Shown here: one piece after another, positions 1 to 64,000 of the stretch
Layout of the letters: each line of letters starts with the position of its first letter
How positions within the stretch are numbered: position 1 is the first letter of the stretch
NCBI GenBank assembly: GCA_963812945.1
Contig: CAWEXD010000003.1
Location: 132,932 to 196,931, forward strand
Source of the DNA: an uncultured Candidatus Rokubacteria bacterium
Lineage (GTDB): Bacteria > Methylomirabilota > Methylomirabilia > Rokubacteriales > DASRDR01
DNA: 64,000 nt
Direction of reading: 5' to 3'
The notes under the pieces: model-generated
Databases searched by the model: none
What the model saw: the letters and a program-made list of their open reading frames with translations, nothing else
What the model was told of the DNA's origin: nothing
Made by a program: the position numbers and the translations under genes

Positions 1-1521
1 GCGAGCATCTACGCCGCCGGACGCTCGGACGCGTGGCGCAAGCTGAAGGTCCAGCGCCGGCAGGAGTTCGTGATCGGCGGCTACACCGATCCCCAGGGCA
101 GCCGCGCCCGCTTCGGCGCGCTCCACATCGGGGTGTACGAGGGCGACCGGCTCGCCTACGTGTCGAAGGTCGGGACGGGCTTCGACGACGCCGAGCTCGA
201 GCGGCTCTGGGGGCGGCTCGCGTCGCTCCGCCGGGACACGTCGCCGTTCGACGCCGGCACGCCCGGGGGACGCGGGCACCACTGGGTCGAGCCCCGGCTC
301 GTCTGCGAGGTGCGGTTCACCGAGTGGACGCGGGACGGCGGCCTTCGCCACCCCGCCTACCTCGGGCTTCGGGACGACAAACGCCCGGAGGAGTGCCGTC
401 GCGAGACGCCGGACGCCGGCGACGGGCAGGACGACCCGGCCTCGGCGCCATCCGGTGTCGCATCCGGGCGGCGGGCCACGCGAAAGGGCCGCGCGCCGAA
501 GCGGGCGGCTGCGAGGGAGGGCGCGCGGGCCGCCGGCAAGGCCCCCGCGCCTCCGGGGTCGCGTGTGCGCCTGACGAATCTCGACAAGGTCTTCTGGACC
601 GCCGAGGGGTACACGAAGGGCGATCTGATCGCGTACTACGACACGATCGCGCCCAGGCTCCTCCCCTACCTCCGCGACCGGCCCATCGTCCTCACGCGCT
701 ACCCCGACGGGATCGCTGGCAAGTCCTTCTACCAGAAGGACGCGCCGGACTTCGCGCCCGACTGGGTCCGCACGGAGCGGATCTACTCGAAGGACACCGA
801 CCGCGACATCGACTACTTCGTCGTGGACGACGCCGAGACGCTGCGGTACGTGGCGAACATGGGCACGATCCCGATTCACGTCTGGAGCGCGCGGGTCACC
901 GCGCTCGAGCGGCCCGACTGGCTCGTCATCGATCTGGACCCGAAGGGCGCGCCCTTCGGGGACGTCGTGCGCGTGGCGCAGGCTCTCCACCGCCTCTTGG
1001 ACGACCTGGAGCTGGCCGGTTACCCGAAGACGTCCGGCGCCACCGGGCTCCACATCCTGGTGCCCCTCGGCGCGCGCTACACGCACGAGCAGACCCGGAC
1101 GCTGGCGCGGCTCCTCGCCATGCTGGTCGTCCAGGCGGTGCCCGACATCGCGACCGTGGCCCGTCCGCTGGCCGCTCGTGGCGGCAAGGTGTACGTCGAC
1201 TTCGGCCAGAACGGGCACGGCCAGACCATCGTCGCGCCGTTCTCGGTGCGGCCGCTGCCGGGCGCCCCCGTCTCCTGCCCGCTGGACTGGGAGGAGGTCA
1301 CCGCGCGGCTCGATCCGGCCCGCTTCACGATCCGCACCGCGCCGCGCCGCTTCGCCAAGCGGACGGATCCCCTGGCGCCGGTGCTCGGGCCCGGGATCGA
1401 CCTAGCCGTCGCGCTCTCGCGCATGGAGGGGCGGCTCGAGCCCAGCGCGCCGGCGGGACGCCGTAACGCACGTCGGAGCCGGCGCCGTGGCTCGACGCCG
1501 CGGGCCTCGGGCGCATCGTAG
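1..1521 (+). CDS. ligD: DNA ligase D (ligase C-terminal OB domain + primase/polymerase domain), 5' partial
   Basis: Frame open from base 1 (GRSDAWRKLK...QEFVIGGYT, YVSKVGTGF, LRHPAYLGLRDDK), then PolDom motifs LTNLDKVF, TKGDLIAYY, RYPDG, FYQK, DLDP, KTSGATGLH, YVDFGQN. Confidence 0.93.
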   Translation, partial: ASIYAAGRSDAWRKLKVQRRQEFVIGGYTDPQGSRARFGALHIGVYEGDRLAYVSKVGTGFDDAELERLWGRLASLRRDTSPFDAGTPGGRGHHWVEPRLVCEVRFTEWTRDGGLRHPAYLGLRDDKRPEECRRETPDAGDGQDDPASAPSGVASGRRATRKGRAPKRAAAREGARAAGKAPAPPGSRVRLTNLDKVFWTAEGYTKGDLIAYYDTIAPRLLPYLRDRPIVLTRYPDGIAGKSFYQKDAPDFAPDWVRTERIYSKDTDRDIDYFVVDDAETLRYVANMGTIPIHVWSARVTALERPDWLVIDLDPKGAPFGDVVRVAQALHRLLDDLELAGYPKTSGATGLHILVPLGARYTHEQTRTLARLLAMLVVQAVPDIATVARPLAARGGKVYVDFGQNGHGQTIVAPFSVRPLPGAPVSCPLDWEEVTARLDPARFTIRTAPRRFAKRTDPLAPVLGPGIDLAVALSRMEGRLEPSAPAGRRNARRSRRRGSTPRASGAS

Positions 1522-1563
1522 CGGAGGCGCGCGGCCGGAGCCGGGCCGCGGAAGGGTGATCGG

Positions 1564-2082
1564 ATGACACCGCAGAGCTGGCCACCGTCGCCGTCCGCTG
1601 GACCTCACCGGACTCCCGACGCGCCCGTCGGCTCATTCGAGTACGCGGGGTTCTGGGTGCGCGTTGCCGCCTCCCTCATCGACACGGTGCTCGTCCTGTG
1701 CGTCACGCTCCCTCTGCTCTTCGCCGTCTACGGATGGTCCTACCTGGAGGCCTCCCAGACGAGGTCCATCGCGGGCAGCGTCGATTTCCTGCTCACGTGG
1801 GTCGCGCCGGCCGTGGCAGTGGTGGCCTTCTGGCTGTACAGGCAGGCCACGCCCGGCAAGATGGCGCTGTCGGTCAGAGTGGTAGACGCCGCCACCGGCA
1901 ACACCCTGACCCTCGGACAATCCATTGGCCGCTATCTTGGCTACTTCGTCTCGACCATCCCTTTCGGGCTGGGCCTCATCTGGGTCGCCTTCGACCCCAG
2001 GAAGCAGGGGTGGCATGACAAGCTGGCCGGGACGGTCGTCATACGCTCCAGGAAGCGTGACCCCGAGCCTGCCAAGTCGTGA
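1564..2082 (+). CDS. RDD family membrane protein
   Basis: YAGFWVRVAASLID, ATPGKMAL, QGWHDKLAGTVVI motifs. Confidence 0.9.
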   Translation: MTPQSWPPSPSAGPHRTPDAPVGSFEYAGFWVRVAASLIDTVLVLCVTLPLLFAVYGWSYLEASQTRSIAGSVDFLLTWVAPAVAVVAFWLYRQATPGKMALSVRVVDAATGNTLTLGQSIGRYLGYFVSTIPFGLGLIWVAFDPRKQGWHDKLAGTVVIRSRKRDPEPAKS

Positions 2083-2146
2083 TCCGTCGACCAGCAGTGG
2101 CCCGGGGAGCGCTAGGCTCGGTCTTCGCGGTGTCGAGACGCCGGGT

Positions 2147-2878
2147 TCACGGCGCCGCGCCTGGGACCGCGGAGTGGCCGCCCGCGGCAGCGAGGAGACC
2201 CACGAGCTCCCGCGCCAGCGCCGGGCCGGTCCCGGACTCCTCGTGCTTGAAGTAGACGAAGGCGTCCCGCCACTCGGCCCGCGCGGCGGTCGCCGCCCAT
2301 CCCAGTAGCTCTTCGCGCGTGTACGCGCGGTCGCGGAGACGCAGGTAGCCGAAGTCGGCGGTCACGACGGCGGGCGTCGTGCTCTCCTCGGTGTCCGCGA
2401 GGCAGAGCGCCGTGTTCCGGGCGCGGAGGAGCGCGTACACCTCCTCGTCGAGCCACGAGGTGTGGCGGAACTCGACCGCCATGCGAGCCGGCGGCGGCAC
2501 GAGAGCAAGGCACGTGTCGAGGCGGTCCGTGTCCTTCCGGAAGTTCGGCGGCAGCTGAAGGAGCAGCGGTCCGAGCTTCGCCTCGAGCCCCCGGGCCGTG
2601 TCGAGGAAGTAGCGGAGCGGGTCGGCGATGTCACGCAGCCGGGCGAAGTGGCTGATCCGCTGCGGGACCTTGAGGGCGAAGACGAACCCCTCGGGCGTGT
2701 CCTGGTTCCAGCCGGCGATCGTCTTCCCGCTGGGCATCCGGTAGAACGTGTTGTTGAGCTCGACCGTGCGGAAGCGCTCCGCGTAGTACGGCAGCATGCC
2801 TGCGGGCGGGAAGCGCTCGGGATAGAAGGTCCCGCGCCATTCGGGATAGCTGTAGCCGGACGTGCCGACGTGGATCAC
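2147..2878 (-). CDS. DUF72 domain protein
   Basis: IHVGTSGYSYPEW, TVELNNTFYRMP, LLQLPPNF, AVEFRHTSW. Confidence 0.9.
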   Translation of the reverse strand: MIHVGTSGYSYPEWRGTFYPERFPPAGMLPYYAERFRTVELNNTFYRMPSGKTIAGWNQDTPEGFVFALKVPQRISHFARLRDIADPLRYFLDTARGLEAKLGPLLLQLPPNFRKDTDRLDTCLALVPPPARMAVEFRHTSWLDEEVYALLRARNTALCLADTEESTTPAVVTADFGYLRLRDRAYTREELLGWAATAARAEWRDAFVYFKHEESGTGPALARELVGLLAAAGGHSAVPGAAP

Positions 2879-2899
2879 GCAACCTCGGGCAGGCGCGCG

Positions 2900-3559
2900 T
2901 CAGGCGGTGGCCTCGCGGGCCGCGGCGCGGAAGCGCCGCACCTCACCGGCGGGATCGGCCGCGGAGAAGATGGCCGACCCGGCGACCAGCGTCGTGGCCC
3001 CGCGAAGGGCAAGGGGACGGCAGTGCTCGAGCTTGACGCCGCCGTCCACCGACACATCGAGCGGCCGCTCGCCGATCCGGTTCTTGAGGTCCACCAGCTT
3101 CGCGTACGTCGCCGGGATGAAGGCCTGACCGCCGAATCCCGGGTTCACCGACATGACCAGCACGAGGTCCGCCGCGTCCAGCACGTAGTCCAGGGCGGTG
3201 GTCGGAGTCCCGGGGTTCAACGCCACCCCCGCCCGCGCGCCGAGGTCCCGGATCCGGGCCAGCGTTCGATGCAGGTGGGGGCACGCCTCCACGTGCACGG
3301 TGAGCGCGTTCCCGCCCGCCCGGACGTAGGTTTCGAGGTAGGCGTCGGCGTTCTCCACCATGAGGTGGAGGTCGAGCGGGAGCCGTGTGCGCTTGCGGAT
3401 CGCCTCGATGACGGGCGGGCCGATCGTGAGGTTCGGCACGAAGTGGCCGTCCATCACGTCCACGTGGATCTGGTCGGCGCCGCCCGCCTCGATGCGTGCG
3501 ATCTCGTCGGCAAGCGCGGCGAAGTCGGCGGAGAGAATCGACGGGGCGATCTTGATCAT
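2900..3559 (-). CDS. rpe: Ribulose-phosphate 3-epimerase
   Basis: MIKIAPSILSADF, HVDVMDGHFVPNLT, MSVNPGFGGQ, VDGG; start reset to ATG 3559 within ORF 2900..4606. Confidence 0.96.
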   Translation of the reverse strand: MIKIAPSILSADFAALADEIARIEAGGADQIHVDVMDGHFVPNLTIGPPVIEAIRKRTRLPLDLHLMVENADAYLETYVRAGGNALTVHVEACPHLHRTLARIRDLGARAGVALNPGTPTTALDYVLDAADLVLVMSVNPGFGGQAFIPATYAKLVDLKNRIGERPLDVSVDGGVKLEHCRPLALRGATTLVAGSAIFSAADPAGEVRRFRAAAREATA

Positions 3560-4971
3560 GCCCGCCTCCTGAGCCGATGGGCTGTGAAACCGTCGGAGCC
3601 GTGATGATGGGGCGTCATGCGGAGCACGTCGGGCGCCGCACGGCACGCCGCCGGGACCGCGGGTGGCAGCGCGTCCGGCACGAAGTCGGGACGGCGCGCC
3701 CGGAAGCCCGCGACGACCGCCTCGTTCTCCTCGGGCTCGAGCGAGCACGTCGCGTAGACGAGGACGCCGCCCGGCCGGACCAACTCCCCGGCGGCGTCGA
3801 GGATCGCGGCCTGGGCCGTGGCCAGCGTCACGAAGTCGTCCGGCCGCCGGCGCCACTTGGCGTCGGGGTTTCGCCGGAGCACGCCGAGGTTCGAGCACGG
3901 CGCGTCGACCAGGACCCGGTCGCACGTCGGCCCCAGGACGTCCGCGAGCGCGCGAGCGTCGGCGAGCCGCGGCTCCACGAGCGCGGCGCCGAGCCGCGCG
4001 CAGGCGGCCCGCACGAGGCCGAGCCGGCCCGCGTGGGGATCCGCGGCGACGACCCGGCCGCGGTTCGCCATCAGCGCCGCCAGGTGCGTCGTCTTCGTGC
4101 CCGGCGCCGCGCAGACGTCGGCGACCGTCTCCCAGGGGAGCGGCCCGAGCGCGTGCCCCACCATGATGGCGGCCTCGTCCTGCACGGTGACGCTCCCGTC
4201 CCGGAGCGCTGCGAGCTCGCGCAGGTCCCCGGCCCGCTCGAGGAGAAGCCCCTCGGGGGCGAATCGCGTGGCCGTCGCGTCGACGCCCGAACGCCCGAGC
4301 GCCTCGGCCACCGCCGCCGCGGGCGCGCGCAGCGTGTTGACCCGGACGCAGAGCGGCGGCGCGGCGCTCATCGCCAGGGCGAGGGCCTCGGCCTCGGCGG
4401 GCCCGTCTCGGACCCACCAGCGCCGGACGAGCCACGCCGGCTGCGAGGCGCGGAGCGCCAAGGCCTCCACCGGGTCCTCCGCCGTGGGCGCGGGCCACGG
4501 GCGGGGCGCGGCGGCCAGCGTCCGGAGGACGCCGTTCAGGTAGGCGGCCGCGCCGGGCGACCGTCGCCGCTTGGCCAGCTCCACCGCCTCGTGGACCGCG
4601 GCCCATTGCGGGATCCGGTCGAGGAACCCGAGCTGATAGGCGGTGAGCCGGAGGAGCGCCCGGACCCAGGGCGTCAGCTCGGCGAGCGGCCGCCGCGACA
4701 CGCGCGCGAGCGCCCAGTCGACCCGTGCCCGCCAGCGGAGCGTGCCGAGCACCAGCTCCGTCACGAGGGCTCGATCCCGCGCGTCGAGCCCGGCCCGGTC
4801 GGGAAGCGTCTCCAGCAGGCGGTCGGCGTACGCGTCCCGCGTCTCGACGCGCAGGAGGATCTCGAGGGCGACGCCGCGCGCCGAGCTCCCGCCTCGGGCC
4901 CCGGGCCGCGCGCCCGCGCCAGGCGGGGCCGGCGCGGCGACGGCCTCAGCGGCGCGGGGCCGGCGCGCCAA
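3556..4971 (-). CDS. rsmB: 16S rRNA m5C967 methyltransferase RsmB (start uncertain)
   Basis: NusB-like N-terminus, DVCAAPGTKT, LVDAPCSNLG, YATCSLEPEENE; follows fmt. Confidence 0.93.
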   Translation of the reverse strand: MARRPRAAEAVAAPAPPGAGARPGARGGSSARGVALEILLRVETRDAYADRLLETLPDRAGLDARDRALVTELVLGTLRWRARVDWALARVSRRPLAELTPWVRALLRLTAYQLGFLDRIPQWAAVHEAVELAKRRRSPGAAAYLNGVLRTLAAAPRPWPAPTAEDPVEALALRASQPAWLVRRWWVRDGPAEAEALALAMSAAPPLCVRVNTLRAPAAAVAEALGRSGVDATATRFAPEGLLLERAGDLRELAALRDGSVTVQDEAAIMVGHALGPLPWETVADVCAAPGTKTTHLAALMANRGRVVAADPHAGRLGLVRAACARLGAALVEPRLADARALADVLGPTCDRVLVDAPCSNLGVLRRNPDAKWRRRPDDFVTLATAQAAILDAAGELVRPGGVLVYATCSLEPEENEAVVAGFRARRPDFVPDALPPAVPAACRAAPDVLRMTPHHHGSDGFTAHRLRRRA

Positions 4972-5875
4972 GCGGCGCTCCAGGGCCGAGCCGCGAGCCC
5001 CTCAGGTAGGCGTCCCAGGCCATCACCCGGCGATTCTCGGGCTGGACCTCGACTGGCAGGAGGAGCTCCTGACCGGTCCCGATCGCGAGCCGCCCGGCCG
5101 CGTCCGTGAGCACGCCCGGCTCGCCCCGGCCCTCCAGCGCCGCCGCGCGCCAGATCAGGAGGCGCCCTCCCGGAGTGGAGGTGACCACCCCTGGCCAGGG
5201 GTTCAGTCCGCGGACCCGCGCCGCCAGGGCGGCCGCCGGCTCGGTCCAGTCGAGGAGCCCGTCCTCCTTGCGGAGCCGGGGCGCCAGCGTGGCCGCCTGG
5301 GAATCCTGCGGGCGCGGCGTGAGCGTCTCCAGGCGGTCGAGGGTCTCGAGGAGCACCTCGGCGCCGAGCACGGCCAAGCGCTCGGCCAGCTCCCCGGCCG
5401 TCTCGTCGGGGCCGATCGCCGTCGCCCGCTGGAGGAGCACCGGCCCCGTGTCCATGCCCGCGTCCATCCGGAACGTCGTGATCCCGGTCTCGCGCTCTCC
5501 GCGGATGATCGCCCACGCGACGGGCGCCGCGCCCCGATAGCGGGGGAGCAGGGACGCATGGACGTTGATGGACCCGCGCGGGGGCACGTCGAGCACCGCG
5601 CGCGGGAGGATCTGCCCGAACGCCACCACGACCGCGACGTCGGCGGCGGGCTCGGCAAGACGCTCGGGCCAGTCCGGATCGCGAAGGCGGGGCGGCTGGA
5701 GAACCGGGATCCCGTGCTCGATCGCCGCCGCCTTGACCGGCGAGGCTTGCGCCCGCTGGCCCCGACCGGCGGGCCGGTCCGGTTGCGTCACGGCGGCCAC
5801 GACGTGGTGACGGGCACGGAGCGCGTGGAGCGTCGGGAGAGCGAAGACAGGAGTGCCGTAGAACAGCACGCGCAT
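4946..5875 (-). CDS. fmt: Methionyl-tRNA formyltransferase
   Basis: FYGTPVFA, VTQPDRPAGRG, INVHASLLPRYRGAAP, MDTG. Confidence 0.96.
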   Translation of the reverse strand: MRVLFYGTPVFALPTLHALRARHHVVAAVTQPDRPAGRGQRAQASPVKAAAIEHGIPVLQPPRLRDPDWPERLAEPAADVAVVVAFGQILPRAVLDVPPRGSINVHASLLPRYRGAAPVAWAIIRGERETGITTFRMDAGMDTGPVLLQRATAIGPDETAGELAERLAVLGAEVLLETLDRLETLTPRPQDSQAATLAPRLRKEDGLLDWTEPAAALAARVRGLNPWPGVVTSTPGGRLLIWRAAALEGRGEPGVLTDAAGRLAIGTGQELLLPVEVQPENRRVMAWDAYLRGSRLGPGAPLGAPAPRR

Positions 5876-5958
5876 GGGCTCCGGCCCGGTCTGCTAGACG
5901 GTTCCCCCCCGCGACCGGCCGGGTTCCGCGCTGCCCCGGCTGGGCCGATGCGCAGCGA

Positions 5959-6483
5959 TCACAACCTGACCCCAGCCGCCGCGGCGGGCTCTGCCGGGAA
6001 CCCCTCGCGCCTGATCTGCCGCTTGAGTCGGTCGCGCGTGACCTTGTCCAGCCGGTCGATGAAGAGGATGCCGTCGAGGTGGTCGATCTCGTGCTGGAGC
6101 ACTCGCGACAGGAGCCCCGACGCGCGGCGCCGGAACGACGCGCCCGTACGATCCATCGCCTCCACGACCACCCACTCGGCGCGGCGGACGTCGCCGAAGA
6201 CGCCCGGCAAGGACAGGCACCCTTCCTCGCCCATTTGCTCGCCGCCCTGCTCGACGATCACCGGATTGAGGTAGGTCCGGCCCGTGCCACGGCCCTCGTC
6301 GATCACGAGCATCCGGAGCTCGATGCCGACCTGGGTCGCGGCGAGCCCGATGCCCACCTCGGTGTGCATCGTCTCGACCATGTCGTCGAGCCAGCCCTCG
6401 ATCTCCGGCGTCACCTCGCGGACCGGCGCCGCCCGGCGCCGCAAGACCGGATCCCCGTAGAGCCGGACGTCCAGGATCGCCAT
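5959..6483 (-). CDS. def: Peptide deformylase
   Basis: GIGLAATQVG, EGCLSLP, QHEIDHLDG. Confidence 0.97.
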   Translation of the reverse strand: MAILDVRLYGDPVLRRRAAPVREVTPEIEGWLDDMVETMHTEVGIGLAATQVGIELRMLVIDEGRGTGRTYLNPVIVEQGGEQMGEEGCLSLPGVFGDVRRAEWVVVEAMDRTGASFRRRASGLLSRVLQHEIDHLDGILFIDRLDKVTRDRLKRQIRREGFPAEPAAAAGVRL

Positions 6484-6519
6484 CGGTCTCCCCCCTTCCG
6501 GCTAGCATTGTACCGCTCC

Positions 6520-8361
6520 TCACGGGAGCTCGACCGGATCCATGTCGATCGCGAGCCGCGTCCCTCCGAGCCGGCGCCGGCCGCGCAGGGGCTCGACAAT
6601 CGCGGCCACGGTCGCCGGAAGCTCCGGCCCGCCGAGGAGCACGACCTGGGCCCGCGCGCCCGCGAGCGTCGCCGGGCCCAGCACCGTGGCCTCTCTGGCG
6701 CGCCCGCGCTCGGCCAGATCCTCGCCGAGCCGGAGGGCGTCCCGACCCTCGGCGACGAGGCGGGCCATGCGGCGCGCCGGCGGATAGCCGAGCTCCTGGC
6801 GCTCCCTCCACTCCGGCTCGTAGAAGTGCTCCGGCTCGCCCCGGGCGACGGCCACCAGGGCCGGGTGCTCGGGCAGGAACGACTGGAGCCACACGCTCCC
6901 GCCGGGGGCGACGCTCTCGGTGAGACGCCAGGCCAGCTGAAACGTCCGTTCGGCGGCGCGAAAGTCGGGCAGATTGAGGGTTGCGTCGGCGAGGACGAGC
7001 GCGCCGACGGCGACCGGGGACTCCTCCGCCAGCCGGAGCGCCATGCTGGTGCCAACCAGGACTTGCGCCGCCCCCGAGCGGAACGCGGCCCGCGCGAGGT
7101 CGGCATCGCCCGGGGTGACGGTCGAGTCGTAGCGGACGACGCGCGCCTCGGGGAACGCGTGGCGAGCCTCGGCCTCGAGTCGCTCCGTGCCCCAGCCGAG
7201 GGGCTGAAGCCGACGGCCCCGGCACCGACCGCAGAGGCTCGCCGCCGGCCGCTCGAGGCCGCAGAGCCGGCACGCGAGCGCCCGCGTCTCGCGGTGGTAC
7301 AGGAGCGCCAGCCGGCAGCGCGCACAGCGGCGCACGGCTCCGCACTCCGCGCAGACGAGCGTGCGCGCGAAGCCGAGCCGGTTGAGCACGAGCAGCACGG
7401 AGCCCCCGCGCCCGAGCGCCGCGCGCGCCGCGGCGCAGAGGCCGGGTGAGAGGCTCGCCTCCGTCGCGTGCTCGCCGCCGAGCGCCACGCGCTCGACGAC
7501 AGGCCGGGGGGGCCGCGGGCCCCCGGGCGCGGGCTCGATCGTGAGCGCGCCCGTCCGGGTGCCCACCCAGCTCTCGAGGCTCGGCGCCGGGCTCGTGAGG
7601 AGACTCGCGCCTCCCTCGCGCTGGGTTCGCTGGAGGGCCAGGTCGCGCGCGTGCCAGCGCGGCGCGTCGGGGGCCTTGTGCGCCGGGTCCTCCTCGTCGA
7701 GGACCACGGTCAGCCCGAGGGGCGCGAGCGGGAGCCACACGGCCGCCCGGGTGCCGACGGCGACTCGCGCCTGACCGGTCCGGCACGCCCACCAGGCGGC
7801 CCAGCGCTGGCCGGGAGTGGCCGCGCTGGTGACGAGACACACCGGCTCGCCGAGCCGCGTCCCGAGCCGCGCCGCCCAGGCGCCCGCCTGCTCGATCTCG
7901 GGCGCGACGACCAGAACGGTCCCATCGCCAGCCAGCGCGTCCGCCACCAGCTGCTCGACGCGGCTGTGGCGAGCCGGGCCCGTCGCGAGGATCGCGGGGG
8001 ACGAGGAGCGCGCCATCGGCGACGGCGGGGGCGGCAGCGTCTCCGGCGCCCGCGCGCGCATCCCCGGCGGGAGCGCTCGGAACGCGGCCTCGCCCCAGGC
8101 ACTGACCGTCTCCGCGGCGGCCCAGCGCAGGAGGTCGAGCAAGGGCGGGGTCAGGGCGGGGACTGGGTCGAGCAGGCCGGCGACCGTCTCGAGGCCCTCC
8201 CCCGCCCCGTTCTCGACCGCGACCACGATCGCCGGGCGGGGGCGTCCGCGAAACGGGACACGCACACGCTGCCCGGGGGCCACGCGCCCCTCGAGCTCCT
8301 GCGGCAGCCGGTACGTGAAGACGCGGGGGACGGGGAGGTCGGTGACGACCTGGGCGAGCAG
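6520..8361 (-). CDS. priA: Primosomal protein N' (PriA), helicase motif I degenerate; start uncertain (CTG 8361 or GTG 8283)
   Basis: VFTYRLP...PGQRVRVPF N-terminal domain, four CxxC pairs, LNRLGFA, GTERLE, PDFRAAER, LGYPP. Confidence 0.85.
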   Translation of the reverse strand: MLAQVVTDLPVPRVFTYRLPQELEGRVAPGQRVRVPFRGRPRPAIVVAVENGAGEGLETVAGLLDPVPALTPPLLDLLRWAAAETVSAWGEAAFRALPPGMRARAPETLPPPPSPMARSSSPAILATGPARHSRVEQLVADALAGDGTVLVVAPEIEQAGAWAARLGTRLGEPVCLVTSAATPGQRWAAWWACRTGQARVAVGTRAAVWLPLAPLGLTVVLDEEDPAHKAPDAPRWHARDLALQRTQREGGASLLTSPAPSLESWVGTRTGALTIEPAPGGPRPPRPVVERVALGGEHATEASLSPGLCAAARAALGRGGSVLLVLNRLGFARTLVCAECGAVRRCARCRLALLYHRETRALACRLCGLERPAASLCGRCRGRRLQPLGWGTERLEAEARHAFPEARVVRYDSTVTPGDADLARAAFRSGAAQVLVGTSMALRLAEESPVAVGALVLADATLNLPDFRAAERTFQLAWRLTESVAPGGSVWLQSFLPEHPALVAVARGEPEHFYEPEWRERQELGYPPARRMARLVAEGRDALRLGEDLAERGRAREATVLGPATLAGARAQVVLLGGPELPATVAAIVEPLRGRRRLGGTRLAIDMDPVELP

Positions 8362-8373
8362 AGGACTCGGGCC

Positions 8374-9072
8374 TCAGGCGCCGGTCGGCGCCTGGCCCCG
8401 GACCCGGTCGTACTCCCGACGGATCAGCTTGAGGTCGTCGTACGCCTGGCGCCGGTAGATCGGGCCGGGGTTCCGCAGGAGGAAGGCCGGATGAAACACC
8501 GGAATCACGACGGCCCCCCCCAGCGAGTGGACCTGGCCGCGCAGGCGGCTGATCGGCTCGCGCGTCCGGAGGATGTGCTGCGTGGCGAACGTGCCGAGCG
8601 TGCAGATCACGCCCGGCTGGATGGCGGCGAGCTGCCCGGCCAGGAACGGCGCGCAGGCCGCGATCTCCTCCGGCTCCGGGTTGCGGTTCCCCGGAGGCCG
8701 GCACTTCACGATGTTGCAGATGTAGACCTCCTCGCGCGTGACGCCCACCGAGTCGAGCATCTTCGTGAGGAGCTGGCCCGCGCGGCCCACGAAGGGCTTG
8801 CCCTGCCGGTCTTCCTCCTCACCCGGACCCTCGCCGATGATCACGAGCCGCGCCTCCGGGCTGCCGGAGCCGAAGACGATCGTCGACCGTCCCTGGGAGA
8901 GCTTGCAGCGAGTGCACCCGGCGCTCGCCGCCTCCACTCGCCGGAGCGCGGCGGCGGGGCCGCCCAGGGGCTCGCCCTGGAGGGGCAGGTCCCGGACGCC
9001 CAGAGCCTGATGGAAGCGGAGGTGCTCGGCGAGGGCGCGCGCGGCGTCCGCCAGGCCCGCGGGGTCGGTCAT
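8374..9072 (-). CDS. Uracil-DNA glycosylase family 4 (Fe-S)
   Basis: CTRCKL, IGEGPGEEED, PFVGRAGQLL, NIVKCRPPGNRNP, FHPAFLLR. Confidence 0.94.
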   Translation of the reverse strand: MTDPAGLADAARALAEHLRFHQALGVRDLPLQGEPLGGPAAALRRVEAASAGCTRCKLSQGRSTIVFGSGSPEARLVIIGEGPGEEEDRQGKPFVGRAGQLLTKMLDSVGVTREEVYICNIVKCRPPGNRNPEPEEIAACAPFLAGQLAAIQPGVICTLGTFATQHILRTREPISRLRGQVHSLGGAVVIPVFHPAFLLRNPGPIYRRQAYDDLKLIRREYDRVRGQAPTGA

Positions 9073-9076
9073 GACC

Positions 9077-10297
9077 TCAGGTCGCCTGGGGCTCGCGCAC
9101 CGCGCGGCGTAGCTCCTGGACCCGGTCCAGGATGAGATCGGCCACCTCGGCCTTGGCGCGCCGCGGCACCGCGACGGTGCCGCCCCAGCGGTCGAGCAGG
9201 ACGACCTCGTTGTCGGCGACGTCGAAGCCGATGTCGGCCCGGCTCACGTCGTTCGCGACGATGAGGTCCACGCCCTTGGCGAGGAGCTTGGCCCGGGCGT
9301 GCTCGCGGAGCTCGTGCGTCTCGGCGGCGAAGCCGACGAGGAACCGGGTGCCCTTCCGCAGGGAGAGCTCGCGCAGGATGTCCGGCGTCGGCGCGAGGTC
9401 GATCGCGAGCCCGTCCCGCTTGGAGGGAATCTTCTCGGTCGCAGGCCGGACCGCCTGGTAGTCCGCCACGGCCGCCGCCTTGATCACGACCGTCGCGGCC
9501 TCGACCGCGTGGAAGACCGCGTCTCGCATCTCGAGCGCGGTCTGCACCGGGATCACGCGGACCCCGCTCGGCGGCGCCAGGTGGGTGGGTCCGGTGACGA
9601 GCGTCACCGCGGCGCCGCGGCGCGCCGCCTGCGTGGCGATCGCGTAGCCCATCCGGCCGGACGAGCGGTTGCTCAGGTACCGGACGGGGTCGAGGGCCTC
9701 GCGCGTGGGGCCGGCCGTGACCAGAACGTGGTCGCCCACCAGATCCCGCTGCGGCCACAGGAGGCGCTCGGCCGCCTCGACGATGTCCGTGACCTCCGGG
9801 AACCGGCCCTGGCCCCGGAGGCCGGAGGCGAGCTCCCCGTGATCCGGCTCCAGCACGGTCGCCCCCCGGCCCCGCAGGGTCGCCACGTGCGCCTGCACCG
9901 CGGGGTGCTCCCACATCCCCCCGTCCATGGCCGGGGCGAAGAGCACCGGCCCACGGACGGCGAGAAGCAGCGTGCCCAGAAAGTCGTCGGCGAGCCCGAG
10001 CGCCGCGCGCGCCAGCGCGTGAGCAGTGGCCGGCGCGACCAGCGTGAGATCGGCGCGCTCGGCCAGCGCCACGTGCTCCACCGCCGCCGGCTCCTGCGGG
10101 TCGAACAAATCGGTGAGGACGGGCCGGCCGGACAGCGTCCGGAACGTGAGCGGCGCGACGAACTCCTGCGCGTGCGCCGTCATCACCACGGTGACAGCGG
10201 CCTCCGCGCGACGGAGCTCCCGGAGGAGATAGGCGGCCTTGTACGCCGCGATGCTGCCCGTGACGGCGAGGATCAGCTCGCGGCCCGCTAGCGCCAT
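9077..10297 (-). CDS. coaBC: Phosphopantothenoylcysteine decarboxylase/ligase CoaBC
   Basis: VTGSIAAYK, APAMDGGMW, VTAGPTREALDPVRYLSNRSSGRMG, VGFAAET. Confidence 0.96.
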   Translation of the reverse strand: MALAGRELILAVTGSIAAYKAAYLLRELRRAEAAVTVVMTAHAQEFVAPLTFRTLSGRPVLTDLFDPQEPAAVEHVALAERADLTLVAPATAHALARAALGLADDFLGTLLLAVRGPVLFAPAMDGGMWEHPAVQAHVATLRGRGATVLEPDHGELASGLRGQGRFPEVTDIVEAAERLLWPQRDLVGDHVLVTAGPTREALDPVRYLSNRSSGRMGYAIATQAARRGAAVTLVTGPTHLAPPSGVRVIPVQTALEMRDAVFHAVEAATVVIKAAAVADYQAVRPATEKIPSKRDGLAIDLAPTPDILRELSLRKGTRFLVGFAAETHELREHARAKLLAKGVDLIVANDVSRADIGFDVADNEVVLLDRWGGTVAVPRRAKAEVADLILDRVQELRRAVREPQAT

Positions 10298-10325
10298 GGC
10301 CCGCCTCCGGGAGCGCCCGTCGCCG

Positions 10326-10553
10326 TCAGGCCACGGCAGGCGGGGGCGTCTCGACCTTCTCCTCCGGCTTCTTCAGCTGGATCTTGCCTCCGATGCACTC
10401 CTCGAGGGCGACCGAGGTCCACTTCTTGCGCTTCGTCTCGACCTGGGGCTGCGCGCCCCGGTTGAGCTGTCGGCTCCGCTTGGCGGCGAGCACGACGAGG
10501 ACGTAGCGGTTCGAGATCTGCTCGAGACACTTCTCCAGCGGTGGGAAGGACAT
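10326..10553 (-). CDS. rpoZ: RNA polymerase omega subunit
   Basis: ISNRYVLVVLAAKRSRQL, between gmk and coaBC; ATG overlaps gmk stop (TGATG). Confidence 0.9.
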   Translation of the reverse strand: MSFPPLEKCLEQISNRYVLVVLAAKRSRQLNRGAQPQVETKRKKWTSVALEECIGGKIQLKKPEEKVETPPPAVA

Positions 10554-11209
10554 CAGGCAGCGCCTCCCGGGAGAGTCGCCTGGACTCCCCCGCCCACCGG
10601 GAGATCCGGCAGGGTCAGGGTGAGACGGGACGTGCGGCAACGCTCGGCTTCGATGATACACGCGAGCTGCCGCAGGGCCTCGTCGAGATGACGGTTGACG
10701 ATCACGTAGTCATATTCACGCCAGGCGGCGATCTCGTCCACCGCCCGCGCGAGGCGGCGAGCGATCTCGCGGAGCGCGTCCGACTTGCGCTCCCGGAGCC
10801 GGCCTTCGAGCTCACGCATCGAGGGGGCCACGACGAAGACGTAGAGGCCCTGGGGGTAGCGGGCCCGGAGCTGCCGGGCCCCTTGGGTGTCGATGTCGAG
10901 AAGGATGTCCTCGCCCCGATCGAGCACCGTCTCCAGCGTCCGGGCCGCGGTGCCGTAGAGGTGGCCGTGCACCCGGGCCCACTCCGCGAGCTCGCCCCGG
11001 TCCACCATCTGCTGGAACACCGGCTCGGAGACGAAGTGATACGCCTGCCCCTCGATCTCGCCCGGTCGCGGGTTGCGGGTCGTGTAGGACACGGAGTAGG
11101 ACAGGTTCGCCACCATCTTGCGAATCTCTCGGCAGAGGGTCGTCTTCCCGGCCCCGGACGGGGCCGACACGACGATGAGCATGCCTCGACGCGACGACGC
11201 GGCAGTCAC
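10553..11209 (-). CDS. gmk: Guanylate kinase
   Basis: VSAPSGAGKTT, SVSYTTRNPRPGE, LYGT, DIDTQGA; GTG start overlaps yicC stop. Confidence 0.95.
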   Translation of the reverse strand: MTAASSRRGMLIVVSAPSGAGKTTLCREIRKMVANLSYSVSYTTRNPRPGEIEGQAYHFVSEPVFQQMVDRGELAEWARVHGHLYGTAARTLETVLDRGEDILLDIDTQGARQLRARYPQGLYVFVVAPSMRELEGRLRERKSDALREIARRLARAVDEIAAWREYDYVIVNRHLDEALRQLACIIEAERCRTSRLTLTLPDLPVGGGVQATLPGGAA

Positions 11210-12091
11210 TCGACGTTCTGCACCTGCTCCCGGATGCGCTCGACCAGCGTCCGCGCCTCCAGGAGCCCCGCGGCCAGCTCGGTATCGTCCGCCTTCGACG
11301 CGATGGTGTTGACCTCCCGGTGGAGCTCCTGGGTCAGGAAGTCGAGCTGCCGGCCCACCGCGCCGCCGGCCGCGAGAAGGCTCTGGAACTGCGCGAGATG
11401 GGAGCGGAGCCGGGCCAGCTCCTCCGCGACGTCGCTCCGGGCCGCCCAGGTGGCCACCTCCTGGGCCAGACGCCCAGGGTCCGCGGGCGTCTCGCCCAGG
11501 ATCGCCTGGACGCGATCCCGGAGACGGCTCTGGATCCGCGCGAGCGCTGCCGGGAGCAGCGCTTCGGCGTCCGCGCACCCAGCGTCCGAGCGCATCGAGG
11601 TGGGCCCCGAGGTCTCGGGCCAGCGCCGCGCCTTCGGTCAGACGCATCCGGCCGAGCTCGTCGAGCGCCTCCGTCGCGGCGGTCTTCACGAGCACTGCGC
11701 TCTCGCCATCCTCGTCCTCGGCTTCCTCGACCGTCACGACGCCCGGCAGGCGGAGGAGATCGGCGACCGTCAGGTCGGGCGCCACCCCGACCGCGTCGCT
11801 CAACGCGCGCGCGCCCCGCGCGTACTCCAGGCCGAGCGCGACGTCCGTCCGCACGGCGGTGGCGCTTCCGCCGGTCCGACGCAGGGTGATGGTGAGGTCG
11901 ACCCGACCACGGGCGATCCGCCCCTGGACCAGCCGGCGGACGTCGGGCTCGTGTGACGTGAGGCCCCGCGGGAGCTTGACGTTGGTCTCGAGAAACCGGT
12001 GGTTCAGGGAACGGGCCTCCGCGGTGAGGGCCGTCCGCGCACCCCGGACCTCGGCCCGCCCGTAACCCGTCATGCTGGCGACCAGGCCCAT
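11206..12091 (-). pseudogene. yicC: YicC/YloC family endoribonuclease, split by a +1 frameshift near 11575 (real or sequencing error)
   Basis: N-half SMTGYGR, SLNHRFLE, RGRVD in one frame; C-half DVAEELARLRSH, GRQLDFLTQELHREVNTIASK, IREQVQNVE in the next; one extra base in TGG GTG C GCG GAC. Confidence 0.85.
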
Positions 12092-12104
12092 GGGACTGGC
12101 TACG

Positions 12105-12134
12105 ATGCTAGCCGAAGCGGTCGGCGAGTGTCAA
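12105..12134 (-). promoter_or_regulatory. sigma70-type promoter of the yicC-gmk operon
   Basis: TTGACA-18 nt-TAGCAT on the minus strand, 13 nt before ATG 12091. Confidence 0.65.
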
Positions 12135-12346
12135 ACCGGGCGTGGAGCCCCTCCGCCCCGACAAAATCGAAAAATGTCAATATTAATACCGTGTTACGGT
12201 TAAGCTTGGGCCGTGAAATCGAACCGCCTCCTGGCGAGCCGTCCGGGAGGCCCTTCCGGCAAGCTTGCCAGATCGGCGCATTCTACGTTATTAGGACGTA
12301 TTGGTCGGCCTTACTAGACACGGGGGCCCGGACCCCGGGAGCGGGG

Positions 12347-12637
12347 ATGGGGAACGTGGCCGAGCGTCAGCCGATGCCGGAGAACCCAAGGCAGTACGTC
12401 TGCCCTTCCTGCCATCTCCACCTCCTCTCCTGGACCACGCACACCAAGACCATCGAGATGTTCCACAAGGTCGCGCTCTGGTCCGACTTCTGGACGGGCG
12501 ATGTCCGACTGATCTGTCAGTACTGTCTCGGCGCGACGGAGATCCTCCCGACCGCCCTGGTGGACCTCCTGCGCCAGCGTTACGGGTTCCACATCCCGCA
12601 GGCGACGCCGACGCCGCCGGGCCCGCGCCGCGACTGA
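12347..12637 (+). CDS. Small hypothetical protein with two CxxC pairs (putative zinc ribbon)
   Basis: YVCPSCH...LICQYCL, host-like codon usage; alternative start ATG 12374. Confidence 0.7.
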   Translation: MGNVAERQPMPENPRQYVCPSCHLHLLSWTTHTKTIEMFHKVALWSDFWTGDVRLICQYCLGATEILPTALVDLLRQRYGFHIPQATPTPPGPRRD

Positions 12638-12748
12638 CGCCGGCCCGCGCGCATCTTGCGCGTCGTCGCGTCATGGCGTGAACAGGCTCCGCACCCACTC
12701 GCGGTAGTCCCGACCGCCGATCGAGCGTCGGCGTCCCGAGAGAGACTC

Positions 12749-15406
12749 GTGGCCGAGACCCGAGGGCCCACGTCCCGCGCGGGGCGCGTCCGGGAGAGCG
12801 TCCTGGTCGCCCTCCTCCTGACGGCGCTGGCCATCGTCCTGACGTGGCCGGCCGCGGCGTTCCTCGGCTCCACGGTCAGCGACCTCGGCGATCCCGTCCT
12901 CACGACCTACGTCCTCGCGTGGAACGTCCACGCGCTCGGCGCGACTCCGCTCCGGCTCTTCGACGCGAACATGTTCCATCCGCACCGGGGGACGCTGGCC
13001 TACACGGACCATCATCTCGGTCTGGCGCTGCTCGCCTGGCCGGTGCGCCTCCTGGGCGCCGGGGCCGTCTTCGCCCACAACGTCGTCTGGCTCGCCTCGT
13101 TCCCGCTGACGGGCCTGACGCTCTTCTGGCTGGTTCGCCACCTCACCGGGCACGCGGGCGCCGCGACGGTCGCGGCCGTCCTCTACGCCTTCTCGCACTT
13201 CCGATTCGGCCAGCTGGGCCACATCCAGATGCTGAGCCACCAGTTTCTCCCGCTCATGCTCCTCGGGCTCCATCGGGCGGCGGAGAGCGGAGGGCGCTGG
13301 CGGGACGTGGCGCTCGCGGCCGGGGCCTTCGCGGTCCAGGCTCTGGTCACCGGGTACTACGGGTTCTTCGCGGCGATCGCGGGGGCGCTCTTCGTCGTCT
13401 GGCTCGCCGGGCCGAGCACGCGGCCACCCCTCGGCCGCCTGGCCGCCCGGGGCGTGCTGGCCGCCGCGCTGGTCGCGGTGCTCCTGCTGCCGTTCTTCCT
13501 CCCCTACCGGTTCGTCCGCGACGAGATCGGGCTTTCCCGGAGTCTCGAGGAGATCACGCATTTCTCGGCGCGGCCCGCGTCCTACCTGGCGGCGCCGGTG
13601 GTCAACCGATGGCTCGGGAAAGCCACGGCCGGGTTCCGGGGCGAGAAGGCCGTGCTGTTCCCCGGCCTGGTCGCGCTCGGGCTCGGGGTCCCGGGCTTCG
13701 TCCTCGCGTGGCGCGGACGGGGGGCGGCCTTGGGCGGGACGCCGGCAGAGGGCCGCCGCTGGCCGGCCGGGGTCGACGTGGCCTTGGCCGTGCTCCTCCT
13801 GGTGACGGTGGCCAACTGGATCCTGCTCGGCAGGGTCTTCCTCCGGATCGGGGCGTTCCGGCTGTCGCAGCAACACTTCGGCGCGCCGTTTCTCGGGCTC
13901 GCCCTGGCCTTCGCCGCGCGCCGTTTCGTCCAGGGCCGGCCCGTGCCCGTCCACGGGCTGGGCTGGCTCCGCCGGATCGGGTGGCCCAACAGCGCGGGGT
14001 ACTACGTCGGGCTGACGCTCGTCGGCGTGATCGCCTCGTTCGGGCCCTGGCTGGAGCTCGGGCAAGGGCTCCGGCTCCGCCCCGTCTATCGCCAGCTCTG
14101 GGAGTTCGTCCCCGGCTTCGACGCGCTCCGGGTCCCGGCGCGCTTCGGCGTGCTGGTCACGACGGGGCTCGCGACCCTCGCCGGGTTCGGCGCGGCCGCC
14201 CTCGCGCGACGGCTTCCCCGTCCCGGGTGGCGCGCGGGCGCGCTGGGCGCGCTCGGCGCCCTCGCGGCCCTGGAAGCCTGGGCCGTGCCGCTCCCGCTCA
14301 TGACCGTGCAGCCAGGTCCGGGGCCGACCGACCGGTGGCTCGCCGCCCGGCCCGGCGGCTCGGAGGCGGTCCTCGTCCTGCCGATGTACGAGCCCCACGC
14401 CGTGCACCTGGAGAGCCTTCGGCTGCTCGGCTCCACGGCGCACTGGCGCCCCCTGGTCAACGGCTACGCCGGCGTGTTCCCGGCCGACCATTCCGCGACC
14501 ATCACCCTGCTGAACACCTTCCCCGCGCCGGCGGCGGTGGCGCGCCTCCGGGCGATCCACGTCCGCTACGTGGTCGTGCATCTGGGGCAGTACCATTCGG
14601 AGCCACGGGCGCGCCTCGAGGCAGCTCTCGCGCTCCTGCCCCCCGGGGTCGCGCGAGTCGCGACCTTCGAGCACTCCCAGATCTTCGAGATCGGCCCGGA
14701 GGGCGCGCGGACGTCAGGCGAGACGGGTGGTGCGGACGAAGTCCCGCGCGCGCGCGAGCGTCGCGGGCTCGGCGAGGCCCGCCGCCCCGAGCGCGTCGAA
14801 GCACTGGGAGACGGTGAGCACGGCGTGCAGGCGGTAGCCCTTCGCGAGGAGGCGCTCGCGTCCGCCCTGCTCGCGGTCGATCAGGACCACGAGGTCCTCG
14901 ACGACGAGGCCGGCGGCCTCGAGGGGCTCGATGGCCTCCAGCTTCGAGGCGCCGTCCGTCACGATGTCGTCGATGACGACGACCCGCTCCCCCGCCTGGA
15001 ACGCCCCTTCGATGCGCCGCCGGGTGCCGTACTCCTTTGCCTCGCGCCGCGGGTAGACGAGCGGGAAGCCGCCGGCAAGGCTCGTGGCGACGGCGAGCGG
15101 GAGGCCCGCATACGGGATACCCGCGATGCGGTCAGCCCGGCAGCGCGACACCTCCGCCGCCATCAGCGCGCCCACCTGGGCCAGGACCGTCGGGTGGGAG
15201 ATCACCACCCGCAGGTCGATGTAGAAGGGCGACGTGACGCCCGACTTGAGCACGAACTCGCCGAAGCGCAGCCCGCCGATCTCGTGGAGCCGCCGGACGA
15301 GCGGACCCTGGCCCGGCTCGCTCACGCGGGGATCTCGGAAAGGATCGCGATCGCGGCGGCGGCCGGGTCGGTGGCCCCCGTGATCGGACGGCCCACCACG
15401 AGGTAG
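12749..15406 (+). CDS. Polytopic membrane protein, GT-C/YfhO-like glycosyltransferase; protein-like part ends about 14700 but the frame stays open to 15406
   Basis: [23 protein letters not shown], many TM segments, [30 protein letters not shown]. Confidence 0.7.
14714..15325 (-). CDS. pyrE: Orotate phosphoribosyltransferase
   Basis: [37 protein letters not shown]. Confidence 0.95.
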
Positions 15407-16056
15407 TCCGCGCCCGCCCGGACGGCCAGAGCGGGCGTGGCGGTGCGCGCCTGATCGTCCACGGCGCCACCGGTAGGACGGATGCCCGGGGTCACGATCA
15501 GGGCGTCACGCCCGAGGAGCCCCCGCAGGCGGGCCGCTTCGCGCGGCGAGGCCACGACGCCGTCACATCCCGCGTCTCGCGCGAGGCCGGCGAGGTGCAC
15601 CGCGTGCCCCTCGACCGCGACCGGCACGCCGAGCTCCCGGTGGAGCGCCGCCCGGTCGAGGCTCGTGAGCACGGTCACCGCCAGGATCCGCGGGCGATCA
15701 CGCCCGGCCGCGGCGGCGGCGTCGGCCGCCGCGCGCAGCATGGCCGTCCCGCCCGAGGCGTGAACGGTGAGGAGGCCGACACCGAGCCGCGCCGCGGACC
15801 GGACAGCTCCCGCCACCGCCGCGGGGATGTCGTGGTACTTGAGGTCGAGGAAGACGCGGCCGCCCCGGCGATGAACCATCTCGACCGCGGCCGGGCCGGC
15901 AGCCGTGAAGAGTGGGCTCCCCACCTTGAAGTGGGTGACCACCCCGGCGAGCCGCACGACGAGCGCCTCGGCCTCGGCCAGCCCCGGCATGTCGAGGGCG
16001 ACGATCAGCCGGTCGCGGGCCGCCCCGGCCGTGGCCCGGGTTTGGGAAGCGGTCAC
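15322..16056 (-). CDS. pyrF: Orotidine 5'-phosphate decarboxylase
   Basis: [37 protein letters not shown]. Confidence 0.96.
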
Positions 16057-19000
16057 GCCTTCATGCTCTCGTAGTACGCCTGGAGCGGCCGGACCTCCGG
16101 CACGCCCGCCCGCTGCGCCTCGATCGCCTCCAGCGCGGCCTGGGCGCCGTCCATCGTCGTGTAGTAGGGAATGTTCTGCATGACCGCGGTCCGCCGGATC
16201 AGGTAGGAGTCCTTCCGGGCGCGCCCGTCCTCCGGCGTGTTGATGACGAGCGCGATCTCACCCTGCTTCATGAGATCGACGGAGTTGGGCCGCCGGCCCT
16301 CCGCCACCTTGTGGATGACCTGCACGGGGAGCCCGTGTCGCTCGAGGACCTTCGCCGTGCCCTGCGTCGCCACGAGCTGGAACCCCATCTCGGCGAGGCT
16401 CCGGCCGATGTTGACGATCGCCCGCTTGTCGCGGTTCCGCACCGACAGGAAGACGCGGCCGCGCTGCGGGAGCGTCGATCCGGCGGCGAGCTGCGACTTC
16501 AGGTACGCCGTTCGGAACTCGCGGCCCACGCCCATCACCTCACCCGTGGAGCGCATCTCGGGGCCGAGGATCACGTCGACGCCGGGGAACTTCACGAACG
16601 GGAACACCGCCTCCTTGACGGAGACGTGGGGCAGATCGGTGACCTCGCGCACGCCCAGCTCGGCGACCCGCGCGCCGAGCATCACCCGGGTCGCGAGCTT
16701 GGCGAGCGGCACCCCGATCGCCTTCGAGACGAACGGCACGGTGCGTGACGCGCGCGGGTTGACCTCCAGCACGTAGATCGTGTCGTTCTTGATCGCGAAC
16801 TGGATGTTCATGAGGCCCACGACGCCAAGCTCGAGAGCCAGGGCTCGCGTCTGCGCCCGGAGCCGTTCGGCCTGGTCGTCGCCGATCGAGTAGGGTGGCA
16901 GCGCGCACGCCGAGTCGCCGGAGTGGATCCCCGCCTTCTCGATGTGCTCCATCACGCCGCCGACCAGGACCTCCTGGCCGTCCGAGAGCGCGTCGACATC
17001 GATCTCGATCGCGTCCTCCAGGAACTTGTCGATGAGAACCGGGTGGTCGGGCGAGACGCGCGCCGCCTCCACCATCCAGTCACGGAGCCGCGCCTCCTCG
17101 TAGATGACCTCCATGGCCCGGCCACCGAGAACGTAGGACGGGCGCACCAGCACCGGATACCCGAGCCCGGCGGCGATCCTCACGGCCTCGTCGGCCGAGC
17201 GCGCCGAGCCATTGGGCGGCTGCTGGAGGCCGAGCTTCCGCAGGAGATCGGCGAAGCGCTCGCGGTCCTCCGCCCGGTCGATGGCGTCGGGCGACGTCCC
17301 CATGATCCGGACACCGGCGCGCTCGAGGGGGACCGCCAGCCGGAGCGGTGTCTGCCCGCCGAACTGCACGATGACCCCGAGCGGCCGCTCCCGCTCGACG
17401 ATGTTGAGCACGTCCTCCAGGGTCAAGGGCTCGAAGTAGAGGCGGTCCGACGTGTCGTAGTCGGTCGAGACCGTCTCCGGATTGCAGTTCACCATGATCG
17501 CCTCCACGCCGGCCTCGCGGAGGGCGAAGGCGGCGTGGACGCACGCGTAGTCGAACTCGATCCCCTGGCCGATGCGGTTCGGCCCCGAGCCCAGGATCAC
17601 CACCTTGGGGCGCGTGGTCGGCGGTGCCTCGTCCTCCTCCTCGTAGGTCGAGTAGAGGTAGGGCGTGTGGGCGACGAACTCCGCCGCGCACGTGTCCACC
17701 ACCTTGAACGTGGCGCGGACGCCGTGAGCGAGCCGGGCCGCGCGGACCTCCGCCTCGGCGCGGCCCGCCAGATCGCCGAGACGCCGGTCGGAGAAGCCGA
17801 GGCGCTTCGCCTGGCGCAGCGTGTCGCGCGAGAAGTCGGAGGTGCGCCGGAAAGCCTCCTCGAACTCGACGAGCTCCTCCATCTGGGCGAGGAACCACGG
17901 ATCGATCCCGGTCAGCCCGGCGATCTCCTCGCGCTCGAGCCCGCACCGAATGGCCTCCGCGAGGTAGAAGAGGCGGTCGGGGTTCGGCACCCGGAGGCGG
18001 TCCCGGAGCCCCTCCGGGTCCAGGCCCGGCTGGCTCATCCCGAACCCGGCCCGGTCCTGCTCGAGCGAGCGGATGGCCTTCTGCAGCGCTTCCTTGAACG
18101 TCCGCCCGATCGCCATCACCTCGCCGACGGACTTCATCTGGGTCGTCAGCGTCTGGTCCGCCTCGGGGAACTTCTCGAACGCCCAGCGCGGCACCTTCAC
18201 GACGCAGTAGTCGATCGTCGGCTCGAACGACGCTGGCGTCTCGCGGGTGATGTCGTTCCGGAGCTCGTCGAGCGCGTACCCGGCGGCAAGCTTGGCCGCG
18301 ATCTTGGCGATGGGGAAACCGGTCGCCTTCGACGCGAGCGCCGAGGAGCGGCTCACACGGGGGTTCATCTCGATGACCACGAGCCGGCCATCCGCGGGGT
18401 TGACGGCGAACTGGATGTTCGAGCCCCCTGTCTCGACGCCGATCTCGCGGATGATCGCGAGCGCGGCGTTCCGCATGAGCTGGTACTCCTTGTCGGTCAG
18501 GGTCTGGGCGGGCGCGACCGTGATGGAGTCGCCCGTGTGGACCCCCATCGGGTCGAAGTTCTCGATCGAGCAGACGATCACGACGTTGTCGCGGAGGTCG
18601 CGCATCACCTCCAGCTCGAACTCCTTCCAGCCGATGACCGACTCCTCGACGAGCACCTGGCCGACCGGGCTCTGCTGGAGGCCCCAGCGAATGGCGCCCT
18701 CGAGCTCGTCGGGGTTCCAGGCGACGGACCCCCCGGTGCCGCCGAGCGTGAACGAGGGGCGGATGATGGCGGGATAGCCGACCTCGCGGACGACGTCCCG
18801 CGCCTCCTCGAGGGTGCGCGCGAAACCGGAGCGCGGCAGCTCGAGACCGATCCGCTGCATCGCCACCTTGAAGAGCTCGCGGTCCTCGGCCTTCCGGATC
18901 GCCTCGAGCTTCGCGCCGATCAGCTCCACGCCATAGCGCTCGAGGACGCCGCGCTCTGCCAGGGCCACCGCGAGGTTCAGCCCGGTCTGCCCGCCGAGGG

Positions 19001-19265
19001 TCGGCAACAGCGCGTCCGGCCGCTCGGCGGCAATGATCTGCTCAAGCACCTCCGGGGTCAGCGGCTCGACGTAGGTCCGGTCGGCCATCTCCGGATCGGT
19101 CATGATCGTGGCCGGGTTCGAGTTCACCAGCACGACCTCGAACCCCTCCTCGCGGAGTGCCTTGCAGGCCTGCGTGCCCGAGTAGTCGAACTCGCACGCC
19201 TGGCCGATGACGATCGGCCCCGAGCCGATCAGCAGGATCTTCCGGATGTCCGTCCGTTTAGGCAT
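16053..19265 (-). CDS. carB: Carbamoyl-phosphate synthase large subunit
   Basis: [30 protein letters not shown], two ATP-grasp halves, 1070 aa. Confidence 0.98.
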
Positions 19266-19269
19266 GGCC

Positions 19270-19343
19270 GGGGTCAGACTTTGACTTCTTAACAGTTTCC
19301 CGCCGGCCCTGTCCGAAGTGTTTAGAAGTCAAAGTCTGACCCC
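19270..19343. repeat. 25-bp inverted repeat (1 mismatch) with 24-nt spacer, REP/MITE-like
   Basis: GGGGTCAGACTTTGACTTCTTAACA (19270-19294) vs TGTTTAGAAGTCAAAGTCTGACCCC (19319-19343). Confidence 0.9.
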
Positions 19344-19606
19344 TATTCCAGCAGCCCGTAGACGATGGAGACGCCGGGGGGCGCCTCTTCCCGGCGGACG
19401 AGGAACTCGACGAGGGGCGCCGAGCCGAGATACTGGACCTCGCCCGCGCCCGTCAGCCGCTCGCCGAACAGCCCGAGCCGCTTCTCCACCCGCTCGCGGA
19501 TGGCGTGCGCCTCGAGTGCCGCGGACGACTCGGTCGTGAAGGAGGCCCACTCGGGCTTCTGCCCGGCCTCCTCGGTCTTCCGATAGGCGACGAAGTACCG
19601 GGGCAT
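19343..19606 (-). CDS. Hypothetical protein (87 aa) between carA and carB
   Basis: ATG 3 nt after carA stop, GAGG upstream, host-like codon usage. Confidence 0.75.
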   Translation of the reverse strand: MPRYFVAYRKTEEAGQKPEWASFTTESSAALEAHAIRERVEKRLGLFGERLTGAGEVQYLGSAPLVEFLVRREEAPPGVSIVYGLLE

Positions 19607-19609
19607 CGC

Positions 19610-20746
19610 TCACCTGCCTCTCGACTGCGTGAGGAGCTCGATGAACCGCCGGAACAGGTAGTGCGAGTCGTGCGGCCCGGGGGCCGCCTCCGGGTGGTAC
19701 TGGACCGAGAAGACCGGAAGGCTCCGGTGGCGCATGCCCTCGCACGTGCCGTCGTTCAGATTCACGTGCGTGACCTCGAACCCGGCGGCGGCGCCCGAGT
19801 CCGGGTCCACGGCGAAGCCGTGGTTCTGGGAGGTGATCTCGACCCGGCCCGTGGCGAGATCCTTCACCGGATGGTTCGCACCATGGTGACCGAAGGGCAG
19901 CTTGAACGTCCGCGCCCCGAGGGCCAGCGCCAGGATCTGCTGGCCGAGACAGATCCCGAACGTCGGCAGGCGCTCGACGAGCCGCCGCACCGACTCGGCG
20001 AGGTAGGGCACGCCCTCCGGATCGCCCGGGCCGTTCGCGAGGAAGAGTCCATCCGGCCCCAGCGCCAGCACCTCGTCCGCCGAGGCGAAGGCCGGCACCA
20101 CCGTGACGCGGCAGCCTTCGGCCGTCAGCAGGCGCAGGATGTTCCGCTTGATTCCCGAATCGTACGCGACCACGTGGAAGCGCGCGGGCGGAGCGGCCGC
20201 GTAGCCCTGGCCCAGCCGCCACACCGACTCGCGCCACTCGTAGGGCGCCGGGCAGGACACTTCCTTCACGAGGTCCCGGCCGACGAGCCCCGGGGAGGCC
20301 TTCGCCTTGGCGACCAGCCGCCGGGGATCCTGGTCCCCGGTCGCGATGACGCCCTCCTGCGCGCCGCGGTCGCGCAGGTGCCGGGTGAGGGCGCGGGTGT
20401 CGATGCCCTGGATCCCCACGATTCCGTGGCGGCGGAGGTACTCGTCGAGCGTCGCGGTCGCCCGCCAGGAGGACGACACGGGCGACGCCTCGCGGACCAC
20501 GAAGCCCTCGGCCCACGGCCGCCCGGACTCCGGGTCCTCCTCGTTCACCCCGGTGTTGCCGATGTGCGGGTACGTCATGCAGACGATCTGTCCCTTGTAG
20601 GAGGGGTCCGTGAGGATCTCCTGGTACCCGGTCATCGCCGTGTTGAACACGACCTCGCCCACGGTCTCGCCGCGGGCGCCGAGGGCCTCGCCCTCGAAGA
20701 CCCGACCGTCGGCCAGCGCGAGGACCGCCCGCTCCGCGCGCATCAC
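19610..20746 (-). CDS. carA: Carbamoyl-phosphate synthase small subunit
   Basis: [47 protein letters not shown]. Confidence 0.97.
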
Positions 20747-22047
20747 GCCCCGTGGTCCCCGGCCACGACGCCGTCCTTCATCACGATGCGGCCGCCCACC
20801 ACCGTCATCCAGGGCGCACCGACGCAGGCCCAGCCGCCGAACGGCGTGTTCCGCGCCTTCGAGCGGAACCGGGCAGGCTCGATCACGTGCTCTTTGGCGA
20901 GGTCGAGGACCGTCACGTCACCCGGCGTCCCCGGGGCGAGGCTGCCGCCCGGCAGGCCGAGGACGCGCGCCGGGCCCGCCGTGAGCCGCGCGATCAGGGT
21001 CGAGAGGTCGACCACGCGCTCCCGCACGAGGTGTGTCAGGCAAAGGGCCACCGCGGTTTCCAGCCCGAGGATGCCGTTGGCCGCGTGATCGAGCTCGACC
21101 TCCTTGTCCGCGAGCGCATGGGGCGCGTGGTCGGTCGCGATCGCGTCGAGGGTCCCCTCCGCGAGGGCCTCCCGGCACGCCTCCACGTCGCGCTTCGACC
21201 GGAGCGGCGGCGCCATCTTGGCGTTCGCGTCGTAGGTGCGTAGCGCCTCGTCCGTGAGGAGCAGGTGGTGAGGAGTCACCTCGCCGGTGACCAGGACCCC
21301 GCGCGCCTTCGCGTCCCGGAGGAGCCGCACGGCCGCCGCCGTCGACACGTGCGCGATGTGGATCGGGGTCCCCGTCAGCTCGGCCAGCGCGATGTCGCGC
21401 GCGACCATGATCTCCTCGGCAGCCCCCGGGATGCCCCGGAGCCCCAGGTCCGTCGACACGAAGCCCTCGTGCATGACCCCACCCTCGGCGAGGGTGAGGT
21501 CCTCGGCGTGCGAGACGATCGGCCGGCCGAACGCCTGGGCGTACTCGAGCGCCCGGCGGAGAAGCACGGAGCTCATCACCGGCCGCCCGTCGTCGGAGTA
21601 GGCGACGCACCCGGCCTCGGCCAGCTCCCCCAGCTCCGCCATCTCCCGACCGCCCAGCCCCCGCGTGACCGCGCCGATCGGGTACACGCGCACGACCCCC
21701 CGGGCCCGGGCCTCGGCCAGGATGTAATCCGTCACGGCGCGCGTGTCGTTGACCGGCTGGGTGTTGGCCATGCACGCGACCGCGGTGAACCCGCCCGCGG
21801 CAGCGGCCCGGGTGCCCGTCGCGATCGTCTCCTTGTGCTCCTGACCGGGCTCGCGCAAGTGCACGTGGATGTCGATGAAGCCGGGCGCGATGACTCGCCC
21901 CCCGGCGTCGAGGGTCTCGGCGCCCGCCGGCGCCTCGAGGCGCGGCCCGACCCGGGCGATGCGCCCGGCCTGGATCAGCACGTCCCCGGGCGCATCGAGG
22001 CCGTTGGCGGGGTCGACGACGCGGCCGTTCCGGATCAGGAGGTCCAT
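20743..22047 (-). CDS. pyrC: Dihydroorotase
   Basis: [36 protein letters not shown]. Confidence 0.95.
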
Positions 22048-22050
22048 CGC

Positions 22051-22986
22051 TCAGGCCTCCCCGCCCTTGCTGCCGATCAGGAGATAGAGGATGGCCATCC
22101 GCACCGCGACCCCGTTCGCGACCTGCTCGAGGATCACCGAGTACGGCCCGTCGGCCACCTCCGGCGCCATCTCGATCCCGCGGTTGACGGGCCCCGGGTG
22201 CATGATCAGGACATCGTCGCGCGCCCCGCGCAGCTTTTCCAGCGAGAGCCCGTAGAGTCGCGAGTACTCGCGGAGCGAGGGGATGTAGTTCGCCGTCATG
22301 CGCTCCTGCTGAAGACGCAGCATCATGATCACGTCGACGTCACGCAGCGCGTCCTCGAGCCGGCGCGCGACCTTGACGCCCAGCTCCTCGACCCCGGGCG
22401 GGATCAGGGTGGGCGGCCCGGCGACCGTCACGCTCATCCCCATCTTCCGCATCCCGGCGATGTTCGAGCGGGCGACGCGGCTGTGGGCGATGTCGCCCAC
22501 GATCGCGACGGACAGCCCCTCGAGGTGTCCCCGCTTCTCGCGAATGGTCAGGAGGTCGAGGAGCGCCTGGGTCGGGTGCTCGTGCATCCCGTCCCCGGCG
22601 TTCACGACCGAGCACCGGAGGGCCCGCGCCAGCATGTGGGCCGAGCCCGACGCCGAATGACGGATGACCACGCAGTTGGGGCTCATCGCCTCGATGTTCC
22701 GGGCGGTATCGATCAGCGTCTCGCCCTTCACGACGCTCGAGGACGACCCCGAGACGTTGACGACGTCGGCCGAGAGCCACTTGCCGGCGATCTCGAACGA
22801 GGTCCGGGTGCGGGTCGACGGCTCGAGGAACAGGTTGACCACCGTCTTCCCGCGAAGGGCCGGGACCTTCTTGATCTCGCGGGAGGCGATCTCCTTCATG
22901 GAGGCGGCGGTGTCGAGGATCGTCTGGATCTCGCCGGGCTCGAGGCTCCGGATCTCCAGCAGGTCCTTCCGCGTGAGGCCCATCAC
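22051..22986 (-). CDS. pyrB: Aspartate carbamoyltransferase catalytic subunit
   Basis: [38 protein letters not shown]. Confidence 0.97.
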
Positions 22987-23010
22987 GTCCTCCTCGGCGC
23001 TCGGCGTTGG

Positions 23011-23727
<717 letters not shown>

Positions 23728-23746
23728 TTACCGACCGACCGACCGG

Positions 23747-23775
23747 ACTTTACGGCCTGTGCTCTCCACTGTCAA
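23747..23775 (-). promoter_or_regulatory. sigma70 promoter of the pyr operon
   Basis: TTGACA-17 nt-TAAAGT just upstream of the PyrR loop. Confidence 0.8.
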
Positions 23776-23810
23776 GAGCGACGGGAGCGCAAGGCCTGGC
23801 CGCCGCGCCG

Positions 23811-25032
23811 TCAGCCCGCGCTCACCGTGACTCGTCCCCCCTTGATGACGAAAACCCGGGCCGGAAGGCCGCCGACCGCCTCGGCGAGGCTCGACGCCTC
23901 GAGCACGACCAGGTCGGCGCGGCAGCCGACCGCGACCCCGTGGTCTTGGCGGCCGAGGATGCGCGCCGGCGCAACCGTGACCATGTCGAGCGCCGCGGCC
24001 ATGTCGGCGGCCGCGCCCATGTGCGCCGCCACGACCAGGAGGTAGGTCAACAGCAGCGGGTCCGCGTTGCCGGCAGGCGTGAAGGCGTTCTGCACGTTGT
24101 TCGTCGCGGCCGCGACCGTCACCCCGGCCGCCCGGAGCCGCTTGACCGGCGTGAGCCCCCGGCGCACGTTCCGCGTGTCCTCCCGTCCCATGAGGTAGAG
24201 GTCGGTGGCCGGCAGGGTGATCACCGCGATCCCGGCATCGTGAAGCCGCCTCGCGACGCGCGTCTGCTCGACCTCGCCGCACGCGGCCAGCTCGGTGAGG
24301 TGGCCGATCGCGACGCGCCCCTGCCAGCCGTGGCGCTCCGTCCGGTCGGCGATCACCTCCACGTGGCGGTGTACCGGCTCGTCCGCGAAGTCGGCATGGA
24401 AGTCCACGCCGCAGCCGAACTCGCGCGCGATGTCGAACACCCGGTCGATGTGGGCGACCCCGTCGGTGTCGTTGTACGGGCATCCGCCGACGAGGTCGAC
24501 GCCGGCGCGGAGCGCGGCGCGCAGGAGCGCCTCCGTTCCCGGCGCGCGCAGGATCCCCTCCTGCGCGAACGCGCAGAGCTCGAGATCCAGGCGGTCGGCA
24601 TACTCGGCGCGCAGCGGCAGGATCGCGTCCACGCCCCGGAGGCCCACGATCGGGTCGACCTCGACGTGCCCGCGCATCGCGGTCGTGCCGAGCGCGACCG
24701 CGCGGTCCGAGCAGCCTCCGGGCCCGGGTCCGGATGTTCTCGACCGTGAACGTCTGCTTGGCCAGGGCGGTGACGCGGATGGCTTCCGCCAGCGTCCCCT
24801 CGTGGCTCGGCGCCCGGTCGAGGAGATAGGCCTTGTCCAAGTGGAGGTGGGCGTCGACGAAGCCCGGCACGACCAGCCGGCCGGCAGCGTCGAGACGGCG
24901 CCGCGTCGCCGCCCCGGCGAGATCGCCGAGCGCGACGATACGCCCGCCGCGAATGCCGATGTCGCCCGGCGGCCCCCCGGACGCGAGCCGGCCCGCCGAC
25001 AGCACGAGATCGAGCGGCTCCCCCGGGCCCAC
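23811..25032 (-). pseudogene. Cytosine deaminase-like amidohydrolase split by a +1 frameshift near 24708 (real or sequencing error)
   Basis: PGFVDAHLHLDK in one frame; GTTAMRGHVEVD, DFHAD, IGHLT, TNNVQNAFTPAG in the next; extra G in CTC G GAC. Confidence 0.82.
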
Positions 25033-25088
25033 GCACTGAGGATACGCGAGCCTCGGCGGAGCGCCGAGTGCCGAGTCGCGCGGCAGCC

Positions 25089-25117
25089 TTGACAGGGCCC
25101 GCGGTGGCGTCTAGCGT
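25089..25117 (+). promoter_or_regulatory. sigma70-type promoter
   Basis: TTGACA-17 nt-TAGCGT, then GAGG and ATG 25133. Confidence 0.65.
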
Positions 25118-25132
25118 GCCCACGAGGTTTCG

Positions 25133-27676
25133 ATGGACGCGGTCGTCACGACGCTCCGGACCGTAGCGCTGTTCGCCGAGCTCCCACGCGAGGTGCTCGC
25201 GCGCCTGGTCAGCGAGTTCGACGAGCTCGATCTTCCCGCCGGCCGGACGGTCTTCTCGCAGGGCGACCCTGGCGACGCCCTCTACGTGGTCGTGAGCGGG
25301 GCAGTGGAAGTGCGCGGAGAGCGCGACGGCCAAGGCGAGCGGGTGGCCGTGCTGGGGCCAGGGGACTGCCTGGGTGAGATGGCCCTGGTCACGGGGGATC
25401 CCCGCTCCGCGACGGTCGTGACACTGTCGGAGACGCAGCTCCTGCGCCTCGACAAGGAGCGCTTCCAGGCGCTTTCGGAGCGCCACCCGGTCTTCCTCCG
25501 CGAGCTCGCCCGCGTGCTCTGCCGGCGCATCGCGCGGACCTCCGAGGACGTCGCCCACGCCCGCCACGCGTACACGACGGTCTTCGACGCGGTGCTGGCG
25601 GGCTGCGAGCCGCCCGCGCGGCGCGTCCTGGACGTCCTGGCGGTGGCGGACCGGGCCGATCCCGGGATGCTCGCCGCGACGCTGGGCGAGGCGGGCCCCC
25701 GCCTCGCGGCCGAGGTGGCCGCTCGCCACCCGGCCTTGGTCGTCCGCGACGACACCGGCGGCTATAATCTCCACGGCGAGTTCCGGGAGCACGTCCGGCG
25801 GCGGCTCACGGAGGCGGGCGGCGCCGCGGAGACGGACCACCTCCACGCCACGCTCGCCACGGCCCACGAGACCGAGGAGGCCTGGACGGAGGCCGCGCGG
25901 CACTGGCTCGCAGCCCGACGGTGGCCCGAGGCCGCTCGGACGATCCGCCGCGCGTTGGCGTCCGCCGCCCCGCCGCCGGACGCCCTGCTCGAGGAGTGGC
26001 TCGACCGGCTTCCCGAGGGTGTGCTCCTCGAGGCCGAGCTCGGCCCGGCGAAGGCGAGTCTGCTGGTGCGGACCGGGCGGCCGGATGTGGCGGGCGCCCT
26101 TCTCGAGCGCGCCTTCTCCGGGCAGCGGCTCGACAGCGGGGCCCGCGACCGGCTGGTCCGGAGCCTGGGCGCGCTCTACGCCCAGCGTGGTCGTCCGGCG
26201 AGCAGACCTACCCGGGCCCCCGGTGAGCCCCCGACCACCCCGCGCGCGGGGCTTCGCACCTCGACGGCGGCTCTGGCGTCCGGGGGCGCGGCCTGGCGCT
26301 ACGCGGGTCTCCTGCTCGCCCTTTTCGTGGTGACGTTCCTCCTCTGGCTCCCACCCGCGGGGCTCGAGCCTCGTGCGGCGCGGTTCCTGGCCGTCCTCGC
26401 GGGCGGCACCATCCTCTGGGCGTGGGGAAGCTTCCCCGACTACGTCGTCGCCCTCGGCATGGGCATCGCGTGGGTGCTGCTCCGCGTGGCCCCGACAGGC
26501 ATCGCTTTCGGGGGCTTCGCCACGAGCACGTGGTTCCTGATGCTCGGCATCCTCGGACTGGCCGCGGCGCTCGCCCGCTCGGGCCTGCTCTACCGGATCA
26601 CGCTCGTCGCGGTGCGTCGCTTCCCGCCCACGTTCGCCGGGCAGGTGTCCGCACTCCTCACGTCAGGCATCGTGTCGACGGTGCTCATCCCCTCGGCCCA
26701 GGCGCGCGTGACCTTCCTGGGTCCCGCGGTCCTCGGGCTCGCCGACACGCTGAAGTACCCACCGCGGAGCCGCGGCAGCACGGGGCTCGCGCTGGCGGCG
26801 TTCACCGGCTTCTGTCTGGCCACGACGCTGTTCCTCACGGGCACGCCGACGTGCCTCCTCGCCTGGCGGGTTCTGCCGGAGGCGACGCGCGCCCAGGTGT
26901 CGTGGCTCGCGTGGCTCCAGGCGGTGCTGGTGCTGGAGGGCGTGAGCCTCGGGGTCGCGCTCGCGTGGATCAGCTGGCACTACCGCCCGACGGAGCGGAC
27001 CCCCGTGCGGGAGACTCTCCTCCATGCGCAGCTGGAGCTGCTCGGCCCGCCATCCCGCGACGAGCGCATCACCGCGCTCGTCGCCCTGGTCGTCCTGGCC
27101 GGCTGGATCACGCAGCCGTGGCACGGCATCGATCCGGCCTGGCTCACGCTCGCGGGACTGTGTCTCCTGCTCGCGACGCAGGTGCTCGACCGCACGGCGC
27201 TCCAGGCGCAGGTCGACTGGTCGTTCCTCCTCTTCATGGGCATGGCCTTCAGCCTCGCGGACCTGGTGGCCCATGTCGGAGCCGACGCCTGGTTCGCGGC
27301 GCGGGCCCGGGAGCTGCTCGGCGGGCTCACGACGCCAGCCGCCGCGGTCACGGCCGCGGTCCTCATCACCGTCGCCGTCCGGTTCGCCCTGCCGTGGCAG
27401 ACGGCCGTGCCGCTCCTGACGGTCGCCCTGACACCCTTCGCGCAAGCGGCCGGCCTGAGCCCGTTCATCATGGCGCTCGTGGCCTTGAAGGCGGGGAACG
27501 TCTTCCTCCTGCCCCAGCAGAGCCCCTACTACCTCACGCTCTACTACGGCACGGAGGAGCGCGCGTTCGGCCACCGCGAGGCGCGCCCGTTCGCCTGGGT
27601 CTACGCGGGGGCCGTGCTGGCGGGATTCCTGCTGAGTCTCCCGTACTGGCGCGCGCTGGGGCTGGTCACCGGCTGA
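25133..27676 (+). CDS. cNMP-binding domain + MalT-like helical linker + SLC13/DASS anion permease
   Basis: VFSQGDPGDALYVVVSG, LGEMALVTGDPRSATV; C-terminal polytopic domain AFGGFATSTWFL, LIPSAQAR, LFLTGTP, LGPPSRDE, VDWSFLLF. Confidence 0.85.
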   Translation: MDAVVTTLRTVALFAELPREVLARLVSEFDELDLPAGRTVFSQGDPGDALYVVVSGAVEVRGERDGQGERVAVLGPGDCLGEMALVTGDPRSATVVTLSETQLLRLDKERFQALSERHPVFLRELARVLCRRIARTSEDVAHARHAYTTVFDAVLAGCEPPARRVLDVLAVADRADPGMLAATLGEAGPRLAAEVAARHPALVVRDDTGGYNLHGEFREHVRRRLTEAGGAAETDHLHATLATAHETEEAWTEAARHWLAARRWPEAARTIRRALASAAPPPDALLEEWLDRLPEGVLLEAELGPAKASLLVRTGRPDVAGALLERAFSGQRLDSGARDRLVRSLGALYAQRGRPASRPTRAPGEPPTTPRAGLRTSTAALASGGAAWRYAGLLLALFVVTFLLWLPPAGLEPRAARFLAVLAGGTILWAWGSFPDYVVALGMGIAWVLLRVAPTGIAFGGFATSTWFLMLGILGLAAALARSGLLYRITLVAVRRFPPTFAGQVSALLTSGIVSTVLIPSAQARVTFLGPAVLGLADTLKYPPRSRGSTGLALAAFTGFCLATTLFLTGTPTCLLAWRVLPEATRAQVSWLAWLQAVLVLEGVSLGVALAWISWHYRPTERTPVRETLLHAQLELLGPPSRDERITALVALVVLAGWITQPWHGIDPAWLTLAGLCLLLATQVLDRTALQAQVDWSFLLFMGMAFSLADLVAHVGADAWFAARARELLGGLTTPAAAVTAAVLITVAVRFALPWQTAVPLLTVALTPFAQAAGLSPFIMALVALKAGNVFLLPQQSPYYLTLYYGTEERAFGHREARPFAWVYAGAVLAGFLLSLPYWRALGLVTG

Positions 27677-27712
27677 CGCGCCGCCCGGCCGCCTGGCTGT
27701 CGCCGCGGCCCG

Positions 27713-28384
27713 TCAGTCCAGGATCGCGATGGCGCGCGCCGGGGCGCCGTCGCCGCCGTCGAGCCGGAGCGGGAGCGCGACGAAGCGCACCCGGTCGCGC
27801 CCCAGCTGGTCCAGGTTGACCAGGTACTCGATGACGCCGATCCCCGCGGGGAAGAACGTGTGGTGGGTGGCCCACTCCTCGTGGGCGATCCGGCGCGTCA
27901 CGCCGGCGACGAGGTCGCGGATGGGGCGGTCCGGCGGGTAGTCGTACCCGACGGCCTTCACGCCGCGGGCGACCAGCCACCGGCACGCCTCGGCGCTCGT
28001 CCACGGCGCCTCCGACCAGAACGCGAGCGTCTCCCACGACCGCTTCCGGGGCCAGTCGGTCCGGAGGAGGGCGATGTCACCCGGGCGCACGTGTCGCCCG
28101 CGTGCCTCCAGGTCGGCGGCCTCGACCGCCGTGTTCGGGCCGACGTGAGTGAGATCGACCACCGCCGCCTCCCCGATCCAGGTCTCCAGCGGCATGCAGT
28201 CCACCGTCGTGCTCCCTGGGACGAAGTGACTGAAGCCGTCGCAGTGGGTGAAGCCGTGCCCGGGCATCGCCACACGGCTGGACCGGAACGGGTGGGACGG
28301 GTCCTCGAAGTTCGAGACGACGGTCACCTCCGTCTTCCAGCGCACGTGCGAGCGGATCGGCAGCGAGAGGTCGACGATCGTCAC
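27713..28384 (-). CDS. Cyclase family (kynurenine formamidase-like) metal hydrolase
   Basis: IVDLSLPI, HGFTHCDGFSHF, GDIALLRTDW, IEYLVNLDQL, DGAPARAIA; GTG overlaps upstream stop. Confidence 0.88.
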   Translation of the reverse strand: MTIVDLSLPIRSHVRWKTEVTVVSNFEDPSHPFRSSRVAMPGHGFTHCDGFSHFVPGSTTVDCMPLETWIGEAAVVDLTHVGPNTAVEAADLEARGRHVRPGDIALLRTDWPRKRSWETLAFWSEAPWTSAEACRWLVARGVKAVGYDYPPDRPIRDLVAGVTRRIAHEEWATHHTFFPAGIGVIEYLVNLDQLGRDRVRFVALPLRLDGGDGAPARAIAILD

Positions 28385-28893
28385 GCCGAGCCTCCGAGGC
28401 CCACGGCCGGGTGGCGCGCCACGTCGGCCGGGGTCAGGCGCTCGACGGGGTCGCCGGCCGCGATCTCCCCCGGGACGAGGACTCGCGCGTACACGCGGCT
28501 CCACCCCGGGTGGCGCGTCTGGGACACGCGTGAGTACGCCCCGTCGAGGAACGCCGCCCGGACATTCAGGCACGGGCTCGTGAAGCGGGTGATCTCGACG
28601 AGCACCTCCTCACCGAGTCGAAAGACGTCGCCCGGCTGGACCGCCGCCCAGTCGAGTCCCGCGAGCGTCAGGTTCTCGCCCAGCGCGCCCGGCTCGACCG
28701 GATGGCCCTCGGCGTGGAGGGCCTCGATGTGCTCGACCGAGAAGAGGCAGAGCGCGCGGTCGGGACCGCCGTGATGCTCGGCGTTGCGGTGGCCGTCACC
28801 CTCGATCCCGAGCCGCGTGACCCGGGCCTCCGGCACGGAGCGCTTCGGCACGCCGCCGGACGAGACGTTGATCTGGACGATGCGGCCGGTCAT
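28381..28893 (-). CDS. MOSC domain protein (YiiM-like)
   Basis: GGVPK, GIEGD, HHGGPDRALC, PGALGENLT, SPC, YARVLVPGEIAAGD. Confidence 0.9.
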   Translation of the reverse strand: MTGRIVQINVSSGGVPKRSVPEARVTRLGIEGDGHRNAEHHGGPDRALCLFSVEHIEALHAEGHPVEPGALGENLTLAGLDWAAVQPGDVFRLGEEVLVEITRFTSPCLNVRAAFLDGAYSRVSQTRHPGWSRVYARVLVPGEIAAGDPVERLTPADVARHPAVGLGGSA

Positions 28894-28899
28894 CGCCGC

Positions 28900-29955
28900 T
28901 CACTCGAAGACGAAGACGCCCTTGCCGGTCGTCTGCGTGTCGAAGAGCCGGTAGGCGTCGGCGGCCTCGGCGAGCCGGAACCGGTGGGTCAGCAGGCGCC
29001 TGAGGGGCACGCGGCGCTTGACGATGAAGCGCACGCACTCCTCCTGGATCAGCGTGCTGAACGTCCACGACGCGTGGATCGTCAACTGGCGCCGCAGGAG
29101 GTCCGGGCTCACGTCGAAGGTCACCTGGTTGCCCTCCCCGACGAGCCCGACCCGCCCCCACGTCCGCGTCGCCCGCACGGCCGCGAGCCGGGCGTCCGGG
29201 TGGCCCGTGCAGTCGAGCGCCGCGTCCACGCCTTCGCCGTCGGTCAGGCCCTTGAGGGCCGCCACGACGTCGGTCGCGCCGGGATCGATGACCGCGTCGG
29301 CGCCGAGCTCCCGCCCGAGCTCGCGCCGCTCGCCGCCGACGTCGATCGCGATGACACGCGCGCCCATCGCCACCCCGAGCATCGTCGCCGAGACCCCCAC
29401 CGGCCCCTGGCCAAAGACCGCCAGCGTGTCTCGCCCGGAGATCTCCAGCCGGCGCAGCGCCTGGTACGCGGTGCCCGTGCCGCACGAGACGGCGGCGCCC
29501 TCTTCGAACGAGACCTCCTCGGGCAACGGCACGAGCGTCGAGGCCGGCACGACCATGTACGGGGCGTGCCCGCCGTGGCCGGTCATGCCGTAGACCACGA
29601 TGCCCCGGGGACAGAGCTGCGCCCACCCGGCGCGGCAGTGCTTGCAGTGCCCGCACCCCTTGTAGTGGTGGCACATGACGCGCGCCCCGGTCGGCGCGTC
29701 GGGCGGGAGGACACCAGGGCCCCGTTCGAGCACGACGCCGCACGGCTCGTGACCGGCAATGAACGGGCCGCCCGCGCCGCCCAGCCCGAGGCTCTTCGCC
29801 GCGCTTCCGCTCCGCGAGGCTCGGTAGGGATGAAGATCGCTCCCGCACATCCCGGACGCCTTCATGGCGAGCACCACCTCGCCGGGCCCTGGGCGGGGAT
29901 CGGGAAACTCCCGGAGCTCCAGCTCGCGCTCACCGAGAAACACGACTCCGCGCAT
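28900..29955 (-). CDS. Zinc-binding alcohol dehydrogenase (MDR family)
   Basis: GMCGSDLH, GHEPCG, CGHCKHCRAGWAQLC, GQGPVG. Confidence 0.92.
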   Translation of the reverse strand: MRGVVFLGERELELREFPDPRPGPGEVVLAMKASGMCGSDLHPYRASRSGSAAKSLGLGGAGGPFIAGHEPCGVVLERGPGVLPPDAPTGARVMCHHYKGCGHCKHCRAGWAQLCPRGIVVYGMTGHGGHAPYMVVPASTLVPLPEEVSFEEGAAVSCGTGTAYQALRRLEISGRDTLAVFGQGPVGVSATMLGVAMGARVIAIDVGGERRELGRELGADAVIDPGATDVVAALKGLTDGEGVDAALDCTGHPDARLAAVRATRTWGRVGLVGEGNQVTFDVSPDLLRRQLTIHASWTFSTLIQEECVRFIVKRRVPLRRLLTHRFRLAEAADAYRLFDTQTTGKGVFVFE

Positions 29956-29984
29956 GGCGCTTCGCTACCTCCTTGGGCCGTGAC

Positions 29985-30521
29985 TCAGGCGCCGCGCCTC
30001 CCGGGGGGGCCGGGGCGGGCCAGGGGGGAGAGAAGCTGTACCTGCACGACGATGCCGACGACGACGAGGCTCACGAAGACCCAGGGACGGGCGATGGGCG
30101 GGACCGGGATCAGCGGCGCCAGCAGCCCGGCGCCGACCAGCGCCGAGAGGACGATCAGGACGGGGTCCCAGAGCCACAGGACGAGCGCCGCCGCGACGAT
30201 CCCCACCGCCAGCGCGGCCAGCCAGAGCCACGGCGCATCGATCCCGAGCGCACTGGCGGCCCTGAGGCTCCCCTCGACTCCGACCGCGAAGCCCGCCAGG
30301 CCAACCGCGAGCCACTGGAAGACGATCGCCAGCACCGCGCCGAGGACACCCAGAACGAGGGCCAGGCTGACGACCACCCACTCCGGCTGCTCGGCGAAGA
30401 CCGCTCGGGCCACGTACAGCCCCACGGCGAAGCCGGCCGCGCCGACGAAGAGCCAGAAGAGCCGCCGCCCGAACAGGAGGACGGCGAGCCCGACGATGAC
30501 GGTCGCCCACCAGCCAGCCAT
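29985..30521 (-). CDS. Membrane protein, DUF4203-like
   Basis: LLFGRRLFWLFVGAAGF, about six hydrophobic helices. Confidence 0.72.
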   Translation of the reverse strand: MAGWWATVIVGLAVLLFGRRLFWLFVGAAGFAVGLYVARAVFAEQPEWVVVSLALVLGVLGAVLAIVFQWLAVGLAGFAVGVEGSLRAASALGIDAPWLWLAALAVGIVAAALVLWLWDPVLIVLSALVGAGLLAPLIPVPPIARPWVFVSLVVVGIVVQVQLLSPLARPGPPGRRGA

Positions 30522-30553
30522 CGTGCGAGCCTACTACGGGGTCGCGCCCGCCG

Positions 30554-31498
30554 TCATCTGGGCGCGACGCGCGTGCCGGCCCGGCCGTCGAGGGCCGCCC
30601 GGAGGGCGGGGAGCGACGTGATGATCGCCTCGCTGCCGGCCGCCTCCACGAACGCGATCGCCGCCTCGACCTTGGGGCCCATCGACCCGGGCGGGAACTC
30701 TCCCGCCGCCAGGAGCGCCCGCGCCTCTGCGACCGAGAGCCGCTCGATCCCGATGGAGCGCGTGCGGTGCCCGACCTCCACGCGGTCGACACCGGTGACG
30801 AAGACGAGGTGGTCGGCCTCGACCGCGGTCGCGAGGAGCGCCGCCGTCGCGTCCTCCTGAAGCACGGCCTCGACGCCGCGATGCCCGAGCGGCGTTTCCA
30901 CGACCGGGACACCGCCGCCGCCCGCGGCGATGACGACGACGCCCGCGTCCGCCAACCGCCGGATCGCGTCGGCCTCGAGGATGCGCCGGGGCCGGGGAGA
31001 CGGCACGACCCGCCGGCGGCCGCGGGTGGCGCTCCCGGCGAAGGCCCAGCCGCGCTCGCGGGCGAGCCGCCGCGCCTCCGCGGCCGAGTGAGGCCGCCCG
31101 ACCGGGCTGGTCGGCCGGCGGAACGCGGGATCGTCCGGGTCGACCCGCACGCGCGTGACGACGACGGCGATCGGCGCCTCGACGTTCCGGTTCCGGCAGA
31201 GGTTGCCGAGGACCTGCTGGATCAGGTATCCGGCGGCGCCCTGGGCCTCGGCGCGCCGGACGTCGAGGGCGGACGGCGGGACCGGCCGGCGGGGCACTCC
31301 CCGGGCGGGGTCGTCTCCCGGCGGACCCTGGCCGTGGGTCAGGACGAGGCGGAATCCGTCCGCCACGAGGTCGGCGAGCGGCGGGAGGCTCCGCCCGAGC
31401 TCCCGGAGCCAGGCCTCCGGCCCGGCGGGGCGGCTCGCGCCCCGGAGCGCCCGGTCGCCGAGCGCAACCACGAGGAGGCGGCGGTCGCGGGGGCTCAC
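30554..31498 (-). CDS. Carbamate kinase-like protein with altered active-site motifs (start uncertain)
   Basis: VTRVRVDPDDPAF..P, RRVVPSPRP, IAAGGGGVPV, FPPGSMGPKVEAA, ALDGRAGTR. Confidence 0.78.
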   Translation of the reverse strand: MSPRDRRLLVVALGDRALRGASRPAGPEAWLRELGRSLPPLADLVADGFRLVLTHGQGPPGDDPARGVPRRPVPPSALDVRRAEAQGAAGYLIQQVLGNLCRNRNVEAPIAVVVTRVRVDPDDPAFRRPTSPVGRPHSAAEARRLARERGWAFAGSATRGRRRVVPSPRPRRILEADAIRRLADAGVVVIAAGGGGVPVVETPLGHRGVEAVLQEDATAALLATAVEADHLVFVTGVDRVEVGHRTRSIGIERLSVAEARALLAAGEFPPGSMGPKVEAAIAFVEAAGSEAIITSLPALRAALDGRAGTRVAPR

Positions 31499-31599
31499 GG
31501 CACGCCGCACGAACCGGTCTCGCGATCGTCCGCCGTGACGCCGGGTCGCCGCGCGCTCACGGGCGGCATGATCCCGCCCGGTCGTCGTGCACGTCAATC

Positions 31600-31656
31600 G
31601 GGGATTTGGCGAGGATCTGGCGGGCGAGGATTTGGCGGGGATTGGCGGAGGGTGGC
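31600..31656 (+). repeat. Four imperfect direct repeats of GGAT(T/C)TGGCG in a divergent intergenic region
   Basis: GGGGATTTGGCG AGGATCTGGCG GGCG AGGATTTGGCG GGGATTGGCG. Confidence 0.7.
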
Positions 31657-31695
31657 CAGGCGGGTGTAGCCTCCGATAGCTGGCTCGAGACACCG

Positions 31696-33378
31696 ATGTC
31701 CTCCGACGAGACGCCCGATTCCCTCGATGCCCTCGCCGACGTGCTGGAGGCGCTCCGCGCGACACGATCGCGCCTCGACAAGCGGCGGCGGCTGGTCGAC
31801 TACCTCCGGACGCTGCCGGACGAGGCGCTCCCGCTGGCGGTGACCTATCTCGGCGGACGCCCGTTCCCTCGGGGAGACGGGCGCACCCTGTCGGTGGGCG
31901 GGGCCACGATCGAGGCGGCGCTGCGGGCGGCGCGGACGGAGCTGACCGACGAGGCCGTCGGCGCCGCCTGGCGCCGGCACGCCGACGCGAGCGACACCGC
32001 CGCCGAGCTGTGGGCGGGCGCCGTGCCGGCCGGGGGGCCGCCGATGCGGCTCGGCGACGTGGCCACGATCTTCGAGGCCCTCCGCGCGGCCCGCGGGCCC
32101 CGGGCCAAGACGGCGCTGCTCGCCGATGCCTTCCGGCGGATGGGCGATCGCGCGATCCGGGCCTTCGTCAAGGCGATGCTCGGTGAGGCGCGGATCGGCG
32201 CCCAGGAGCAGACGCTGGAGGACGCCGTCGCCCACGCGACCGGCCAGCCGATCGAGGCCATCCGGGCCGCGAACCGCCACCGCGCGGACCTGGGCGCCGT
32301 CGCCGTCGAATCCCGCCACGGGCGTCTCGCGCCCGCGCAGTTCGCGTACTTCACGCCCGTCGATCCCATGCTGGCCCAGGCAGCCGTCGATGCCTCGGAC
32401 GCGGTCCGGCGACTGGGGACCCCGCTCTGGGTGGAAGACAAGTACGACGGCGTCCGCTGCCAGCTCCACAAGCTCGACGGGGACGTCCGGCTCTTCTCGC
32501 GGGATCGGCGCGACCTCACCGTGCAGTTCCCGGAGGTCGTGGCCGCGTTCTCGGCCGCCGCCGGGCGGTACGCCCTCGACGGCGAGGTGCTCGCAATGGA
32601 GGACGGCCGGGCCCTCCCCTTCCTCCGCCTCCAGCAGCGGCTGGGGCGGATCGCCCCCACGCCCGAGATCGTGGCGGCGCACCCCGTCGCCTTCGTCGCG
32701 TTCGACTGCCTGGCTCGCGACGAGACGAGTCTCCTGGACGTCCCCCTCCGGGCACGGCGGGCTCTCCTCGAGGCGCTCACGCTGCCCGCCGGGCAGAGCC
32801 TCGCGCCCGTGTGGACAGCGGCGAGCGCCGGGGAGATCGAGACCCTGTTCCAGGCCGCGCAGGCCCGGGGCAACGAGGGGCTCATGGCCAAGCAGCCGGA
32901 GGCGCCGTACGCCTCGGGCCGCCGCGGCGCGCAGTGGCTCAAGCTCAAGCGCCCGCTCGACACCCTGGACGTCGTCGTGGTGGGCGCCGAGTGGGGGCAC
33001 GGCAAGCGCCGGGCCGTGCTCTCGGACCTCACCTTCGCGGTGCGCGACGAGGCGGCGGGCCGCCTGGTGACGATCGGCAAGGCCTACAACGGGCTCACCG
33101 ACGCCGAGATCCGCGCGATGACCGAGCGCCTGCTCGCCCTCACCATCGAGGACCGCGGCCACTACCGGACGGTGGGGCCCGAGATCGTCCTCGAGGTGGC
33201 CTTCAACCACCTGCAGCGCTCCGCGCGCCACGCCTCCGGCTACGCGCTTCGCTTCCCCCGCATCGTGCGGATCCGTCCCGACCGGCAGCCGGAGAACGCG
33301 AGCACGCTCGCCGACGTGGCCCGGCTCGCCGCGGCCGCCGCCACGGGTCCCGGCTCAGGCACGGGCGGCGTGGTCTGA
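31696..33378 (+). CDS. ATP-dependent DNA ligase (LigB/archaeal-type with DNA-binding domain)
   Basis: PMLAQ, EDKYDGVRCQ, LDGEV, FDCL, EGLMAK, WLKLK, LRFPRIVRIRPD. Confidence 0.93.
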   Translation: MSSDETPDSLDALADVLEALRATRSRLDKRRRLVDYLRTLPDEALPLAVTYLGGRPFPRGDGRTLSVGGATIEAALRAARTELTDEAVGAAWRRHADASDTAAELWAGAVPAGGPPMRLGDVATIFEALRAARGPRAKTALLADAFRRMGDRAIRAFVKAMLGEARIGAQEQTLEDAVAHATGQPIEAIRAANRHRADLGAVAVESRHGRLAPAQFAYFTPVDPMLAQAAVDASDAVRRLGTPLWVEDKYDGVRCQLHKLDGDVRLFSRDRRDLTVQFPEVVAAFSAAAGRYALDGEVLAMEDGRALPFLRLQQRLGRIAPTPEIVAAHPVAFVAFDCLARDETSLLDVPLRARRALLEALTLPAGQSLAPVWTAASAGEIETLFQAAQARGNEGLMAKQPEAPYASGRRGAQWLKLKRPLDTLDVVVVGAEWGHGKRRAVLSDLTFAVRDEAAGRLVTIGKAYNGLTDAEIRAMTERLLALTIEDRGHYRTVGPEIVLEVAFNHLQRSARHASGYALRFPRIVRIRPDRQPENASTLADVARLAAAAATGPGSGTGGVV

Positions 33379-33391
33379 GCGCGCCTCGGCG

Positions 33392-34054
33392 TCAGCGCCA
33401 GGCCCAGACCGGCTGCTCGAGATCGTGGACGCGGGTCGGGCGACCGTGCACGACGACCTCCCGCAGCTGGTACAGCACGGCGCCGGTCGGCGCGTGGATG
33501 AGGGTCGACAGGATCGGGATCTGGATCACCGGCCGGTCGCTTTCGGGGATGGTGATGAGGCGGGGGACTCCGGGCTCGTCGAGATCCCTGAGCGGGACCC
33601 GGTGGACGCTCGCCACCTCGCTCGTGTTCGGGGTCAGCTCGACGCGCGCCGCGCTCCACATCACGACCGGCGTGATCACGTAGCCGGAGCGCGTGGCGTA
33701 GTCGTCGAGGAGCCCCAGGACCGAGTCCGGGGCCAGTCGAAGGCCGACCTCTTCGTGGAGCTCGCGCAGCGCCGCGCGTTCCGGGGTTTCGCCCTGGTCG
33801 ATCCGGCCCCCCGGCAAGGCCCACTGGGTCGCGTGGGCGCGGAGGGTCGCCGCCCGCCGCGTCAGGAGAAAGCAGGCGCGCCCCGCGTCGTCCGCCAGCA
33901 GCACCGCGGCCACGGCGGCCGCACGCCGGCCGTCGAGCGCAATGGCGCGGCGCTCGAAGGCGGCCAGATGGCCGCGGGCTCGCGTCCGGAGCGCGTCGTC
34001 GAGCTGCTCCGGCGTCCCGCCCCCCGATCCCGGCGCCGCGAGCGCGCCGTCCAT
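33392..34054 (-). CDS. Nudix hydrolase, CoA pyrophosphatase family
   Basis: LLTRRAATLRAHATQWALPGG, Nudix box GETPERAALRELHEEVG. Confidence 0.9.
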   Translation of the reverse strand: MDGALAAPGSGGGTPEQLDDALRTRARGHLAAFERRAIALDGRRAAAVAAVLLADDAGRACFLLTRRAATLRAHATQWALPGGRIDQGETPERAALRELHEEVGLRLAPDSVLGLLDDYATRSGYVITPVVMWSAARVELTPNTSEVASVHRVPLRDLDEPGVPRLITIPESDRPVIQIPILSTLIHAPTGAVLYQLREVVVHGRPTRVHDLEQPVWAWR

Positions 34055-34083
34055 GTCAGGCCGTCGGGCAGCCGCGGCGCGGA

Positions 34084-34416
34084 CTATTCGCGCTCGCCGC
34101 CCGCGGGACCGTAGAAGACCACCCAGGTGGCGAAGTCCTCGGAGAACTCTTCGAAGCGGTGCTCGACCTTGGCGCCCGCGAAGAGCACGTCGCCGGGCCC
34201 GAAGGCGACGCGCTGGCCCCCCACGAAGAAGGTGCCGCGGCCGCTCGCGACCACGTAGAGCTCGTCCTGGTCATGGGGCGTCTGGAGGTCGGGCCCGCGG
34301 GGCCTGTAGTACCGCAACGTCATGCTGCCGTGCTTCATCAGGAGTGACGAGCGGAATCCCGGGGGGATGGGCGCGACCTTCGCTTCTTCGATCGTGGCGC
34401 GGACCGGCTGGCTCAT
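34084..34416 (-). CDS. Cupin domain protein
   Basis: QTPHDQDELYVVASG, GDVLF...VEHRF. Confidence 0.88.
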   Translation of the reverse strand: MSQPVRATIEEAKVAPIPPGFRSSLLMKHGSMTLRYYRPRGPDLQTPHDQDELYVVASGRGTFFVGGQRVAFGPGDVLFAGAKVEHRFEEFSEDFATWVVFYGPAGGERE

Positions 34417-34452
34417 GCGCGGCCTCCCGTGACGGCTCGATGAGGCTCGATG

Positions 34453-36076
34453 CTAGCACCCGAGCGCGGGCCCGTCCGCGCGGGGGTCTCCGCCCCCGAC
34501 GTAGAGCCCTCCCGGCCCGAGCCGGATCGCCTGGGCGTGGCCCACCGTGTCGCTCCAGGAGTCGAGGCGCCGCACGCCGTGGCCCCGCCGGGCGAGATCC
34601 TCGGCGACCGCATCGCCGAATCGCGCCTCGAGCGCGAGCGCCCGGGTGGGCGCGCCCCAGGTCCGGCCGTACACCCAGCGCGGCGCCTCGATGGCCGCCT
34701 GGGGCTCGAGCCCGAGGTCGACCACGCGCGTCGTGATCGCGACGAGCGTCTGGGGCTGGCCCTCCCCGCCCATCGTCCCCGCGACCAGGAAGGGCCTTCC
34801 GTCGCGGAGGTACATGAAGGGCGTGAGCGTGTGGAAGGGGCGCTTGCCCGGGGCGAGCGTGTTCGGGTGATCCGCGGCGAGGGTGAAGCCCGCGCCCCGG
34901 TTCTGGAGCACGACCCCGGTCTCACCCGCCACCACGCCCGAGCCCCACTCGTGGTAGAGGCTCTGGATCAGCGACACGCAGTTGCCGGCCGCGTCGGCGG
35001 TCACGCACGCGATCGTGTCGCCCCGATCGACGCCCGAGTCCGCGGGGCCGGCCGCGGCGCGATCCATTCGGATGCGCCGGCCGCGGTCCGAGAGATAGGC
35101 CGGGTCGAGGAGCCGCCTGACGGGGACGGTCGCCCGCTCGGGGTCGGCCAGCCAGCGGTCGCGGTCGCCGAAGGCCAGCTTCGTCGCCTCGACGGCGAGG
35201 TGGACGTAGTCGGCGCGATCGCGCCCGACGGCGCTGACGTCGGTCCCCTCGAGCATCCCCAGGACCGCCAGCGCGACCAACCCCTGGCAGGGCGGCGGGA
35301 CGGAGGCGGCGACGCCTCCCCGGTACGGCACGGTGACCGGCTCGACCCAGCGCGAATGGTGAGCGGCGAGGTCCGACGCCCGGAGCGGGCTCCCCACCGC
35401 GAGGCAGGCGCGCCCGATCTCGGCCGCGAGGTCACCCTCGTAGAAGGCCCGGCCCCCCTCGCGGGCGAGCCGGTCGAGCGTGCGCCCGAGCCGCGGCTGG
35501 ACGAGCGGCGACCCGGGGGCCGGCACCGCGCCGCCGTCGAGGTACGTGGCGCGAAACGGGGCGAACGCCGGCTCGACCGCGGCGAGGAGATCGGCCGCCC
35601 CCCCCGTGACGCGCGCTTGGCATGGCGAGACGGGAATGCCGTCCGCCGCGTGCCGGATCGCGGCCTGGAGGAGGTCTCCCCAGGGGAGCGTCGACCCGAG
35701 CCGCTCGCGGCTGAACCGATGAGCCGTCCACAGTCCATCGACGGCGCCGGGCACCGTGAGCGCCGCCAGCGGCCCGCGAGCGGGGATCTCGGTGAGGCCG
35801 CGCTGGCGATAGAGGTCGGGCGTGGCGGCCGCCGCGGCCGCGCCCGCCGCCTGGAGCGCCCCGAGCCGAGCGGCCCGCGCGTCCCAGCAGAGCCAGAAGC
35901 TGTCCCCCCCGAGCCCGGTCATGTGCGGGTACACGACCGCCAGGGTCGCGCCGACGGCCACGGCGGCGTCGACCGCAGTGCCGCCGCGCTGGAGCACTTC
36001 GAGCCCGGCGACGGTGGCGAGGGGATGCGGAGAGGCGACGATCCCGCGGCGCCCGAGGGCGGCGGGCCAGCGGGTC

Positions 36077-36084
<8 letters not shown>
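34453..36084 (-). CDS. Gamma-glutamyltransferase family protein
   Basis: GGTAVDAAVA, GLGGDSF, GDT nucleophile, LQNRG, KRPFHTL, GTMGGEGQPQ, DPRADG. Confidence 0.93.
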
Positions 36085-37468
<1,384 letters not shown>

Positions 37469-37483
37469 GGATCGTCCTCGGTC

Positions 37484-39850
37484 TCACGCCGGGCCCGGGT
37501 CCCTCGGCGCCCCGGCCACGTCCAGGGCGGACGCCGGAACCGCCGGGGCGCTCCCGCGGAGGATCGGCAGCTCGATGGAGAACTGGGTGCCGCGCGGTGC
37601 ATGGTCCTCGACCCGGATCCGGCCGCCGTGGTCGGACACGATCTGGTGCACGATGGGGAGACCGAGTCCCATCCCCGTCGTCTTCGTCGAGAAGTACGGG
37701 AGGAAGACGCGATCGCGGAGGTCGGACGGAATCCCGGGCCCGTCGTCGGTGATCACGATCCGGATGTGCTCCCCGCCGTCCCATCCCGTCGCGATCATGA
37801 CCTCGGTCGCCCCGGCCTCGACCGCATTGTCGACCAGGTTGAGGAGGGCCCGCTTGAGCTGGTCCCCGTCGGCCTCGATCGTCGGAAGGTCGCCGGCCAG
37901 ATCCCCGCGGAGGCGCACCGTCGGGTGCGTCTCGCCGTAGAGCCCGACGACGCTCTCGACCAGGCGCTGGAGGTCCGTCGGCCTCGGCGTGAAGCTCGGC
38001 ATGCGGGCGAAGCGCGAGAACTCGTCCACCAGGCGGCGGAGCCCCTCGACCTCGCCGATGATCGTCGCGGTGCACTCCTCCAGGAGCCCGCCGTCGTCGG
38101 GGAGGCGCCCGCTCAGGCGACGCCGGAGGCGCTGCGCCGACAGCTGGATCGGGGTGAGCGGGTTCTTGATCTCGTGGGCGATCCGCTGGGCCACCTCCCG
38201 CCAGGCGGCGAGCCGCTGGGCGTCCAGGAGCTCCGTGAGATCGTCGAAGACGAGGACGATGCCGAGGTGCTCGCCCTCGGGTCCCCCGAGCGCAGTGAGG
38301 CTCGCGAGCAGCGTGAGGCTCTTCCCGTCGAGCGGGACCTGGAGCTCACGCTCCACCGTGCCGGCCCGGAGCCGCTCCATCCGCTGCATCAGGGTCACGA
38401 GATCCCGGTAAGGCGGGGCGCCGAACGCCACGGCGAAGTGCCGGCCGACGGTGGCCGTCGGCGCCAGGCCAAGCATGCGGCCGGCGGCGCGGTTCACCGT
38501 GGTCACGATCCCGTCCGCGTCCGTCGAGACGACGCCGGTCGCCACGGCCTCCAGCACGGTCTCGGTGTACCGGCGCCGCTCGGTGAGCTCCGCATGCTTC
38601 GCCTGAAGGTCACCGTAGGCCTGCTCGAGCTGCGCCTTCGAGGACTTGAGGTCTTGCGTCATCTGGTTGAAGGACTCCACCAGGATGCCGACCTCGTCGT
38701 CCGCCTGCGCGGTGACGCGGAAGTCCAGGTTGCCGGCCGCGACCTCCCGCGTCCCCTGGGCGAGGAGCTGGATGGGCACCGTGATGCCGCGGGCGAGGTA
38801 GAGGCCGAACCACGTGACGGAGAACACGATGACGAGGGTCATCAGAAGGAACAGCAGGATGTAGATGCCCTTGATCGGCTGCCGGAGGAGCTTCAGCTGC
38901 TTGTACTCCTGGAAGGCCTGGGCGATGCTCCGCACCTGCGCCTCGAGGCGCTGCGGCACGTGGATCGCCACGACGGCGGCGCCGACGACACGCGGGGGAT
39001 CGCCGGGCGCCACCACGGGCACCATGCCCTGGATGAGGTCGCCGGTCGAGATCTCGCGTCGCGTGGACAGCTCGCGTCCCGCCAGGGCCATCCGGACCTG
39101 CTCGGAGTTGACCGCGGTCTCGAGCGAGGGGATCAGGACGGGGTCGTTCACGTGCACGACCTCGTGGCCCGAGACACCGTACACGGCAAGACCGGCCAGA
39201 CCGTACTGCTCGGCCTGCTCCTGGAGGAACTCGATCAGGTCCTCGCGCCGATCCTCGGTCAGGAGCCCGTCCCGCATGACCGTGCGCGCGACGTACTGGC
39301 CGTGGCGGACCGCCTCGTCCTGGACGCGCTCGTAGAAGGTCTGCGCCACCCGCATCGACTCGTCCAGCGGGCGCTCGACCTGGATCTGGAACCACCCCTC
39401 GATCGACGTGTTGATGAGATTGGACGCGATCAGGAAGATCAGGATGGCCGGCGCCAGCGCGAGCGAGAGGAAGGCAACCACGAGCTTGGTCTTGAAGCGG
39501 GAGCCCAGGATCTTGTTGCGGCGCTCGAACCACAGCTTGACCAGGTTGCGGAACAGGAGGATCAGGAGCAGGAGGAAGACGATCAGGTTGAGGTTGAAGA
39601 GCGCGATGACGACGACGTTCGACGCCACCGGGATGTCGGGCATCCGGATGCCGACCTCGACCGCCGTCGCCACCACGAGCACGAAGAGGACGGCGGCGAT
39701 GATGACGAGGTTGCGCTTGCGCTTCTCCCGGTCGTCGGGCGGCCGGACGACAGGCAGTGGCGGCGGCGGCAGCGGTGGCGACGAGGGAAGCGGGACCGGC
39801 GGGCTCATCGGGCCGCCTCCGGTGGCCGGGCCGGGCGCGGGCGCGCTCAT
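37484..39850 (-). CDS. NtrY-like membrane sensor histidine kinase (HAMP-PAS-HisKA-HATPase)
   Basis: AWREVAQRIAHEIKNPLTPIQLSAQR, NLVDNA, DDGPG, PYFSTK, GMGLGL; ATG 39850 overlaps upstream stop. Confidence 0.92.
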   Translation of the reverse strand: MSAPAPGPATGGGPMSPPVPLPSSPPLPPPPLPVVRPPDDREKRKRNLVIIAAVLFVLVVATAVEVGIRMPDIPVASNVVVIALFNLNLIVFLLLLILLFRNLVKLWFERRNKILGSRFKTKLVVAFLSLALAPAILIFLIASNLINTSIEGWFQIQVERPLDESMRVAQTFYERVQDEAVRHGQYVARTVMRDGLLTEDRREDLIEFLQEQAEQYGLAGLAVYGVSGHEVVHVNDPVLIPSLETAVNSEQVRMALAGRELSTRREISTGDLIQGMVPVVAPGDPPRVVGAAVVAIHVPQRLEAQVRSIAQAFQEYKQLKLLRQPIKGIYILLFLLMTLVIVFSVTWFGLYLARGITVPIQLLAQGTREVAAGNLDFRVTAQADDEVGILVESFNQMTQDLKSSKAQLEQAYGDLQAKHAELTERRRYTETVLEAVATGVVSTDADGIVTTVNRAAGRMLGLAPTATVGRHFAVAFGAPPYRDLVTLMQRMERLRAGTVERELQVPLDGKSLTLLASLTALGGPEGEHLGIVLVFDDLTELLDAQRLAAWREVAQRIAHEIKNPLTPIQLSAQRLRRRLSGRLPDDGGLLEECTATIIGEVEGLRRLVDEFSRFARMPSFTPRPTDLQRLVESVVGLYGETHPTVRLRGDLAGDLPTIEADGDQLKRALLNLVDNAVEAGATEVMIATGWDGGEHIRIVITDDGPGIPSDLRDRVFLPYFSTKTTGMGLGLPIVHQIVSDHGGRIRVEDHAPRGTQFSIELPILRGSAPAVPASALDVAGAPRDPGPA

Positions 39851-40437
39851 CGGGCCCGCCGGAGCGTCAGGAGCGGCGTCTGCTCCCACGGGGTCTCCGC
39901 CCTGGAGGAGACGAACGGCAGGATCCGGGAAACCGAGGAGTCCGGCGCCCCGGACCGGACCTCGGCCCGCACGCGGACGTAGTAGAGATCGTCGAGGTTG
40001 AGGTGGCCCATCGGGGTCAGCTTGAAGGCCCGGACCTCCGATAGCACGCGCTCGGCCTCCCAGACGTCACGCGTGACGTAGGGCTCCCGCTCCTCGCCCT
40101 GGACGGGCGAGACGCGGAACTCCTTGGTCAGGACGTCGTAGACGACCTGGCGCTCCACCAGCTTCGCGACGACCCGGCGGTCGACCCACCAGGAGCTGTA
40201 CTGCCAGAGCTCGAGCTGGAAGCGCACGGCGGCCGGGATCCCGGTGCCGAGCCCCTCGACGATGCCGTTGGGCATGGCCCCCAGCAGGACCAGGTTGACC
40301 AAGAGGACGCTGTCGGAGTTCGTGACCACCAGATTCGAGATCCGGAAGGGCGCCCCAGCGCCCCCCGCCGTACCGGCCGCCAGCAGGAGCCCCAGCGCCA
40401 CTGCCAGGATTCCGGCCGGCCAGCGCCCCCTGGACAT
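39847..40437 (-). CDS. Exported DUF4390-like protein
   Basis: Signal peptide; position immediately upstream of ntrY; TATAAT 8 nt before the ATG. Confidence 0.7.
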   Translation of the reverse strand: MSRGRWPAGILAVALGLLLAAGTAGGAGAPFRISNLVVTNSDSVLLVNLVLLGAMPNGIVEGLGTGIPAAVRFQLELWQYSSWWVDRRVVAKLVERQVVYDVLTKEFRVSPVQGEEREPYVTRDVWEAERVLSEVRAFKLTPMGHLNLDDLYYVRVRAEVRSGAPDSSVSRILPFVSSRAETPWEQTPLLTLRRAR

Positions 40438-40521
40438 AGCAGAGCATTATAGCGCCTGGCTCCGGACGGGGCGCGCCGCGCGGCCGCGGCAGCAGAGGGG
40501 AACGAGGGGGAGGCGGTCGCC

Positions 40522-41451
40522 TCAGTGGGCGGCGACGCGCGGGCGCCGCCGGGTCGCGCCCTCCCAGGGCGCCTCCACCGCGAGGGGGCCGCGGCGCGGA
40601 GCCGCGTCTTCCCACCGTCGCGCGGCCTTCACGATCTCGCGGACCAGGAGATGGTTGAGGGCGTGGCCCGCATTCCGCGCCACGACGTGGCCCAGGACCG
40701 GACGCCCCACCAGGGCAAGATCCCCGATCACGTCCAGGATCTTGTGCCGGACGAACTCGTCGCGGAACCGCAGGGTCCCGTTCAGCACCCGCTCCTGCCC
40801 CACCACGACGGCATTGGACAGCGATCCCCCCAGGGCCAGGCCTTGCTGGCGGAGAAGCTCGAGGTCCTTCAGGAAGCCGTAGGTGCGCGCCGGCGCGAGC
40901 TCCTCGACGAACACGCGCTCGCTCGGCACGAAGGACGCGACCTGGACGCCGACCGCCGGGTGCTCGTGATCCAGCGTGTAGCTGATGCGGAAGTCCGCCG
41001 CCGGCAGGATCTGGAGCCAGCGGTGCTCGTCGCCCACGCGGAGCGGCTCCGCCACCCTGAGTGGCGACCGTCGCACCGCAGCCTGGGCCTCGCGCCCCGC
41101 CGCATAGAGGAGCGACACGAACGGCGCCGCGCTCCCGTCCATCGCGGGAAGCTCGGGCCCGTCCAGCTCGATCAGGAGGTTGTCGATCCCGATCCCGCGG
41201 ACCGCCGCGAGCAGGTGCTCGACGGTCTGGAGCTGGACCCCGTTGGCGCCGCCAACACCGATCGTGGTCGCGTAGTGACCGTTGAGCAGCGACTCCGGAC
41301 ACACCGGCACCGGCACGCGCTCGGGGCCGACGACGAAGACGAGGCCGTGATCAGGAGGGGCCGGGTGGACCGTCATCGTGACCCGGACCCCGGTGTGCAG
41401 GCCGACGCCGTCGCAACTCACCGACTTCCGGATCGAGTGCTGGAGCTCCAT
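40522..41451 (-). CDS. lpxC: UDP-3-O-acyl-GlcNAc deacetylase
   Basis: GVGLHTG, TVEHLLAA, ELPAMDGSA, ARTYGF, EFVRHKILDVIGDL, GHALN. Confidence 0.96.
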   Translation of the reverse strand: MELQHSIRKSVSCDGVGLHTGVRVTMTVHPAPPDHGLVFVVGPERVPVPVCPESLLNGHYATTIGVGGANGVQLQTVEHLLAAVRGIGIDNLLIELDGPELPAMDGSAAPFVSLLYAAGREAQAAVRRSPLRVAEPLRVGDEHRWLQILPAADFRISYTLDHEHPAVGVQVASFVPSERVFVEELAPARTYGFLKDLELLRQQGLALGGSLSNAVVVGQERVLNGTLRFRDEFVRHKILDVIGDLALVGRPVLGHVVARNAGHALNHLLVREIVKAARRWEDAAPRRGPLAVEAPWEGATRRRPRVAAH

Positions 41452-41488
41452 CGGTCAGGGACCCTCCACGTCCCGGGCGGGGAAGGAA

Positions 41489-41504
41489 CGCAAGTCCAGT
41501 GCCA
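41489..41504 (-). promoter_or_regulatory. sigma54 -24/-12 promoter upstream of lpxC
   Basis: TGGCAC-TGGAC-TTGCG, full consensus, 37 nt before the ATG. Confidence 0.82.
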
Positions 41505-41654
41505 GGACTGTCGGCTTCGATGGACGCTCGTAAGTGGCCAGAATCGAAAGGGTACCGTCCCAGGCTCCTCCGGGGCCGCCGGGATCTTCTCCCCAGTCGT
41601 TGCATGAGATCAGCATCCAAAGACCGCCAGTGTTTCTCATCCGTAATAGGCGCG

Positions 41655-42077
41655 TCAGATGTCGAGTATAACCCGGGCACTGACCTGGCCCGGCGTCTCG
41701 ATGACCTCGAGGCCGTGAAAGGTGGCGGCCTTCACGACCGTGCCGAGGGGGTGCCGCGCCGGGTCCACGGGCTCGCCGTGGAGGATTCCGTGCACGCTCG
41801 CGGCGGTGACCGCGGGCGACGTCACGTCCCTGATGACGAAGCCCTCGATGTCGTGGACGTAGAGGCACTCGTTGAGCCAGTTCACCAGGAGGACGTCGGC
41901 CGACGCGCCCCGCGCCGCAACCTCGCGGCTCTCCACCGCCCGGACGGCCTCGGTGGGCACGATCAGGTTGAAGACCCCGAGAGCGCACTGCCGGAGACAC
42001 GCTCCGAGATCCTGCCCCCACGCGTGGACGCCGACGTCCGCGGCCACGTCGAAGTACTCGTAGCCCTCGCCCGTCAC
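41655..42077 (-). CDS. Archease
   Basis: YEYFDVAADVGV, LLVNWLNE, GEPVD, VKAATFHGL, VILDI C-terminus. Confidence 0.88.
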   Translation of the reverse strand: MTGEGYEYFDVAADVGVHAWGQDLGACLRQCALGVFNLIVPTEAVRAVESREVAARGASADVLLVNWLNECLYVHDIEGFVIRDVTSPAVTAASVHGILHGEPVDPARHPLGTVVKAATFHGLEVIETPGQVSARVILDI

Positions 42078-42850
42078 GGCGCGCCGGCGGCCTGGGGGCT
42101 GGATCCGCGTCCCGGCCCCCCCAGATCCCCGAACAGGTACTGACAGAGCGCGACGGCGGCGAGCCCGGCGGACTCCGCCCGGAGGGTCCGGGGTCCCAGG
42201 CTCACGAGGCGAGCCCCCGCATCCTCGGCCAGCGCGACCTCTTCGGCCGTGAAGCCCCCCTCGGGGCCAACCAGGAGGAGCGCGGTGGCCGGCCGGCCGG
42301 CCGCGGCCGCCGCCTCGGCCAGCGCCAGGCCGCCGCCTTCCCAGCAAACCCAAGCCACGTCGTGTGTCGGCACTTCGCGCACGACGTCGGCAAAGGTGCG
42401 CGGCCGGTCGATGGCCGGGACGACCACCCGCCCGCTCTGCTTCACCGCCTCCCGCGCGATCCGTTCCCAGCGCCCGAGGCGGGCCGCCGCCCCGCCGGCG
42501 GGCCGGGCCACCACGCGCGCGGTCTCCGTCGGGATGATTCGCGACACGCCCAGCTCCGTGGCCTTCTGGACGAGCCAGCTCATCCGGTCGCCCTTCAAGA
42601 TCGCCTGGGCCAGCGTGAGGGCGCACGGCGATTCGCGCCCGGGCTCCGCGCGCCCCTCGATCGTGCCCCACGCGCCGGTCGCGTCGAGCGCGGCCAGGCG
42701 CACGGTGTAGAGGTGACCGGCCCCGTCCGTCGCGTCGACGAGGCCTCCGGGGCGGAGGCGCAGCACGCGTCCGAGATGGTGGGCCTCATCGGCATCGAAT
42801 CGGACGCGGTCCGCGCCGACGGCCTCGGGGCGCACGAAGACCCTGGGCAC
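42074..42850 (-). CDS. rsmE: 16S rRNA m3U1498 methyltransferase RsmE
   Basis: HHLGRVLRL, KATELGV, EAVKQSGR, VGPEGGF, LGPRTLRAESA. Confidence 0.94.
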   Translation of the reverse strand: MPRVFVRPEAVGADRVRFDADEAHHLGRVLRLRPGGLVDATDGAGHLYTVRLAALDATGAWGTIEGRAEPGRESPCALTLAQAILKGDRMSWLVQKATELGVSRIIPTETARVVARPAGGAAARLGRWERIAREAVKQSGRVVVPAIDRPRTFADVVREVPTHDVAWVCWEGGGLALAEAAAAAGRPATALLLVGPEGGFTAEEVALAEDAGARLVSLGPRTLRAESAGLAAVALCQYLFGDLGGPGRGSSPQAAGAP

Positions 42851-42884
42851 CGCCCGCTCACCCGGCCACGCGCCGCACGTGCCC

Positions 42885-43793
42885 TCATCCTCCACGACGG
42901 AGGAGGAGCGTGCCCCATCCGTCGTGCTCGCCGACCTCGACGAGCCAGCACCCGGCCGCCGCGAAGGCGCCGGCCACCGCCGGAACCTCGTGGACGAGCA
43001 GACCCCCCGCGATCAGGGTCCCCCCGGGCGCGGTCAACTCGGTGAGGGTGGGCGCGAGCGTCAGGTGCGCGGCCCCGAGGAGGTTGGCCAGGACGAGCGG
43101 CGCCGGCGGCCCCGCCCATGCGTCGACGGCGGCCACCGCGGCGTGCACCCGATCCGCCACGGCATTGCGCTGGGCATTCTCCTCGGTCGCGGCCACCGCG
43201 TCCGGATCCATGTCGATCGCGTCGACCCGGGGAACCCCGAGCTGGGCCGCCGCGATGGCAAGGATGCCCGACCCGCAGCCGACGTCCAGAGCGCGGGACA
43301 CCGCCACGCCGTCGAGCGCACGCTCCAGGAGCTCGAGGCAGCCGCGCGTCGACCCGTGACTGCCGGTACCGAAGGCGCGCCCGGGCTCGATCAAGAGGAC
43401 CCTGCGGCCGCTCGCCAGCACCGGGTCCGGCGCCTCCCACGGCGGGCAGACGAGGAGTCTCCGGCCCACGGACACGGGCCGGAAGTGGGCGCGCCAGGCA
43501 TCCGCCCACGGCTCGTCCGGAAGCGGGGCGACGGCGACGCGCGGCGCGACGCCGGGCAGCCCGAGCGCGGCCAGGTCGTCCAGGTAGTGGCGGAGACTCC
43601 CGGCCAGCGTCGCCGCCTCGGTACCCGGGGGAAAGAACGCGCGGAGCGCGGCCCCCTCCTCGATGACGCCGACGGCGCCCAGCTCCCACAGGCGATTCGT
43701 GACGGCCTCGGTCGTCTCGGGGGCATCGGTCCCGAGGGTCACGGTGAGATCCCAGTAGGCGGCGGCCGCCGGGTCGGCGGGCTTCGGCAGCAC
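42885..43793 (-). CDS. prmA: Ribosomal protein L11 methyltransferase
   Basis: WADAWRAHF, IEPGRAFGTGSHGST, LDVGCGSGILAI. Confidence 0.93.
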   Translation of the reverse strand: MLPKPADPAAAAYWDLTVTLGTDAPETTEAVTNRLWELGAVGVIEEGAALRAFFPPGTEAATLAGSLRHYLDDLAALGLPGVAPRVAVAPLPDEPWADAWRAHFRPVSVGRRLLVCPPWEAPDPVLASGRRVLLIEPGRAFGTGSHGSTRGCLELLERALDGVAVSRALDVGCGSGILAIAAAQLGVPRVDAIDMDPDAVAATEENAQRNAVADRVHAAVAAVDAWAGPPAPLVLANLLGAAHLTLAPTLTELTAPGGTLIAGGLLVHEVPAVAGAFAAAGCWLVEVGEHDGWGTLLLRRGG

Positions 43794-43837
43794 GCCCGTA
43801 GCCTACCGCCCGCTGGTGGCCTTGTCCCGCGGAATCG

Positions 43838-44005
43838 TCACTGGATCAGCGCATCGGCCCGCGCCAGCACCGCCGGCGGGATGGTGGGCCGAGGGCCTTG
43901 GCGGTCCGGAGGTTGATCACCAGCTCGAACGTCGTGGGCTGCTCAACGGGCAGGTCGCCGGGCTTGGCGCCCTTGGGAACCTTGTCGACATACCGCGCGG
44001 TGAGT
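43838..44005 (-). pseudogene. C-terminal remnant of an ABC transporter substrate-binding protein
   Basis: YVDKVPKGAKPGDLPVEQPTTFELVINLRTAKALG / frameshift / TIPPAVLARADALIQ*. Confidence 0.85.
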
Positions 44006-44164
44006 TGCGGGTATTGGGCGAACGCCGGCGCATCTGCGACTAGGCCGCCTGCCGGCGACGGCCAGGGGCAGGCGCAGATCGAATCGCCATGATGCACCCT
44101 CGTCCAGTCGTCCGTCAGCCATCGGTCCCACGCAGACGCTCGCTGCGCGGCCGACCATGGTTCC

Positions 44165-45001
44165 TCACGCCTTGACGAATGTCATCAGGTCGGTGTTGAT
44201 CACATCGTGGTGCGTCGTAGCCATGCCATGCGGCAGCCCTTTGTAGACCTTGAGCTGGGCGCTCCGCACCATCTTGCTCGACAGCATTGCGCTCGCGCCG
44301 ATGGGTACGACCTGGTCGTCGTCGCCGTGCATGACCAGCGTGGGGACGTCGATCCTCTTCAGATCCTCCGTGAAGTCGGTCTCGCTGAAGGCCTTGATAC
44401 AGTCGTAGGCGGCCTTGATCCCGCACATCATCCCTTGCCGCCACCAGTTGTCGATGATCCCTTGGGAGACCTTCGCGCCGGGCCGGTTGAAGCCATAGAA
44501 CGGCCCCGCCGGGATGTCGCGGAAGAACTGCGCTCGATCGGCCAGCAGCGCGGCGCGGAACCCGTCAAACACCTCGAGCGGCAGGCCGCCCGGATTGGCC
44601 GTCGTCTTGACCATGATCGGGGGCACGGCCCCAAGGAGAACCGCCTTGGCCACGCGGCCCTTGGCCCGGCCGGCTCCGTGGCGGCCAATGTACCGTGTCA
44701 CCTCCCCGCCGCCCGTCGAGTGGCCGACGTGAATCGCACTCTTCAGGTCGAGCGTCTCGGTCAGCGTGACGAGATCGTCGGCGTAGGTGTCCATCTCGTT
44801 GCCGTCCCACGTCTGGGTCGAGCGGCCGTGTCCGCGGCGATCATGCGCGATACACCGAAATCCCCGAGACGCAAAAAAGATCATCTGCGCATCCCAGTCA
44901 TCGGCGCTGAGCGGCCAGCCGTGGCTGAACACGACGGGCTGGCCGCTGCCCCAGTCCTTGTAGTAGATCTGCGCACCGTCCTTGGTCGCGATTGTCGGCA
45001 T
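44165..45001 (-). CDS. cpo: Non-heme chloroperoxidase (alpha/beta hydrolase)
   Basis: [42 protein letters not shown]. Confidence 0.92.
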
Positions 45002-45202
45002 CGTTCACGCTCCTTGGTCAGTGTAGAGAAGCCGTCAACCGCAGGGCCGCGGAGATCGTTACCGCCTTCCCAACCAGTCGGGCCATCACGCTCCTCGCCC
45101 GAGCTCCGCGCCAAGCGGTTCCCGACATGCGGTCATGGCGTCTACGGTGTCCTGCCCCATGCATCTCCATTGTGACGATGCCTGTCTCGGGCCAGGAGAG
45201 GA

Positions 45203-45910
45203 TCAACGGGCGGCGATGTTCGCACCCTGCGCGGCCGCCGCGATGAGCGCCGCCACCGCACCGGGCTGAGACACGTAGATTGCGTGGCTACCCCGCTCCT
45301 CGACGACGGTCGATCCAGCGCGCTTCGCCATGACGCGCTGGGCGAGCGGCGGGATCATCCGGTCCTCGGTGGCCACCAGGTACCAGCTCGGCTTGGTCTT
45401 CCACGCCGGCGCGCTGATCGCGCCGCTGAGGGCCTCGACGCCCCACGGAACCTGCGAGTCGGCCATGAACGCCGCGCGGTCTGCATCCACGTCGGCCGCG
45501 AAGGATGCGCGGAACTTGGCCTTGTCAAGGAACAGATAGCCGTGCTGCGGAGGCAGAATCGGGGGCACGGGGGCCCCAGGTGGCGGATCCTTGATGAGTG
45601 AGGCAACGGACTCGCCCCGATCCGGAGCGAATGCGGCGATATACACGAGTCCGGCGACCTTGGGATCGGTGCCGGCCTCCGTGATCACCACGCCGCCGTA
45701 GGAGTGGCCAACCAGAATCACGGGCCGATCCTGTGCGGCCAGAACGAGCTTCGTGGCCGCCACGTCGCCTGCAAGCGAGAGAGTGGGGTTTTGGACGATG
45801 CGCACGGCGTAGCCGTCTTTTTGGAGGATCTTGTAGACCCCCTCCCACCCAGCCCCATCCACGAATCCGCCGTGGACAAGCACCACATTCACCTCACGTG
45901 CCGTGGCCAT
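45203..45910 (-). CDS. Alpha/beta hydrolase
   Basis: VLVHGGFVDG, GHSYGG, DRMIP, GSH. Confidence 0.9.
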   Translation of the reverse strand: MATAREVNVVLVHGGFVDGAGWEGVYKILQKDGYAVRIVQNPTLSLAGDVAATKLVLAAQDRPVILVGHSYGGVVITEAGTDPKVAGLVYIAAFAPDRGESVASLIKDPPPGAPVPPILPPQHGYLFLDKAKFRASFAADVDADRAAFMADSQVPWGVEALSGAISAPAWKTKPSWYLVATEDRMIPPLAQRVMAKRAGSTVVEERGSHAIYVSQPGAVAALIAAAAQGANIAAR

Positions 45911-45994
45911 GATGAGCTCCTTCCTTCAACGCGTCGGTTGGATTTGTGCAAGTGTCGAGCGTACCGGCTGCTCGGCGGCGCGGTCGGGACCCTC

Positions 45995-47005
45995 TTAGGC
46001 CACCAGGACAGCGCGAAATCGGGCCTTGCCGGCCCGGGTGTGTTCCAGCGCGCGGTTGGCGTCGGTCATCGCAAAGGTCTCGATGATCGGCGTGATCCCG
46101 TGCCGGGCCGTGAAGGCGAGCATCTCGGCCGTGTCGCTCACGGACCCGGTCTGGCCGCCGACGATCGATCTCTCGCCACCGATCAGCCCGAACGCGTGGA
46201 ACACGACCGGCTTGTCCGGGATGCCGATGAGGCACAGCTTCCCCTGCGGCCGCAGCGCCGCCATGTACTCGTCCCAGGGCAGGTCGCTCGGCACCGTACA
46301 GAAGATGACATCGAACGAGCGCGCCGCCTTCCGCAGCTCGTCCGTACCACGCGTGGCGATGTAATGGCTCGCCCCCAGCTGGCGCGCGTGCGCCTCCTTG
46401 TCCCGGGACGAGCTCACGGCGGTGACGTCGCACCCCCACTTCGCCAGGTACTGCACGGCCAGGTGGCCCAGTCCGCCCACGCCGACGACGGCGACCCGGT
46501 CGGTCGGCCGTACCCCGTACTGCAGGATGGGAGTGAACACGGTCGCCCCGGCGCACATCAGCGGGCCGGCGTGCTCCGAGTGAATCTCGTCGGGCAGCGG
46601 AAAGGCGAACTGCCAGTTGTCGACCCGTACGTGGGTGGCGAACCCGCCCTGGTGGCCGCCAACGATGGTCAACCGGACGTTCGGACAGAGGTGCTGAAGC
46701 CCGCCCTCGCACCACTCACACTGCATGCACGAGCCGCACATCGGTCCGACCCCGACCCGCTGGCCGACGCGGAGCCGATCGACCTCGGTCCCGGCGGCGG
46801 CGACGACGCCAACCGCCTCGTGCCCCGGCACCAGCGGGTACTGGGTGAAGCCGTAGTCGTTGTCGACCATGGCCGAGTCGGTGTGGCAAATCCCGCAGTG
46901 GGTGACCCGAACATCCACCTGCTGGGGACCGAGCGGCCCCGGGTCGTATTCGAACGGCTCGAGCCTGCCCTTCGGGGATAACGCGGCGTGAGCCCGGACC
47001 TTCAT
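45995..47005 (-). CDS. NAD(P)-dependent zinc alcohol dehydrogenase (Ahr/CAD-like)
   Basis: CGICHTD, PGHE, SCMQCEWC, PLMCAGATV, GVGGLGH. Confidence 0.92.
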   Translation of the reverse strand: MKVRAHAALSPKGRLEPFEYDPGPLGPQQVDVRVTHCGICHTDSAMVDNDYGFTQYPLVPGHEAVGVVAAAGTEVDRLRVGQRVGVGPMCGSCMQCEWCEGGLQHLCPNVRLTIVGGHQGGFATHVRVDNWQFAFPLPDEIHSEHAGPLMCAGATVFTPILQYGVRPTDRVAVVGVGGLGHLAVQYLAKWGCDVTAVSSSRDKEAHARQLGASHYIATRGTDELRKAARSFDVIFCTVPSDLPWDEYMAALRPQGKLCLIGIPDKPVVFHAFGLIGGERSIVGGQTGSVSDTAEMLAFTARHGITPIIETFAMTDANRALEHTRAGKARFRAVLVA

Positions 47006-47058
47006 CGTCGCACCTCGCGGGATTGGGGACGTCAACGCGGCCAATGCGCGAGCCACCG

Positions 47059-47841
47059 CTAGACGGTCGGCACGGTGCCTCCGTCGATCACGTATTCCGT
47101 GCCGGTGATGGATGCGGCGCGTGGTGAGGCGAGGAACGCGACCAGGTCCGCGACTTCCTTGGGCTTCGCGGGGCGGCCGATCGGAATGCCGCCGAGCGAG
47201 TCCATCACCATCTGGCGGGCGCCTTCGTAGTCGATCCGGTTCTTTCGAGCGATCTCCTCGACCAAGCCGACGGCGCCGTCGGTCTCGACCCACCCGGGGG
47301 AGACGCGAACGACGCGCACGCCCCTCGGGCTGACCTCCTTGGACAGGGCCTTGCTGTAGTTCGAGAGCGCCGCTTTCGCCGCCGCGTAGGCAATCGTGGC
47401 GTCGGGCAGCGGCAACTGACGTTGAATGGACGTGATGTGGACGATCACCCCGGAGCCCTGCGCGATCATCGAGGGCACAAGGGCGCGGTCGAGACGAACC
47501 GCCGCGAGCAGGTTCTGGTCCAGGGCCTTGTGCCATTCGTGGTCGTCGAGCACGGTGAAACCGCCGGCGGGCGCCGAGGAGCCCCCCACGACATGCACGA
47601 TGATGTCGATCCCCCCGAGACGCTCACGGACAGCCTGGGCGACCACGGCACAGCCCTCTGCGGTCGAGACGTCTGCGGCAACGAACTGATCCGCATGTTC
47701 GGCCACTTTGGGTTGTGACCGGGCGGTAGTAAGGACGGTCGCGCCGGCCTCGCGGAGGGCTGTCACGACTGCCTGGCCGACGCCCTTCGTGCCGCCCGTG
47801 ACCAGCGCGCGTTTCCCCGTGAGTTCCAGGTAGTCGCTCAT
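47059..47841 (-). CDS. Short-chain dehydrogenase/reductase
   Basis: [28 protein letters not shown]. Confidence 0.92.
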
Positions 47842-48060
47842 CAGGACATCTCCAGAACCGTCAACGGACGTGCCCGACCGGCCTGATCGGATCAAGGCGT
47901 CTTCCGGCCAACACCTGCGCCTGCCGCCGCAGCATACACCCTCAACGTGACGCCGGTGTCTCGCGCACGGTCGACGATCCCGGCTTCCCCTCCCCGTATC
48001 GACCCGAGCCGCCGAGCAAGCCGTGAGCCCGCGTGATCGAGAGCCCAGTGCCTAGCATCC

Positions 48061-48100
48061 GCCGAACTAGGATTCGACCAGCCGAACTAGGATTCGACCA
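48061..48100 (+). repeat. Perfect 20-bp tandem duplication
   Basis: GCCGAACTAGGATTCGACCA x2. Confidence 0.95.
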
Positions 48101-48223
48101 GTGGATAGGAGGACCCGCATGACAGCGTCATGCGAGTGCCGGCTCCGTCCCCCGATCCTGAAACACCCTGAGCATGTGTCATCTCCTCCGATCTGGGGAG
48201 GTCAGGGGACCCCGCCAGACGGC

Positions 48224-49201
48224 TCAGCGCGACGACGGCCCGAGAGCGGGGATCGCGGGCGGCGCCAGTTCACCGACCGGGAAGCCCAAGGCCATCCACT
48301 TCGCCACGCCGCCTTCGAGCGGACGGACGCTGGTGATCCCCCGCCGCTTGAGCTGAAGCGCCACCCGGGCGCTCGTGGCTTCGTTGGGTCAGGAGCAGTA
48401 GAGGACCAGCTCGCGATCCCGGGGGATCTCCGCCAGGTGCTCGTCGAGCGCCTCGGCCGCGATCCATCGGCTGCTCGGAATGGCGTACGGGGCGGCGGCC
48501 ACGTCCAGCGCCGTGCGGAGGTCAATGATCGCGACATCCTCTCCCGCCTCGAGCTTACGCTTGAGGTCCTCCGGCGAGATCCGGGCGATACGGAGCCGCC
48601 GGAGGAAGAGCTGACGGCGCAGATACTTCAGCAGGACGTAGCCGACAAGGATCCCCGCCACCAGAAGACCCGCACCGCGTCCCATGGCGCTGACCCGTTG
48701 GACTACGACCTCGATGGCGTCACTGAAGACGTAGCCGATGCCGGCCCAGAGGCCCGCCCACAGCACGATGCCCGCCAGGTCGTAGAGCACGAACCGGAGG
48801 CGCGAGATGCCGAAGATTCCCGCAAGCGGGGGCATGACCGTCGTCAACCCCGGCAGGAACTTCGACACCAGCAGCGCCCGGACGCCGTGGCGGAGAAAGA
48901 GGTTCTCGGTTCGACGCACGCAGACATCGGGCTCCAGCGTCAGGCGACACAGCCCCTGGAGCACGCGCACCCCGCGTCGGCGGCCAATTTCGTGCCAGAC
49001 GAGGTCGACTGGCAGAGCCGTTACCGCGATGGCGCCAATGACGAGCCAGAGACTGACGCGCCCCTGCGCCGCGAGGGCGCCGACGGCCAGAAGAGCCGGT
49101 ACCGCCGGCAGCGGAATGCCCACCTGTTCGGCGACGACCAAGATGGGCAGGAGGACGACGCTGTACCGCTCGAGCCACTCGACGCCGCCCGGGAGGTCCA
49201 T
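48224..49201 (-). CDS. DedA(VTT)-rhodanese fusion, candidate selenoprotein (in-frame TGA at 48389-48391)
   Basis: DedA motifs EQVGIPLP, GRRRG, SKFLPG; rhodanese IIDLR, IP, LVLYCS-TGA-PNEATSARVALQLKRRGITSVRPLEGGVAKW to a second stop at 48224. Confidence 0.85.
48356..48374 (-). promoter_or_regulatory. Putative bacterial SECIS hairpin (copy 1)
   Basis: GAGCGCC-CGGGU-GGCGCUU beginning 14 nt after the UGA. Confidence 0.72.
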
Positions 49202-49306
49202 GCCCAGGGCCTATTCTCCGCTGAAGGTGGCCGGCCTTTCCACCACGGCCCAATGACCATGACGCCTTGCCGAAGCCAGCTCCAACTCGGTCCGTTGTCC
49301 GTACCC

Positions 49307-49680
49307 TCACACCGTGCGAAGTTGCGCCGGATCCACGGGCAGCTTGCGGAGCCGCTTTCCCGTTGCGGCGAAGATCGCATTGCACACCGCGGGGGCGACG
49401 GCCGACGTGCCGGGCTCGCCGATCCCGCCGGGCGCCTCCGTGCTCTGGACGAGATACACCTCGACCACCGGGGCCTCGTTGATTCGCAGCGTCCGATAGT
49501 TGTGGAAGTTGCTCTGCTCGACGCGGCCGTTCTTCAGGGTGATCTCGTTGAACAGGGCGGCGGAGATCCCGAAGACGATGCCGCCCTCCATTTGCGCCCG
49601 CACCGTGTCGGGGTTCACGATGATTCCGCAATCCACGGCGCAGACCACGCGCCGGACTCGGACCTCGCCCTCCTTCGAGG
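49307..49680 (-). pseudogene. C-terminal fragment of a xanthine dehydrogenase family molybdopterin subunit (IorB-like)
   Basis: [41 protein letters not shown]; upstream sequence not homologous. Confidence 0.85.
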
Positions 49681-49973
49681 AGCCCGCATGGCGCCCGCGG
49701 TCAGCCGGCGGCCCCCCACGCCAAAACTGGCGCCGGACGGCCGACATGTCCCTGGGTCGCAGGCACGGCCCAACCCTCGCACGGGAACCAGTCAGAACAA
49801 CGGAAGGCCGTGTGGATGACGTGTGGATGAACACTTCCGCCTGCATTGCCCGGTGCAGCCATACTCGGAGGCGTCGGGTTCGATCGGGGGGGGTGCCGTC
49901 GGTGGCATCGGCACGAATCGTGCCGCGTGTCTAGCAGCTGGTCTGTGACGCTCGTCCAACACTCTCAATCGGA

Positions 49974-50014
49974 GCGCATAGGAACGACTAGCGCCACCTC
50001 CGTGGGCGGGGCGG
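49974..50014 (+). repeat. About 41-bp direct repeat, copy A
   Basis: GCGCATAGGAACGAC-TAGCGCCACCTCCGTGGGCGGGGCGG. Confidence 0.85.
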
Positions 50015-50062
50015 TCATACGCCTGCCGGGACGCTCCGACTGAACTCAAAGGAGACAGGACG

Positions 50063-50506
50063 ATGAGCAACTCAACAGTGGGCGTCGCGGCGATCGCGGT
50101 AGTACGCCGGAACACCGAAGAGGTACAAGGCCAAGGCAACTGGGACCTGTACGAGGAACTGTTCGCCGATGATTTTGTCGACCACACGCCACAGCCGGGC
50201 ACGACACCCGACAAGGACGGGGTGCGGGTGCTGTACAAGCGCCTACGTGCGGCGTTCCCTGACTTCCGCCCCGAGATCCACTGGCAGGTGGCTGCCGGCG
50301 ACCTCGTGACCACCTACAAGACCTATCACGGTACTCACCGGGGAGAGTTCCTCGGTATCCCGGCCACTGGGAAGAAGGTCAGTTTCTACACCGTCGACGC
50401 CATGCGGGTCGTCAACGGCAAGATCACCGAGCACTGGGGCGTCGCGACGCTGCTCGACCTGATGCAGCAGCTCGGTGTAGTCCCTCCGCTGGGAGGTCAG
50501 CGATAA
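50063..50506 (+). CDS. SnoaL-like ester cyclase
   Basis: AGGAG RBS; FADDFVDH, AAFPD, GTHRGEFLGIPATGK, GKITEHWG. Confidence 0.92.
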   Translation: MSNSTVGVAAIAVVRRNTEEVQGQGNWDLYEELFADDFVDHTPQPGTTPDKDGVRVLYKRLRAAFPDFRPEIHWQVAAGDLVTTYKTYHGTHRGEFLGIPATGKKVSFYTVDAMRVVNGKITEHWGVATLLDLMQQLGVVPPLGGQR

Positions 50507-50564
50507 CAACGCCGATCGCTGAACGGGCCGCCCCGGGTGGGCGCTGAACTCGAGCAACCGTACC

Positions 50565-50606
50565 GCGCATAGGAACGATTTAGCGCCACCTCTGTGGGCG
50601 GGGCGG
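50565..50606 (+). repeat. About 41-bp direct repeat, copy B
   Basis: GCGCATAGGAACGATTTAGCGCCACCTCTGTGGGCGGGGCGG. Confidence 0.85.
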
Positions 50607-50790
50607 GCGGAGCTGAGGTCCGGCCTCCTCCTGCCTCCCCGGCGGCCGGCCCCAGGCCCCGGGGTCCCGGTGCGAGGGACACCCCTCTCAGGTCTGGCGG
50701 AGCGGCACGGCGGGGGGGGGCGGGTCCCGGGCCTCATCTCACCGACCTCCCGTCGCCTGGCCGAGCCCCTCCGCCGCGCGCTACACTCCG

Positions 50791-50832
50791 CCCACCGTAA
50801 TGACGCGACGCCCCACCGTGATGACGCGACGC
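50791..50832 (+). repeat. 21-bp tandem duplication (1 mismatch)
   Basis: CCCACCGTAATGACGCGACGC / CCCACCGTGATGACGCGACGC. Confidence 0.9.
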
Positions 50833-50892
50833 CTGGGCGGACATCAGGCCGTGTGGCGGGGGCAAGAAAGGGCGTTTTCACTGCCTACGCTC

Positions 50893-51330
50893 TTACTTCT
50901 TGAGCGAGGCCTCCAGGTTGCCCAGCACACCGATCTGGCCGAGCAGGATGGTTCCGGCGTAGTAGCAGTGGAACGCGCTCACCTTCCCGTCCTCAAGACG
51001 GAAGACATCGCAGCACGGGGCGTGGAACTCCTTACCCGTAGCGGGGATCGTTCCCAGGGCCGTGGGAAGGTCACCTTTGTGGGTTCCGTGCAGTGTCAGC
51101 TGAACGACGACGACGTCACCGTCGAATTAGAGGTCGTGGAGTTCGCGGTGCATGTCCGGAAATGCAACCGAGTAGATGTCGGCCGCACGAGCGACTTCGT
51201 CGCCGTGGTATTTGACTCCGGCAGGGACGTCCCACCAGTAGCCGTTCTCGGTGAACAGTGACCGAAACCTCTTGGGTTCCTTCTCTGCGACCGCGTACAG
51301 ACTGCGGATAATCTCTTCGTTTGAAGGCAT
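50893..51330 (-). pseudogene. NTF2/SnoaL-like protein with an internal TAA at 51127-51129
   Basis: MPSNEEIIRSLY...AFPDMHRELHDL*FDGDVVVVQLTLHGTHKG...PCCDVFRLEDGKV...LKK*. Confidence 0.85.
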
Positions 51331-51433
51331 CGTGGTCTCCTTTTCATTATCATCGGCGAGTGCACTCGACAAAGAATCAAATCTTGTGCAATTGGTGCGG
51401 TGACTACGAACATCACGATTCGCACAATTGCTT

Positions 51434-51484
51434 TCCATCGTCACGGGGACGGAACTGTTCGTCGACGGCGGCTTCGCGTAGGTG
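51434..51484 (+). pseudogene. Tiny remnant of an SDR C-terminus
   Basis: Translates SIVTGTELFVDGGFA*V. Confidence 0.55.
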
Positions 51485-51498
51485 TGGCGAACCGGGAC

Positions 51499-52422
51499 CT
51501 AGCGGCTGAAAAACTCCACCAGCTTCGGGATCACCTGCCCCGGCGCCTCGTCGATCAGCCAGTGTCCGGAGCCCTTAATGATCACGCCCTCGACGTTGGT
51601 CGCGACCATCTTGCCCTGCGTGATCAGGAAGTCCCCGCCGGATTTCTCGCCGCCCAGCACGATCATCGGCATCGTGAGTTGCGTCTTCTGGAAGGCGGCG
51701 TTGTCCTTGGCGTCTTGGTCGAAGTTGCGGAACACCTCCATGCCGGCCTTCATCGCACCCGGGAGCTTGTACTTCTTCGTGTAGAACTGCCGGTCGGCCT
51801 CGGAAACGGATTTCGTGCCGTCGGCGGCGAAGTCGTTCCAGAAGTGCTCGAAGTAGATGCGCTCGCGGCCCTCGACGAGGGCCAGCGGCGTCTTGCCGTA
51901 GAAGTGGAAGTGCCAGAGGTCCTTCAGCAGGAAGAGGTTCGTCGTATCGCCCACACCAGGAATGAAGGCGTCCAACAACGCGATGCGATCGACCTCGGCC
52001 GGATACTGCGCGGCGTACGCGTAGGCTACCATCAGGCCGATGTCGTGTCCGGCCACGCCAGCCTTTCTAATGCCGAGTGATTGGGCGAGCGCATGGATGT
52101 CCTGCGCCATCGACTTCTTGTCGTAGCAGCACGCGGGCTTGGCGGAATCGCCGAAGCCGCGCAGGTCGGGCGCGATCACGAGCCGGGTCTTTCCAAGCTC
52201 GGCCATGAGCGGGCGCCACATGTGGCTGTTCTGCGCGTAGCCGTGGAGCAGGATCACCGGCTCGCCCTGTCCCGCCATGAGGTAGTGTAGCTTCACCCCG
52301 TTCACGGTGGCGTACTTGCCCTCGATATTCACCTTCGCATCGGCGCTGAGGGCGGCAGCGGCCAGCCCCATCGTCGCGATGACCAGCAGCGGTCCCAGGA
52401 TCCTGCGCAGCGCGGTTTTCAT
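51499..52422 (-). CDS. Exported alpha/beta hydrolase (epoxide hydrolase-like)
   Basis: Signal peptide, LLHGYAQ, APDLRGFG, GHDIG, WHFHF, GSGHW. Confidence 0.9.
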   Translation of the reverse strand: MKTALRRILGPLLVIATMGLAAAALSADAKVNIEGKYATVNGVKLHYLMAGQGEPVILLHGYAQNSHMWRPLMAELGKTRLVIAPDLRGFGDSAKPACCYDKKSMAQDIHALAQSLGIRKAGVAGHDIGLMVAYAYAAQYPAEVDRIALLDAFIPGVGDTTNLFLLKDLWHFHFYGKTPLALVEGRERIYFEHFWNDFAADGTKSVSEADRQFYTKKYKLPGAMKAGMEVFRNFDQDAKDNAAFQKTQLTMPMIVLGGEKSGGDFLITQGKMVATNVEGVIIKGSGHWLIDEAPGQVIPKLVEFFSR

Positions 52423-52692
52423 CGTTCTCTCCCCTCAAGGGCCATCATACGGCCGGTTCGACCATCCCGTGTCTCGCGGCGTAGCCTGCCCTGATCGAGG
52501 CCGCCAAGCGCCGCGGGCGGCCGCTGGCGCATGCGGATGTCATGCGCGAACAGTCGAGTTGGTTCGCGCACACGTGACCCGCTCTGCGGGAGAATCCGCA
52601 CGGGCCCGAATCACCGAGCGACGGCGAGAAAGGCTTCGAGTTGAATGTGCCGAGCTCTCTGCACAACCTCCAGGTTCTGGGCCGTTCCCCGT

Positions 52693-53262
52693 TCAGCGCT
52701 TCCCGTAGTCCGTGAAGACGTAGTCTCTTCCCTTCACGATCGTGTGGCACCCGAGCCCGCACTTGGCGTCGTTCCCCTGCGGCGGCATATCGGCCGTGGT
52801 GGCGGGCGTGAACTTACCGGACACGGCGTCGTACTTGAACGCGCCCCATCCCCATCCGCCGCTGTCCGCGAACCTCTGGCTGTCCTTCACCATGAAGTCG
52901 ACGTCATGCAGCGTGCCCGGCACCGTCGCCGTGGGGAACGTCTCCAGCTTCTTCGGGACCCAATGGATTTTCGCCATCTTGGAGCCGTCGGGGAACGGCT
53001 TGCCGTTGCCGGGAATGCCGGCCTGGTAGGCGTCGATCATGAGGGGATTCGCCAGGATCACGGCCATCACCTGTTCGCCGGTGTGGCTGATGGAGACGAC
53101 CGGCCAGCGTTCGTATCCTCTGAACTCGGAGAACGCGAGCCCACCCGGCACCTGCACGGTGTACTTGTCCGGCCCGGTATCCTGCGCAGTGATGGCCCTG
53201 CCGCCCAAGACGGCGAGCACGACCGCAATGATCAGCGTCAGTAAGGACGGGATTCTCGTCAT
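52693..53262 (-). CDS. Cytochrome P460 family protein
   Basis: Signal peptide, PFPDGSKMAKIHW, MVKDSQRF..SGGWGW, C-terminal heme motif CGLGCH, DYVFT. Confidence 0.87.
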   Translation of the reverse strand: MTRIPSLLTLIIAVVLAVLGGRAITAQDTGPDKYTVQVPGGLAFSEFRGYERWPVVSISHTGEQVMAVILANPLMIDAYQAGIPGNGKPFPDGSKMAKIHWVPKKLETFPTATVPGTLHDVDFMVKDSQRFADSGGWGWGAFKYDAVSGKFTPATTADMPPQGNDAKCGLGCHTIVKGRDYVFTDYGKR

Positions 53263-53379
53263 GGTTCACTCCTAGCTGCTGCCGTATGCTGTGGATCAGC
53301 TCTTCGCAGTGGGTCGCCGCCCGACCGGACGGCGACCCGCTGACCTTTTTCCGCGGCAGGACCCTTCGAGCCTTGACTC

Positions 53380-53841
53380 CTAGCGGACGGGATCCAACAC
53401 GACCACCGGGATCTCGCGTGCGGTCTTGCGCTGATAGTCGGCATAGGGTGGCCAGAATTTGAGTGCCTCGTCCCAGAGCCGCGTCCTCTCCGCACCCGTG
53501 GCGGTCCGCGCCCGCGCCAGCATCTTCTTGGTCCCGACCTGAACCTCGACCACAGGGTCAGCCAGGATGTTGCGGTACCATCCGGGATGTTGCGGGGCTC
53601 CGCCTTTGGAGGCCACCACGAAATAGCTGTCGCCGGCCTTCCCATAGAACAGCGGAAATACGAACTTCTCTCCCGACTTCCGCCCCTTCGTCGTCAGCAG
53701 CATCGACGGAACGGTCATCTCCGGCCGACCAGGCTGCGTCATCGTGTACATGTGCCCGTCGGTGCCGCCGCTCGAACGGTAGCGGTTGGCGTGTTCCACC
53801 ATCCAATCCGGAAGATTCGGGGCGAGCTTGGCTTCGGCCAT
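53380..53841 (-). CDS. Nitroreductase family deazaflavin-dependent oxidoreductase (DDN-like)
   Basis: LLTTKGRKSG, VVASKGGAPQHPGWYRN, YADYQRKTAREIPVVVL. Confidence 0.92.
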   Translation of the reverse strand: MAEAKLAPNLPDWMVEHANRYRSSGGTDGHMYTMTQPGRPEMTVPSMLLTTKGRKSGEKFVFPLFYGKAGDSYFVVASKGGAPQHPGWYRNILADPVVEVQVGTKKMLARARTATGAERTRLWDEALKFWPPYADYQRKTAREIPVVVLDPVR

Positions 53842-54131
53842 GACCTGATCTCCTCCTCTCCATCACCATGCCGTAGCAATGGCGCCTACTAGATCTATTA
53901 CCACCTCCTCACGATTCAGACCACCGACACGAGTTCACTGACGGCGATGACGACCGCCGCGAGCTCGAGCGAGCGCGGCGGCGGGCCACAATGTGGATTC
54001 TGACGGATCTACGATGTCGCGGGGACGGAGTTCGCGAGCGTCGGAGAAAAGCCGCTTGACCCCCGGTATCGGGAGGCGCATTGCTTAGAGTGTTCATGCG
54101 CCACCGGCAACTCGTCAGAAAGGAGTCCCCC

Positions 54132-54545
54132 ATGAGCCACCGAGAGCCAGTGAGGCGCACCGCCGCTACCCACACCACCGCTGATCGCGACGGCGCCTTC
54201 CGCCGCGCCCGGCCCAGCGTTCTTGCCGCCTTGGCAGCCACCGGTGCCTTCGGCCTCATCCTGCTGGCGGCCCCCGGCTACGGCCAAACCCCACCCCCAA
54301 TGAGAAGAACGAGGCTCAAGGCCAGACGACCACAGCCGGGTTTCCCATGGTTCTCCAGACGCTCACCGTGCGCAAGGAAGGGGCCGTTCTGTTCGCGGAC
54401 ATCGCGGCGCCACCCATGAATCTTTTGGGGCCCGAACTGGTCCGCGATCTCGTCTCCCTCATTCGGCGAGCCGAGGCCGACGACGCCGTCCAGGTGCTCG
54501 TGTTCAGGAGCACGGACCCCGACTACTTCATTTCACACGTGTTGA
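54132..54545 (+). pseudogene. Truncated, frameshifted enoyl-CoA hydratase/isomerase N-terminus
   Basis: AGGAG-ATG 54132 leader, then in another frame GAVLFADIAAPPMNLLGPELV...VLVFRSTDPDYFISHV and an abrupt end. Confidence 0.72.
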
Positions 54546-54600
54546 CTCTGAGAGGCCGGTGAAGAGGCCTGCGATGTCTCTTTCAGGAGAACAGCGAGTC

Positions 54601-55173
54601 ATGATCAGAATAGCAATAGTTCTCGGTAGTACCCGCCCTGGTCGCAAGGCCGATGCCGTCGGTCATTGGGTTCTCGATATTGCCAAGAAACGAAGCGACG
54701 CCGAGTTCGAGCTTGTCGATATCAAGGACTTCAATCTTCCGCTACTCGACGAGCCCGTGCCGCCCTCTCTGGGACAGTACAGCCAGCCGCATACGAAGGC
54801 CTGGGCGGAGAAAATCGACTCCTTCGATGCCTTCGTGTTCGTAACGCCTGAGTACAACCACGGAACGTCCGGTGCGCTAAAGAACGCGATCGACTATCTG
54901 TACCGCGAATGGAACAACAAGGCTGCCGGATTTGTCGGATACGGCAGCGCGGGCGGAGTGCGAGCGGTGGAGCACCTGCGGCTGGTGATGGGCGAGTTGC
55001 AGGTCGCGGATGTGCGCGCACAGGTCATGCTATCGCTCCATACCGACTTTGAGAGCTTTGCGACCTTCAAACCGGCTAGCCGTCATGAGGCATCCGTCAA
55101 CGCCATGCTGGATCAGGTCATCACCTGGGGCAGAGCGTTGAAGAGTGTGCGTATGGACAAGCAGGCGCCGTAG
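54601..55173 (+). CDS. NADPH-dependent FMN reductase
   Basis: LGSTRPGR, VTPEYNHG, LKNAID, GYGSAGGVRA. Confidence 0.93.
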   Translation: MIRIAIVLGSTRPGRKADAVGHWVLDIAKKRSDAEFELVDIKDFNLPLLDEPVPPSLGQYSQPHTKAWAEKIDSFDAFVFVTPEYNHGTSGALKNAIDYLYREWNNKAAGFVGYGSAGGVRAVEHLRLVMGELQVADVRAQVMLSLHTDFESFATFKPASRHEASVNAMLDQVITWGRALKSVRMDKQAP

Positions 55174-55230
55174 ACCCCGCCGCGGGGATTCATCGCCTCG
55201 CGTGCCGTCCCGCGCGGCCGTCCACACATC

Positions 55231-56193
55231 CTACCGCTCGGCGTCAGCAACGGGCACGAGGGAGAGGCGTTCCAGTGGAAGGCCGAGCTCGCGCCAGCCG
55301 TCGAGTCCGCCAGCCAACGGACGGATCCGCGCGATACCTCGACGCTTGAGCAGGAGCGCCACCCGGGCGCTCGTCGCCTCGTTCGGTCAACTGCAGTAGA
55401 GAATCACGTCGCGGTCTCGAGGAAGCGCCACCCGGCCTTGCTCGACGTCATCGACGGCAAGACGGATGGCACCCGGCAGCGCATAGGGTGTGAGTCCCAC
55501 ATCGACGACGCTGCGGAGATCGACGATGAGCGGCTTCTCTCCGGCCGCGAGTTGACCTTGAAGCTCATCGGGCGAGATTCGGGCGATTCGCAGGCTGCGG
55601 AGGAAGCGCTGACGCTGGATCCACTTGACGATGACGTATCCGACGATGATCAGACCGAGCGTCACGGCCACGGCCGCGCCAAGCTGACCGGCCTGGCTGA
55701 CCACCCGCTCGACGGCCTGTCCGGCTGCGTAGCCCAGGACCATCCAGGCGCCGACCCAGAAGAAAGCTCCGAGCGCGGTATAGAGGGAGAATCGGACCAC
55801 CCCGACGCCGACCATGCCAGCGAGCGGCGGTCCCACCGTGCCAAGGCCGGGAATGAACTTGGCGAACAGGAGAAACCGGACCCCGTGACGAAGGAAGACC
55901 TCCTCCGTTCGGCGGACGCACGAATCCGGCTCGAGGGAGACGCGGCAGAGCAAGCCGAGCACCCGGGCGCCGCGCGATCGACCAATGGCATACCAGACGA
56001 GATCGGCCACCAGCGTTGCCAGGACGCCGAGACCCACCGCGCCGGGCAGGCTCAGGCGTCCTGTGGCGGCCAGCCCGCCGGCCGCCATCAGGACCGGTGA
56101 GGCTGGAATGGGCACACCCAGTTGGTCCGCGAGCACGTACAGGAAGAGCAGGATCTCTCCGTGCTCGGCGACGACAGCCAGAACTTCGCTCAC
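55231..56193 (-). CDS. DedA(VTT)-rhodanese fusion, candidate selenoprotein (in-frame TGA at 55387-55389)
   Basis: DQLGVPIP, GRSRG, AKFIPG; IVDLR, LPGA, VILYCS-TGA-PNEATSARVALLLKRRGIARIRPLAGGLDGWRELG to TAG at 55231. Confidence 0.85.
55354..55372 (-). promoter_or_regulatory. Putative bacterial SECIS hairpin (copy 2)
   Basis: GAGCGCC-CGGGU-GGCGCUC beginning 14 nt after the UGA. Confidence 0.72.
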
Positions 56194-56693
56194 GGGCGTA
56201 GCCTCGACGCCAGGCCACTTCGACGGATTGGTGACCGCGGGAGTCGGCTCATTGCGCCCCGTACACCTTTCCCCGATACCGGCGGCATCAGCAGATCCCG
56301 GCCCGTCGCACTATCCTGATCGCGAGCGCGCGGAAGTCAATGCCCACGCACACTACCTTGTGTCCCCACGGGGCTGGTTGCGTCCAGTCGGCAATGTCGG
56401 GGCTACGCCGTGTAGCTCGCGCGACACAGTCCGTGGAGCGCGGGAGCAAGAGGATGGCCACATCCACGGGCCGCCGCCCATGGCGGCCTACGGTCGCGAC
56501 GTCGCGAACTGAACTTCTGGTTTGAGTCGCGCCTCCGCGGCCATCCGAATCGGGATTCGACCTAGGCCGAAGAGGACTCGAAATCGGAGTCGTCAGTCCG
56601 CACGGAGGGAGTGAATGCGCCTGTCGGCGACTCCGGGTCGAGGTCTTGGCAACCCTCCTCAAACTCGGGGCCGAAAAGGCTAGTGAAATCAAG

Positions 56694-56725
56694 TGGTGGC
56701 TCCAACGGGATTCGCACCCGTGTTT
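56694..56725 (-). mobile_element. Degenerate tRNA 3' end (att-like remnant)
   Basis: AAACACGGGTGCGAATCCCGTTGGAGCCACCA: T arm, acceptor 3' strand and CCA, no 5' half. Confidence 0.78.
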
Positions 56726-57267
56726 GAACCGCGATCACGCTTTCGCCAAAGATCTCGCCACGTTGCAGGCTGTTCAGCCTGACAAATGGTACGGGACTCA
56801 AACCTCAGCATGCTAGAGGATCGGACAAGGTACGGGCAAAGTCACACACGAACACCTTACATTCAAATAGTTTCCTGGCACCCCGGGCATCTGAAATCCC
56901 GGGTGCATTCCGCCCGCTCGCAAGGGGATGTCCGATGAGCGTCCCTGGCGTGGCATTGGCGTGAGCGTCTCGGGAGTTGAAACCGGCCCTCTGCGTCAAA
57001 GAAGGGACAGCGCTCATGGTGAAAGGCGTTCCAAAGGAGGCCCGCTATCCTCGTGGTGGTCGCATCCGGCCGCTCACTCGCGCGGGCTGCCACGGGAGAA
57101 GCATGAGGTGCGGCGCAGCGTCCGAGCGCTGAAGATTTTGATCGAAGCGCCGCGGAACACCGTCGTCCATCCAGAACCCGAGGTAGGGTTCCTCGATTCC
57201 CGCCACTCGATGAAGAATGAAGGAAAGTGCACACACTTTCGGACGAACTCCGCGACGAGGTAGGGCC

Positions 57268-57307
57268 GAAACGAAGGGCCGGCGGGTCAACTGCCGGCCT
57301 TTGTTTC
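57268..57307. terminator. Hairpin terminator downstream of the 57349-57747 gene
   Basis: GAAACGAAGGGCCGGCGG-GTCAA-CTGCCGGCCTTTGTTTC. Confidence 0.6.
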
Positions 57308-57348
57308 ATGTCTGCTGGTTCGAGCGGAGTTAGTCCGGACTAGCCGCG

Positions 57349-57747
57349 CTAAACTCCGAAATCTTCCACCACCTTCCAGCTTCCGTCCGCCTGCTTCCTG
57401 AAGACGGTCAAGTAGGTGCCCGCGCCATTCTCCGCCTGTTTGGTCTGCGGGTTCGTAAAAGTGATCTTGAACGTGCCGCGGCGGTAGGCCAGGTCACCCG
57501 AGCCGGCGACCTCGGTCTTCTCGTTTGAGAGACTCATCTTGAAGTTGAGATCCTCAGTATCGTCCCTGATGGCCTTGGACACCGCCCGGCCGTCCTTGGC
57601 CGCCGGGCGGCCGGGCGTGGCGATCACCGCGTCCGGCGCGTAATAAGAGTTCACCTTCGCCGAATCCTTCGCCAGGAGTGCGGCCAGAATCTCCTGCGCC
57701 GTGCGGTTGACCGCGTCCGTCGCCGGTTCGTTGGGATTGGTGGTCAT
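57349..57747 (-). CDS. NTF2-like DUF4440/YybH family protein
   Basis: GGAGG RBS; YYAPDA, SGDLAY, GTYLTVFRKQADGSWKVVED. Confidence 0.88.
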   Translation of the reverse strand: MTTNPNEPATDAVNRTAQEILAALLAKDSAKVNSYYAPDAVIATPGRPAAKDGRAVSKAIRDDTEDLNFKMSLSNEKTEVAGSGDLAYRRGTFKITFTNPQTKQAENGAGTYLTVFRKQADGSWKVVEDFGV

Positions 57748-57959
57748 GTCGATTGCCTCCGTTGGTTTGATTGGTTCTCCCGAATGCCGGTGCGCTGCGG
57801 CCGCGGCGGAAGGCGCCTAGGAAGGATTAACGCCACCTCCGCGAAACGGCCGGCCAGGTCCGGCCTCCCCCCGGAGCCTGCCCCGGCCGCCGGGGCGGAT
57901 CGCCTCGGAGGGCGAGGCGGGCGGCGACCTCGCGAGCGCCGGCTGACTCCGCGTCATCC

Positions 57960-58281
57960 GCGCTTGCATGCATTCGACGCTGCCTTCCTCGAGGTGGCCT
58001 GACTTGCCCGTGGAGTCTTCGTAGTCGAGGCCCCCTTGCATCAACGTCGTATGCGTCGAGATTCCCGAGTGTGGATGCCTCGGGAGCTCGGGGAAGTCGA
58101 CGATGTCGAGCAAGAAGTGATCGCGAAACACGAAGGGCTTCACACGCTCACCAAGATCTCCGGAGCTCATGAGGCGCGTGATGCCGCCGTGCGGGTGGCC
58201 GGAGGTGCGGTGGACAATGCGACGCGCCGATCGGGTGGTGCGAGCGGGCAACGAAGAAGTGGTGTCGATCTCGGGCGTCAT
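57960..58281 (-). pseudogene. Pirin family protein, 3' truncated
   Basis: HGGITRLMS.GDLGERVKPFVF, HPHSGI, YEDSTG, VECMQA, then homology is lost. Confidence 0.82.
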
Positions 58282-58338
58282 GCGCGCTCCTGTTTGCGTG
58301 TGTGCGATTTTCTCTTCGATCACGGGAGCTCGACGTCG

Positions 58339-59184
58339 CTACTGCAGCGTCGGCATCAGGACCTCGCGCGCGAAGGTGTCGAAGCTGCGCGCCTTCTTGC
58401 CGGTAATCTTCTCGACGAGCCTGCTCGTGTAATCGCCCCAGTTCGCGGCGTAGGCCGCGCTGTAGTCGTGCATCGTCCGGTCGACCCAGGGCGCCGCCGG
58501 CTCGACCGCCGCGAGCGGAAGGGGCACGTAAGTGATCTCCTTGCGGAGCACTTTGGTGAGCGTCGCCGCCATCTCGGCGAACGTCAGCGACTCTGGACCT
58601 GTGATCTCGTACGTACCGAAGTCCCACGAGCTGTCGAGCACCACGCGAGTCGCCACGTCGGCGATGTCCCGAGTGTCGACCAAGCCGAGGCGTCCCTCGC
58701 CCATGCTCATCGCGATCTTGCCCTCGCGTGCGATCGACGCGCGCTGCCAGAGCAAGTTCTGCATGAAATAATGCGGGCGAAGGACGACGTACGGGTTCTG
58801 CAGGTCGCGGATCGCGTCGTCGGTCTGACCGTGTAGCCGGGTGTTCGGCGTCGGGCCGCTCACCGACGCTTTCAGCGCCGAGATCCGCACGATGCGCAGC
58901 TTGGGATTCCGCTTCGCGATGTCGAGGAAGTCGCGGGCCTGAGTCCACGCGTCCGGGCCAGGGGGCGTGAGGAACAGCACCGTCGAGACGCCGTCGAGCG
59001 CCTTTTCGAGCGATGCCTTGTCGCCGTAGTCGCCGATGATGGTCTCCGAGCCGAGTGCCTTGATTGGAGCCGCCTTCGCCGCGTCGTGCACCATTGCGCG
59101 TACGTCGGCGCGAGCGCGGACAAGCTGCGGGACGATGTCGGTTGCGATTTTCCCGGTAGCACCGGTGACGAGAATCTTGGTCAT
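58339..59184 (-). CDS. NmrA-like NAD(P)-binding protein
   Basis: MTKILVTGATGKIA, LRPHYFMQN, VDTRDIA, YEITGPE. Confidence 0.9.
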   Translation of the reverse strand: MTKILVTGATGKIATDIVPQLVRARADVRAMVHDAAKAAPIKALGSETIIGDYGDKASLEKALDGVSTVLFLTPPGPDAWTQARDFLDIAKRNPKLRIVRISALKASVSGPTPNTRLHGQTDDAIRDLQNPYVVLRPHYFMQNLLWQRASIAREGKIAMSMGEGRLGLVDTRDIADVATRVVLDSSWDFGTYEITGPESLTFAEMAATLTKVLRKEITYVPLPLAAVEPAAPWVDRTMHDYSAAYAANWGDYTSRLVEKITGKKARSFDTFAREVLMPTLQ

Positions 59185-59269
59185 CTGCTGTTCCTTTGGC
59201 GCATGCGGCGCCAGATAGTGTGGGTTCATGCGCTACGGCGCGGACTGACTCCGACGGGCGAACATGTCT

Positions 59270-59752
59270 CTAACCCTCTCGTTGTGCGGCTGATGCTCGC
59301 GCTCCGACAGACATGCCGAGCTTCTTGAGGAGCTCGATGAGCGTGAGGCGCTCGGCCCTCGAGAGCCCGCTCGCTGCCGAATCCATCGCTTCCTTGTGAC
59401 TCGCGAAGAACTTGACCGCTTGCTGTTCGCCTGCTTCCGTCAACCGAACGATGCGAGCCCTTCTGTCAGTGGGGTGGGCCTCGCGGGTGACGAGGCTCAG
59501 CGACTCGAGTCGATCCACGGCCGTGGTGATGGCGCCGCTCGTGAGCTCGACTCGACGCCCAATCTCGTTCACAGGCTGCGGCCCTTTGTGAAGAAGCATC
59601 TCCAAGACCGCGAAGTCAGAGAGGCCGACGTCTGACGACTCGATGCTGCGGGTCGCCTCGCGCTGAAGCGTCCGATGCGCCTTCATCATGACGAGCCAGA
59701 GGTGCGTGCCCGACGCGTCGGCCGCCGCCTTCTTTGGTGGTGTGCGTTTCAT
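59270..59752 (-). CDS. MarR family transcriptional regulator
   Basis: LSDFAVLEML, LTSGAITTAVDRLE, DRRARIVRLT. Confidence 0.92.
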   Translation of the reverse strand: MKRTPPKKAAADASGTHLWLVMMKAHRTLQREATRSIESSDVGLSDFAVLEMLLHKGPQPVNEIGRRVELTSGAITTAVDRLESLSLVTREAHPTDRRARIVRLTEAGEQQAVKFFASHKEAMDSAASGLSRAERLTLIELLKKLGMSVGARASAAQREG

Positions 59753-59758
59753 CTGTAT

Positions 59759-59788
59759 GTATCTTAACGTAAAGATACTTCTCGTCAA
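59759..59788 (-). promoter_or_regulatory. Promoter with overlapping palindromic MarR operator
   Basis: TTGACG-16 nt-TAAGAT, 8 nt before the ATG; GTATCTTAACGTAAAGATAC (18/20 dyad) at 59759-59778. Confidence 0.75.
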
Positions 59789-59872
59789 GCCATATCGCGA
59801 GGCGCTAGGACCGGTGCGCGGTTGTTTCGTCTCGGCCTCGTGGAGCGCCGTCAGCTTCGTCGCCGCGGAGCC

Positions 59873-59921
59873 TAGTGGTCTCCAACGAAATGCGAACCCG
59901 TGTTTCAGCCTTGAGAGGGCC
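59873..59921 (-). mobile_element. Degenerate 3' half of tRNA-Glu(CTC) (att-like remnant)
   Basis: GGCC-CTCTCAA-GGCTGAAACACGGGTTCGCATTTCGTTGGAGACCACTA: anticodon loop plus decayed T arm, no D arm. Confidence 0.8.
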
Positions 59922-60149
59922 TCGCGCCCTCTTACGCGGATTCGCTTGTCTGAACCTTCGCAAGCCCACGAAAACCTTGTTGGAAGCGGCCTTCGGCACA
60001 GTGATTGGCCTCACGATCCCGAAAACTGTGCGAGTGCCTTCGAGCGCCCTCGAGAGCCCCCGAGCGCCCATCGCAATGGCAACAAAAGTGGCAACGAGGC
60101 CAACCTCATCGTGAGCTCAGCGCGAGCCGCCGTGGCGAGGCGGGTTCAC

Positions 60150-60512
60150 GGCCCTGCTCGTGGACCTGCTGGAGTAACTCGAGTGATCGGCGCCCCCTTG
60201 TGCCCCCCACGGCAGCCGCCGCTGGTCTAGCACGGCGTACTGGCTCCCATGCCGGATGGCGCGCGGTGATCGTGCCGGCGGCCTCAGGTGACGCAGGGCG
60301 GGCACCGGAACCGCCACCGGGGCCGGGCCTGCTGTCATGGGCCACGTTGCTGCGCCGCGTGTTCGCGATCGAGCTTTCTCGTCTGTCCCCGCTACGCCGG
60401 CCCGCGCCGGACTCTGGGCACGGCGACCGAGCCCCACGCCGTGCGCCGCGTACTCGTCGCGCTTGGACTAGTCGCGAACCCGTCGTCGGGCCGACCCATC
60501 CCCTCGACCTGA
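60150..60512 (+). mobile_element. Decayed IS91-like (Y2) transposase C-terminal remnant
   Basis: Across frames: PPRQPPLV*HGVLAP, SWATLLRRVFAI, LVCPRYAGPRRTLG..TEPHAVRRVLVALGL. Confidence 0.7.
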
Positions 60513-60719
60513 CCCCCGCGCTCGATCACGCCTCGGCACCGCGGTCCCCGTCTGCCTGCTGACCCGGAGGAGCGGGCTCCGGGCCTCTCCGACCTCCCGC
60601 CGCACTTGCTAGACCCGCCAGCGACGCGCTATCGTTCCGGCGTGCCGCTGGAGGCGCGGCCGACGTGGCCGACGCCGCAACCGGGGGGACGGGGCGCGGA
60701 GGAGGGGACGCAGAAACGT

Positions 60720-61437
60720 GGCTAGGGCCATCCACGTCCCTGAACCCCGAAACCGCCAGCCCGAGGGTCGCGCTGCCCGCAGCGGCCGGTACCTGAAGCT
60801 GAAGATCGCATCCCAGAGCCTACATGAACAAGCGCTCGAGGCCCTGCTTGGGCGCTCCCGCGGATCTCTGCTCGCGGTCCTACCAAACCTCCGCGCAGCG
60901 GTGGCCGGCCCTCCAGCGAAGATCCTGCAGATAGCGGTTGCGCTCCGGAATGCGCGCGATCTCGGTGGCGAACCTGCGCCGACATCGAACTGAACACGCC
61001 GACGTCCCAGGGCATCGGCGCGCCGGAAGGCCAGTGGAACGTGCCGTGACAGGCGCTGATGAGAAGCCCGCGCGCCCCGTCTCGGACCGCGACCTGCGGC
61101 GCGCGAGCACGACTCCCTTCTTCCCTTCTCGCACCAGGTCAGGCGGATCCTGCAGGTCGCCGTCCGTGAGCGCGACCGCATCACCGCTGCTGAAGCGCAC
61201 CGCCGCCGTGCTTGCCGGGTGGTGACCGGACTTGCGCGACACGTGCACCGCGCACACGTGCGGGTCGTGAGGCGCGACCTTGCCGAGGAACTGCGCGCTG
61301 CCGTCGCTGCTGCCATCGTCCACGAACACCATCTCGATCGTGTGGCAGGCTCGCGGTCGCGGTGACGAGCCGCGAGTAGAGCGCGCGCCGATCTTCTTCT
61401 TCGTGACGACCGGACCCGCGATGGATATGAGCGCCAT
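60720..61437 (-). pseudogene. Decayed GT2 (GtrB-like) glycosyltransferase
   Basis: EMVFVDDGSSDGS, SRKSGH, GDAVALTDGDLQDPP, IPERNRYL with frameshifts; 3' limit approximate. Confidence 0.78.
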
Positions 61438-61464
61438 TCGGCTCGCCGCTCGGGCTAGTCGGTC

Positions 61465-62535
61465 GTGCGCGTGCGCTCAATCACAGTGACGGAATCGCGG
61501 CCCAGGCATCGACTCGCCTTCGCAACGCTCGCGCTCGGCATGGGAATGCTCGCCGCGCTCGTGATCGCCGAGATTGCGCTGCGCTCCAGCGGGCACGAGC
61601 CCTGGAAAGAGCTCGACGGGCACCTGGGTGTGCCGCGAATGCACGAGCCCGACCCCGACCTCGGCTGGCGCAGCAAAGAAGGGCGTTACGTGTTCGGAAC
61701 GACGCCCATCCACATGACATTCTGGCCCAATCACACGCGCGCGACCGCTGCGGCCCCCGTACGCGCCGACGCCGCGGTCGTGGTGCTGGGCTGCTCGTTC
61801 GTGGAGGGCTGGGCGTTGTCCGACGAGGAGACGTTCGCGTGGAAGCTGCAGGAGCGTTTCGCGCGCGCGCGGGTGCTCAATTTCGGGACCACCGGTTACG
61901 GCACCACGCAGTCGCTGCTTGCGCTCGAGCGCTATCTTGAGGAACGCAAGCGCACGCATGGCGCCGTGGCGGCCAAGGGACCGCTCATAGTCATCTACGG
62001 GTTCAGCGATTTCCACACCAGCCGCAGTATCGCCGAAGCTTCGTGGCTCAGGTCGCTCGCACGGGCCTCGCGCGGGCAAGTCGCCACGCCCTACGCGACC
62101 CTCGGCGGCGACGGCGAGCTGCAGCTTCACCCGCCCAAGACGTATCCGGCCTGGTGGCTCCATCGCCGACTCGCTACGGTGGCCACGCTCGAAAAGCTCT
62201 GGGCGTCTTTCGATGCGATGAAGCGCACTTCGCAAGCGAACGCGGTCACGAAGAAGCTGTTGCTCGAGCTCGACAAGGTCGTGCGGCAGAGCGGGGGAAA
62301 GCTGCTCGTGGCATTGCTCTCGCAACTCGGTCCCCGAAGCATGGCGCCGTTCCGCGCGCTACTCGCGGAGCACGGCATACCCACGGCGGAATGCGTGCAT
62401 CAGGGAGTGTGGGCGAAGGAGATGCAGGTGCCGGTCTACGGACATCCCAACGCCGAGATCAACGCCTACTGGGCCGGCTGCATCGCGCAGGCCATTAGCG
62501 GCATGGTCCCCGAACTCGCCGGCGGCGGCACGTAA
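61465..62535 (+). CDS. Membrane-anchored SGNH/GDSL-like hydrolase
   Basis: N-terminal TM then EIALR, DPDLGW, LGCSFVEG, NFGTTGYG, GHPN. Confidence 0.78.
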   Translation: MRVRSITVTESRPRHRLAFATLALGMGMLAALVIAEIALRSSGHEPWKELDGHLGVPRMHEPDPDLGWRSKEGRYVFGTTPIHMTFWPNHTRATAAAPVRADAAVVVLGCSFVEGWALSDEETFAWKLQERFARARVLNFGTTGYGTTQSLLALERYLEERKRTHGAVAAKGPLIVIYGFSDFHTSRSIAEASWLRSLARASRGQVATPYATLGGDGELQLHPPKTYPAWWLHRRLATVATLEKLWASFDAMKRTSQANAVTKKLLLELDKVVRQSGGKLLVALLSQLGPRSMAPFRALLAEHGIPTAECVHQGVWAKEMQVPVYGHPNAEINAYWAGCIAQAISGMVPELAGGGT

Positions 62536-62572
62536 GGCAGTGCATCCTTATGCCACACCGTGCCGCGGGCCG

Positions 62573-63040
62573 CTACTTGGCGGCTCGCCCTCTCCTGGTC
62601 CGGGGGGCAGACCGTCTCTTGCCCGCCGGTGCGCCGGCGGTCTCGGGCACGGTCATGATCTCCAGCAGGTGGCCGTAAGGATCCTCGAAGTAGACCCCTC
62701 GCCCGCCACGACGGGTGTTGATCCGGCGGTTGGTGTGGCTGAAGGGATCGCTCCCGTACGGGATTCCCTTGGCCTTCACGCGGTCGAAGATCGCGTCGAA
62801 CTCCGCGTCGCTGACGTGGAAGGCGTAGTGATGGCTTCGCCCCGTCCGGGGGTCAAACCCCGGCCCGCCCCACTCCTCGGGCTCGTCCGCGAAATCGAAC
62901 GTCAGGCTCTCGTTGACTTGCACCCCGGCGAAGTGCCCGGGGTCCGGCTCGACCGTCAGGCCGAAGATCTCGGCGAAGAACTTGGCCGAAGCGATCTTGT
63001 CCTTTGCGGGCACGATGGTGTGGTCCAGGCGAATGGTCAT
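62573..63040 (-). CDS. VOC/glyoxalase family protein
   Basis: LDHTIVPAKD, HYAFHV, GRGVYFEDPYGHLLEI. Confidence 0.92.
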   Translation of the reverse strand: MTIRLDHTIVPAKDKIASAKFFAEIFGLTVEPDPGHFAGVQVNESLTFDFADEPEEWGGPGFDPRTGRSHHYAFHVSDAEFDAIFDRVKAKGIPYGSDPFSHTNRRINTRRGGRGVYFEDPYGHLLEIMTVPETAGAPAGKRRSAPRTRRGRAAK

Positions 63041-63116
63041 GGCTCCCCTCCCGCATCACTCAGGGCCCGACTCGTCGACCCACATCGTGAGCGTCGCGAC
63101 GTCCGGCTCCTCTTCC

Positions 63117-63190
63117 TATCAGGTATACGCACACTTCCGAGGAGTCAAGGTTCCGCCTCTTGACAGGATCTCGATCGATGCGTATACATC
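63117..63190. promoter_or_regulatory. Divergent promoter region with two operator-like dyads
   Basis: TTGACA at 63160; GATGCGTATACATC 63177-63190 and related AGGTATACGCAC 63121-63132. Confidence 0.6.
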
Positions 63191-63197
63191 ATAGTCC

Positions 63198-63719
63198 ATG
63201 GCGCCGTCACGGTCCGACCTGGTCTCCGCGCTGTCCGCTCGCGTCAAGCTGGAGTGCGCGGGTGGAGGGCTCCGCCGCGCCTCCCGGGCGATCTCGCGCT
63301 TCTACGGGGCCGCCTTCGCGCCGCTCGATCTGACCGCCACGCAGTTCTCGCTGCTCGTCGCGGTCAACCTGGGCGGCTCGATCCCGCTCAGTCGACTCGC
63401 CGAGGTGCTGGTGCTCGACCGGACGTCTCTCTACCGCGCGGTTAAGCCGCTGGTCCGGCGCCGCTGCGTCCGGATCCTCCCGGGTCGGACCGGGCGCGAG
63501 CGAACCGCCGCGCTCACCGAGGCGGGCCGCCGGCTCCTCCATGAAGCGCTCCCGGTCTGGAAGAAGACTCAGGAGCGCTTCGTCGGCGCGCTGGGCCCGG
63601 ACGCCTGGGCGGCACTCAACTCCGGGCTTCGCCAGGTCGTGCCCACCGTGCAGGCTCTCGAGTCCGGCGGCTCGCCCGCCAGCTCCAGTCCTACTTCCTT
63701 CCGAGCCGGACGCCGGTAG
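63198..63719 (+). CDS. MarR family transcriptional regulator
   Basis: C....LRRASRAISRFY, LTATQFSLL, LDRTSLYR, LTEAG. Confidence 0.9.
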   Translation: MAPSRSDLVSALSARVKLECAGGGLRRASRAISRFYGAAFAPLDLTATQFSLLVAVNLGGSIPLSRLAEVLVLDRTSLYRAVKPLVRRRCVRILPGRTGRERTAALTEAGRRLLHEALPVWKKTQERFVGALGPDAWAALNSGLRQVVPTVQALESGGSPASSSPTSFRAGRR

Positions 63720-64000
63720 CGCCACTCATGAATCCAGGGCGGCACCGAGGCTTCTCTCATATGATGCATATGCATCATGTCGGTGCGGGCATCGGTCCGA
63801 TGCGTCCATCTGTCCCGACCGTGGGGTCCGAAATAGCAGCACGGAAGGAGCTACATCGATGCGCACCCTCCTCGGCCGCCGAGATGTTCTGACGTTCGGC
63901 GCCTTCGCCACGGCCAGCAGCGTCCTCGGGCCTCGAGGCTCACCGCGCCTCGCGGACGCCAGCGAGACACCGCGGGGGCCCTCGGGCACCGAAAGCAGCC

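Follow-up and report, generated by a model that had tools for sequence, protein, structure and literature searches.

An in-frame UGA interrupts a DedA-rhodanese gene of an uncultured Candidatus Rokubacteria bacterium, and recurs in a paralogue on the same 64,000-nucleotide stretch of DNA (the window). This raises the question of whether the codon ends translation or is recoded. We consider both genes to be, in all likelihood, genuine selenoproteins (rough probability 0.9), with UGA269 of the gene under study (copy 2) and UGA271 of its paralogue (copy 1) decoded as selenocysteine (Sec) via a small conserved hairpin. The features that argue for this reading are observed directly, namely the UGA, the hairpin, the co-conservation of the two, the selection acting on the frame beyond the UGA, and genes for selA, selB, selD and tRNA-Sec in the genome.

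Two paralogues share an in-frame UGA

The coordinates of both genes and of their features are collected in Table 1. With TGA translated as U, copy 2 encodes 320 residues with U at position 269, and the 51 codons beyond U that the original prediction had counted are confirmed, followed by a TAG stop. Its N-terminus lines up with those of full-length homologues that carry Cys in place of U (Cys-type). Copy 1, translated in the same way (48227-49201, minus strand), encodes 325 residues with U271. Both translations read LYCS-U-PNEATSARVAL around the U, in agreement with the claim that the two genes share the same TGA within YCS-TGA-PNEATSARVA. The two TGA codons are 6,998 nt apart.

Table 1 Positions in the window of the two genes and their features
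Feature	Position	Strand	Remarks
Copy 2, putative DedA/VTT-rhodanese selenoprotein gene	55231..56193	(-)	GTG start at 56193, TAG stop at 55231-55233
Copy 2, predicted Sec codon UGA (U269)	55387..55389	(-)	single in-frame TGA; aligns with the Cys/TGA of the family
Copy 2, candidate SECIS core hairpin	55355..55371	(-)	AGCGCC-CGGGU-GGCGCU; 6-bp stem, 5-nt loop, invariance in the family
Copy 2, DedA/VTT membrane domain (residues 29-155)	55729..56109	(-)	Pfam PF09335, 45.7 bits (cut-off 33.9; copy 1, 43.0 bits)
Copy 2, Cys pair C83...C92 (LCRVSLEPDSC)	55918..55947	(-)	within the DedA domain; invariant in the fused family
Copy 2, rhodanese domain (residues 207-302)	55288..55575	(-)	Pfam PF00581, 32.3 bits (gathering cut-off 22.2; copy 1, 40.5 bits); holds C267-S-U269
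Copy 1, putative paralogous DedA/VTT-rhodanese selenoprotein gene	48224..49201	(-)	ATG start at 49201, TGA stop at 48224-48226
Copy 1, predicted Sec codon UGA (U271)	48389..48391	(-)	same TGA as copy 2
Copy 1, candidate SECIS core hairpin	48357..48373	(-)	same 17 nt as copy 2; outer seventh pair G-U

The copies are 51% identical as proteins and 60.7% identical as nucleotides (984 aligned columns). The longest identical stretch is the 20-nt ACGAGCGCCCGGGTGGCGCT, the runners-up being 9 nt, as expected from the 20-nt identity reported originally. Codon comparison likewise reproduces the synonymous differences that had been listed around the UGA (TCC/AGT at -1, CCC/CCG at +1, GAA/GAG at +3 and GCC/GCG at +4); from codon +5 through +10 the copies agree, and +11 is CTT/CTC.

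The original prediction had taken the shared codon as two independent events, and this part of its argument does not hold. In the family tree both copies fall inside one clade in which 68/70 rows are of the TGA type, and the TGA was therefore inherited from before the duplication.

A hairpin of the bacterial SECIS type follows the UGA

The hairpin begins 15 nt 3' of the UGA, inside the coding sequence. It would represent a minimal bacterial SECIS, with a 6-bp G+C-rich stem (AGCGCC/GGCGCU) and a 5-nt loop of the form C-G-(G/U)-G-(U/C). The bacterial SECIS rules of Zhang and Gladyshev (2005), as quoted in section 5 of PMC13188914, describe an apical loop of 3-9 nt and an upper stem of 4-16 bp, a G in one of the first two loop positions that is mostly followed by G or U, a distance of 16-37 nt from UGA to apical loop, and an energy of <= -7.5 kcal/mol. 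The hairpin agrees with all four: the loop has 5 nt and the stem 6 bp (7 bp with the outer pair, in the window copies), loop position 2 is G and position 3 is G or T in 64/64 rows each, the UGA-to-loop spacing is 21 nt (alignment columns 4-24), and the 17-nt hairpin alone folds with -9.2 kcal/mol in both copies. It resembles the bacterial consensus in being a stem-loop within the coding sequence just after the UGA, and differs in that the stem is near the lower size limit and the sequence almost invariant across phyla. Bacterial SECIS elements in general resemble each other little, according to the same section of PMC13188914.

A possible seventh pair of the copy 2 hairpin (G-C, 55354/55372) brings the energy to -12.1 kcal/mol, and to -10.5 kcal/mol in copy 1. 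Owing to the CTT/CTC difference at +11, this outermost pair is indeed G-C in copy 2 but G-U in copy 1, the one stem change that had been pointed out. It says little, given that the outer pair (columns 18-36) is formed in only 34/64 family sequences. Neither this seventh pair nor an extended lower stem is conserved; the lower-stem pairs hold in 41-58% of rows, with the exception of an invariant A-U at columns 11-41.

When the 48 nt from each TGA were compared with dinucleotide-preserving shuffles, the real sequences did not fold better (z = 0.08 and 0.35), with 92/200 and 118/200 shuffles folding at least as well. The stability of the hairpin is thus not beyond chance in this G+C-rich DNA, while its invariance among related genes is; hence the evidence for the hairpin is comparative, not thermodynamic. 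Rfam models at gathering thresholds gave nothing at the hairpin, their sole match in the whole window being a PyrR site.

The genome encodes a complete Sec system

Genes for selA, selB, selD and tRNA-Sec are all present in the genome with scores above curated cut-offs (selB 343.9 bits, cut-off 242; selA 571.2 bits, cut-off 268; tRNA-Sec 75.3 bits, ARAGORN anticodon tca). The selB, selA and tRNA-Sec genes cluster together on contig C7, and selD of the same genome also carries an in-frame TGA. We infer that the hairpin would bring SelB-GTP-Sec-tRNA(Sec) to a ribosome that has reached the UGA, so that UGA269 (UGA271 in copy 1) would be read as Sec during translation.

An alternative code with TGA as a sense codon was also considered and ruled out. 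The anticodon UCA occurs in a single one of 58 tRNAs, the tRNA-Sec, such that UGA is read by this tRNA alone, and long open frames in the genome end in TGA more often than in either other stop codon.

Decoding of the UGA without Sec, in which the hairpin slows the ribosome and near-cognate read-through inserts Trp, Cys or Arg, is very unlikely. The inserted residue is not discernible from sequence alone, and a hairpin this short, with a stability no higher than that of shuffles, would suit such a model. Against it, the genome retains a complete and otherwise costly Sec system, and homologues have a Cys, part of a CxC motif, at the position of the codon, the usual signature of a Sec/Cys pair. 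The loop moreover obeys the G-(G/U) rule for SECIS elements that depend on SelB in 64/64 rows of the alignment.

Hairpin and synonymous sites track with the TGA

Family members from at least five phyla (111 genes) were classified by the codon aligned with U269, which is TGA in 68 and Cys (TGC/TGT) in 43. The family occurs widely among soil bacteria (Rokubacteria-like Methylomirabilota, Acidobacteriota, Binatota and SAR324), some of which have several copies; among 61 genomes of the same order, TGA occupies residue 269 in 50/51 match rows spanning the site. Within the TGA type the hairpin AGCGCC-CGKGY-GGCGCU is essentially invariant, synonymous sites included. All six stem pairs are formed in 66/67 distinct TGA-type sequences compared to 6/42 of the Cys type, and hence hairpin and synonymous constraint do track with TGA, as the original prediction anticipated. 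The hairpin is not equally conserved in Cys-type homologues: paired stem cells amount to 99.7% in 64 TGA-type rows and to 73.2% in 41 Cys-type rows, the latter being not above shuffles. These contrasts are partly confounded by ancestry, because most Cys-type genes come from Nitrospirota and Verrucomicrobiota with different codon usage.

The codons reflect the same pattern. In the 67 distinct TGA-type sequences, Ser+6 is encoded by AGC in 66, Ala+7 by GCC in 67 and Ala+10 by GCG in 66, while Ala+4, just outside the stem, varies freely (GCG 34, GCC 28, GCT 3). The 42 Cys-type sequences have GCC 22, GCG 18 and GCA 2 at Ala+7, and GCG 24, GCC 9 and GCA 9 at Ala+10. The sole change within the stem is compensated (L104, AGU...GCA, C-G to U-A); within-family covariation is minimal (one pair, one cell) because the stem hardly varies. 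At one locus (L057) a non-fused rhodanese CxU gene adjoins the family gene and has a hairpin in the corresponding register, in which both partners of two pairs are changed.

Conversely, the stem could be a by-product of the SARVAL peptide and codon bias, with the true recoding element elsewhere or absent. The peptide encoding the stem is strongly conserved, G+C-rich genomes favour GCC, GCG and CGG, and one Ser-type relative (G048:C293) keeps the hairpin intact with TCA in place of TGA. This explanation is nevertheless scarcely probable. Six Cys-type genes with SARVAL use varied codons and only 2/6 pair all six positions, and the Ala codon three codons upstream is free to vary in the very TGA-type genes that hold the stem constant. 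No alternative element was seen within 48 nt, and the pairs of the extended lower stem are not conserved.

A SECIS-directed reading is also consistent with two Cys-type genes (L130/L132) that are nested within the TGA clade of the tree, in which 4/6 stem pairs are left by hand count. The family offers a clean natural test case for the requirements of a minimal bacterial SECIS, in which 68 genes of the TGA type can be set against 43 of the Cys type, a single nested return to Cys and a single recent switch from TGA to TCA.

The frame downstream of the UGA is maintained

Neutral evolution of the post-TGA sequence, which would have spoken against the original prediction, was not seen. Over the 40 codons after the TGA, dN/dS is 0.0-0.43 in 14 close pairs (dS 0.1-0.8), and by this measure the sequence downstream of the TGA is under purifying selection. 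Taken together with the tracking of hairpin and TGA and the full Sec machinery, this supports the proposal of selection on both recoding and RNA structure.

That the UGA is a true stop, yielding a DedA protein of 268 residues whose rhodanese domain is cut short and leaving the downstream conservation to some other cause, is hardly credible. Database records do contain such products: among the 120 best matches listed, 55 have a VTT domain only and are named DedA membrane proteins, and the four inspected all end ...LYCS. Gene callers, however, produce just such truncations when they meet a TGA. In the rows examined, the frame has no stop for a further 42-54 codons and completes the rhodanese fold (Pfam to residue 302), at the low dN/dS given above.

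The view that both copies are pseudogenes arising from nonsense mutations can practically be discarded: a third copy in the same genome (C3:462829-463770) is readable only with three frame changes, but the same TGA in 68 genes of several phyla, with purifying selection on both sides, refutes it for copies 1 and 2.

Domain architecture and relation to known proteins

The protein consists of a polytopic DedA/VTT membrane domain, a last transmembrane helix, the Arg/Lys-rich stretch KWIQRQRFLRSLRIAR and a rhodanese domain, which in copy 2 runs on through the UGA. The positive-inside rule predicts a cytoplasmic location for the rhodanese domain. In the alignment to PDB 3tp9, C267 lies opposite the Cys of Y-C-R-T-G-G-R-S, which we take to be the catalytic Cys. 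The active-site loop exceeds the usual length by two residues, and the predicted Sec lies in it two residues past this canonical rhodanese Cys (C267-S-U269). Residues C83 and C92 of the membrane domain are unchanged in 66/66 rows (alignment A4) and are missing from three non-fused DedA paralogues in the same genome. An AlphaFold model has a mean pLDDT of 78.2, with an uncertain Cys83/Cys92 loop (pLDDT 57-66); a Foldseek search of the model against the PDB returned rhodanese domains only.

The best NCBIfam match to the rhodanese part of both copies is NF041203 (rhodanese_LYCAU, 'form 3', CxU), with Sec in the same place, two residues after Cys (LYC[A/S]U; LYCSU in copies 1 and 2). Copy 2 scores 66.7 bits and copy 1 scores 80.0 bits, short of the 115-bit cut-off of that family, and the best scores from the genomic search were 62.4 and 75.7 bits. 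Unlike NF041203, which is a stand-alone domain of 126 positions, the rhodanese domain here forms the C-terminal third of a membrane protein of 320/325 residues with an N-terminal VTT domain. NF041203 at E 1e-25, which covers the strict family only, gave no match in 61 related genomes, nor in the control genomes. Rhodaneses of this type with a CxU motif are listed as predicted selenoproteins in the catalogue table of PMC13188914. Rhodanese CxU selenoproteins are already known, and hairpin-aided recoding is real and not unprecedented.

Cys-type DedA-rhodanese fusions are alike in their two-domain layout, length (313-324 residues), invariant Cys83/Cys92 and CxCPNE motif, at 51-56% identity. They differ in lacking a conserved hairpin and in encoding Cys, by TGC/TGT, where the TGA type has the predicted Sec, and occur mainly in Nitrospirota and Verrucomicrobiota. 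They are annotated as 'sulfurtransferase' or 'membrane protein DedA.../rhodanese-related sulfurtransferase'.

Another membrane-bound rhodanese, E. coli YgaP, is tethered to the inner membrane, and its solved domain matches the copy 2 rhodanese in sequence and fold. In YgaP the rhodanese domain comes first, followed by a short C-terminal membrane anchor. It has neither a DedA domain nor Sec, unlike copies 1 and 2. Conversely, DedA-family transporters such as UptA and the DedA of Ralstonia/Cupriavidus metallidurans share the VTT/DedA domain but have no rhodanese domain. Of the NCBIfam models, that of the undecaprenyl-phosphate transporter UptA (NF052604) matches the membrane part best, with 64.0 bits (copy 2) and 28.6 bits (copy 1) not reaching the cut-off of 250; weak DedA NCBIfam matches are also below cut-off. 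The metallidurans DedA is linked to the uptake of selenite on the basis of mutants, as stated in a passage of PMC11422209.

Possible function of the Cys-Sec pair

A predicted Sec beside the rhodanese catalytic Cys, tethered to a DedA domain, suggests that sulfur/selenium handling is connected with transport across the membrane. We tentatively suggest that the Cys-Sec pair may be a redox-active sulfur/selenium-transfer centre for a chalcogen substrate of the membrane domain. Its two residues would be joined in a selenenylsulfide, or else bear a persulfide or selenopersulfide, with a relay possibly through the family-specific Cys83/Cys92 loop. It is conceivable, if doubtful as a whole, that these are the first recognised selenoproteins of the DedA/VTT superfamily, in which the Cys-Sec centre and the membrane Cys pair might couple S/Se/oxyanion transport to chalcogen-transfer chemistry, with a SECIS unusually invariant across phyla.

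All-against-all BLAST of flanking frames at 111 loci revealed no generally conserved neighbour; the top clusters comprise 15 (a nitroreductase-like frame, by eye), 13 and 12 of the loci. No operon is evident around the window genes, and a Pfam scan of ten neighbours showed assorted oxidoreductases.

Annotation, literature and transcripts

Public gene calls stop at the UGA, with the loss of the last 51 residues including the rhodanese end and Sec, and in 49/49 database matches that rank higher than the first full-length homologue the record shows DedA as the sole domain. In any survey of DedA proteins or of selenoproteomes among soil Methylomirabilota and Acidobacteriota, the family would therefore be overlooked or misinterpreted. 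In the titles and abstracts searched, a DedA-rhodanese selenoprotein fusion is named nowhere. The main texts of PMC13188914 and PMC9312934 do not mention DedA or SNARE (nor VTT, in the case of PMC13188914), and the groundwater-genome survey that is reference 66 of PMC13188914, or its supplements, may list the family.

Three metatranscriptome runs contain contigs 88-99% like parts of the gene. These contigs come from relatives and the RNA libraries possibly contain DNA, so they hint at transcription weakly at most, and parts of the gene left uncovered carry no meaning. Two of them (X15 record 6 and X17 record 19) span the TGA and extend 31 nt or more to either side, and many resemble the gene only over the UGA-hairpin core at positions ~55356-55398, beyond which they diverge in both directions.

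Gene architecture and Sec decoding

The original prediction described copy 2 as a diverged DedA-rhodanese paralogue of copy 1 with the same in-frame UGA and a near-identical hairpin, and this observation is confirmed. The copies share 51% protein and 60.7% DNA identity. Pfam places a VTT/DedA membrane domain at residues 29-155 of copy 2 (45.7 bits) and a rhodanese domain at residues 207-302 (32.3 bits), both above cut-off, with the latter match spanning the TGA. A codon-by-codon comparison recovered the synonymous differences reported around the TGA, at codons -1, +1, +3 and +4 counted from it, as well as the 20-nt identical run. This is the longest run common to both copies (the next longest is 9 nt), and codons +5 to +10 are identical. 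The frame directly upstream of copy 1 (49307-49846, minus strand) matches only positions 214-283 of 283 of the molybdopterin cofactor-binding domain MoCoBD_2, i.e. the last 70, and resembles what is left of a truncated oxidoreductase subunit.

Features of the DedA-rhodanese family and of Sec synthesis (positions refer to the window unless a genome or locus is given)
Feature	Position	Strand	Details
Copy 2 gene	55231-56193	-	Frame open except for a single TGA; 320 residues with TGA as U, TAG stop
In-frame TGA of copy 2	55387-55389	-	U269; 51 codons beyond
Copy 1 gene	48227-49201, stop 48224-48226	-	Architecture as copy 2; U at 271
selD, window's genome (G000)	G000:C8:1699190-1700107		One in-frame TGA inside the gene
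Small non-fused rhodanese gene, genome G034	L057:2683-2850	As family gene	FYCA-U (CxU)

The window's organism decodes Sec. Its genome (6.66 Mb, 14 contigs) carries selB, selA and tRNA-Sec as a cluster on contig C7, each above the curated cut-off, and ARAGORN labels this tRNA tRNA-SeC, with a tca anticodon. Because selD carries an in-frame TGA, its product, the selenophosphate synthetase, is probably a selenoprotein as well. A reassigned genetic code is excluded, since tRNA-Sec alone among 58 tRNAs reads UGA, and TGA ends more of the long open frames of this genome than either other stop codon.

Conservation of the frame and hairpin

Substitution patterns indicate that the frame beyond the TGA is translated. 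Neutral evolution of this region in TGA-type genes was not seen: across 14 close pairs, dN/dS over the 40 codons past the TGA is 0.0-0.43 (≤0.21 in 12/14) at dS 0.1-0.8, similar to or below that of the 120 codons preceding the TGA.

The hairpin (AGCGCC-CGKGY-GGCGCU) pairs columns 19-24 with 30-35, numbered from the T of the TGA, across a 5-nt loop. That the hairpin and its synonymous constraint follow the TGA was upheld: the stem pairs completely in 66/67 distinct TGA-type sequences versus 6/42 Cys-type ones (those with TGC/TGT at the aligned codon), a contrast partly confounded by ancestry, since the Cys-type genes belong mostly to other phyla. Paired cells amount to 99.7% (64 TGA rows) versus 73.2% (41 Cys rows), the latter not above shuffles. 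The sole change within the stem is a compensated one, C-G to U-A in a single locus (L104). Six Cys-type genes encode the identical SARVAL peptide, with full pairing in two. In the 67 TGA-type sequences the stem codons are frozen as Ser AGC (66/67), Ala GCC (67/67) and Ala GCG (66/67), whereas a non-stem Ala codon, three codons upstream, varies (GCG 34, GCC 28, GCT 3). The same two Ala stem codons vary in the 42 Cys-type sequences (GCC 22, GCG 18, GCA 2; and GCG 24, GCC 9, GCA 9). Shared ancestry cannot account for the frozen synonymous sites, because dS is 0.1-0.8 even between close relatives.

A further hairpin occurs in the small non-fused rhodanese gene of L057, 378 nt downstream of the Sec codon of the family gene. 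It reads GCCGCC-GGUCA-GGCGGC in identical register and distance from the UGA, and in two of its pairs both partners are replaced.

Rules for the bacterial SECIS, as set out in PMC13188914, comprise a loop of 3-9 nt, a stem of 4-16 bp, a G at one of the two leading loop positions and mostly G or U after it, a UGA-loop distance of 16-37 nt and an MFE ≤ -7.5 kcal/mol. The family hairpin has a 6-bp stem, a spacing of 21 nt and -9.2 kcal/mol taken alone; the loop sequence follows C-G-(G/U)-G-(U/C), and all 64 rows have a G as its second base and G or U as its third. CGC serves as the Arg codon at the loop in 9/42 Cys-type sequences and in no TGA-type one. Some results limit the case: in stability the 48-nt fold does not exceed dinucleotide-shuffled sequence (z = 0.08 and 0.35 for the two copies), and the lower stem is not conserved. 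The G-C to G-U stem change claimed between the copies is real, as codon +11 reads CTT (copy 1) or CTC (copy 2) and makes the outermost pair G-U or G-C, respectively, but it says little, as this seventh pair is formed in only 34/64 rows. Taken together, the data support two paralogous recoded selenoprotein genes with a putative minimal SECIS, extremely conserved in sequence.

No Rfam family matches the hairpin in a search of the whole window; the only match is a PyrR binding site at 23632-23729 (minus strand; 55.3 bits, gathering threshold 54). In contigs from three soil and rhizosphere RNA-library runs, positions 55356-55398 (UGA and hairpin core, ~43 nt) are often the sole matched part, with diverging flanks. 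Summed depth is highest there, e.g. 131 in run X16 versus about 4-12 elsewhere in the gene, which fits many different family members with a common nucleotide core.

Descent of the TGA

Matches at E 1e-30 or better were found in 38/61 same-order genomes, and TGA is present in 50/51 match rows spanning residue 269. A scan with one genome per species gave 80 named loci, from Nitrospirota, Verrucomicrobiota, Methylomirabilota/Rokuibacteriota, Binatota, Acidobacteriota and SAR324. The aligned codon is TGA in 68 and TGC/TGT in 43 of 111 classified family genes; counts include row L048 from genome G038, which is flagged as unpublished, and no claim depends on this row.

In a maximum likelihood tree, built by a quick search with SH-aLRT as the only support measure, 41 rows form an all-Cys clade (Nitrospirota and Verrucomicrobiota), apart from a clade of 70 rows that contains all 68 TGA genes and a nested Cys pair, L130/L132; the tree needs at least two TGA/Cys changes. 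Copies 1 and 2 belong to separate sub-clades that both include orthologues from other genera; hence the duplication is older than those genera, and the copies inherited their TGA instead of acquiring it by two separate hits. The original prediction had argued that two chance nonsense mutations at one codon are implausible. The selection on recoding it deduced stands, but the tree points to a single inherited TGA in place of independent ones. On this phylogenetic evidence the TGA is old and maintained.

The pair L130/L132 (Acidobacteriota records) is probably a Sec-to-Cys reversion; 4/6 stem pairs are left (hand count from sequences) and the downstream peptide is altered to TAAHLAL or TAARLAL. 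The paralogue L154 of a related genome (G048:C293:15-902) carries TCA (Ser) where TGA is expected, SDD in place of PNE and Ser in place of Cys83, with the hairpin intact, which also limits the case. We read this single instance, in which Cys83 and Sec are lost together, as a recent loss.

Relation to known rhodanese selenoproteins

Rhodanese selenoproteins as a kind are long known. Published records include a family of rhodanese-related sulfurtransferases, one variant of which is UxU (PMC1976440), a Sargasso Sea table (PMC1088965) and a catalogue listing the CxU "form 3", equivalent to NF041203 (PMC13188914), which also cites a survey with a Methylomirabilota genome of 63 predicted selenoprotein genes. 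NF041203 is the best NCBIfam match of both copies, yet scores 66.7 and 80.0 bits against a cut-off of 115; it models a free 126-position domain, whereas the copies are DedA fusions, and it has no match reaching E 1e-25 in 61 related genomes. The DedA fusion is a new architectural variant of this known kind, with an inferred function. No paper was found to join selenoproteins, rhodanese and DedA, and among those listed on selenocysteine and DedA none describes a DedA-fused selenoprotein in its title or abstract. Such a protein may be listed already; DedA, SNARE and VTT are absent from the main text of PMC13188914, and DedA and SNARE from that of PMC9312934.

DedA-rhodanese selenoproteins are systematically truncated in public annotation. 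Among the best 120 protein database matches listed, 55 have the DedA domain alone, including all 49 above the first full-length homologue. Where named by their source, these are DedA membrane proteins, and the four inspected terminate at ...LYCS.

Protein architecture and proposed function

In an alignment with PDB 3tp9, C267 of copy 2 lies opposite the Cys of the Y-C-R-T-G-G-R-S loop, which we take to be the catalytic Cys of rhodaneses. U269 follows C267 two residues later, and the loop there exceeds the usual length by two; Cys-type homologues have CxCPNE. Cys83 and Cys92 (LCRxSLEPDxC) are invariant in 66/66 aligned fused proteins and absent from three non-fused DedA paralogues of the window's genome. 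The rhodanese domain should be cytoplasmic by the positive-inside rule, given KWIQRQRFLRSLRIAR after the last membrane helix. The structure model has a mean pLDDT of 78.2 (57-66 near the Cys pair), and a fold search returns rhodanese domains only, among them membrane-anchored YgaP. No conserved gene neighbours occur around family genes.

The protein may hold a Cys-Sec centre for chalcogen transfer that would serve a transporter of the DedA type, with sulfur or selenium species as possible substrates. The single link to selenium is a review passage (PMC11422209), according to which DedA mutants of Ralstonia metallidurans point to a role of DedA in selenite uptake.

Other rhodanese selenoprotein genes

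The window's genome is rich in rhodanese-type selenoproteins. A third DedA-rhodanese copy on the same contig (G000:C3:462829-463770, outside the window) reads LYCT-U-PSEASSARVAL, readable only with three frame switches, which reflect either pseudogene decay or indel errors in the assembly. A rhodanese gene at G000:C8:1356028-1356336 reads LY-U-A-C-P, UxC rather than CxU, with Sec at the canonical catalytic position and a preceding hydrophobic N-terminal segment resembling a signal peptide. Two more rhodanese genes with in-frame TGA (G000:C4:142071-142289 and G000:C8:2954168-2954392) have C-x4-U motifs, YCHDTQ-U and YCWDSA-U, and both have a strong hairpin, GAGCCGCGUGGCGGCUC, after the TGA.
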